Shown one piece after another: positions 1-64,000 of a stretch of 64,000 nt of DNA (positions within the stretch are counted from its first letter, which is position 1; each line of letters opens with the position of its first letter). The notes beneath the pieces were generated by a model, which was not told the origin of the DNA, searched no databases, and saw only the letters and a program-made list of their open reading frames with translations. This DNA comes from Camelus dromedarius. Lineage: Eukaryota. Location of the stretch: assembly GCF_036321535.1 (NCBI RefSeq), contig NC_087459.1:26970001-27034000 (forward strand), in the 5' to 3' direction. The translations under genes were made by a program, and so were the position numbers.

Positions 1-420
1 CCATACTCCATGGTTAAGATGGTAAATTTTATGTGTTTTTACCACAATAAAAAAAATTTTGTATAGAAGGGGGAAAAAAATAAATGTCAAAGACAAGCAA
101 GAAACAGGGAGAAAACGTTTGCATCATATGTAACAGAAAAATGGCTAATATACCTAATATAAAAAGAGTTCTTGCAAATCAACAAGAGAAAGCATAGCAA
201 TCCAACAGAATAATTACCAAAGGAGAAGAAGCAATTATAAAAAGAACTGTTTATGCTAACAAACATATGAAAGGATGCGTAACTTCCCTACTAAGCGATA
301 TTTCTTTAAATTCTCTATATGAAACAAAATTCGTTTCCCTTTCAGAGTAGCAAACTTTAAGAATGAGTATATCACCAAGGGCCTGGCAGGAAGCAGACAG
401 CATGCTGGATTTTAAAGAGA
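1..420 (+). mobile_element. Old LINE-1 fragments (L1M-type 3' end plus degraded ORF2/3' remnant)
   Basis: 1-57 'atggttaagatggtaaattttatgtgtttttaccacaataaaaaa' resembles the L1MA/MB 3' terminus; A-rich L1-like sequence follows. Boundaries approximate. Confidence 0.55.
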
Positions 421-440
421 CTTTATTGGGGGGTGGGAAG

Positions 441-580
441 GGAAGGGTATAGTTCAGTGGTAGAGTGCATGCTTAGCATGCACGAGGTCCTGGGTTCAAT
501 TCCCAGTACTTCCATATAATTAAATAAATAAAGCCCCCAGAAACCGCCTCCCCCGGAAAAAGTAAAATAAAAAAAAAGGA
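441..580 (+). mobile_element. tRNA-derived SINE (camelid Vic-1 type)
   Basis: A-box 'tatagttcagtggtagag', B-box 'gggttcaattccc', body 'gcatgcttagcatgcacgaggtcc', A-rich tail; same consensus recurs five more times in the window. Confidence 0.85.
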
Positions 581-1074
581 TCATCTCAGTCCCTTTAAAA
601 AAAAAAATTACAAAAACAACAACTGCAGAGATGTGGGGCTTAACTAAGTTTACAAATCTTAAAAAAAAATTTTTTTAAGCCAAAAAAATAGGAGAGACTT
701 AATGAATTGGAGAAACTATGTACAGAGAGGTATGGGTAGAGTTAGGGGATTCAGTAAAGGATACTGAGGTATCAAGAAACTAACAATGCGGGGCCATTAC
801 CACGCCAGAGCCTGAAGAAGCAATGGGAGGAAACTGAGTTACAGGAGCCGGGTTGAAAGAGCCATAGGAAAAAGAATCACCCGATAGTAGCCATAGCCAC
901 AGTAAACCAGGGATCAGCAGGAGAAATAAATGACCCAGCAACTGTCTTTTCTCACCCTCAGAAGTCAGAAGGAAGGCTAATGCAGTCTGCAAAAGTGAGC
1001 CTCCCTGAGGCACGGAGAAGAGTAGAGAATGGATCTGGGGACAATAACCAGCATTTCGATGATACCCCATATGA

Positions 1075-1285
1075 GAGAAAATAATAGCTAACACTTTTTA
1101 AGTGCAAATCTTGACTAAATAGTGGCATCATCATCATCATCCCCACTTTATAGATAGGAAAACCGAGGTACAGATGGGTTATACTATTTGCCCAAAGTTC
1201 ACGTGGATATTACACAGAGGCACTAGGCTTTGAACCCAGGCAGTCTGGTCTGCTAGAGCCCAGCTGTTAACCACTGCATTCCTCC
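1075..1285 (-). mobile_element. MIR SINE
   Basis: 'ccccactttatagataggaaaaccgagg...tttgcccaaag...tttgaacccaggcagtctgg' is the reverse complement of the MIR core. Confidence 0.7.
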
Positions 1286-2829
1286 ACTTCTTGTTTTCCT
1301 TCTCCCCTATTGGGGAAGTATATATTTATAAAACAACCAATTTTTAGAGAGCAATTTGACCAGTTCTATTAAAAACAAAGTCCCTTATAAATATAAAAAT
1401 AGTCTGAGACCCAGCAATTTCACTCCTAGGTAACATTGTTCAGAAATACTCAGTGTGCAAGGATATGAGATACTCATTTTATGAAGCTATAAATCACTGG
1501 AATAGACCCCACCCCTGCTCCAGTGATAACTCCTGATTAGACGAAGCCAGTCATACATGGTTGGTCTCTTTCTCTCCATGGTGATTGGTCCAGAGTGAGC
1601 ATGTGACAGTTCCAGCCAATGAGACAGGAGGAAAGGTCTGTTGCTGGGCAGCAGGGCTAGGCTTCCACATTCCTAAGAGAGCACCCTGTCTTCCCCTGGA
1701 TGTTGTCCTGTCAGGTAGTGACAACTGGAATTCTATTGCCAACTTGAACCCCAAAGACAATGAGCCTAAGGATGCAGCCAATTATGAGGACATCAATCTG
1801 GAGAGGAGGAACCTGGAGCAGTGGAAACATTTTCTATCTAGTAACTGTCTCCTCCCTGGGGCTCTCAAGTTCCTCTAGATCTCTGGTGGTGGGAGATACA
1901 GCTTTTCGCATTGGTTAAGCCGATTTGACTTGGGGTTTCCAGCCAGAGGGTGTCCTCATCAGTAGAACTTGGCTGCCGTAAAAGAGGGATCAAGTACAAT
2001 GTCTTTTGTGACACAGATTTGCAGAAGAGCAAAAATAAAAATAATAAATAAATAAAATCTGAAACTGATCAGTCTTCTAGATCCAATATCAATTTACAGG
2101 ACACGCAAAGGAGAGAGGAACACATATGCACAGAATACAGTCAGCAAAATTCAGATGTGGAGAACTCTATAGGACAATAAATGAGTTCTTCGACAACAAC
2201 AACAGAAATTCAGGAAAAAAAAGAAAAAGAGATGTAGAGACCTATAGATCAAAAAAGAAGAAACATATCACCAATAACAGTTGTGGACCTTAATTGGCTC
2301 CTTATTCAAACTGTTAAAGTTTATAACATTTGTGAGACAATTAGAAAAGTAAACACTGAGTGGAGAGTTGATAATATTAAGGAATTCTTACTTTTTAAAG
2401 TGTGTAAATGATATGGTGGTTTGTGTTAAAAAAAAAAAAAAAGCCCTTAGCTTTTAGAGAAACATATTGAAATATTTACAGGTGAAATGGTATGATGCTT
2501 GAGATTTACTTCAAAATAATGCAGAGGTGAGAGAAGAGATACATGGAGTATAGATGAAATAAGATTGGCCTTGAGTTAATAATTGTTGAAGCTGGGTAAT
2601 GGGTGATGGTGATTCTATTTCCCTTCATAAATGTTTAACATTTTTCATAATAAAAAGCTTTTTTTAAAGTAGATCTGTATTGACATAGAAAAATCTCCCC
2701 CTGAAATAACTTCTTTATCTTGTGTTATCAAACGCCACCCACTCTACTATAGCCTGCACATCAACATATAAGCATGTTTGAATACCTTCCATTAAAAAAA
2801 AAAAAAAAAGTTTCCTTGACTTCATATCT

Positions 2830-4560
2830 CCAAACAGATGCCACCCCAATTCTCTGCTTACCTCAAGAGTTCTCTCACATCTGATTTTGCTTCCTCCCTG
2901 CCCATGTGTCAATCAGCCTCTCCCATCTGCTCCTGCCCCAACTCCTTCTCCACTCCAAGCTGCTCCCGGCAAGGTGGCCTCCAGGTTGCCATGGCCAACG
3001 GTCATTTTCATCTGGAACTTACTCATGCTCTCAGCAACTTTATCTACAGAGGTGATTGCTCTCTCCTCCTCAGAACTCTCACTTGTCCTGCTCTTTGTGA
3101 TACCACCCTCACCTGCCTTCCTCCTCCCTCTTTACATACTTCCTCCAGCTCCCTTCCAGCCACCCTCTTCTACTTGACTCCAAGGGTCCTCTGTCTTGGG
3201 CCCTCTTCTCTTCCTCCAATGTGCTGTTGTCGCTTTTGAGTGTCTCTCCCATTCCCAGGACTTTAACATCCTCAGCTCCCGGACCTCTCCTCCGAGCTCC
3301 GCACTCATGCACCCAGCTGCCAACTTGGATGCCACAAAGACAGTGGGGGGCAGTGGCTAATAGCATGGCCCCTGGAGTCCAACCACTTGGGATTGGATCC
3401 TGGCCCTGCAGCTTCCAAGCTTTGTGATCGTGGGCAATTAGTTAGCCTTTCTGTGGCTCAGTTCTCTCAGCCACTAAAGGAGGGATTCAATAATGTATGT
3501 ACCCTCTCATAGTCTTTATGAGTAAATGAGTTAATGTCAAGCACTCACTAAATGTTAACTATCATGAGAGCTCATGGGCATCTCAAACTTAACATGCCAA
3601 GTGGAAGTCTAGATTCTCCCCACCACTTGTACCCATAAGGGGGTGTGGGGAGAGAGTTCCTCTCCAGCCTTCCTTATCTATGGAAATGGCACAACCCACC
3701 CATGTGATCAATCCAGAAACCTGGGAGTTGCCCTTGATTTCTTCCTTTTCCTCACCACCATCTTCCTCTCTACCCATCTAATTCTTCATCAAATCCTATT
3801 GATTCTAACTCAAAATATTTCTCAAATCTATCTACTTCTCCCTACCTCCACAGCCACCTCCCCGTCAAAAGTTACCATTTTGCCTCAACTGGACAACTAC
3901 AATACCTTCCTAGCTGACTTTCTTTCCTCTTCTCCACTTCCCCGCTAATCTGTCCCTCTCCACCTTCTGTGCAGCCAAATAGTCCTTTTAAAGTGTAAAT
4001 CATGTCTCTCCTCGCTTAAATTCTTACTAGATCTCATTTCTCTTTGATAAAGACCAAATCCCTTACCACATCCCTGCATGGACCAGCCTCAGCCCACTTC
4101 CTATATGCCTTCCTCCCCTTGCTTTCTCTGCTCCAGCTTCCTCTGCTTTCCCCTCTGTTCCTCTAACAAAGGATGGACTTGTGCACCTCAGGACCTTTGT
4201 ACATGCTATTCTTTCTACCTAAAACACTTTTCCCCCTGGCGTTTATATGATTGCCTTCTTCTTATCCTTCAGATTTCACCATACCTGGGACCTTTCTTTA
4301 CCACTCTACTCAAAATCTTCCACCTCAGTTATCGAACACAGCACCCTGCTCACTGAACTTATCACAATTTGTACTTATATATTTATTTGTTTATTTGTTT
4401 ATGACCTGTCTTCCCCACTTGAGAGTAGTGGGGAGTTTTTCGGTTTGGGCTTTTGGTATTCCTTGAGGAAGAAAGCCATCTCATTGCCATATCCCTGGCT
4501 CTAAAATTCATACTTGGCATCAGCAGGTATTTAGTAAATGTTTGCCGAATGAATTACTGG
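2830..4560 (+). mobile_element. LINE-2 fragment, interrupted by a MIR at about 3345-3565
   Basis: L2-typical 'gggcatctcaaacttaacatg', 'ccagaaacctgggagttgcccttgatt' and terminal 'ttagtaaatgtttgccgaatgaat'; MIR-like 'ctcagttctctcag...atgagtaaatgagttaatg' inside. Boundaries approximate. Confidence 0.65.
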
Positions 4561-6539
4561 ATTATTGATTTATAAAGAAACTGCTGTATATGGCATTGTG
4601 GCAATTATGAAAGTCAATCCATAAAATGAGCCATACAATAACATTATTTCCTTGATGCTCCACTCTGCTGAGGCAATCGGAAATAGGTTGAACTTAAGTC
4701 CTCCTGACGTTGAACCACAATTCCAGGATATTCAGTAGGGCCAAATTTGCTGGAGGTCAGGGGGAGGGGTGAAGATGAGGGAAGAGGCTAGGAGGAGGGT
4801 GAGGCTGGACAGTATCCAGCCCTCAGGCAACAGTGATCACTGCTGAGACACCACCATCCTGTCTTCTTGGCCCGTTTGGTCCTGTGGTTTGCATCGTGTC
4901 TGCTTTGGGCTCGGAGCTGGGGATGATTTTGCAAGCTGCCAGTGGTCCTGCCTGCCTAGTAAATTCATAGGCCATTCCTTTCGGGAGAACTTGCCAAGAA
5001 GTAAGTGGCAGATCCCCTTCCCATTCTTGGCCAAGACACTTAATCTCTCCTGAGGCATCCTCTTTCCCTCTGGGCTTCAGCTTTTCAAACACATAAACCT
5101 GCTTTTCTACTCTTTGGTCTGCCACGTGCATCCACCAGAGCGCTGAGCACAGAACCAGAGCAGAAAAATAGGAAAATGTAGAAAGGAACAAACTAGATGA
5201 ACAGAAAAATGTATGTTTGGAAAAGATCATGCTGACCATGATGCAGGGAAATGAAAGTCCAGTGAGGTGGTGATGGAGGGAGTGACGGGGCTGTAGAGAT
5301 GGGCAGAGGTAGCTGGGTATCAGCACCATGTGGGAGATAAAAATCAAGAGAACTAGGTGAGGGACTGGATTGGGGTGGAGGAGGTAGGGAAGGAGGCGTC
5401 CTGATCCTGCCTTGAGAAATGGGATGGCTTCGCCATTGCACAGTGTCCCCACTTCTGGAACATCATCTTCCAATGTAATTCCTTCACCTGGCTGACTCCT
5501 ACTCATCATTCAGATCTCCATTCAAGCATCACTTCTGTAGAGCCGCCTTACCTGACCCCAGGGCCAGTCAGATTCCTCTGCTTTACGCTTTCACTTTCTT
5601 TAGCAAATTTACTGGGTGTGTGATCATCCATCCATTGTATCTTACCCACCACACTGTCAGGTCTGTGGCTCACCCTTACATTCCTAGTGCCTAGCACATA
5701 GTAGGTGCTCCGTACATGAAGGCTCTGAAATGCAGGCAGAGGAGGCTGGTGTGTATCCTGCCAGCTGCTATTTCTCAAGAGGAGTGGAGGTCACTGGTTT
5801 TCAAAATACACAAACTCCCTCCACCCCAAAAGAGGAGGTGTCCTCAACCCACCTACTTTAGAAGTCTGTGCGTGTGATGAGGCTGTTACTGGGGGTACAG
5901 GCACTATGCAAATGAGTCTGGAGGTAGAAAAAATGTTGACAAGAGTTAGCAGGGCCTGTGGGGGTTCTGGAGCAGAGAAGTGAGTGGATGAAAGCAGGAG
6001 ATGGAGGATCTGTGGACCTGGTGGGAAGCTTGGAGGGTGGAGGTATGTGTAAGGCCTGGAGGTGGCAGACAGGTCCCCAGAGATGTTCTTGACATCAGAG
6101 CTATAGCATGATCACATGTAGTCTGTCTTCTACACGTGGTCCCCGGGAGCCTCTTCAGCCTGCTCTGAAGAAAATAAATACTCCACAGAATCCACTGTTG
6201 TGCGGTTCATTTGTTGTTTTGTTCACTAGCTATCTCTAGAAAGGGGCCTGTGTCTAGAAAGGCATGAGGCTGCAAGAATGTTGATTGCCGAATGAAGGAA
6301 GGAAGGAGCAAAATTTCTCAAAGTGCTCCCTGAGTCTGGGAGAGGCACAGGGGATTACTACTACTCCAGCACGGAACAGACTGCTGTGCGGATTAAATAA
6401 GATAATGCATAAGAAAGTCTTGGCAGTTGAATAAACTCAGGTTCAAAATCTGGGAAGAGAGAAGCTGGGTTGGGTGGGGGGCAGAGGGGGAGGAGGCTGG
6501 ACGGGTGTCACATGGGGCCCCTTGGGGACAACCCCAAGG

Positions 6540-7140
6540 GAAACCTCAAGAGGTCTTCCTGGAGCCCTGGCGACCCCAGCCTGACTGACATCCCTGCCCC
6601 ACCCGGCCGGCGGGTAGGAATTTGCCCCGGTGACCTCCGCAGGCGCACTCCCGTCACTATGGTGACCAATCGCGGAACAAGCAGCTTGATTGTCCCTGCT
6701 CAGCGGGGCAGGTGAAACCCCAGCCACGTGACCGATACTGGGCCAGGTGCGGTTAAGGAACACCCCCACCCCCACCCGCGCCGCCTCCTTGCCTTAACCC
6801 ATTCAACACCGCCGCCACCAGGGTGCAGTGTCGCTGCCGCGCAGGCCGCACCCCTTCGGCTCTCCGTCCCCCGCCAAAAAGGCGGTGACGAAATACTCGG
6901 AGCACTGCACTAGGAGTCACACAGCCGGGGAGGACTTCAGGCTGGGCCATTCGCGCACTGCATGGTTGGAGCTGGGTTCCTTCCCCTCCCGCGTCTTCAT
7001 TTTCTCAGCAATAAAATGAGGATACTAAGACCCTCCCACTTCACCGGGAGGTCGGACTGCTGGGAATGGGGATGCGGAAGTGGAGATTGCCGAGGTAGAG
7101 CGTTCTCATTCTGCACCCTGTTTCTCCCGCTACGTCAACC
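6540..7140. promoter_or_regulatory. Orphan CpG-rich element with CTCF-like motif
   Basis: Local CpG enrichment; CCACCAGGGTGCAG at 6815-6828 (one mismatch to the CTCF core); CCAAT near 6665. Confidence 0.4.
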
Positions 7141-8473
7141 TCAGCATATCAGGAGCTTGACACCTCCCTGGTGGGAGGACGGGAGACCCTCACCAACAAA
7201 CAGGGAGTCCACTGGCCTGTTCCTAACAAGCTGGAAGGGGTGGTCGGCCCCCAGTCTGACCCCTCCCTAGCACAAATCACCAGAGCCCTTCCGAGGTAGC
7301 AACAATCCCTCTCCCGGCCCCACCGATTTTTCTGGAGTGTTGAAGTGAAAACCTCAAGACGACTGGTTTTTCTGCTTGCCAGCCAGCCAGGCCCTAACCA
7401 ACCACGTGACATGGCTGGGGCCTAGGACACAGGAATGTCTCCAGGTTGCTTCTGCTCCTAGACCCAGAGCTCTGGCTGGGGGGCAGATGATCAAGAGTTG
7501 TGGGCAGGCTCAGGTTACCCAGTTAGATGGTAGGCTGGGGTGGGGGTAGGGGCCCATTTGAAACCATCCTTGAAATGCTACTCTTCTGAATCACCAACAT
7601 GACGTCAGCCCCTTTCCCCTTCATCCACCAATTCTAGAAAAACATCCTGCAGGATTTTCTCCAAGAACCCCTCTCCGGCCTTGGACCAGCCCCCATCCAG
7701 GGCTCAGATGCTCTCATCACTCCTATAATGACTATGCTGGCAACAAATGATCACACCACCTGGTGTGTTTAGAGTCCCCAGTGACCTCAAAGCCCTCCTC
7801 AGGTTAGAACAAAATACCCACTCATTATACTAGGCTGGCTCAAGATGGGGGTTATTTCATCAAGCAAGGCATTTGTTAGGCCATGGAGTTAGGATGCATT
7901 CTACTCTACTGACTCCATCAGGCCTGTCCTAAGGAGGTGGGGGAGAACCAGTGTAACCCTGGCTAGCCCAGGTGTCACCTCCTGGAGGGGACACTGACCC
8001 AGCCACCAACTGAACCTACACCCAGTGCCTGAATCTCTCCATGAGTAATTCAGTAAAATTACTGTTATACTTTGCACTAGACGAACAAAACATGACCTCG
8101 GGAGGCCCCCCAGGAACCCCCAGCCTATGGTGGACACATAGAAGGCCAATTCCGTAATACTTGTACAGTAGAGTCTGACAAATGCTTTGAGAACACCGGT
8201 GGAAGAGATTAGTTTCAACTGGGGAAATCTGGGAAGGCTTGAGGAAGAGGTAGTAGTTATCCTGGACCTTAAAAGATGTGAAGGACTGGGCAACTGGCTG
8301 CCCAAGATGTCAAGATGTGGTGGTCACAGCATCCCAGCAGGAAGTGATGGGGGTAAAGACCTAAAGGGAGGTGTGCAGTGTAGGCCTCAGGGTGCCTGGT
8401 AGTGAGAGAATGAGAAGCATGTGTGGAAAGGCCTGCTCCTCTGAGGGATCAGACTGGGAGAAGCTTGCGATGC

Positions 8474-9044
8474 TGTTGTGGACTCAGAATGCCACCTGCC
8501 ATACCAGTAAACAAAGGCTGTTTCCCCCATTAGCTGTTGCAGCCACCCTGAGGAAACTCAGGATGGGAAGCACAGGTTACTGGCTCTAGACGGCTAAGAT
8601 GCGTATCAAAGGAACGATTTCAATAAGGCCAGACTTTTGCATCTTTCCATACATAGAAAAGCACTAAATTCCTTAACTTGAGATACCTGCTTTTCTATAA
8701 TTAAAAAAATTTTTTTTTGTTTTGGGAAGAGGTAATTAGGTATTTATTTATTTTGATGGAGGTACTGTGGACTGAACCCAGGACCTTGTGCATGCTAGGC
8801 ACATGCTTTATCACTTGGCTATACCCTCCCCCCTGATTTTCTTTAATTAACAGTAATCTTTTGATGTTCTGACTACCTGGTCTTTGTTGCAAAAACTTCT
8901 ATATATCCCAGCTCCTCCCCTACCTCTTCAGAGCAGTCGCTATTGCCATCTGAGAGGCTGTCTCCCAGGCTTGAAGTCCTTGGAAAGTCTGCTGGGTAAA
9001 ACATAACTCCCAACTTTTAGGTTGTGCATTTTTTCCAGTGAACG
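8474..9044 (+). mobile_element. ERV1 solo LTR, MER41-like, interrupted by a SINE
   Basis: Starts TGTTGTGGACTCAGAATGCCACCTGCC; internal 'catacatagaaaagcactaaattccttaacttgagata' and 'ttaacagtaatcttttgatgttctgactacctggtctttgttgcaaaaac'; TATATA at 8900-8905; ends 'ttttaggttgtgcattttttccagtgaacg'; imperfect 4-bp TSD atgc/ctgc. Family assigned from memory of MER41-like consensus. Confidence 0.7.
8704..8831 (-). mobile_element. Vic-1-type SINE nested in the LTR
   Basis: Reverse-complement SINE body 'gaacccaggaccttgtgcatgctaggcac...ttggctataccctcccc'; 18-bp TSD cctg(c/a)ttttct(a/t)taatta at 8686-8703 and 8832-8849. Confidence 0.85.
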
Positions 9045-9579
9045 CTGCAAAGTTTCAACTCTCAACTTTAAGGATAGTAAGTCCCTGAAGGTTTCTGAGC
9101 AGAAGAATGCTGTAGAAAAAGCAGCTACTCCTGTAACTGCTGAAGGCTGGACTGCAGTGAACCCAGCTGAGACTCCAGACAATGTTGCCACTGCCACTAC
9201 TACCCAAGGCTGGGGAGAGGAGATGGTAGCCGGTCAGGGTTCCAAACGGAGGTGACTTCCCTGTAGGATGCACTGAGGGGGTGGGAGGATTGTTTATTCC
9301 TCTGCTGGTAAATGGTGGGGTGGGGGGCGAGGGTGAGCAGATCTGAAACATTCTAGCTCAGTGCAGCAAATGCCCCCTCTAGTACAAACACTTGTCCTCC
9401 CACCTTGACTCGCAGACCAGAGGTTCCTGTTCTGATTTTGTAAAAGTAATTTGCCTCAGTTTCCCCATCTGTAAAGAGGGGGGGGGGCTTGGAGATGACC
9501 TCTAGAGTCCCTCCTAGCTCTTTGAAGTCCACTTCAGGATTGGTAAGTGCTCTGTCCGTCCTGCCTGAGCCCAGGCTGT

Positions 9580-10620
9580 GGAGTGCGGCGCCTCAAAGCT
9601 GGCGCCAAGCAGGAGCCAATCCTGGTGTGTCTCGCCCGCGCCCGCCAGCGGGCAAAGTACGTCACCCTTCCAAGGCGGCGCCTAAGGGCGGAGGAGCAGG
9701 CCCAGGCAAGGCGTCCTCGGCTTGCGAAGGATCTTCCCCATGGCCGCCCAGGGTTCACGCCCCAAACCCAGGGCGTCACCACTGCCTGGAACCGGATTCT
9801 CAAATCCCAGGCTCAGACTCCCTACAAAGATACTGAGCGGGAAGGGCCCAGGCGGAGTTTAGCAATGCTATTGGGTGGCTCCGCCCGGGGCGTGGCCAGG
9901 GATGGTGCTCTCGCCTGTGGGCGCGGTGCCTGCAGGGAATACGTACTTGCGCAAGGGGCGGAGCTGGGCGGGGCACAGAAGGTTCTCTGGGATTACGTAA
10001 GGAAAAGCGAGCGAAGGAGGGGCGTTCGCGATAGGGGGCGGGGAGAGGGCGGAGCTCAAGTCGGAACTGGGCGGGGCTCTGAGCGGAGACACGAGTCGTG
10101 GAAGCAAGAGGTGTGTGTCGGGTAGTAGACTCTAGGCATGCTCTGCTGGGCCCGCGCCTGGAGGCTCCTCCGTAGGGGGCTTGGCCCCTCCACTCCCAGC
10201 TTCTCCAGAGTGCCAGTCGCACCCAGCAGCAGCCAAAGCGGCGCTGAGCCGAGGTCAGTCAAGGGCGCTCGGTAGGAGGCCGTCCTTCCCTCCTCCCCCT
10301 TCACTCTGGCCCTGTTGGCTCCACTTCCTTCGCTTGGGCCCGCCCCCTCGCAGGTTGTTCTGCAAACCACTTCCCCAGCTGGCCTCAAACCGTTCCCCTA
10401 TCCTTGCTCCTCCCGCCAGGCCGGTGCGACTTTCCTACAAGCTTCTGGACGGGGAGGCAGCCAGCCCACCTCTTGTCTTACTGCATGGGCTCTTCGGCAG
10501 CAAAAACAACTTCAACTCCGTTGCAAATTCCTTGGCCCAGCAGACTAGCCGGAAGGTGAGCTTGCAGGAGAGGCGGGGCCCCGAGGGCGGTGGAGCCTGG
10601 GTGGGCAGGGCCCTGGAGGA
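9580..10620 (+). promoter_or_regulatory. ABHD11 CpG-island promoter
   Basis: CpG-dense; several GC boxes (gggcggag, gggcgggg); TTACGTAA palindrome at 9993-10000; spans exons 1-2. Confidence 0.75.
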
Positions 10621-12399
10621 GGCCAGGGCGGGGCCAGCTTCTCTGTCCTCTGGGAGCGGCAGGTCTCGCTGAGCAGAAATTAAAGAAGAGGTTGACCTTC
10701 TGAGGATGCAGGCCACAGGGCAGACCCGGGCCCTAGATTGACCCCATTCATTCCCTCGTGCTTTCACCATTCCAGCCCTTCATTCGTGTTACAGATCTTT
10801 GTCTGCCTGCTCCATCCTGAGCTAGGCTTTGCTGTCCAATGCCTAAGTGTCAACACCCTCCACTCTAAGGGAGCCACACCCTGCTTGTTCACCAGGGGTG
10901 ATGGAAGCTTACCACCTCTTACAGCAGCCCATCCTTCTATGCTCCAGCTGTTGGAAGTTCTTGGCATCTACCTTCTCTCTGGTTGCCATCCAGCTAGGCC
11001 AGACCTTCAGAGATGTGGTCACACTCCTTGGGCCTTCTGGCAGAATTGGCTCCAGGTTCTTCATAGGGGCCTCCGAGGTCTGAGAACTAGGCCCTCTCAC
11101 CACCTGGGCCCTTTTTCCCCTTTTGGATCTCCCCACAGGCTTTCCACCTCCCTCAGCCTGCAGGTCTGCTAGACTTTTGGCTATGCCCAGAATGTGAATG
11201 CCAGCACTGATCCCCTCTCACCCACTCCCCAGGTGCTGATAGTGGATGCTCGGAACCATGGTGACAGCCCCCACAGCCCAGACATGAGCTACGAGGCCAT
11301 GAGCCAGGATATGCAGGACCTCCTGCCCCAGCTCGGCCTAGGGCCCTGTGTCCTCGTTGGCCATAGCATGGGAGGCAGGACAGCCATGCTGCTGGCACTA
11401 CAGAGGGTGAGCCATCCCTATCCAGGGCTTCCTCCCATCCCTTGTAGACCCTGAGTGCCCAGTAGGCAACCTGGGACTCCCAACGAGCCTTGGATGGCCA
11501 AGTTCAGGGTCCTATGCCCAAGACCCACTGTGCCTATCCTAAGGTCCCCAGTCTGATTCTCTCCCACAGCCGGAGTTGGTGGATCGCCTGATTGTTGTAG
11601 ACATCAGCCCATTGGAGAGCACATCTAGCTCGAACTTTCCAAACTACATAGCAGCCTTGAGAGCCATGGACATCCCAGATGAGGCATCCCTCTCCAGGGC
11701 CCGAAAACTGGCCAATGAGAAGCTCAGCTCTGTTATCCAGGTAACGCACCTAAGTGCAATCCCCTGTATGGTGTTATGGGCTGGGACCTGTCAAAGGAAG
11801 AGTGGCAGCCCAAGGCCTCACAGGGAACCCCCACCTGCTGGACCCCCACAGAGCGTAAGCATACGGCAGTTACTGCTCACTAACCTGGTGGAGGTGGACA
11901 GGCGCTTCGTGTGGAGGGTGAACCTGGATGCCTTGGCCCAGCACATAGACAAGATCATGGACTTCCCAGCACGACAAGAATCTTACTCGGGACCAGCCCT
12001 CTTCCTCCTTGGTGGAAACTCTAAATTCGTGCTGTAAGCCAGGTTGGGTGGTGGGAGGGGCATGCCTGACTTACCCAGCCCCCAGCCTGGGAAGTCTGCC
12101 TCAGGGAGGGCTTGGGTGTGGGCAGGGGGTGCCTGGGAACCCAGAAGCATCGCTGGGCATGTGGATTCACGTGGCTCTCCATCTCTCCCTGCTCTGCCTC
12201 TATTTCTCTCCTCCTCTCCCCATCTTCCTACTTTCACCCCTTCTCTGGGGCCTCTTCGGTGGACAGTCCCAGCCACCACCCTGAGATTAGGCGGCTCTTC
12301 CCTCGGGCCCAGATGCAGACTGTGCCTAACGCCAGCCACTGGGTGCACAGTGACCGCCCACAGGACTTCGTCGCTGCAGTCCGAGGCTTCCTGGCCTAA
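10138..12399 (+). CDS. ABHD11: Alpha/beta hydrolase domain-containing protein 11 (mitochondrial), 303 aa
   Basis: Exons 10138-10253, 10420-10555, 11233-11406, 11570-11740, 11852-12033, 12267-12399; all GT-AG, 912 nt in frame. MLCWARAWRLL... presequence-like N-terminus, LHGLFGS, DARNHGDSPH, GHSMGG nucleophile elbow, HWVHSDRPQDF. Confidence 0.96.
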
Positions 12400-12529
12400 G
12401 GGTTGCTGACCAGAAGGGACACTAAACTCCAGGCTTCAAGGCCCTGTGGCGCACTCCTTGTTTCTGCACAGAAGGTCTGAAGCCAGCACTGAGAGAGCAC
12501 GAGGATGCAGAGGTGGTGAGACCTCAAGC

Positions 12530-12542
12530 TTTAATGAATAAA
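12530..12542. terminator. Back-to-back poly(A) signals: AATAAA (+, 12537-12542, ABHD11) and ATTAAA (-, 12535-12530, antisense locus)
   Basis: Sequence 'tttaatgaataaa' lies between the ABHD11 stop (12399) and the antisense stop (12575). Confidence 0.7.
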
Positions 12543-12574
12543 ACACTCCTTCCAAGGTCTTGAGTCAAGCTTTC

Positions 12575-13738
12575 TCACCGCCAACGTCCCCACCGACCCA
12601 GGGGGAATTGGACCCAGGGGGTCCTGGCAGTTCTGGGGTCCACAGGGGCTCCCAGAGCACCCCTGGACTCTCTCTGCAGCTGAATCTCAACTCGCTGCCT
12701 CACCAGCTGCTGCATGTCCTCCTGGGGGCAGGAGAGCAGGTTCAGGGGCCAGGCCTGTGCCCGTCTGCCCCTGCCCCCCTGGGCCCGGCTGGCATTCCCA
12801 CCCTACCTCCCAGGCCTCCACTTCCTGCCTCAGTCTCAGTTTCTCCTCCAGGACTTCCAGCAGCTGGGCCTCCACAGCTCGCAGCTTGGCTTTGCATGTA
12901 TCCAGCTCAGCCTCCACGGCCTGTTTCCTGAGGGGGCAGAGAGAGCAGCATGAGGCTCAGGCCCTGCAGATCGGTTCTGGGCGCTGGGGGTGGACAAGTA
13001 TGTCCACAGTCCCCGCCTTGTGACCCGGTGGGTGTTTTGTGGCTTTCCTTCCAGGAATGCCTGGTGTGCCCCCTTCCCCTCCTGGCAGGACAGAGCCTTG
13101 AGAGTGAGTCACCCACTGCCCTCCCAGCCCCCACAAGCAGCTGCCTCTCACTTGGCAATGGCTTCATCCCGCTCTCGGAGGGCTTGGTCCAGGGAGAGTT
13201 CTGTCTGGGTGTCCCCCAGTGCTCCAGCCACTTAGGATTCTGGGCTCTGTTGTAGTGAGACCAAGGAGGGAGTGGTGATTTGGGGTTTGCCTGGATGAAG
13301 TGCCCCGCTTGGCCCTTTTACCCTGGCTGATGTCAGGAGGAGAAGGTTCTGAGATGTTCTTACCTGCCTCCCCAGTGCCCCAGTCTCAGCCTCTTAAGGT
13401 AAAGCAGGGGAGAGTAGGTCTCTTCCCGCCTAGGGATAAGCAGAGGGGCAGGATGTTCGGACCCCAAGGAGGAAAGATGACTCGCCCAATCCCAAGGAAA
13501 GAGATGTGGTCGGTTCAGCAGGATACTTACCTCTCGAGGGCCCCAGACTGAGAGGGTGGCCTGCTGACGGACTCTTGTTAGTGGGTGGGGCAGTCAGAGG
13601 ACATGGCCCTTTGCCCTCCCTTACTGGCAAGTCACTCCCTGTTAGGCCCCACCCTGGGCAGCCTGACCCTGCCTCTGCCTCCCTCCTGCAACCTGGAACC
13701 CAGAGCTTCCTCAGCCCCGTCCTTGCCCAGTCATTCAT
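12575..13738 (-). pseudogene. BICDL3P: BICD-family-like cargo adaptor remnant (position of human ABHD11-AS1/BICDL3P, mouse Abhd11os); coding status unresolved
   Basis: Minus-strand exons 13246-13152, 12927-12807 and 12721-12575 (GT-AG) splice in frame to ...LDQALRERDEAIAK-KQAVEAELDTCKAKLRAVEAQLLEVLEEKLRLRQEVEAWE-EDMQQLVRQRVEIQLQRE...WR*. This matches the BICDL1 C-terminus as I recall it (LQKAIRDRDEAIAKKNAVELELAKC...LLDAIQQKLNLSQQLEAWQDDM). Further candidate exons 13392-13364 and ?-13531 have strong donors. In-frame TAA at 13234-13232. The 5' boundary (ATG 13738) is tentative. Confidence 0.8.
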
Positions 13739-14796
13739 GTCTCTCACCCCAAGGGGGCGCTCTACTCACATCAGGAGATGAGAAAGGAGTGACAGCCAGG
13801 AAGGCTTCAATGCTGACAGAAGTTCCCCATCCTTCATCCTGAAGAGTTGGCACCTTGGAAACTTTAATGTCATCATCCACCATAACTGTGACCTTAGCTC
13901 AGCAGAAATCGGAAGGAAAAAAGTTTAACTGTTCCTGGCAAATTCCTTGTAACCTCTTAAATGTCCATCCTCCCTAGCAGTGTCCTCCAATATTCCACAA
14001 CATTGCTCATTACTCCTCCAAAATTCCCAACATTCTGATCCTTGAGCATGGGTGGGTCAGCTGTGCTCCGAGGGGTTGGGGCAGGGGGGTGTGGTCTCGG
14101 AATCTCATCCCACACCTCCCTCAGTGTGATCAGCACACACCAGTGACGTCAGACGTGGAAAAAGGCCTCCCCGTTGAGGGGCCTTTTCAGCAAGGTTACA
14201 TATTGGGGATTAGGCCCTCAACCCCACTCTAAACAGTACATACTTCCTCCAAGACCCCCCAGGAAGCTCCCTGTAGACATGACTCCTGATTGTCCAAGTG
14301 TCCCACTCAGCCACATGCACCTCCAATAGCCAGATGACACAATTTCTTCAGCTGAACCCCAGGTGAAGAGGTGGGGTTGAGCCGTAACCCAAGTACCAAG
14401 TTGAAGAGATTCATTCAGAGTGTTTTGGGAAGCTGCTCTGTGCAGTGATCCAGACAGGACCCCTGCCCTCAGGGCTCCCGCGGCTAGCATGAAGCAGAGA
14501 GAGAATCAGAAAAGGGTGCCAGGGAGTCCAGGGCAGTGGGAGCGCAAAGGAGGCCCATCACACCTGGTCACGGCGACCCACAGGAGCTTGTCCCGTGGGC
14601 CAGCAGGAGTCAGCCAGAAGGGCTAACACTCCTGCTGGGCATTTCTTTTAACTTTTTACTTTGAAACAATTTCAAACTGCTCTTCAATGTCCAGAAAAAA
14701 TATGCTTTTAGGGTAAAAAAAAAAAAATTTAGTATGGTATCAAACATTGTACCCGGTTGTCACATCTCTCTGGTCTCCCTCAATCTAGAACAATTT

Positions 14797-14933
14797 GGGA
14801 GAGAGTATAGGTCAGTGGTAGAGCCCCTGCTTAGCATGCAAAAAGGTCGTGGGTTCAATCCCCAGTACTGCCATTGAAATAAATAAGTAAACTTAATTAC
14901 CTCCCTCCCAAAATTTTTTTAAAAATTAAAAAA
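14797..14933 (+). mobile_element. Vic-1-type SINE with TSD
   Basis: A/B boxes, tail 'aaataaataagtaaacttaattacctccc'; TSD tagaacaatttg at 14786-14797 and 14934-14945. Confidence 0.88.
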
Positions 14934-15103
14934 TAGAACAATTTGCAGCCTTTCTTTGAATGTTGACCTCGACATTTTTGAAGGTTGTAGGGAAGTTATT
15001 TTGTAGACCATCCTTCAATTTGGCTTTGTCTCTTCCTTCCTCACGATTAGACCCCTGTTACACATTTTGGGCAGAAATATCACAAAAACGATGCTATGTT
15101 CTT

Positions 15104-15512
15104 TTTTCTTTTTTTCAACAAAAGGTCTCATGTATTTATTACTGAGCAAAAGCAACAGAGCACAGACACTGCCATGCAGATAAGCTCCATATTCCCAAAC
15201 GTGTCCAGCTGTTCAGGCAACAGCACTGTCTTCAGAGTAATCTGATAAGATGCAGATGACCTTGACTAAGCGTAAACATGTGCGCCACCTCATGTGNNNN
15301 NNNNNNNNNNNNNNNNNNNNNNNNNNNNNNNNNNNNNNNNNNNNNNNNNNNNNNNNNNNNNNNNNNNNNNNNNNNNNNNNNNNNNNNNNNNNNNNNNNNN
15401 NNNNNNNNNNNNNNNNNNNNNNNNNNNNNNNNNNNNNNNNNNNNNNNNNNNNNNNNNNNNNNNNNNNNNNNNNNNNNNNGCACATAGGATGGCGGAGAAG
15501 AGAAGAGAGAGT
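15104..15512 (-). pseudogene. RPL39: Processed RPL39 retrocopy; CDS falls inside the N-gap
   Basis: Minus strand begins with the 5'TOP-like leader 'ctcttctcttctccgccatc'. After the gap comes a 3' UTR 'cacatgaggtggcgcacatgtttacgc...aaggtca...cagtaataaa', which matches RPL39 mRNA as I recall it. AATAAA at 15140-15135, A-tail (T-run 15102-15115), TSD gatgcta(t/c)gttctt at 15090-15103 and 15513-15526. Confidence 0.8.
15297..15479. other. N-gap (183 N)
   Basis: Run of N. Confidence 0.99.
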
Positions 15513-16215
15513 GATGCTACGTTCTTGTATCCAATATCGTTTGGAACCATGACTGGTGGTTTTAATGTTACCAGTTGATCGTGATTAATAAGTATTGGGG
15601 GAGGGAAGTACTGTAAGACTATGAAACATCTTCATCCCACTCTCACCCATAGTCAGCATCCATTGATGTTTCTTGCCTGAATTAATTATTAATACAATGG
15701 CTTGCAAATGTTGATTTTCTAATTTCATTGTTTCTTCTACACTTATTAACTGGCCTACTGTAAGGAAGAGGTTTTTTTTTCATCCCATTTATTTATTGAT
15801 TTACTTATTTACATCCAGTGGACTTGTGATTTCCTGTTTTGTTTAATAGATTGTAACTCATTCCTGTCATTTATTTTGATGCTCACATTGTCCCAGATTT
15901 GGTCAGTGCATGCCCCTTGCTGATCTCTTGTCATTTTGATGTGTTCTATCATTCTTTGGACACCTCCGTTCTCTCTAGTTCAACCAGATAGTCCAAGTTC
16001 GTCTTGTTATTCCCTGCCCCAGTCCTGGAAGTAGCCATTTCAGCAACAATGCCTGTTTCTTTCTGGTGGAGAGTAGTATTTGGGAACCACGATCTGGGTG
16101 TTAGCTGTGCTCAATGCATTTAGGGTAGCCTCTATGCCCAGGCCCACTCAGTGGACACACATTTATATACACACATAAACTTACACATCTATACCTATGT
16201 TTATTCCTTTATCTG

Positions 16216-16693
16216 TGTGCTGGTTAATTTTATATGTCAACTTGGCTGGGCCAGGGAATGCCCAGATACCTGGTTAAACATGACTTCTGGGTATGTCTGG
16301 GAGGGTGTTTCCAGAAGAGATTAGCACCGGACTCTGTGTACTGAATAAATGGTGGCCCTCCCCGATACGAGTGGAGGCATCAACCAATCCACTGAGGGCC
16401 CGAATTGAACAAAAAGGCAGAGGAAAAATTGAATTTTCTCCTCCTGACTGCTGAGCTGGGATCTTGGTCTTCTTTTGCCCTTGAACTGGTGCCTGCACCA
16501 TCAGCGCTCCCTGGCTCTCAGGCCTTCTGTCTCAGTCTGGGACTCTACCACCCTGCTTTCCAAGCCTCCAGCTTGCAGACAGCAGATTGTGAGACTTCTC
16601 AGCCTCCATAATTACATGAGTCAATTCCTCATAATACGTCTCTTTCTCTATATTTATCCTATTGGTTCTGGTTCTCTGGAAAACCCTAATACA
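16216..16693 (+). mobile_element. MLT2 (ERVL) solo LTR, near full length
   Basis: Starts TGTGCTGGTTAATTTTATATGTCAACTTGGCTGGGCCA; 'gtttccagaagagattagc'; ends 'cctattggttctggttctctggaaaaccctaataca'. Confidence 0.85.
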
Positions 16694-16999
16694 ATTTCCA
16701 TATATTGAACAATAGTTTCCATTCAGACCTTAAGTTCAAGTCCAGTGGCACAGAGTTCATCCTAGTTTCCCCGTTTCCAGATTTTTTACCTTCTTGTCCC
16801 CAATTGTCTTCAATATATTTCATAATTTGTTCAGTCTCCCTGTGTGTGGCCGATCCCCCAAAACAATGGGCTCCCCCTGACTTAGATACCCTCCTTACAT
16901 GGGCTCAGGTCCTGCAGGGCTGCCTTGCCACCTTGACTCCAATGCCATCTGTATGCATGGCCCTGGCTGCCACAGGGCTATCAAATATTTCTAACAGCT

Positions 17000-17260
17000 T
17001 TATATTCATTCATTCATTCACTCATTCATTCCACTGGTACTTACTGAGCACCTACTACGCTCTGGGCATGTTTCCAGGTGATGGACATAAACAGGAAAAC
17101 AGACAAAGTTCCCTGACCTCCGAAGATCACATTCTAGGGAAAGCAGATAGACAATAAACAAATGCGTATACCAGATGGTAGGAAGTGCTGCGGAGAAAAA
17201 GAAAGCAGGGGAAGAGAATAAGAAAAGACTAGGAAATTGCTATTTTATATGATTCTGTGC
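17000..17260 (-). mobile_element. LINE-2 3' end
   Basis: 'attcattcattcactcattcattcc...ttactgagcacctactacgctctggg' is the reverse complement of the L2 terminus. Confidence 0.7.
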
Positions 17261-17269
17261 TACCCTAGG

Positions 17270-17560
17270 GAGATCACAGACATTAATCTTGCATTCTCAT
17301 GACTTGGAATAATATTGCCAGCAACAGCATCATTCATGGATTCAAAAAGCTCTGTATTTCCAAGCACAGGTGAAAATGACATATTCAAGAAAACTGTATT
17401 AGGGAACTCAAAGGAGATGCTAGAGATGACACCTGACATATGACCATGAGAGGCAGAAATGCAAGTGAAGTGTTTGAATAAACCTTCACATACTATGAGA
17501 GTGGAAAAGAATTGTTTTGAAATAAAGTTACTCTTAAAAGTATGCGATTTAAATTTTAAA
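17270..17560 (+). mobile_element. pogo/Tigger (TcMar) DNA transposon remnant
   Basis: 17302-17364 translates to TWNNIASNSIIHGFKKLCISK, resembling the pogo-type transposase C-terminal motif (W..I...I..GFKKC.IS). Confidence 0.55.
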
Positions 17561-18171
17561 TGTTTTAACTAAATATAATAACTAGAGAGTCGCTTATTTC
17601 ATCTGCATCCCTAAGTGTTTGAATTAGAATATTGGGCCAGATTTCTTTTTTTAAATCCTCATTGGGAAAAGGAGGGCAATATATTCAGGCATATAGTCAA
17701 TTGCATCACAAAGTCCTACCTCAGATATCACACAGTGAGCAGTGAGGCTCTTTCCCCAGCTGCCTACTACCTGTATCTCCCTCCTCTCCTGCTGCCTCCA
17801 GGATGGCTGAGCCCATCCTGGAGGATTGAGCTGAAAGATGGTTACAGGTTGATGGTGGGCTGGGAAGGCTGCAAGGGGGAGGGAGAGCTGCTGGAAGGGC
17901 AGGGCTGGGCCCTGTGGTCAAAACAGCTTGGATTTGCAGGGCTGGGTGGCTCACAAATCATGTCAGCCAACCTCAATACCCTGTTTATGTTTCCCTCTCT
18001 GAGCCTCTTAGTCCTCATTTGTGAAATGGAACTACTGGAGAGCCTTCCTAACAGGGTCACGGCCTGTGCTTTATACAATAATGTGCCAGGGCCAGACTTC
18101 CCAGGAAAGGAGAAACCGGGAGTAAGCCTGCCAGAAAGCAGCAGAAAAAACAACAACGAGAGGACATCGAT

Positions 18172-18214
18172 AACACACACACACACAAACACACCCACAC
18201 ACCCACACACACAC
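18172..18214. repeat. Imperfect (CA)n microsatellite
   Basis: Interrupted AC run. Confidence 0.9.
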
Positions 18215-18639
18215 TCCCCAGCTGTGGAGCCTGGGTCAGGTGCCCCCTCCTGCTCTGCACCCCCCTCACCTCTGCCCGAGGGACAATTCTGTCCTTGAAT
18301 CCTACACCAGCTGCTTCCTCTTCCTCCTTCAGACCCCCACAGCCCCTGTACTTCCACATCACTGCCTTCACACTGTCAAGGTGTCTCTCCCACCAGCCCA
18401 AGAGCTTCTGGAGGACAAGTGGTGACTGCCACGGTCCCAACCTGGGCACACACGCGCTCAGCAGAATTGCATGGGTGCAGCAACACCGGCCTTGCCCAGT
18501 AGGTGGCAGCAGTTTCCAATATCAGGGCTCCAAGGGCCCCAGCTCACCCTCCCAGCCTGTGGGATGGAAACTCCAAACCCGGTCTAGGGAGCTCCCAGAC
18601 GTCCAGCCTGACCCTCGGTGCTCCTTTATAGGAACCCAG

Positions 18640-19260
18640 CTCATTCAAGCTGCAAGTTTTTATTGCTCATTCCACAAATACTCTGTGCCAGACTTGGGGA
18701 GTCAACAAGAACATGATCCTTTTCCTTCCCTTTGGGTGTCCCCATCTAATGAGGGAACAGACAACTAACACAGACTGCATCCACTAAGTGCTACAATTGA
18801 GATAAATACAGGTGTTTGCGGGACCACACAGAAGGAGCCCAGAGCTCGTTCTTGGGTGGTCAGGGACAAATTCTTGGAGGATGTGATGTCTAGGAGGGAG
18901 GGACTAGAACTTATTGGTCAGGTGCATGGGGAGGAAGAAGAAAACAGAGAGGAGCGGGCTCGAGACATGTGCACAGGCCTGAGAAGAGGGTATAAGCAGG
19001 CATTATGACTGCTCACAAGGTGGGAAGGAAGGTGGCTTCTAAGAAGCAAGGCAGGGCCAGATCACAAAGGACATGGAAAGCCACTTTTGGTTATCAGGAT
19101 TCCTCCCTCCCAAAGGAAACAGGGAAAACTGACAGCCCTGAATAATTGGTGAGAAGAATGGGAGAATACCACTATTGAGGTACAGAGATGCCCATTTGAT
19201 GACAGTAGGGACAGGGCTTTACAGAGCATAGGTCTGGACTGAATCTCCATCAATTATCCA
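18640..19260 (-). mobile_element. LINE-2 fragment
   Basis: 'tcattccacaaatactctgtgccagac...gggaacagacaact...cagggccagatcacaaagg' reverse L2-like. Boundaries approximate. Confidence 0.55.
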
Positions 19261-19339
19261 CATTAAAGAATGAGGTCTGAGTGATGGGTGTTGTGGGGAC
19301 TGCCTGGTTCCCACAGGGAATACGTCCCTCTCTCTCACT

Positions 19340-21200
19340 GTCCATGTCCTTGTTCACACCCTTGGCCCAGAATGCTCTTTCCCCATTCTCCACCTGGCCA
19401 CCTCCTGCTCATCCTTTAAACCCCAATTCAAATGCCCACCTCTGTGAAGTGCTCACTGATCCCAGGAAGTTGGCAGCTTGGGTACCCATGGCATCCTGTA
19501 CAGCAGTTTCTATTTTAGTTTCTGCCATGGTTCTGGCTCCTCCACCTCTGACCATCCCTCACCTGTCAGTTTCATCTTCAGCTCTTGTTTCTTCTTCCAT
19601 AGACATGGACACAAACACATAGACACTCACACACAGATGCACACGCTCCCTGGACTGTGGGCTACTACTTCCATCTCCACCCCAGGCCAGATTCCTCCTG
19701 CCTCCCAAGTCTCCAGCCCCTGTGCTACATTAACTCCTCATTGACCATTTTCATGTCTCCCCTGGATGTCAGTGGGGGCAGACACCTTAAATGCTACCCA
19801 CCCTGGTCAAATCCCTCCCCTGCACCCCTATCTGCTCCTCCTCTAGGGGCCACTTCTGCTCTTATCTGCACATGGTCAGTCCAGGGCCTGTGGCTTCTAG
19901 TTTAATGTTTTACAACAAACATATTCTTTTCACAATTGAAATAAAGTGTAATCATGTTAACTAAATCCCTTGAATGCCCTTAACCTTCCTCTCCAGTCAG
20001 ATGAGTCCTGCTCTTGTTCACACAGTCCCAGTCTCTCTCCTGGACACCACAGCAGCCTCCCAGCTACCGTCCATGCTGCTACAGATGGGGCTCTTTCCTT
20101 GTTTTTAAAGCCATCTATGTGGCAGCTTCCAGCCTGGACCTCTCCTATGAATTCCAGATTCATACAGGCAATGGACTACTTGCCCTCCCCAGTGGGATGT
20201 CCAATGGGCAACCCAAACTTAAGAGGTCCACCTGCTCTCCTCCTCCTGTTCTTCCTCCACTTTTTTTTTTTCAGTGGAGGGACTGGGGTTTCAACCCAGG
20301 ACCTTGAGCATGCTAAGCACGTGATCTGCCACTGAGCTATACCCCCACCCCCTCTTCTCAACTTTTGCAAAAGGCACCACCATCTCTGCTAGTGTTCAGG
20401 GCAAAAAACTTGACTCCAGGCATCCTTGACATCTCTTTCTCTAAGTCGGCTCTACCTTTAAAATGTATCCAGGATATGACCACTTCTCACCACCATCACT
20501 GCCATCACCTTTGTCCCAGCCACCTGTGTGATCACAATCACTTCCTAAATATGTCCCTGCTTCCTCCTGTGTCCCCTTCAGTCTGTCCTCCATCCAGCAA
20601 TCAAAGCAATCCTGCTAAAGTCCAAGATGGATCATGTCCCTCCTCTGCTCAAAACCCTCTAGGGGCTCCCATCCCCATCAGAGTCAAAGCCAAGGGACAC
20701 AGAGTTACTTACAAGGCCCCTCCATCAACTCCTTTGACATCACCTCCTTGGAGCTCATCCCCACGGAGCATGCTCCAGGCATCCTCACCTCCTTGCCGTC
20801 TCTCTGATACGCTAGGTGCCCTCTCTGCTTATGGTCATTGCACTTGAAGTTTCCTCTGCCCAGAATGCTCTTCCGCCAGAGACCTACATGGCTCACTCCC
20901 TCACTTCCTATAGATATTTACTCAAATGCCACCTTCTCAGCAAGACCCTCCTTGACCATATGATTTAAAACTGGAATCCTGCTTCAAACCCGTCCCTCTA
21001 CCCCTTGTACCTGATTTTCTCTTCTTCATGACATATTATCAGTTACATATGTTTGTCTGGCTGGCTATCGTCTCTTTCCTTTACTAGAACGTGGACTCCA
21101 GGAGGGCGAGGACTTTTGTCTGTCTGGTTTTCTGCCACATCTCCAACATCTAGAACAGTCAGCACATAGTAGATAACCAGTCAATACTTTTTGATTAAGG
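19340..21200 (+). mobile_element. LINE-2 (long fragment), interrupted by a SINE
   Basis: 'ttccagcctggacctctcctatgaattccagattcat', 'gcttccaaaatgtatcc'-like segments, terminal 'tagaacagtcagcacatagtagataa'. Boundaries approximate. Confidence 0.65.
20261..20348 (-). mobile_element. Short Vic-1-type SINE
   Basis: 'ttcaacccaggaccttgagcatgctaagcacgtgatctgccactgagctataccccc' with T-tail. Confidence 0.85.
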
Positions 21201-23063
21201 GACCCTTGATTGCCTCCCCCTTGTCTGCACAATAAAGTTTAACATTCAAGGCCTCCCTCACTGGCCTCATCTCTCACCCATGCTCACCCCCACACCTGAG
21301 CACCACAGCAGGCTCCTAAGGGTCTCCAGATGCTCCCCACCCCAACCCCAGTGGATGCCTCCCACATTAAAATCATATCTGCCTCTCCCACCACACCAGG
21401 AGCACTTTAAGTGCAGAACAGTGGCCCTAGAACATGCATTCCTAGGTAATGTTTGATGAATGAATGAATGATTGAATGAGAGTAAGACCTGAATCAGAAG
21501 GGCAGAGTTTAAGGTGAAGGACACACATTCATTCTTTATTCATTTTTCATGCTACCATTTAATATACATCTCAATAAGTGACGCTGAACATAACACGAGG
21601 ACTCTGTGAAGGCAGGAGCTGTGTCTCCCCTTCCTGCCCTCTCCTCACAGGGCCAGACACTGGGCTCTGGGGCTGCACCCATGACTCATCCCACTGAGTC
21701 ACCCTGCACATGTGAAAGTACTCTGGACTGGGAGTCAGACAGCACCTTCCCTGTCACCTGTTCCCTGTAACTCTGGGCAAGTCTCTAGCAGATGAGTCCT
21801 GGTTTCGCATCTGTCAAATGGGGCACCACCAACGCTTGCTGTCTGGGACACTCAGGGTTGAGGTCTGGACAAGTGGAAGGGATGTGGCTGTCTCTCATGC
21901 CAGGCTACATCCTAGCCAGTCTTGGGCCAGACTTTCCAGGGAAGGAGGTATGGCTGGAACAGCATCTCCAGCCTGTCTGCTAGCCAGCTAACCTATACCC
22001 ACAGTCTGGGAGCAGTGCCAGGCCCGGACACACTGGGCAGCAGGGAGCTGGCCCAGCTCCAGAGCAACACCTTGGCAGCCCTGGGAAAGGGAAGGGGGAG
22101 TGCTTGGCTGAGGTCAAGAGGGTCTGGATCAGGGCACAGAGGGGACAGCTGGGCGGTGTTTGTGGCTACTGCTCAACAAGATGCTGGCAGGAACCAGAAA
22201 AGGAGCATCTGCTACTGACTAGCCTCCACCCACCACTTCACTACAGAAGTGCGAAGGTCTTCCATTAGTGTTAGAGGAGCTGGGCCGGGCTTAGCTGCCC
22301 CCAGCTTCTAGATAGGAAATAGAATCTCAGGCCTGGGGCTGGGACACAGGGTTGGAAATGCAGGGAAAGGGGAAGGAGATGGGCTATAACTTAGATCTCC
22401 TTCTCCAAAGATAGAGGGGTTCCTGCATCCTGTTGAGAGTGGAAACTGAGAAAAAAAGGGGGGGGGCCACCCAGCATCAGACTGTGAACTGAGAAATCCT
22501 GGGCAAAGAGAGGGCCAGAGCCTAGGTCTGGATGAGATGTCGGGGGAAGGCACGAAGGGTAGAGGTTCAGAGGCTGAAACTCTGGAGTTTTATGGCTAGA
22601 GGCAGTTTTTTGGAGGGGGATGCTGGAGGTTCCAAGGCAATAAAATCAAGGACGGAGGGTCTAACCTCTAGCAAATCCCTGGGGGTGTGAGGGGCCCTGG
22701 GTGAAGATCCAGGGTCTGGAAGGAAGGATACTGAGAGCTAAGTCAAGGGAGAGTTGGAACAGGGAAGGGGCTCTGGGGCTCGACCCGAGGCAGGAATCAT
22801 GCGGCATCGAGAACAGAAGGGGACGAGGTTCCAGGGCTGAGACCCTTCCAGAGAACCTGACTGAGGTGGGAGCAGGGAGCGGGAGTCCCAGACTCAGGAC
22901 TCTAGGCCGGGACCTGCCGGGGCGGGGCGGGACCGGACTGGGGGCTGGGCCGGGGTCCCGGGGGCCGGGGCGGGGCCGAGCTGGCGCTGCGCAGCCGCGG
23001 GGCGGCCACCGCGCATGCGGGGCTCACAGGGCTGCAGCCGGCGCCGCTGCCACTCCCGGGAGC

Positions 23064-38564
<15,501 letters not shown>

Positions 38565-39874
38565 AAACCACTCCACCCTGGATGGTCCACCCCAAGGAGG
38601 TCCCCTGGCTGCTGCCACCTTCTGGCTCAGAGCCCCCTCCTCCCCACCTTAGACTGTTCCCTTCTCTGCCACAGGGCCCCCCGTTCCCACCCTGCCCTGA
38701 GCCGTCATGTGCATGATCTTTGTGACAGTGTGCGTCTGTACAGAAGAGGCAGAGGGGAGCCAGGCTGGGAAACAGCCCACCGGGTAGGGATGGGCCAGCA
38801 AGGGACAGACTCAGGCCCTGGCCCAGGCCACCTCCCCTTTCTAGGCAGGGCTGCCTGGGGTAGTTAGCCATTCCCCTCTTCCCCTGCCTTCAGTAATTCC
38901 ATTCTAGCCTGGGGTCTGCCCTCTGCTGGGATCAAGGCTCTCTGGACCCCAACCTTACCTCCTGCTCACCAGCCCATCTGCCCTGTCCTCTGTCCTCTCC
39001 AGCTGTCCCCATAAGCCCAGCCCTGAGGGGTGGGGACCAGCTGGCCACATGGTGCTGCTTTTCAGGTTAGGGGAGGGGTGGCCCTGAGAGACAGCGCAGC
39101 TCTAAGCTTCTAACAGCTGATCACTGCCAGGGAGGCTCAGGGTGCCATGGCCAGGTAGTTCCTGGCCATGTCAAGACCAGGCTTTTTCCCCTACCTTGGG
39201 GCAGAGTCCAGCGGTCTTCGGCTACCTCAGCCTCCCTTCCCACATTCCTGCAGCCCCAGGAGCAATCCCTTTGGGCTATGCCTGACCCCAGGTAACATTC
39301 TGGAAGAGGCTGGCTGGTGCCTGGTCTCCAGCCACCCTTGGAGCTAGGGAAGAGCAGCCTAGCCAGGCTTCTGCGCTGGTGAAGCCTTCAGCCCAGGCCA
39401 CTCTCCCCAGCAGGCCTTAGTTGGGTCCTCAAGCCATTGTGTGTTGCATGTTTGGGACAGTGGTCCCTGCTCTCTTGTGCTCCAAGAAGTCAATGTCACT
39501 TCAGGCCTGCAATTGCGTCCTGCCCTCGCTGTCCCCCGTTGATATGCCACGTGGGTGTCAGGTGTCTTGGATGCAGTATTCAGCAGCCAGCCAGGGAGGG
39601 GCGCCTCCCTCCTCCCACCATCTCGGGACTTCTCAAGTCTGAAACGCGCCCCCACCCAAGACCCCTCCTCTTCCTCGTTGACAGGCAATGAGTGTGCCTG
39701 CGAGCGCATGCAGTAGGGGACGGGGCCAGGTCTGTGCCCCACCTTCCCTCGGCTTTGCTCCTGCCCAGTGACTGTGACCACTGTCCGTGTTGCCTTCTTG
39801 AACCGCGACTCTTCCCCACCTTCACCAAAGGTCTTGGTACAACCAGCTGCCCATTTTGTGAAATTTTTATGTAG

Positions 39875-39880
39875 AATAAA
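39875..39880 (+). terminator. STX1A poly(A) signal
   Basis: AATAAA about 1.3 kb after the stop, preceded by a U-rich element. Confidence 0.75.
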
Positions 39881-40573
39881 CATTTGTATCTGTACCATGC
39901 TTCTGCTCTACATTTCTTACTGTCAGTGTCACAGCCTTAGAACTGGAGGATGAATGTGTGTGGCACTAAGGGGCTCTGAGGCCAAGGATCCCAGCCTCCT
40001 CCCTCAGCCTTCAACTTTCAGATGCTCCGGCCCCTCCACCCCAGCCTGAATGTCTCTCGGCCCCCGCTTAACATCCGATGCCTGTTCTGTACCGTGGGCC
40101 CAGATCTACCCCCTCTTCCCACTTTTCCCAGAAGTCACAAGTCACCACTGGATCCCCCTATTAGCCTGCTAGATACATCGCCGTGCAGGACCTGCCCTTC
40201 TGACCACCAGGGACTGGACAAAAGAAAGGCTCCAGAGGCAACCAGTGCTGGGCTGGGCAGCAGCTGATGATACAGCTCAGGGCCAGGGGTCAGCCCAGCC
40301 CAGGGGCTGGGTGCCTTCCAACCAAAAGGAAAGCAGAGACTGGGCAGAGGCCACAGGCCAATGGGTACCATCGATAATTTCATCCTGCTCATCCTTCCCA
40401 ACTTCGCCTAGTGTTGTGTAACAGTTACACCTAAGTTACATGTAATAGCAGCAGCCCTAACTTAATCTACTTGTGTTCCCTGCAGGTTAAAAGAATGTTT
40501 TCATACATTTAAATTCTTTAAACCTAATTTGTACATAGGAATCAAGCCCCCACGAATAGAGGAACTTCAGAAA

Positions 40574-40579
40574 TTTATT
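40574..40579 (-). terminator. BUD23 poly(A) signal
   Basis: AATAAA on minus strand about 270 nt after the BUD23 stop. Confidence 0.6.
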
Positions 40580-40844
40580 GAGGATCACAGAGCTAGAAAA
40601 TGCCAGAGTTCCACAGAAAGTGGCTTACTGCTTTTAGAACAAAAATAATACGCTCTCAGAACCTTTAGCGAAGAAAATATTTGAACTTTAAAACTTTGTA
40701 GAACTTTTCTAAAACACTATTTTTGTCAGCAGATAAAGTAGGCACGTCAATACAGAAAACTCTCCCGAGGCCAGTGCCTGGGCCGGGTGGCACAGCTCAT
40801 GACTGTGCAGTCCCCACATTGTCCCCTTGGGCACAGCTGCCTGC

Positions 40845-43800
40845 TCAGAAGCGGGGCCTGCGCCTGCGGCCGGTGTACTGAGTGTCGGGTCGGACCTCCC
40901 TGTGCAAAGAAGTAACAGGGCAGAAAGAACAGGGCTGTTTCAGGAAAAAGAACGAAGAACCCATGGGACCACTGGGTGGCCGACCCCCAGCCCGCAGCCC
41001 ACCCCCAGCCCGTACTCACTTGCCCTGCCGCCGGCGCCGCGCCTTCTTCTCCAGCACCCACCCTCGGCTCTTCCTCACCAGCCCCCGTCTCAGCATCCTA
41101 CATGGGACCCTGCGCAGGAGACATGGCTATGAACTGGGGGACGGAGTGGCCTGGCTGACACTCAGGTTAACCCGGGCAGGGAAACATGGTGAGCTTCTCT
41201 CAAGATGCCCCTTCCACAAAAGAAGCCCCCATTCTGGACACCCCTTTCTGCTGGGATCGCGGGGGCCAGAGCAGTTGTGTAGAAGGAGGCAGGACGTGGA
41301 GGGCCCCCTCGACAGCAGGCAGCCTTGCTGTAGGCGACCACTGAAGTGCACATTTGCCAGTGGTGCAGGCAGGGGCGGAGCTGCTTTGGGGGCCACTCAG
41401 GCCAGGATCAGCTCACAAGAGCCTGGCAGCATCCAAGGAAAGCCAGAGGCCCCAGGCCCACTGTTGCCACTTAAGAACCTAGCCTGGTTGTGGGGTCAGT
41501 GAGCCTGGTACAAACAGGCTGGGGCTCCCAGCAAGTACAAATGTCTGAGGTAGGAAAACAAGGCTGCCTGGCTCGTGGCAGCCCTGACGATGATCCTCAA
41601 GGGCTGATCTTGGCCTCCGGTCCTGACTGAGGAGAAAAGAGACCCCCACAGCTTCATGGGAGAGAGGCCCTGAGAACAGGGGGAGTCTGGGCCCTCAGAC
41701 CACATCCCCACTTGACAGTTGGAATCAAACTGTTTCCAGCATAACACACCATGGAGGCTGCTTGTCATTTGAGTAACCATTTCCTGAGCACCTGCACACA
41801 CGGCCCGTGGACGTTCTATGGGGGTATGAATCAGCCCCGCCCTTCAAGAGCCCGTGGCTGGGCTGTGGCAGAGACCACCTGCACTAGGCAAAGTGAGTGC
41901 AGAGAGGCCAGCAGCTGCTAAAGGAGTGACAGGAATAGGAAAAGCAGATTCTGGGAAAAACAAGAGGGCCATGGAGATAAGCTGGTATTTCTTAATGTAG
42001 AAGGTAGGGCAGCATTCCAGACCAGAAGCAGTATATGAAAATGAGGCACTGGGAAGGACTGAAGGGGAAGGTCAGCAGAGGAGTCTGATGCTTGGATTCA
42101 TAGATCTAAGGAGGCGGTGGGTCCAAGTGAGACTCCGAGGGTCTGCTGAGGATGGAGTAATTCTCCTGCACACTTTCCTCCTTGCCTGAGGACTAGTGAA
42201 AGCTGGACTGCATGACAGACCCTTTTTGCTGCTACTTCTCATCCGTTCTAACGTAGTAATAAAAGTCAGATTTAAAAAAAGAAATCTCAGAATCTCACTT
42301 GGCTAGGCCAGTTCATGGAAGTGCGACCACCAGCAAGGAATGTGTTCTCCCTCCAGTGAGCAGTAGGGACGCAGTGATGCTTTATACCCAAGGAATGACA
42401 CAACGTGATCTAGACTTTAGGGTGTACGGAGACAGCAGTTCATGAAAGAAAGTTGAAGGCCCACAATTAGGGAGCAGGAGTCTGATGTGCCAGGTGCAAA
42501 GCAGGAATCATCCCCAGGAGTCTCTAAGGAAGGACAAGCATAGAGGTAGTGAGGTTGAACGGGGCAAGATGTGAGCTGCAAAAGGGACGATGGGAAAAGA
42601 GGCATCAGCGGAGACAGAGAGCAGTGAGGATGGAGGGTGGCCAGACCACAGGTGCCAAGAGGGAAGTGTCCACACAAGTGCCAGAGGGGACGGAGGCCAA
42701 GTGGCAAGGATTAAGGAATACATAGATTAAGCAAAGTTGGTGCAAAAAAAAAAAAAAGCAAGAAATAAATTAGATAAAGGTTTCAACAACGTTTTCTTAT
42801 TTACCTATGCATTTATAAGAAGCGGCCTGAATGTGACAGTACCGGGATAAGCCCCTGATAAGCCCAACGACAGACACCAGCCTCCTCCCCGCTCAACTCG
42901 GAGGACTTCCACAGGAGGAGCCTGGAGGGCACTGTGCTGAGTCCCGTACAAACCTGCCCTCGCACTGCCTGGGCGGGTGGCATGTACCTCCACCTTTAAA
43001 CAGATGAGAAATGGATGCTCAGGTCCCATGACTTACCTAAGTTTACAGTTAGGACATGTCATCTGTAGGCACCAGTGTGAGGACAAGAGGGAGCCTAAGA
43101 TGGACGGAGGGAGTCACTTGTACCTTCCCCATGGAGCAGCAGGTGGGACCACTCCCTGTGAGCAAGTGATGGGCACCTTAGAGCAGAAACATCTGGGAGA
43201 GGCCCCCAAGTCCCCATGGGGAATGGGCTGGGGAAGGTAAGGGAGAGGACCCCAGAGGGCCAGAGGGCACCAACCCGTGGTGGACAGGAGGGCCACACTC
43301 ATGATTTTCACCATTCGTGGGATTTCCAAATTCATCCATCGTCTGCCCCTTTTGCCTCTTAAATGTCCTAGAAGTCTGAAAACATTTCACTCCTATCAAT
43401 CAGAACTAAGAAATAACCTTCTCCTTCACTACTGTATAATCAATTGTTCTTCAACAAACACTGAATACCTTTTGCTTACAAGACACTCTTCTGGTGTCAG
43501 GGATATAATACAAGTTCCCACCAAGTTTTAATTCTAGCTGGGGATAGAAATAATACCCAAGTAAACAAATATTTATGATTTAGAGCAGTGAAAGGTGTTA
43601 GGGAAAATAAAGGTAAGAACTCAACTGAAGATACTGAACAGAGAAATGGTAACAAGAAACGATCTACATTTTTTAAAAGTAAAAGAAAAAGAAAAAGGCA
43701 CAGCCTTGCTGCACAGAAAATGGATTCAAAAAGGCAGACAGAAGTAGGGAGACAAGTGAGGCAGCTTTCAGTAATCCAGGCAAGGGCAGTGGTGAGCAGA

Positions 43801-46800
43801 GCAGGTGGGAGTGGGGAAAAGGGATGGACTGTCTGGATGTGAGACATGAGGAGGAGGGAAGGGCTGAGAACGTAAGACATAAAGAAGGAAGTTCAGGGGT
43901 GAAAACCAAGAGCTCTGTCTTGTTCCAAAAACCGGTGAGTAGTTCAGGCACAGACGTTTAGGGGCCGAGGTGGTTTGGAAATCAGAGGTGGGGCTGAGAC
44001 CAAGGATGTAAGCCTGGGAGTTCATCTAAACGTGGTGTTTAAGGCAGCACAGAGAGAGCAGGGGTCCAGGCTGGGCCAAAGGGTGGACCAAGAAAGAACA
44101 GCCGGTGAGGTTAACAGGAAACCAGGCCGGGGGAAGGAGGCTGAGGGGAGGAAAGAGTTAAGGGAGTGATGGGCTGCGTCATTTACTACCAAGTTACAGT
44201 GAGGTCAGAGGAGACTGAAGGAGAAGTGACCGTGGATTTGGCAAGACAGGTTGGTGGTGGCCTTGACAAGAGCAATTTCTGATTAGACAGAAGCATGAGC
44301 CAGGGAAGGGACAGGGAGAACGGCGAGTTCCAGGAGATCTGTTATGAAGAGAGGCTGGTAAACAGGGCGGCAGTCAGAAGCTGTTACGGGGCTAAGGAAG
44401 ATCTTTTTTAAGACAGGAAAAATTGTGCCGCACGTTTGTGTGCTGATGGGAGTGACTCAGGAGAGTAGAGATGAGGATGCAGGAGAGAAAAGGGAGCCAC
44501 ACAAGCCACGAAGGGATGGGGTCCAGGATGGGGGTGGAGGAAGCAGCCTTTGGGAGGAGGAGACAGCCTGCTAAACATGGCAAGAGGGCAGAGAGGAAGG
44601 CTGCCCACAGTCACTCAGCCACAGGCAGGTGCAGGCACAGTCCCAAAGGGTTCTCCAGCTCTACTTCCACCTTGGTGTCACTGCCATGTCAGACCCTGAG
44701 ACACGGTGAAAGCAGAGAAATGGAGGAGTCTGGCCACCTTAGGGACCACCTTAGGGACCGCCTGCACCTTAAGCAGGGCTAAACAACAGCATTACCTCTC
44801 AGTCGTGAACGTGGACTCCCTGGCCTCCTCTTCCTCATCTTCATCCAGGCCCTGCAGGAGCCAAAGTGCTCTTAGATCACCTTGGAGATCTCTCAACCCA
44901 TCCACCCACCCCAGGAGGCTTAGGTACCCAGGCCTGAGCCCTTCCGACAGGTACTTGGCCAAGCCCCACAAGAAGAGAACCCAAAAGACATGGCCTACAA
45001 GCTCAGGACCCCTCACCTTTGGTATAAAGGTTGTAGGTCCAGAAAACAAACAGAGGTAGAACCTGAAACAAGAAAGCAGAGTGAGCACTGGGCTCAGACA
45101 GCCTCACAGGACGAGATCAGTTCTCACCCTCCCACTCATAAACAGGTACAGACACAGCGAGGCCTCTTGCCTGCCAGGGCCCTGGTGACCCCAGTCAGCA
45201 CTGCTCTGGTCCACTCATTAGTGGCCTGTGAGGTCCACACCACCACCCTCTCTCCTGCAGCGCAGGCAGTGCCCTGGCCCCCAGCACTCACTTCTTGGCT
45301 TTGGCGCTGTTGGGGTAGTCCACCACCACACCACCAGTGAAGCCAGCCTTGGTGGCCTGGGTTGTGATCAGCTCCAACTGGGGAAAGAAGGCCAGGGAGT
45401 CAGGCAGGGCAGCTGGGGGAGCAGCAGGTTCCCCTCCACTCCCCTTAAGAAGCCAGTCTGGCCCCAGGATGGACCTCCCCTGGGAGAACTGAAGGTCTTC
45501 CCTATCAGACTGTTCCTAATTCTGAGTCCCCAAAAGCCATGCAGAGAAGGTGCAGAATCAGCCATGGCAGACACCTCCCTTGGGGACCACAGAACAAGCA
45601 ATTCCCCTAATTCTTACTTTCTAGTCAGGGATGCACCACCCCACTCAAATCTCAGGAAATGGATGGCCACCAACTGGGAGGCAGACTCATTCATGTTATT
45701 AGTCAGGGACAGCTCACCAGCTGACTTTCAGAGTCGGAACCTCCTACCCTCTCATTCCTCATGCACCACACTCCACAGAACTCTCCCCCATCCCCATTTC
45801 CTTCTTTGCTTATGGAAATTAATAGTATATGGTTTATCTGTCAAGAGAAGACAAACATCCTATCCCTGGGCTCGGTATCCCTCTTCCTTAGGACATTAGG
45901 TCATAAAACATGCCAGCAGGGCCCACAGTGACCAACCTCAGGAGCCCACTCCCTCCTTTCCCACCAATCAGCCTAAGGTTCCTTGTTCTGTCACTTCCCA
46001 ACAGCAGGAGGGCAGGTGAGTGAGGAGCGGAACAGGTGACCTGTCCTGCTCCCCCACCCCCGCAGCAGGCCAAAGGGCTCACCTGCTCTGAGTTCTCAGG
46101 GTACAGCTGCAGGACAGCTCTGGCTCCCCGGGCCTGCAACAGAAGCACCACTGTCTTACAGATATCCCACGGGGTCCGGACCCAGACACTCCTCCTTTCC
46201 TTAGTCATGAAATACTTATGGAGTTCTCAGTATGTGCAAGGTCAGGGCCAGGGATACAACCATCAACAAAGAGTCAACCAAAGTGAGGGGAGACAGCTAT
46301 ATCAACAGTGGTGATTAAGTGCCAAAAAGAAAAACAAGTTAGGACGAGGGATGGTGCATGCCAGAAACTATCAAATTTACTTTTGGTTCAAAGAAGGCCT
46401 CTCTCTGAAGGATGCTTGAGCAGAGACCTGCATGTAGTAGGGAGCTGCTATTAAATGTCTGGGAAAGAGCATTTCAGCAGAGAGAAAGCCCTCAAAACTT
46501 CAGGTTAACCCCAGGGGCTGAGGAGGAGAGAAACCACCTAATGCACAAGACCAGCCAGCCATCTGCAGGGACAACCCACCCTAAGAAAGCCAGGGGTCAG
46601 GCGAGGAGACTAAGAGACTAAGGAGACCAAGAAACACCTGGACCTCCAAAAAAAGGAAAGAGTCAAAGAACTCATTTTTAGAGCTTAGAATCTCAAACTA
46701 TCAACTAATATGAGTAAACAACAAATCAAGGCCATCAGTTATAACGACAAGATTAATGAAAGCTCTCACAGTGGTAAATAAAACACACTGCTCCCACTTG

Positions 46801-49800
46801 AGCATCAGCAGTGAGGGGAGGGCAAAGTGGGAGCCAGAGGATGTGAACACTCTGGAAGGTGTCCCCTTTGTGGCCTAGACATGATGTCCCTGTCCTCACT
46901 CTGTGGAGTCCAAGCCCTCAAACCAGCTTCTGATTAAAATTCAGCACAGTGGACATAGGAGTTGTGATCAGTCTCAGATTCTGACATCAGTGTCTTGCGT
47001 TTCATTAGAGAGTGTCAACCCACTGAGCTTTCTATTTATAGGCTGAGGGGCTGGGACAGACAGAAGTAACCACAGTAAGGTCCTGCCATCCCCTGTGGTC
47101 CCATCTGAACAACATTCCCATGGGACGCCTCTCCTTCATCATGATACCTCCAGGGCAAGAGAGGGACAAGTAGTCAGACCTAGGGGGGAGGATATCTCAT
47201 ACTCACCAGAACAGAATAAAGAGAAGAAAAAAAGCAGTACAGCCGCTTGGCAGGAATGTCAGACTTCTTGTTAGCATTACAGAGCCACTGTACAGCCGAA
47301 ATGCTGAAAAAGGAAGGCACCTAAGTCAGGAAGGGGAGTGATACACATGGCTCCTCCCTGCCTCCTCACACTACCACCACACAGCCTCCATCTCCAGGTG
47401 GAACCCTCCCGTCCACACTGCTGGCATGTGCGACTCCACTCTAGGTCACTATTTTGATTATATTTTTTTCTTTTGGGGGGAGGGGTGATTACATTTATCA
47501 TATATATTTTAATAGAAGTACTGGGGATTGAAGCCAGGACCTTTGGCATGCTAAGCATTATAGCATGGAGCCATCCTCTACCCCAGGTCACTGTTCTGTA
47601 ACACTGCACAACCAGGGTCTACAGAAGGTGAGTGTGAACTTCCTTGCAGTCAGTTCAAAGAAACACTTCCTTAATCTTGTTTCTACACACATCTCACGTT
47701 TAGAACTGCTCAGCAGGTCAAGGTCTCTGCCATCTATCCCTTCACTCCCTTCCTCTAACCAAGGGAAACACGCTTCACAGGACTTAAAGTCATTCACTCT
47801 TCCCAAATCACTTCCTTTAACTGTACCTGCTAAGTGTCTCCACGATCCCTAGATTTAAATTAAAACCTCAAGCGGCTATTCTTGCATGTAACAAATGTTC
47901 AAGAAAAAAGGCTTGCCATACCACCTCTCCTTAAAAGCTAACTAACAATGACTACCTACTACCTAAACATACAAAGCCATATTCCTGGCCTTTGATTTTC
48001 TGCAGCTTAGAACATCCCACCTGATCATTACTGAAGAGCAATCGCTATCTTTTAAATGTTTTTTTTTCCTCCCTTATCTTGTTCCCAGATGTTAGCTAAT
48101 CCCTTACCCTAGGAGAAAATCCTCAAATCCAAATTTGTACTCCTCACCCAGATCCCTACTATGTAACCCTACAGCTCTATGATCACAGGAGGTCTCCCCT
48201 CAGGTAACGATTAAACTGTGACTTCCTCCCTAGTCCCTACCTACCTCCACCCAGTCAACAAAACACTCAAACACTGAACAGAATTTAGAACAGAAGACAA
48301 AGAATTTCATGTTTCCAATGATAATTTCAATGTTCTAAAATCCATTATCAAAGTACTACATACACATTCAAAACTTGACCCTGACAACTCAGAAAGAACT
48401 CCTAAGTCATTGAAGAGACTGGAGCAGTCAGGGCCACTCTCCACTACAAAGTTCTTTGAAGAGAAGTCAACAAGATGGCTACTGGACCCACAAAATGTCT
48501 CCTGGGACCCATAAAATGGTTCCTGGGACCCACAAAATGTCTGCTAGGACCCATAAAATGGCTCCTAGAGTTCAGAAGACCACCCCTCCCCCACCCCCAC
48601 CCCCACACATACAGAGAAATCTATACCATGGTGCCTGAACCTGGCAGTGCAAGACAATTACAGGAGTAGCTCTGAAATACATTTAAAAGTGCATATTTGG
48701 GGGCATTGCTCTGACCTTATAAATCTGAAAATCTTGGGAGATGTGTGTTTTTCAGTATCCTTTGTGACACTGCTGCATAGCCAGATCTGGGAAGCACTGG
48801 CCTGTAGGACTAAAAGCAGGGCATGAAGACTCTTACCTGATACAACCATCAAAGGAGCCTGGTTTGAAGGGAATGCCCTGACCCATGTCCCCCAGAAGCA
48901 AGTCTCCTTCCGTGTCTCTGTCCAAGGCAGCATCTACATCAGAGAAGAGGAGGTAAGGGAATCATGATTTGCATCATTGCCCCATATTCATGGAGGTCAG
49001 TGCACCCCAGTGCTTAACAGGATAAACTTACCCAGCATGGCAGGGCTGATATCAATGCCCACCCAGTAGTGCCCCTCATCCGAGAGGTAATCTCCACTCA
49101 GCCCAGAACCGCAGCTGAAAGACACATTCAAACAGGGACTCTAACAGTGTGAGAAACAAAAACATCCCACCACCTGGACTATGGGCCCCCAGATCTCACC
49201 CAATATCCAACAGGTAACAAGGCTGATCCTCGGGCAGATAAAGGAGCTCCAATGCTCGCCCAGCCATTTTGGTTTGAACATCAATCATCCGTGAGCTAGG
49301 GAGACAGAAACACAAGCAAGTGGTAAAAGGAGTTCTGGGCTGAAACCTCACCCAGGTCAAAAAAAAAAAAAAAGAAAGAAAGAGAAAAAGGAACAATCAT
49401 CTCAAGGTACTCTACCGGCCAACAAACTCACCTACAGCTATTTATAACTGATCCCAAAATTCCATGTAATAAAACACTTTTTGTTGTAAAACCAAGTAAA
49501 ATTGTACCAGCTGCAAAGCTAAAGTAAAAAGAGCAAAATCATTTATCTAACGAACAATCATTGGGTATTTTCAACACGATCAGGCTTCGATGTTGTAGAA
49601 CATATTTTCTAGAGAATTATCCACCATAGTTAACTCTCCTATAGAAGGGTCAACAAGGCACAAGAAAAATCTACAGGACTGTTGTCCACGAGAAACATAA
49701 GGCAAGCTACAGAGGACATTCTAGAGGCCACAGTTAAAAAGAAATTAATAACGTAAAATTAACTAAACCCAATGTAGTCAATATTAAATTTTATTTAATG

Positions 49801-50827
49801 CAGTATGTTCCAAATATAATTTCAAAACAAAATCAATATAAAAAACGGTCAATAAAATATTGTACATTTTCTTCATACTAAGTAATTCAGACTAAACATG
49901 TTTTCAATAGATGGCTAATAGCCATTGGTTACCACATTGAAAAGAAGTAGTATAGAGTATATTTGGCTTTCCCAAGAACAAGGAAAAGAATCGCACCTAA
50001 TAGTTCTCAAAAATGCCCAACACAGGGCTCTGCAGCTGGAGGAAAAAAGCTTTTATTTGCTACATAATGGTAACTGGCCAGAGGTTTCTGCTGACTCTCT
50101 CTGTCCTAGACTCTAATTTGAACAAAAAAGGAGAAAAGTTACCTGAAGAACTTTCTACAGAGCACTGTATTGGAAACAATAGGTTTGGAAGCCCCTGCTC
50201 CAGCCCTTACCTGGTAAATGACTTTGTAATCATACAAATTATTCTGTGAAAACCAGATACTATATCAACAGCTGTTCTGAGGATTTACTGAGATAATGTA
50301 AACGGGGCACACAGTAAGCATTCTATGAATATTATTTCCTTCTCGTCAACAGCACTGACACCTTACACGTATCCACTGCCTCCTACCTATTTTAACGCAC
50401 GCTTAAACTGTCACATTAGAGAAAATAGATATGCTCACTCCCATTCTGATGCTAAGGTTAGAGACCCAGAGAATTCGGAAGTTTAAAGTTGATTCTGCCA
50501 GTATTAAAAAATGGGAACAACGCAGGTCTCTTCCTTTCCCCACTCTCAAATTCTGCGTGCTTTCCAAGCAAGGTCCCCCCAGTCAGAGCAACTTGCCGGT
50601 TCCCGACCCCCCGACGCCCCGCAATATCCAGTATCCCCTTACTTGCGCACGTATTTCCGGGCTTCATTCTTGTCGTAAAACTGCAGAAACGAGAAAAAAA
50701 CAAGGAGAGTCGGAGGAGGAATCAAGACGCGGAGACCCTAGGAAAGAAGAGACGGGTGCCCGTGGACCACAGGCCTCACCAGCTCCGGGGGCCCACTGTG
50801 CTCCGGTCTCCGCCCACGAGACGCCAT
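40845..50827 (-). CDS. BUD23: 18S rRNA (guanine-N7) methyltransferase BUD23/WBSCR22, 280 aa
   Basis: Exons 50827-50780, 50680-50643, 49295-49200, 49114-49032, 48933-48837, 47303-47207, 46133-46083, 45377-45292, 45062-45017, 44851-44796, 41109-41020, 40899-40845; 843 nt in frame, [23 protein letters not shown]..., SAM motif [23 protein letters not shown]-terminal [17 protein letters not shown]. Confidence 0.97.
43430..44420 (-). mobile_element. LINE-2 fragment in BUD23 intron 10
   Basis: 'ttcttcaacaaacactgaatacc', 'cagtaatccaggcaagggcagtggt', 'ggtggccttgacaagagcaatttc' reverse L2-like. Boundaries approximate. Confidence 0.6.
47455..47585 (-). mobile_element. Vic-1-type SINE in BUD23 intron 5
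   Basis: 'agtactggggattgaagccaggacctttggcatgctaagcat' with T-rich tail. Confidence 0.8.
48484..48567. repeat. 21-bp tandem minisatellite, 4 units with dimeric pattern
   Basis: ggacccacaaaatgtctcctg / ggacccataaaatggttcctg / ggacccacaaaatgtctgcta / ggacccataaaatggctccta. Confidence 0.92.
49710..49945. mobile_element. MER3/MER33-type hAT-Charlie element
   Basis: 'ttttatttaatgcagtatgttccaaatataatttcaaaac...aatcaatataaa...ttttcttcatactaag...atggctaatagccattggttaccacattg'. Confidence 0.6.
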
Positions 50828-51047
50828 ACCCACGCCGCAGCAGCACAAACTCCGCGAGCGGCTCCTCGAGCCCGGCTTTTATGTCATCGGCCGGGCGCCC
50901 GCCTCGTAAGACGCATGCTCCACCCACTCTCCCCGCCTTCTCTTTTACCCAAATGGCTACAGGGCCGACGGGCTGCGAACAACGCACGCCTCCCATTGGC
51001 CAGTTCATCTTGCACCGCCTGCCGGCTTCATGCAAGATGGCGGCCCG
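50828..51047. promoter_or_regulatory. Bidirectional CpG promoter of BUD23 and DNAJC30
   Basis: Start codons only 209 bp apart head-to-head; YY1 consensus CAAGATGGCGGC overlapping the DNAJC30 ATG (51033-51044); inverted CCAAT (attgg) near 50995. Confidence 0.8.
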
Positions 51048-51717
51048 GCGCAATCTGAGGTGGCCGCGGTTGTTTCTGTGGAGGTTGTGGCAGGCCCGGA
51101 GATTTCCTCAAAACCTAGGACTGGGTCTGGGCCTGGAAGCAAGTTCTTATTCCCAGAGTGACGGGCCGTACTCGCGCACGGCGCTCTATGAGCTGCTTGG
51201 CGTCCCCTCTACGGCCACCCAGGCGCAAATCAAGGCGGCATACTACCGGCAGAGCTTCCTCTATCACCCGGACCGCAACTCGGGGAGCGCCGAGGCTGCC
51301 GAGCGCTTCACGCGCATCTCCCAGGCCTACGTGGTGCTGGGCAGTGCCACCCTGCGTCGCAAGTATGACCGCGGCTTGCTCAGCGACGAGGACCTGCGCG
51401 GCCCTGGAGTCCGGCCTTCCAAGACACCCTCCGCCGACCCGGACTCGCCCCGCACCCCGCCGCCCGCCTCTCGGACCCAGGGTCGCGGTCAGGCCTCGCC
51501 GGGTGGCAACCGCCCCATGTTCGACTTTGACGCCTTCTACCAGGCTCATTACGGCGAGCAGCTGAAGCGCGAACGGCACCTGAGGGCCCGACGAGAGGCC
51601 CTTCGCAAGCAGCGGGAGGATCGGGCCAAGAAGGGCTTACACTGGGACGAGACCCGAGACACGGCTTTAATCTTCGTTCTGCTCATAATCTTCATCATCA
51701 TGGGCTTTCGTTTTTAA
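51037..51717 (+). CDS. DNAJC30: DnaJ homolog subfamily C member 30 (mitochondrial), 226 aa, single exon
   Basis: [14 protein letters not shown]... presequence-like start in strong Kozak context; J-domain with YHPDRN; C-terminal hydrophobic helix [16 protein letters not shown]; intronless and head-to-head with BUD23 as in human. Confidence 0.96.
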
Positions 51718-53009
51718 TCGGAGAGTAGAGGGCAGGGGAGCAGCCCCCAGCCAGCCCCCCAAGAAAATGGCCTTTCCTGTCATCTTGAACACTTTGCCTT
51801 CCGTTGTCTACCTCTGCTGGGGTCCGAAAGACCCGCTCTCCCCGTCCTCTTCCCCACCTGGCCAGCTTAGCCGTTGACCTGCACATCCGTACGCCTCTGG
51901 CCCGGAAAAGGAGACTTGATGCCCGAGAAAGAGGCCCCCAGTGAAGAGTCCCGAAAGCCCGAGAGGAAAGGGTTTCCTGGAGCCCCGGGGGTGCCTGCTT
52001 CCAGAGGTTGTTAACTTCCAGGACACTTGCTCTGGCTTTCTTGTAAGCCCCTGAGCAAGACTTACCTGCTTCTGCCTGCCCCACGTTTGTAGCGTGGGGC
52101 TCCTCTCTAACCTTGAAATGTGCAATATGACCAATTGTTGGCTGCCAAAAGAAAGATTCTGGGGTTGTATGAAACTGTCTTTCTGTGAGTTCCCCAAGCC
52201 ACAGGTGAGATCTGATGTAGCGTAAGGATGTGATCTGTGGAAACCTTGCTGTTGTGTGGTGGTCAGCCCCAGATCCCACTCCCCCTTCTGTTGATGGGAG
52301 TGGGAAAGTAAGGTCATGGGGCACAGGAATCAGCATTCCTGTGCCCATGCTTATCTATTGTATGACTTTGGAGAAGTTACTCTGTGGGCATTTCGGCAGA
52401 GGAGCAAATCATTTGCTTTCTTGAGGCCTGTTACACTTGATTATCTGTGTTCTAATGGGCTTGGTGATTAAAATACAATGCCAGTAGAGTCAGGTTTATC
52501 CTTGGGACAGTGTGCCTGTCACCTGGTCATCTGTTGAGCAGCTGAACCCATCACTAACTGCAGCTCATCCCATCCCAGAAATAGAGCAACAAACTGGCAG
52601 TTTGAGTTGCCTGAATGTGGCCTGTCCTCCTGTTTTGCTTGCAGTGCTTATCACAGGCCCTACAAGCCAAGTCCTTGAAACGTGGCTGCTTGAGGCTGTG
52701 GGAATTGGGGGAGTTTGGAGGAGACAGGACTACTGAGGGACAGGAGGCACATGGCGGAAACTTACTTATTCAGAGCTGGCTGAGGTTTTTTTCCTTCCCT
52801 CTATTCCAAATTGCTGCTAAGCAGTCGGTCATCAGTTGGCTAGAGCTGTGGTAATCCAGCTGTCTTAACCCCAAATCTCAGCATGTGGGGTGTGGGTTAG
52901 CTGTGTAGGTACTCGAGCGTTTATGCCCTGGGGTTGAGTGTAAAGCTGGGATCAGGAAACCTTTGCAGGAGATCTACCACAGGGGTGAGGGCCTAAGTCT
53001 AGGTTCTAA

Positions 53010-54220
53010 ACAAAGACAGAGGTGCTTTGCTATATTAATACTAATTCCTGCACTCAATCTTGTGTGTGAAATCCTTGTATAAATGGGGATAAACCTACAG
53101 CTAGTTCAACTTGGTCTCTTGGAAAGCCTTCAGTTTTCTCTAGCCTTGAAAGTTGGGAGCAAGCTCTTGGTCATGACTTTGCAGTGACCATATGACTCAG
53201 TAGTAAAGATTTAAGCCCACACTGGTTCAGACCTGCTGGGCTCCATGAGCCTTGGTTTGGGGGGAAGGGCACATGTACTTTCAAAAAGAACATTAATGTT
53301 ATTATGTTTCATATTTGGAAAACAAGTGGGAAAGTCTGTTCTTTACGAAACACAAACTACAGGAAGTGAAACTTAGTAAAATGTACAGAGGCTAGTGATT
53401 CTCAGCCAAGGAGATGGGGCATAACAGAGTGTCCTTGGGGCAAGATTCTATTTGAGTTTCTGTCAAATGGGGTTGGAGTTCTTTTGGGTTTTGTAAAAGC
53501 ACTAGTGGTCTGTGATATCTGGGGCCTTTCTCACAGGCACCTTGCCATAGACCTCTCGTTTTGTTTCCTCCTGGTGAAGATCATAGCCAAGAACATTCCC
53601 TGGGCCCCAGAACATAGAGGTAGATGGAAAGCTCCTGAATGTTTGGGGTGGTGGGGTCCAGACTCTGTGAAACCTCTGGAACATTCCATGCAACTCCAAA
53701 CAGGGTAGTCAATAAAATATTAACCATCCAACTCTAAGCCTTTCCTTGGGCCTAGAGCTAGGCCCACTCTCCTCTTTTTAGTGCCATCCTGCCTGCCTCT
53801 GGTTTTTTTAGCCCAGAGCTGAACTCTTAAGAGAACCCACTCCCTACCATCCCTGAAACTGAGTCTGGGCTTTGCGTGGAAAAGGAGATATATGGGAGGC
53901 TTTTTGAAGGACACCACCCCCTACCCCTGACATACACACACAACTAGCTCCTACATCATTTCTCCCCTCCTGACCCCCCTATGATTGTCCTAACTCATTC
54001 CTTTCTCAACTTCTTACCTGTCCTGGGGAGGAGAGGCTGAACCAGGCCTTGGCCATGAGCCCCTGCCTTTTAGGGGCTCTCTCCAGTTCCTGACAGTGAA
54101 GGAAGGTTGAGACATGGTCAGCTTCTATCCCTTTTCACCTTTGGTCACAAATACAAAACTAGAAGTTTGGACCTAGGAAGGCAGATGGACCAGAGGGGCC
54201 CAGCTTGCCCAGGCTGTGCT
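53010..54220 (+). repeat. Ancient direct duplication, copy A
   Basis: Colinear with 55890-57060; shared anchors aatccttgtataaat.gggataaacct.cagctagt, gtaaaagcact.gtggtct, aacattccatg, ttaaccatccaac, cttcttacctg, agaggggccc.gcttgccc. Confidence 0.88.
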
Positions 54221-55889
54221 CACTGAGGTGGGTATGGGGGTGCAGGTACAGTACGAGGCTGAGTGAACAGTGTGCACAGATCCTAAATGGGGAGACAGGA
54301 CAGCAGGACTCAAAGGTATACATGTCTAGGCTATTGTGATACTGTCTTTGGGCTTGATCAGGACTTATTCCTCCTGAGCCAAACTGCTTTTCCCTCCATT
54401 ATCCTTTATTTATTGCTGGGTAAAAACATTCTTTACACATCCTAGTGCTGAGGGAGTAAGATCCCTTGGTTCCTTGCGAGGTTCTGGTGTTTCGTTCACT
54501 GGGTGCAACTTGCCCTCTGTAATGGTCTCAGCATGAGCCACAGTGAGTAAGAATAGCCTGCCTTAGACCAGTGAGCTGTCCGTTGGTCAATATTGACAGA
54601 ATATATATCTCCATCCCTTATAGCCACCTGAAGCTGAGACACCAAGGGTGGAGCCTGAGTGGCCACCACACCCACTTTTGAGGAAATGGTGGGTGGTGTC
54701 TATGGGGGGTCCTTGTCTCTGTCCTTTGGGTTTGCTGGAAGGTCACCAGATCCCATGCAGAGAGGCCAAGAGAAGGGACAGCTGGTAAGTGGCAGTGCTG
54801 CTTCAGTCCACTCGCTGGAATTCAGCGCACTAGAGAAGTAGGCTCTCTCCTGGCCTTTGCCCTCTCGTTCCTCAGCCCTGTGATAAGGTCACACACTGAG
54901 CAGGATTGCAGAAGGCCCGCCCACCTACCCTCAGCGGCTTAGCTCTCAGGCCAGGCTGGGAGCCCTGGTGGCCAAGGCAAAGCTGTGGAGGCTCTGTCTC
55001 TGTTAGTATTTTAGGATGAGAGACCTGAGTCTGGACCTCGTGAACTTGCATGTGCTGGGAATGCTCAGTGCTCCCATCCCCAAGAAGCCAGTGCAGAGAG
55101 CTCACCTTCACCATCTGTCATGAGGTCATAGTGGCACTGTGGACCTAGCCATGTCCCCACTATCTCCTAAGGCTGTTCAAGCCTGGGGCCCTGGCGTTAG
55201 TCTTGAAGTGGGTTGGCCCTCCCAGCCGGCCTCGGCCCCATCAACGTTCACACCCTCCACCCTGGGAGGAGACTGCTGCTAGGCAAAAGGAGGCCTGTTA
55301 CAGGAGGACCAAGAACAGACCGAGACTCCTGGTTCACAGGCCACAGCCAACCTGCTCGCATCGTGTGGCTGTGGAGGGCACAGTGTCTTAAAATCACTTC
55401 AGCCAGCTTTCAGAACTTGGGAGACTTTGCCTGGAAATCTAGATTTCTGACTTCTCAAAAAATGGGAAAATGTGCCACCATTCAGCTTTCTCCCCTACCT
55501 GCGTGACTGCCGGGAGGTGTAAGGTCTGCCTTTAGGTAGAACCTTGCACCCCAGCCTGCTGCACTCCCAGCAGCAGAGGGGCCGTGTCAGAGGCCTTGAT
55601 GCACACACTTGCACCTGTTTGCTCTTAGAGAAGTCTCTCTCTCTATCCTGTGTCTAGCAAGAGGGAAAAAAAGAAAGGGGACCCTGCATTTCCAGGAAGA
55701 TGTGGGAGGGTGGATTTCTTTGCACCCTGACCTTCCTGGCCTCTACAGGCCTTTGAGTTTGCACATCCCTAGGTTACCACCTATGTTATTATAAGAGCTC
55801 ACACTTTACACAGGGAGGCAGTGTTGATCTTATTCTCATTGTGGGACAAGAAGGATCAAATTTTGAGAGGTCTACAGTGGTGGCAAGTT

Positions 55890-57060
55890 CCCAGACAGTC
55901 AGAGGTCCTTCAGTACAGTAACACCAATCCCTGCAATCAATCTCTTGTGTAAAATCCTTGTATAAATTGGGATAAACCTGCAGCTAGTCAGACTTGGTCT
56001 CTTATAAACCATTAAATTCTCTTTAGTCTTGGGGGTCAGAGGCAGCTTCTTAGCCATGGCTTTGCAGTGACCACACGATTCAGTGATAAAAGGTTTGAGC
56101 TCACTCTGGTGCAGGCCTGCTTAACTCAGTAAGCCTTGATTAGCAAAAAAAAAAAAAAAAAAGTACATTTATTGTTATTATGTTTCATATTCGGAAAACA
56201 AGGTGGGAAGCTTAGGAAAATACACAGAAGCTAGTGATTTCCAAGTAAGGAGGTCCACATAACAGACTCTTGAAGGGCAAGAACTCCTTGTTATTATCAA
56301 AAAGGAGTGGGAATTTTATTTGGGGAATTTTTTGCTTTTGGTTTGTAAAAGCACTGGTGGTCTATAATAGTATCTTTCTCATGGAACCTGTGGCATAGAC
56401 CCTCAAGTTTATCCTCTCTCACAGAGGATTACCACCCAAAACATTCCCTAGGGCCCCAAAACTTGGAAATAGAAAGTTCCAGAAGTGTCCAGGCAGAAGA
56501 GAGAGCCCAGGCTGCCTGGAACTTTACAGAACATTCCATGTAACTTCAAGCAGAGGGGTTAATAAAGTTTATTAACCATCCAACCCTAAGTCTTTCCCAT
56601 GGCCCAGAGCAAGGCCCATTCCACTCTGGTGGTACCTATACCCACCTGCCTCAGGTCTTTGGTCTTTTTCATGCTGGAGCTGAATACTAGGGGGGCTGCA
56701 CTCCCTGTCTCCTCTAAAACTGAGTCTGAGCTCCTAGAGGAAGGTGAGGGGTGTGGAAGGCCTTTTGATGGACCCTTTCTGGTTCCCATGGTAACATTCT
56801 CCTCTCTTCCCAGCTCCTCCCTTGTGTGGGTCATTCCTTCTCTTCTTACCTGCCCTGGGAAGGGGAGGCTGCACCAGACCGTGGACATTAGCCTCTGCCT
56901 TCTAGAGGCTGTGCCCCAATTCACAATAGTGGAGGGAGCTCAGACATGCCCACCCTTAGCCCCTTTCCTCCTTTTAGTTACAAATGAAAAACTCCCTTGA
57001 GGTATGGACCAGGAAGGGGAGGCCAGGGCGAGAGGGGCCCGGCTTGCCCGAGGCTGTGCT
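55890..57060 (+). repeat. Ancient direct duplication, copy B
   Basis: Same anchors as copy A at an offset of about 2.84-2.88 kb. Confidence 0.88.
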
Positions 57061-58284
57061 GAGAATGCAGGTCTTCCTGAGCTGTTCAGTCTTCTGTCAT
57101 CTCAGGCAGGCACCTTGTGTCATCTCCAGCACCCCTCAGCTCCAGCAGCTCAAGTGCTAGCAGTGAGGAGTAGGAGAACCAAGGCAATGAGGGATGGAAG
57201 TCCCCAAGTGGGCTCGATCAGTGCTTTGCCCCTGCTAGGGGTGAATCTGGGCTTGCGGGTCTGTCAAAAGCTCAAATGTGCCAGTCTCTCTATTGCCTAA
57301 ATTTCTGAAGATCCCATTAAGCAGTCACTCAGGTATTGGTCACACATCTTTAGAGATGGAGACCATCTACCTCCAGTAGCAGCCATGACTCAAGAGCCTC
57401 ATACTGAGCCAAAACCTGTGGTTTCCACCCACTGGTCTTGATTGACCTCTGGCTCTATGTGAAGCAGTCCTTTAGGACTAAAGGCTAAACATGACGCACA
57501 CATATCCCAAATAGATCCCTCAATTGTTCCTCACGGGACTTAGTCCCAATCCTCGTTCTCATCATTATTAAAGGTGCTGTTTTGGGGTCCCTCTTAGAGT
57601 TTAAAACTTCAGTAAAAAGTAGAGCCAACCCAGAACTTGCCTCTTTCTAGATGATTATATCCCTATTAACATGGACCAAGATCACATTAGCTTCTATGTG
57701 ACTCTGACTGTCCCCTCTTATTTGCAGGACCTTCCATGCCTTCCTGCCAAACTTCGTCTCATTAGACTTGACCTAAGCTGATCCAAGACACGTTCCTGCT
57801 CTCCCATCTTCTTGGCCCACAATCATCAGCCAGGCTGGCCACCTAGTGTTTACCCAAGCTGAAGACAGATAACCTTCAGCCCTTCAGAACCTCCTCCATC
57901 ACTCAGTGGGGGTGGTCATTTGGCAGGCCAGAGAAGGAGCAGGTATTATCCTGACTGGGATTACGGGCGACCCTGGAAAAGAAGGTGCATACAGGTGAGG
58001 CAATTGGAGAACTATAGGGGAACAGAGTGAGCTTCTGGCCAGAAGTACTGGGAAGTTAAGACTTAGGAAAGACTCCCACGGGTTGGTAATCAGAGAAGAC
58101 TTCATGGAAGCGGCAGGAGCAGTGCTGGACCTGAAGGACAGCTGGGCTTTGGATGGGCAGAGAGGAAGGGAGGGCATCTCAAGAGTAGGAAGTGCCAGAG
58201 CTGAGATACGGAGGCTGCAACAGCAGAGTAGCTGGTGGAGGGAGCAGAGAGGAGGCGAGCAGCATCATCATCTTCATCATCACA

Positions 58285-58290
58285 TTTATT
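58285..58290 (-). terminator. VPS37D poly(A) signal
   Basis: AATAAA on minus strand about 710 nt after the VPS37D stop. Confidence 0.7.
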
Positions 58291-58998
58291 GACGGCCCCT
58301 GGGAGGCGGGGCTGGGGACAGAACATACAAAGACAAGGACCTGCCCTCAAAAAGGTTCCATTCTAAGGAGACGGGGACAGAAAAATACAGAATGGTCTTT
58401 CCGGGGGATGGCCCACTCTCACCTGCGCAGGTCAGAAGTCCCTGGCCTACCTTGCCCCAGAGTCCGGAGCATGAGTGGGGCAGGTAGTAGCCCCAGGGCC
58501 ATGGCGCTCCTGTCCCCGCACTTGGAGCCTGACCACCTGGCTCCTAGGTGGTGGACCCCAGAACTGGGTGAAAGGTAGGCTCAGGACATGATGGAAAACA
58601 CTGTCGGCCTTGGCATTGTGTGAGCCCAGTGGAGTGGCAGGGGGCCACAGCGCCCCTAGGCAGGGCCCCTTGAAGGAAGCGGGCATCTTCTCAGGCCCCC
58701 GTGAGTACAGTTCTTTCACTGGGGCTGGCCCATCACCCAGGAGGCCCCAGCCGGGGAGAAAAAAAGGCAGAGTTTCCTCAGCGCCAGAGGCATAATACTC
58801 TGCCCACCCCACCCGGGGCCCTCTCTCTGGGCATCTTCCAGGTGACCCTCCTCCCCAGCTCAGCCTCCAGGGCCAGGGCCTGCCTAGGGCCAGGGGGAGG
58901 GGCCTGCCCCTCCCCCCACCCAGGCAGTGGGGGAGGAAGAGGAGGAGCCACGCATCAAGTTTGTCTGGGCCCTCCATTGGGGGGCCATACCCTGGATC

Positions 58999-60719
58999 CT
59001 ACCGGTGGGGGGGCTCTGGCTGCGAGGGCCTAGGGCTCAGCAGAGGGGCTGGGCCTAGGGGGCACCCGGGGGAGCCCTTCAGTGGGGGCACTGGGCGGGA
59101 GTCCAAGGGGGGCAGGCTCCGGGGCACTGCTGGTGGCCCCCGGGCGGCCCCGGTGGGCAGGACAGCTGCAGCGGGGAAGGATTTGGGGGGATCCGCAGCA
59201 GCAGTGGGGGCTGGCTGACCAGACCGCTCCCGACGTCGCAGCAGCTCCTGCAGCTTCTCGGCCTGGGTCCGCCTCAGGTGGGCCAGGGCACGGCCTCGTT
59301 GGAAGGCAGGCAGGAAAGCCTCCAGGCTCTGTTCCCCCAGCAGCAGCTGCTCCATCTGCTCCTGGGACAGGAGAGAAGGGACAGTTTGGGAGGGACATGA
59401 CCAAAGACTGAGGTCTGGTCCTCTCTCCCTCCTACCCTGAATTCCCACCCTGAATCCCTTCCAATGCCAACCACCCCACAGCTTGGGGACTGGCACCAGA
59501 GTTCCTGCCTAGGTCTGCCTCTGACTTGTAGACAAATGTCCTCTACTCAAGCCTTGATTTCCTTACTGTCACCAGACCTGCTAGGTCAGAGAAGAGGCGA
59601 GATCAGAGATGGGGACACACTTGATATAGATTTAGGTGTTTCTCATCGAGGCCAGGGCCAGGGCCCCTCCTGCTCCACCTCCTCCAACTCACTGAGCACT
59701 ATGCTCCCAACCCAGCACTGAAACGTCTGTCCCAGCTCCTCTGTAGACCTCGCCTAAGCCGCCCTGAGACGTTCACAGGGAGCCGGGGGAAAAGGCACAG
59801 GTGAGGATGGCGAGCCCTGTGTCCAGGGCAGATAGCAATGCAGCAGGCTCTAGGGGCCAGGCACTCAGGGCAGGCTTCCTGGAAGAGAGGGACTCTCAAG
59901 CCTGAAGTGTAAGAATTAAGGGGTGGGGGATGATGAGAGGACAGGGCCCTCCCTGTCCCCAGGCCCAGCTGCCCCTCCTCTCACCTCAGCCTCCTGCTCA
60001 GCTTCTTCCAGCTCAGCCTGCAGCCAACCCAGCGCACAGTGGGGGCTCCAGCGGTGCATGCTCTCCTCTGAGGGCCACAGAGGGACAGTGTGAATAGCCC
60101 CTGCACTCAGGGCCTGTCGCCCAGGACAGACAGGCAAGAGCCCTAGGGCCCCATCCTGACTCTTTCAATGACCCTCTGTGTGATTCTACAATTCCCTTCA
60201 GCCTCAGTTTCCTCACCTAAACGATGGCCCACAGGATCAGTTTGTGCGCCTCCCCCCCAGTCCTCGTGCAAAAGAGGAAGCAGGGGCTGTGACTCCTAGA
60301 GCACCGAAGGCCCCTGGGAATTGGACCCCTTCTCCCAGGGTCCCCCTCTGGCCTCTCTAACCCAGCTCTGCTTACTGACTGCTCACTTCCCCACCTCTGG
60401 TGTTCTCCCAGAGTAGCACCCCTCAAACTTGCCCGGGGAAATTGATCTGTCCAAGTCCCACCCTTCAGAGCAGGGCACTTCCCAAGGCCAACCAGCCAGA
60501 TGGCCAACTGCCCCCCACCCCAGGCAGTTGTCCTGCTGTCTCCTCACCCAGTCGCTGCAGCTTGTCCGCACAGCTCTCGGCCACCTCCCGAAGCTCCTGG
60601 TACTTGATGGCCAGTGCAGCGCGGCCCATCTCCAGGCGGGGCCGCAATGCCAGGTTCTCCTTGGCTAGCGCGTAGTTGGAAGCCAGGCACGCCTCGCGCT
60701 CCAGCTGCAGGCCCTGGAA
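58999..60719 (-). CDS. VPS37D: Vacuolar protein sorting 37D (ESCRT-I subunit), exons 2-4; exon 1 not visible
   Basis: Exons 60719-60548, 60067-59985, 59361-58999, GT-AG, in frame: FQGLQLEREACLASNYALAKENLALRPRLEMGR...EESMHRWSPHCALGWLQAELEEAEQEAE-EQMEQLLLGEQSLEAFL...PEPPHR* (Mod(r)-type domain plus Pro-rich tail). Confidence 0.95.
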
Positions 60720-61699
60720 CTGCCGGCAGGGAAGAGCCAAGAGGCCCATTCAGGGAGTCTGACCATGGCCACCTACTGCCACCCTGGGGCCATGGGCCAA
60801 GCCGAAGGCACCCCAATCTCAAGATAGTGAGCCAACAGGTGGAGGGACTGAGCCCAGACTGTGCTTTGCCTCAGTTTCCTCTTCCAGAAAGTGAGCTAAA
60901 AAACGTCTATCTTACAGACTGGTTGTGAGACTTAAGTGCGGAAAACTATGAAGGCCTCTACAAATGTTAGTTAATTTTTAATTTTTCAATTAATATGTCT
61001 GCTCAGGTCCCCGAGGAGTCCCCCTCCCTCCTCTGTCCCATTTTCCATGCATGGGCAGCTTCCCTCTCATTCCAGGCCTTTGTCTGCTTCCTCCTCAGGT
61101 GTTTGTGCTGAAAACACTCCCACCCTCCGCTCTTACTCTCCAGAGTGATGTCTTCACCCTGTCCCTGCATAGCACCCCCTCCAGCCCCCTCTCCTCCCTC
61201 ACACACCCTCCTCTGCTCTCCAGTGGAATCCCCACACCCCAAGGAATACACACCCCCTTTTCCTCCCCGATCCCCTAGCACCTGCTCCCAGCTTTCCTTC
61301 TTTTGCAGAAAGCAGACCCCTTTCTTTCCTGGCCCTGGAGAATGCTCTTTCCTTCTGTTACTAGGAGGGCCAAGCCTTCCCTCTCTGCCCCTGGAGAACG
61401 CACTACCCTCCATCTGTCCCCTATAGGATGCACATGCCCCTCCTGTCTGCCTCCCTCCAGTGTACACTTTCCCTTTCTGCCCCTCCACAGACAGCCAGCC
61501 CAGGCCTATCTCCTGTGAAATATACAACTTTCTCTTATGGTGGCCTATGGAATACACACCTCAGCTTTCAGTACCCCTACCCAACGGAAGACACAAAGAC
61601 CCCTCTTGCACCCCGAGAATACGGACGCCCTCCCAACGGTCCCCCCAGGTGTCAAACAGGCCCCTAGTTTTCCTGTGGAAGGCGCCTCCCCTTTCTGGC

Positions 61700-62520
61700 C
61701 CTACAGAACGTGGGTGTGCGAGCCAGGGCCCCCCACAACACAGCCGGCCCCTGCCTCCCGAACACACCTCCCTGGAGCATCCGCTGTAGGACACGCCTCG
61801 CGGCCATCCCGGGGGTGCACAGGCGCCTCCCTGGGTCTCCGGCGCCCCACCCGCCCCAGGCCGGCTCCGGGCGCCCCCTCCCCCGGGGGCGGCTCCGCTG
61901 GGCCCACTCGTACGTGCCAGGCTCCGGCGGCCCCGAGGCTCGGCCAGTGAGGCCCTTCAGTCGGTCGGCAGGTCCGGCAGGCCGCGGCCCGTCCCCCGCG
62001 CCCCCCGCCTGCNNNNNNNNNNNNNNNNNNNNNNNNNNNNNNNNNNNNNNNNNNNNNNNNNNNNNNNNNNNNNNNNNNNNNNNNNNNNNNNNNNNNNNNN
62101 NNNNNNNNNNNNNNNNNNNNNNNNNNNNNNNNNNNNNNNNNNNNNNNNNNNNNNNNNNNNNNNNNNNNNNNNNNNNNNNNNNNNNNNNNNNNNNNNNNNN
62201 NNNNNNNNNNNNNNNNNNNNNNNNNNNNNNNNNNNNNNNNNNNNNNNNNNNNNNNNCCGGCTCGGGCTCCGACTCCGGCCGCGCGCGCCGCTCCGCCGCC
62301 AGAGGGCGCCCCGCCCCCTCTTAAAGGGGCCGCGGCCGGAGGCTGGGGGTGGGGCGGGGAGGGGGCGGGCCGCACCCCTTCTCTCCCTGGAAGAGCCGCG
62401 TGGCGCCGCGCCTCCCGCACCCGCGGTCGCCTGGCAAACCCATCCTTCTACCGTCGGGATTTGTACAGCCGCCTTTCTCGGCTCCCTCTCTCCTGGCCAT
62501 CATTCATTCACCACGCCCCC
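61700..62520 (-). promoter_or_regulatory. VPS37D CpG-island promoter with consensus CTCF motif
   Basis: CpG-dense flanks of the gap; CCGCCAGAGGGCGC at 62296-62309; GC boxes at 62340-62370. Confidence 0.7.
62013..62256. other. N-gap (244 N) expected to contain VPS37D coding exon 1
   Basis: Run of N flanked by an intron-like GC-rich left side and a 5' UTR-like 'ggagtcggagcccgagccgg' right side (minus strand). Confidence 0.9.
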
Positions 62521-62584
62521 AGGCGTTGACTCTCCCACCCGAGGCGTTTACAGTTTGCAAGGCTGTTTCACATTTACCCCTTGA

Positions 62585-62770
62585 ATTCACACAATTTTCT
62601 GAATTTGGCCGTGAGCCAAGAGCTCCTGCCCAGCTGCTAACTTGGACAAATCATTCTCTTCCCCCGGCCTCAGTTTTCCCTTCTATAAAATGGGGTGATG
62701 ATACACAATGTGAGGAATACTGATAGTGAATGTCCCTTACCTGTAGTTAAGTGGATACCCAATATGAGTT
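62585..62770 (+). mobile_element. MIR SINE
   Basis: 'aacttggacaaatcattctcttcccccggcctcagttttcccttctataaaatggggtgatgata...tgtgaggaat'. Confidence 0.65.
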
Positions 62771-64000
62771 ATTTTAGAGATGAGGAAAGATTTCACAGAG
62801 ATGATGTCACCTCCCCAAAGTCACATTACAGGTAAACGACAGTCTCAGTTCTTCCTATATCCATGGAGCACATGATGCCTCCGTGCTGGGCACTGGACTG
62901 GGCCCTGTGGGAGCATTGTCTCTGCTCTTGGGGAGCTCATGGATGAAGGCAGAGTCACATTCTCACTCAGCTTACTTTAGTACAAAACAGAATGGTGGGT
63001 ATCACTGCTCGATGTCTTCCTTTGTGAGTCCCATGTGATGCCCGAGAATGTCATGTACTTTATCTTCACAACTAGGCTTGGCCAGTGCCATTGTCAGGAA
63101 GCAGACACACAGAGATTGTCACTTGTCTAAAATCAAACAGTAGTGAATGAGCTTTTTCCACTTCACCACACTACTAAGAAAGCACAGAGGTGACACCAGG
63201 GCAATCAGAAAGGCTCACCAGAGGAGGTGATATTGGAGCTGGGTTTTGAGGGATGAATAGGAGTTCTAAAGTTGAAGGAGAAAATAGAGAAACCAAAGAG
63301 AAGTCCATAAGCCAAGGCACAGGGGCTGAAAGAGCCCAACAAGGCCCCCCTCCATCCAACCAGAGCACAGGAGGCATGGTGAAGATGTCTGAGAAAAAGA
63401 CAAAACCGATGGAGTCAGTCAGGCTTGGTGACAGACTGTGAAGGCAATGCTTCTTCCACATTTTTATGGTTACTGAAATTTGATTTTCCCTTTCAAGATT
63501 CAGCTGGAACATCACCACCTCCAAGATGCCCTTTCTCCATCCCCAGGCTGCACTGTGTGCCCCAGAGTCCCTGCTGTCCCTCCATCATGGTCCTGAGTAT
63601 TATCAAGATCCCTTCCACACTTCCCAGTTTCCTGGCTATGATCTCCCTGGTTCTGCTCTGCATCCTCTGGACACTAAGCTTCCAGGGGTCTCCTAGACAC
63701 TCCCCCTGTCCGACCCTCCTTTGGCCCCTCTGAGCAACAGGCCTTCTTCACTCTAAGAAGCGCTGTGGAGATCTGGTGGAAGCTCCTGCCTCAGCTTGTC
63801 CCCTCTCCATCACCAATCCACCTTTGTTCAGTCCAGGGTGTCCTGTGTGGAATGCCCTGTAACAGTCCGATGAAACTTCTCCACACTCCTTGGACCCCCA
63901 GACCCACTTCTGCCCCCTCAATAGGTGACTCCACTGCCATTACATGGAGAAGCTTATGCCACTTTCTGCCCCATCTCTTTGGATCTTCTCTGCACCACAT

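What the first reader, a model, noticed from the sequence alone, without database searches (positions are those of the whole stretch)
12575..13246. The antisense 'lncRNA' locus keeps a spliced reading frame for a BICD-like coiled-coil protein
Seen: three minus-strand exons with good acceptors and donors (13246-13152, 12927-12807, 12721-12575). Their phases (2/1, then 0/0) join without frameshift into 115 open codons from 13231 to the TGA at 12577-12575, followed by ATTAAA. None of this is visible as one ORF in the six-frame track. The peptide (LDQALRERDEAIAKKQAVEAELDTC...LLEVLEEKLRLRQEVEAWEEDMQQLV) matches the BICDL1/BICDL2 C-terminus as I recall it. The human locus at this position is catalogued as lncRNA ABHD11-AS1/BICDL3P. 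Inference: frame and splice-site preservation suggests a third BICDL paralogue that stayed coding until recently or is still coding in some mammals, so effects ascribed to the lncRNA could involve a microprotein.
Basis: partly seen in the sequence, partly recalled or inferred. Interest (0 to 1): 0.8.

Follow-up and report, generated by a model that had tools for sequence, protein, structure and literature searches.

The report
Conserved short BICD-like coding gene beside ABHD11
The locus known in human as the "non-coding" RNA ABHD11-AS1/BICDL3P carries here a three-exon reading frame for the cargo-binding tail of a BICD-like dynein adaptor, and this frame has been kept under protein-level selection from marsupials to placentals although it has no conserved AUG start.

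Summary
Only the exon-1 acceptor lacks support.

- **Homology:** exon 2 alone hits BICDL1 residues 484-523 (E 1e-4). A profile of 33 orthologues hits 463-548 (E 5e-20). This is the Rab-binding tail, and the lysine needed for Rab6 binding is invariant.
- **Position:** the locus lies tail to tail with ABHD11 and upstream of STX1A, as expected for ABHD11-AS1/BICDL3P.
- **Orthologues:** about 90 predicted proteins from roughly 50 placental and 7 marsupial species. RNA-seq contigs from 7 species are spliced exactly at the two predicted junctions.
- **Selection:** codon analysis of 12 species gives omega 0.26 (2ΔlnL 116 against omega = 1). The other two frames give about 0.95. The window's own lineage gives about 0.16. 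The exons have no indels.
- **Open problem:** no in-frame ATG precedes exon 3 in any of 12 species read contiguously upstream of exon 1. The window has a TAA directly before the frame. No N-terminal BICDL exons survive.

Best reading: a cargo-binding-domain-only BICDL paralogue, still coding, probably started at a non-AUG codon. Translation itself is untested.

The parts
13232..13530 (-). Upstream part of the first exon (5' leader); its 5' end is uncertain
   Evidence: cDNA contigs of other species align colinearly upstream of the coding core, reaching window 13359-13531 and in one case 13880. Identity to pangolin and goat is only 67-69% with many indels. The reading frames differ between species and there is no in-frame ATG.
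13247..13248 (-).
   Evidence: The AG is present in 7 of 10 placentals, but the transcripts read through it. Marsupial gene models use an acceptor about one codon away, joined to upstream exons that carry an ATG.
13232..13234 (-). In-frame TAA where most orthologues read CAA (Gln of SPESQ)
   Evidence: The same TAA is present in contig L002 of a distant species.
13152..13231 (-). Coding core of exon 1 (26 codons plus 2 bases). Includes GTG at 13231-13229 and the invariant CTG at 13219-13217.
   Evidence: Translation. Identity to goat and pangolin is 85-89% with no indels. dN/dS is 0.25-0.33 in this frame against 0.8-1.4 in the other two. It aligns to BICDL1 at about residues 463-483.
12928..13151 (-). 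Intron 1 (GT..AG)
   Evidence: It is removed in cDNA of 7 species. Identity is 79-83% with 2-5 indel events.
12807..12927 (-). Exon 2 (121 nt). Encodes the Rab-binding core; the critical Lys codon is at 12842-12840.
   Evidence: It matches BICDL1 484-523 over its full length without gaps. It is 121 nt in placentals and marsupials alike. dN/dS is 0.19-0.22. The Lys aligns to BICDR-1 K512, which is required for Rab6 binding (PMC2876961), and it is invariant in 33 sequences.
12722..12806 (-). Intron 2 (GT..AG), phase 0
12575..12721 (-). Exon 3 coding part. The first in-frame ATG is at 12715-12713 and the TGA at 12577-12575.
   Evidence: dN/dS is 0.41-0.48. The stop lies at the same position in marsupials. 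The AlphaFold model predicts that the helix ends near residue 91 and that the tail is disordered.
12530..12535 (-). ATTAAA polyadenylation signal, 40 nt after the stop
   Evidence: It is conserved in the cDNA contigs.

Best explanation
This is the orthologue of human ABHD11-AS1/BICDL3P and mouse Abhd11os. It is a small three-exon gene lying tail to tail with ABHD11. What remains of a BICD-like (BICDL/BICDR) dynein-adaptor gene is only its C-terminal cargo-binding coiled coil: about 90 helical residues followed by a short basic, Trp-rich tail. That remnant is not decaying. Its reading frame, intron positions and phases, stop codon and the Rab-binding lysine are kept across therian mammals, under frame-specific purifying selection that includes the lineage of this window. 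It is therefore most likely translated into a protein of about 110 aa.

Because no conserved AUG precedes the constrained region, initiation is inferred to be at a near-cognate codon at the start of the conserved block. Candidates are the GUG at 13231 or the invariant CUG at 13219, which sits in a G(-3)/G(+4) context.

Inferred function: the protein would be a motor-less Rab6/Rab13-binding coiled coil. It could compete with full-length BICD and BICDL adaptors for the Rab, or pair with them.

Shown here: anatomy, homology, synteny, splicing in other species, and selection. Inferred: translation, the start codon, and Rab binding or competition.
For: - **Homology to the BICDL1 C-terminus:**. Orthologues carry Pfam BICDL2_C.
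- **Synteny:** ABHD11 lies on the + strand ending at 12399, and STX1A starts near 23060. The same order is seen in pangolin, and the last ABHD11 exon is adjacent in Trichosurus.
- **Orthologues:** 86 were found by profile search, spanning placental orders and 7 marsupials. The window peptide aligns end to end and ungapped at 75-92% identity.
- **Splicing:** cDNA contigs from 7 species are spliced at window 13152|12927 and 12807|12721.
- **Pairwise selection:** dN/dS is 0.19-0.46. The correct frame gives 0.33 against 0.96 and 0.92 for the shifted frames. Codons 1-67, which lie before any ATG, give 0.23.
- **Codon model:** omega is 0.264; lnL is -2055.95 against -2113.74 with omega fixed at 1.
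- **This lineage and marsupials:** window against pangolin gives Nd 9, Sd 17, p = 1.7e-5. The marsupial pair gives omega 0.20, p = 1.5e-5. The three-taxon estimate for the window branch is about 0.16.
- **Indels:** none in the exons, against 2-5 events per intron or UTR segment.
[quoted passage not shown] The equivalent Lys is invariant here.
- **Structure:** the AlphaFold model is a single helix over residues 2-91 with pLDDT above 90 for residues 11-80.
Against: - None of the 12 species has an in-frame ATG between the upstream stop and the conserved block when exon 1 is read contiguously. The window and L002 have a TAA directly before it.
- The GTG is replaced by GCG or GCA in several lineages.
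- The invariance of the nucleotides around the CTG is not statistically unusual.
- No Ribo-seq or proteomic evidence was found in the searchable literature.
- No RNA data from the window's own species were available.
- The protein databases list only species in which an ORF was called, so lineages with a broken frame are invisible. Human may be one, given its pseudogene alias.
- The introns are also fairly well conserved (79-88%).
Confidence: 0.72

Rival explanations
1. The locus is a true non-coding RNA or unitary pseudogene (BICDL3P). The open frame would then be a slowly decaying relic, or would be held by RNA- or DNA-level constraints such as splicing signals or overlap with the ABHD11 3' end, and nothing would be translated.
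For: There is no AUG, and stops lie directly upstream. The N-terminal motor-binding part of the family is gone: no coiled-coil-like open segments and no conserved blocks lie upstream. The human locus carries a pseudogene alias and is treated as an lncRNA in the literature. The introns are also conserved.
Against: RNA-level constraint does not predict a frame-specific deficit of non-synonymous change, which is 0.33 here against about 0.95 in the other frames. It also does not predict omega 0.26 with 2ΔlnL 116, zero exon indels, a shared stop codon, or an invariant functional lysine over roughly 160 Myr.
Confidence: 0.13
2. The gene is coding in other mammals but was recently inactivated in this species by the CAA>TAA change at 13234. 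That change would cut the frame off from upstream start codons.
For: Most orthologues read Gln there. Several gene models in other species start at ATGs further upstream.
Against: Those upstream extensions are not conserved and lie in different frames. Other species have stops 0-9 codons upstream without relaxed selection, namely L001, L002, L004 and L009. The window lineage has the lowest dN/dS of all tips, about 0.16. The TAA is shared with a distant species, L002, and the window-L002 pair still gives omega 0.32 (p = 0.0014).
Confidence: 0.1
3. Only the 46-codon ORF that starts at the first AUG (12715, in exon 3) is translated. Exons 1-2 would then be leader sequence.
For: It is the only AUG-initiated in-frame ORF. 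The Met is nearly invariant.
Against: The strongest protein-level constraint lies upstream of that AUG, at omega 0.23 against 0.41-0.48 for exon 3. The homology to BICDL1 and the Rab-binding lysine are also in exons 1-2.
Confidence: 0.05

Closest known systems
BICDL1 (BICDR-1, CCDC64) and BICDL2 (BICDR-2, CCDC64B), dynein-activating cargo adaptors
   Same: The C-terminal cargo-binding coiled coil is shared. BICDL1 residues 463-548 align at E 4.8e-20. The RDEAIAKK and EAW..DM motifs are shared, and so is the lysine equivalent to K512 that Rab6 binding needs. Orthologues are assigned to Pfam BICDL2_C.
   Different: The protein is about 110 aa rather than 500-580. The whole N-terminal dynein/dynactin- and Kif1C-binding part is absent, and no remnant exons are detectable upstream. 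It has its own Trp/Arg-rich tail and no AUG. It cannot be an activating adaptor; at most it could bind cargo or act as a competitor.
Human ABHD11-AS1 (LINC00035, BICDL3P) and mouse Abhd11os, described as lncRNAs
   Same: The position is the same: convergent with ABHD11, on the STX1A side. The gene is small, has three exons and is polyadenylated. The alias BICDL3P already records the BICDL ancestry. A Mus musculus partial product with the same frame is in the databases.
   Different: The literature treats the locus as non-coding, as a miRNA sponge and similar. Here the frame is intact and under purifying selection. The human sequence was not examined.
Conserved non-AUG-initiated proteins and N-terminal extensions (for example EIF4G2, PTEN-L, MYC, FGF2; recalled from my own knowledge)
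   Same: A constrained coding region extends upstream of the first AUG with no conserved AUG available. Near-cognate codons in good context lie at the start of the conserved block.
   Different: Initiation here is only inferred, and no start-site mapping exists. The GUG is not universal, and the conservation of the CUG is not statistically exceptional.

Membership tests
BICDL/BICDR dynein adaptor family | C-terminal cargo (Rab)-binding coiled coil with the conserved lysine (BICDR-1 K512, BICD2 K785) | tested here: met
   Exon 2 aligns to BICDL1 484-523, and residue 29 (codon 12842-12840) falls on K512. That Lys is invariant in alignments of 18 and 33 sequences. The profile gives E 4.8e-20.
BICDL/BICDR dynein adaptor family | N-terminal coiled coil that binds and activates dynein-dynactin, in a protein of about 500-580 aa | tested here: not met
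   The ORF is 115 codons. No coiled-coil-like open segments lie between 13250 and 23000 on the minus strand. No conserved gap-free blocks lie upstream when compared with pangolin or goat. No orthologue model has a BICDL-like N-terminus. A direct tblastn with full-length BICDL1/2 could not be run.
BICDL/BICDR dynein adaptor family | Match to Pfam PF27654 (BICDL2_C) | tested here: inconclusive
   The match is precomputed for nearly all orthologues. The local Pfam copy returned nothing for the orthologues or for the window's exon pieces, so it apparently lacks this model. The window's spliced peptide has no single reference and could not be scanned whole.
Separate third paralogue (BICDL3), as opposed to a partial copy of BICDL1 or BICDL2 | Branches outside the BICDL1 and BICDL2 clades, with a full-length orthologue at the ABHD11-STX1A interval in non-mammals | not tested
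   Three protein searches returned only locus orthologues and no BICDL1/2 sequences. All hits are therian.
ABHD11-AS1 / Abhd11os locus | Convergent (tail to tail) with ABHD11, between ABHD11 and STX1A, producing a spliced three-exon transcript | tested here: met
   The ABHD11 stop is at 12399 (+) and this gene's stop at 12575 (-). STX1A exon 1 lies near 23060. The same order is seen in pangolin. The junctions are confirmed by cDNA of 7 other species. Expression in this species was not testable.
Unitary pseudogene | Disabling mutations within the homologous region and neutral evolution (omega near 1) | tested here: not met
   No stop or frameshift occurs within the 115 codons. Omega is 0.26 and significantly below 1. 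The frame-shift control gives about 0.95. Only the loss of the 5' part of the ancestral gene fits a pseudogene.
Translated microprotein / non-AUG-initiated protein | Direct evidence of translation and a mapped start site | not testable with these tools
   No Ribo-seq or proteomic report on this locus was found. No AUG was found in 12 species.

The most novel reading that the evidence does not exclude
Across therian mammals, the much-studied 'lncRNA' ABHD11-AS1/Abhd11os would really be an mRNA for a protein of about 110 aa that consists only of the cargo-binding domain of a BICD-like adaptor. Translation would start at a non-AUG codon. The protein would act as a motor-less Rab6/Rab13 binder that tunes or blocks dynein-adaptor recruitment. 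At least some phenotypes assigned to the RNA would then be protein-mediated.
Probability: 0.3. Interest if true: 0.85.

Novelty: new variant of a known kind. Interest (0 to 1): 0.62.

Why it matters
ABHD11-AS1 is widely described as an oncogenic lncRNA, and mouse Abhd11os as a neuroprotective one. The searchable papers that discuss them explain both through RNA mechanisms. If the conserved frame is translated, those experiments (overexpression, knock-down) also changed the level of a Rab-binding coiled-coil protein.

The locus would also be a clear case of a gene that lost its motor-binding half yet kept its cargo-binding half under selection for roughly 160 Myr. It would further be a candidate for conserved non-AUG initiation.

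For genome annotation, the locus should not be labelled a pseudogene or lncRNA by transfer from human.

Tried and rejected
- **Pfam scan.** Scanning the exon pieces and four orthologues found nothing relevant. The local copy seems to lack PF27654.
- **PDB searches with single exons.** Exon 1 or exon 3 alone gave no BICDL hit. Only exon 2 and longer orthologue or profile queries did.
- **Fetching full-length BICDL1/2.** Three protein-database searches returned locus orthologues only. No gene tree and no tblastn for N-terminal relics could therefore be made.
- **Bacterial promoter/terminator scan.** Irrelevant for this locus.
- **Foldseek.** The single-helix model gave no match against PDB.
- **Ancestral-state reconstruction.** Three-taxon distance estimates were used instead.
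- **Apparent upstream exon in contig L007 (window 17019-16878).** Rejected. There is no donor at the break. The 1-140/157 break in L007 lies next to roughly 3 kb of window sequence (about 13890-16870) that L007 lacks. This looks like an indel between genomes rather than an intron, but it was not established.
- **Special conservation of the CUG context.** The longest run of invariant codons does lie there, but a run of 4 is not unusual.
- **One look-up failed.** The Sus scrofa product is not on record.
- **Earlier scan notes.** Nothing on this locus.

Full report
**1. Observation**

- AG|13246-13152|GTGAGA
- CAG|12927-12807|GTAGGG
- CAG|12721 onwards, to the TGA at 12577-12575
- ATTAAA at 12535-12530

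The pieces translate cleanly. Joined, they give 115 open codons from 13231. No six-frame ORF shows this.

- The codon just before the frame is TAA (13234-13232), which lies inside the proposed exon 1.
- The first in-frame ATG is at 12715-12713, in exon 3.

**2. Surroundings**

ABHD11 lies on the + strand from about 10181 to its stop at 12399, so the two genes converge with 176 nt between their stops. STX1A exon 1, inside a CpG island, starts near 23060 on the + strand. This is the position expected for ABHD11-AS1. A 2025 paper gives BICDL3P as an alias of that gene (PMC11951875). The human sequence was not consulted.

**3. Homology**

- Exon 2 alone (40 aa) matches mouse BICDL1 in PDB 6f1u, residues 484-523, over its full length without gaps (E 1.1e-4).
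- A whale orthologue of the whole peptide matches residues 463-555 (E 6.6e-16).
- A 33-sequence profile matches residues 463-548 (E 4.8e-20).
- Database annotation assigns the orthologues to Pfam PF27654, BICDL2_C.

This stretch lies within BICDR-1 residues 382-577, the fragment that binds Rab6-GTP directly. The K512M change abolishes that binding, and BICDR-2 prefers Rab13 (Schlager et al. 2010, PMC2876961). K512 aligns with exon-2 residue 29 (codon 12842-12840), and this residue is invariant in every orthologue aligned.

AlphaFold2, run on the pangolin orthologue with that alignment, gives one long helix over residues 2-91 at high confidence and a disordered tail.

**4. Distribution**

A search of 1.8 billion representative proteins with exon 2 found 38 relatives, all short. 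A profile search found 86. They include NCBI gene models from:
- cetaceans, ruminants, pig, horse, rhinoceros, carnivores, pangolin and bat
- tree shrew, a New World monkey, many rodents and three xenarthrans
- seven marsupials

The names given are 'BICD family-like cargo adapter 1/2', 'bicaudal D-related protein homolog' or 'uncharacterized'.

The window peptide aligns end to end without gaps at 75-92% identity to about 45 placental sequences, and at about 50% to the marsupial ones. No non-mammalian relative and no full-length BICDL1/2 was retrieved.

**5. Transcripts**

Seven different species are represented by 1-2 kb contigs assembled from public sequencing runs (L001-L009). In these contigs the three exons are already joined. 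They align to the window with breaks exactly at 13151/12927 and 12806/12723.

Many of the contigs continue into spliced ABHD11 sequence on the other strand. They are therefore RNA-derived, and the two transcripts overlap or abut at their 3' ends.

In placentals, then, exon 1 is a first exon with a leader.

Marsupial gene models do use an acceptor about one codon away, joined to two upstream exons that carry an ATG.

**6. Selection**

I took coding sequences from the seven cDNAs, from the window, and from genomic loci of pangolin, goat, brushtail possum and wombat.

| Comparison | Result |
|---|---|
| Pairwise Nei-Gojobori dN/dS, 8 taxa | 0.19-0.46 |
| Median, correct frame / +1 frame / +2 frame | 0.33 / 0.96 / 0.92 |
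| Codons 1-67 (upstream of any ATG) | 0.23 |
| Exon 3 | 0.41 |
| IQ-TREE GY+F3X4, 12 taxa | omega 0.264; lnL -2055.95 vs -2113.74 at omega = 1 (2ΔlnL = 115.6, 1 df) |
| Window vs pangolin | 9 non-synonymous, 17 synonymous differences; p = 1.7e-5 |
| Marsupial pair | omega 0.20; p = 1.5e-5 |
| Window branch, three-taxon distance estimate | about 0.16, the lowest of all tips |

Compared with pangolin and goat, the exons have no indels, while each intron or UTR segment has 2-5 indel events. Exon 2 is 121 nt in all twelve species. The stop codon is at the same place in marsupials and placentals.

**7. The start-codon problem**

When the sequence is read upstream contiguously, none of the twelve species has an in-frame ATG between the nearest upstream stop and the conserved block. 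That stop lies 0 to about 50 codons away.

The window and contig L002, which comes from a distant species, share the TAA directly before the GTG. L001 has a 9-nt deletion at this spot (spanning the window's TAA codon) and stops just upstream. L004 has a TAG five codons upstream.

The N-terminal extensions in various gene models are not conserved and use different frames of homologous DNA. No conserved, gap-free block that could be an extra coding exon lies between this gene and STX1A. No coiled-coil-like open segment lies there either.

Since the part before the first AUG is the most constrained, the simplest reading is non-AUG initiation at the head of the conserved block. There are two candidates:
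- The GTG at 13231. It is present in marsupials, xenarthrans and many laurasiatherians, but is GCG or GCA in others.
- The CTG at 13219. It is invariant, with G at -3 and +4.

This is inference. The nucleotide invariance around the CTG is not statistically remarkable.

**8. What it is and how it probably works**

The locus is a truncated BICDL-family gene that keeps only the cargo-binding domain. It has been retained as a coding sequence in therians.

By analogy with BICDR-1 and BICD2, which compete for Rab6 through this domain, the product would bind a GTP-loaded Rab (Rab6, Rab13 or another) without recruiting dynein. It could act as a competitor of the full-length adaptors or as a partner for them. 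None of this was tested.

**9. Caveats**

- The databases contain only lineages in which an ORF was called. Broken copies are invisible, and human may be one.
- Expression and translation in this species are unknown.
- Whether this is an ancient third paralogue or a partial copy of BICDL1 or BICDL2 remains open.

**10. Novelty**

The BICDL ancestry of the locus is already recorded (alias BICDL3P, gene models, a Pfam family). The whole-word search for 'BICDL3' found no paper, and none of the searches found a report of translation or purifying selection at this locus. The main review consulted has no mention of coding potential or an open reading frame.

The following appear to be new:
- evidence for therian-wide purifying selection
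- conserved splicing
- a preserved functional lysine
- the missing AUG

Noticed in passing
window 12399-12575, and loci L001, L004-L009: The assembled RNA contigs join this gene's spliced transcript to spliced ABHD11 mRNA on the opposite strand. The two convergent transcripts therefore overlap or abut at their 3' ends, and only 176 nt separate the two stop codons here. This leaves room for sense-antisense interplay independent of any protein.
   Followed up: partly
L010 11771-15629 and L011 9546-13694 (marsupials): Marsupial gene models treat the GT that overlaps the conserved TGA stop (GG|TGAGAG) as a donor. They splice to an exon about 4 kb downstream, beyond the last ABHD11 exon, which adds about 27-55 residues. 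If unspliced, the frame ends at the same stop as in placentals.
   Followed up: partly
window 15930-18316: About 2.4 kb is present here and in goat but absent from the pangolin locus. This is consistent with the window coming from a cetartiodactyl. It contains the AT-rich stretch with the N run at 15297-15479, which was left untouched.
   Followed up: no
L013 8007-8153 versus 8299-8520 (Capra ibex): The goat gene model maps its residues 10-57 about 300 nt upstream of the exon-1 core, and a second, weaker match overlaps the core. This may be a local duplication or an odd annotation of the leader.
   Followed up: no
window 13167-12907 (minus strand): An ATG inside exon 1 but in another frame (the ATG within ...CGGGATGAAGCC...) opens an 86-codon unspliced ORF through intron 1. 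Several database 'proteins' (for example P0002, P0004, P0098) are such intron-retaining reads that happen to re-enter the exon-2 frame in other species. They are artefacts of ORF calling and are not conserved in frame.
   Followed up: partly
window 22500-24000: This is a strong CpG island (GC up to 0.75, CpG observed/expected up to 0.81) around STX1A exon 1. The short gene has no CpG island of its own: observed/expected is about 0.2 across 12500-14000.
   Followed up: no
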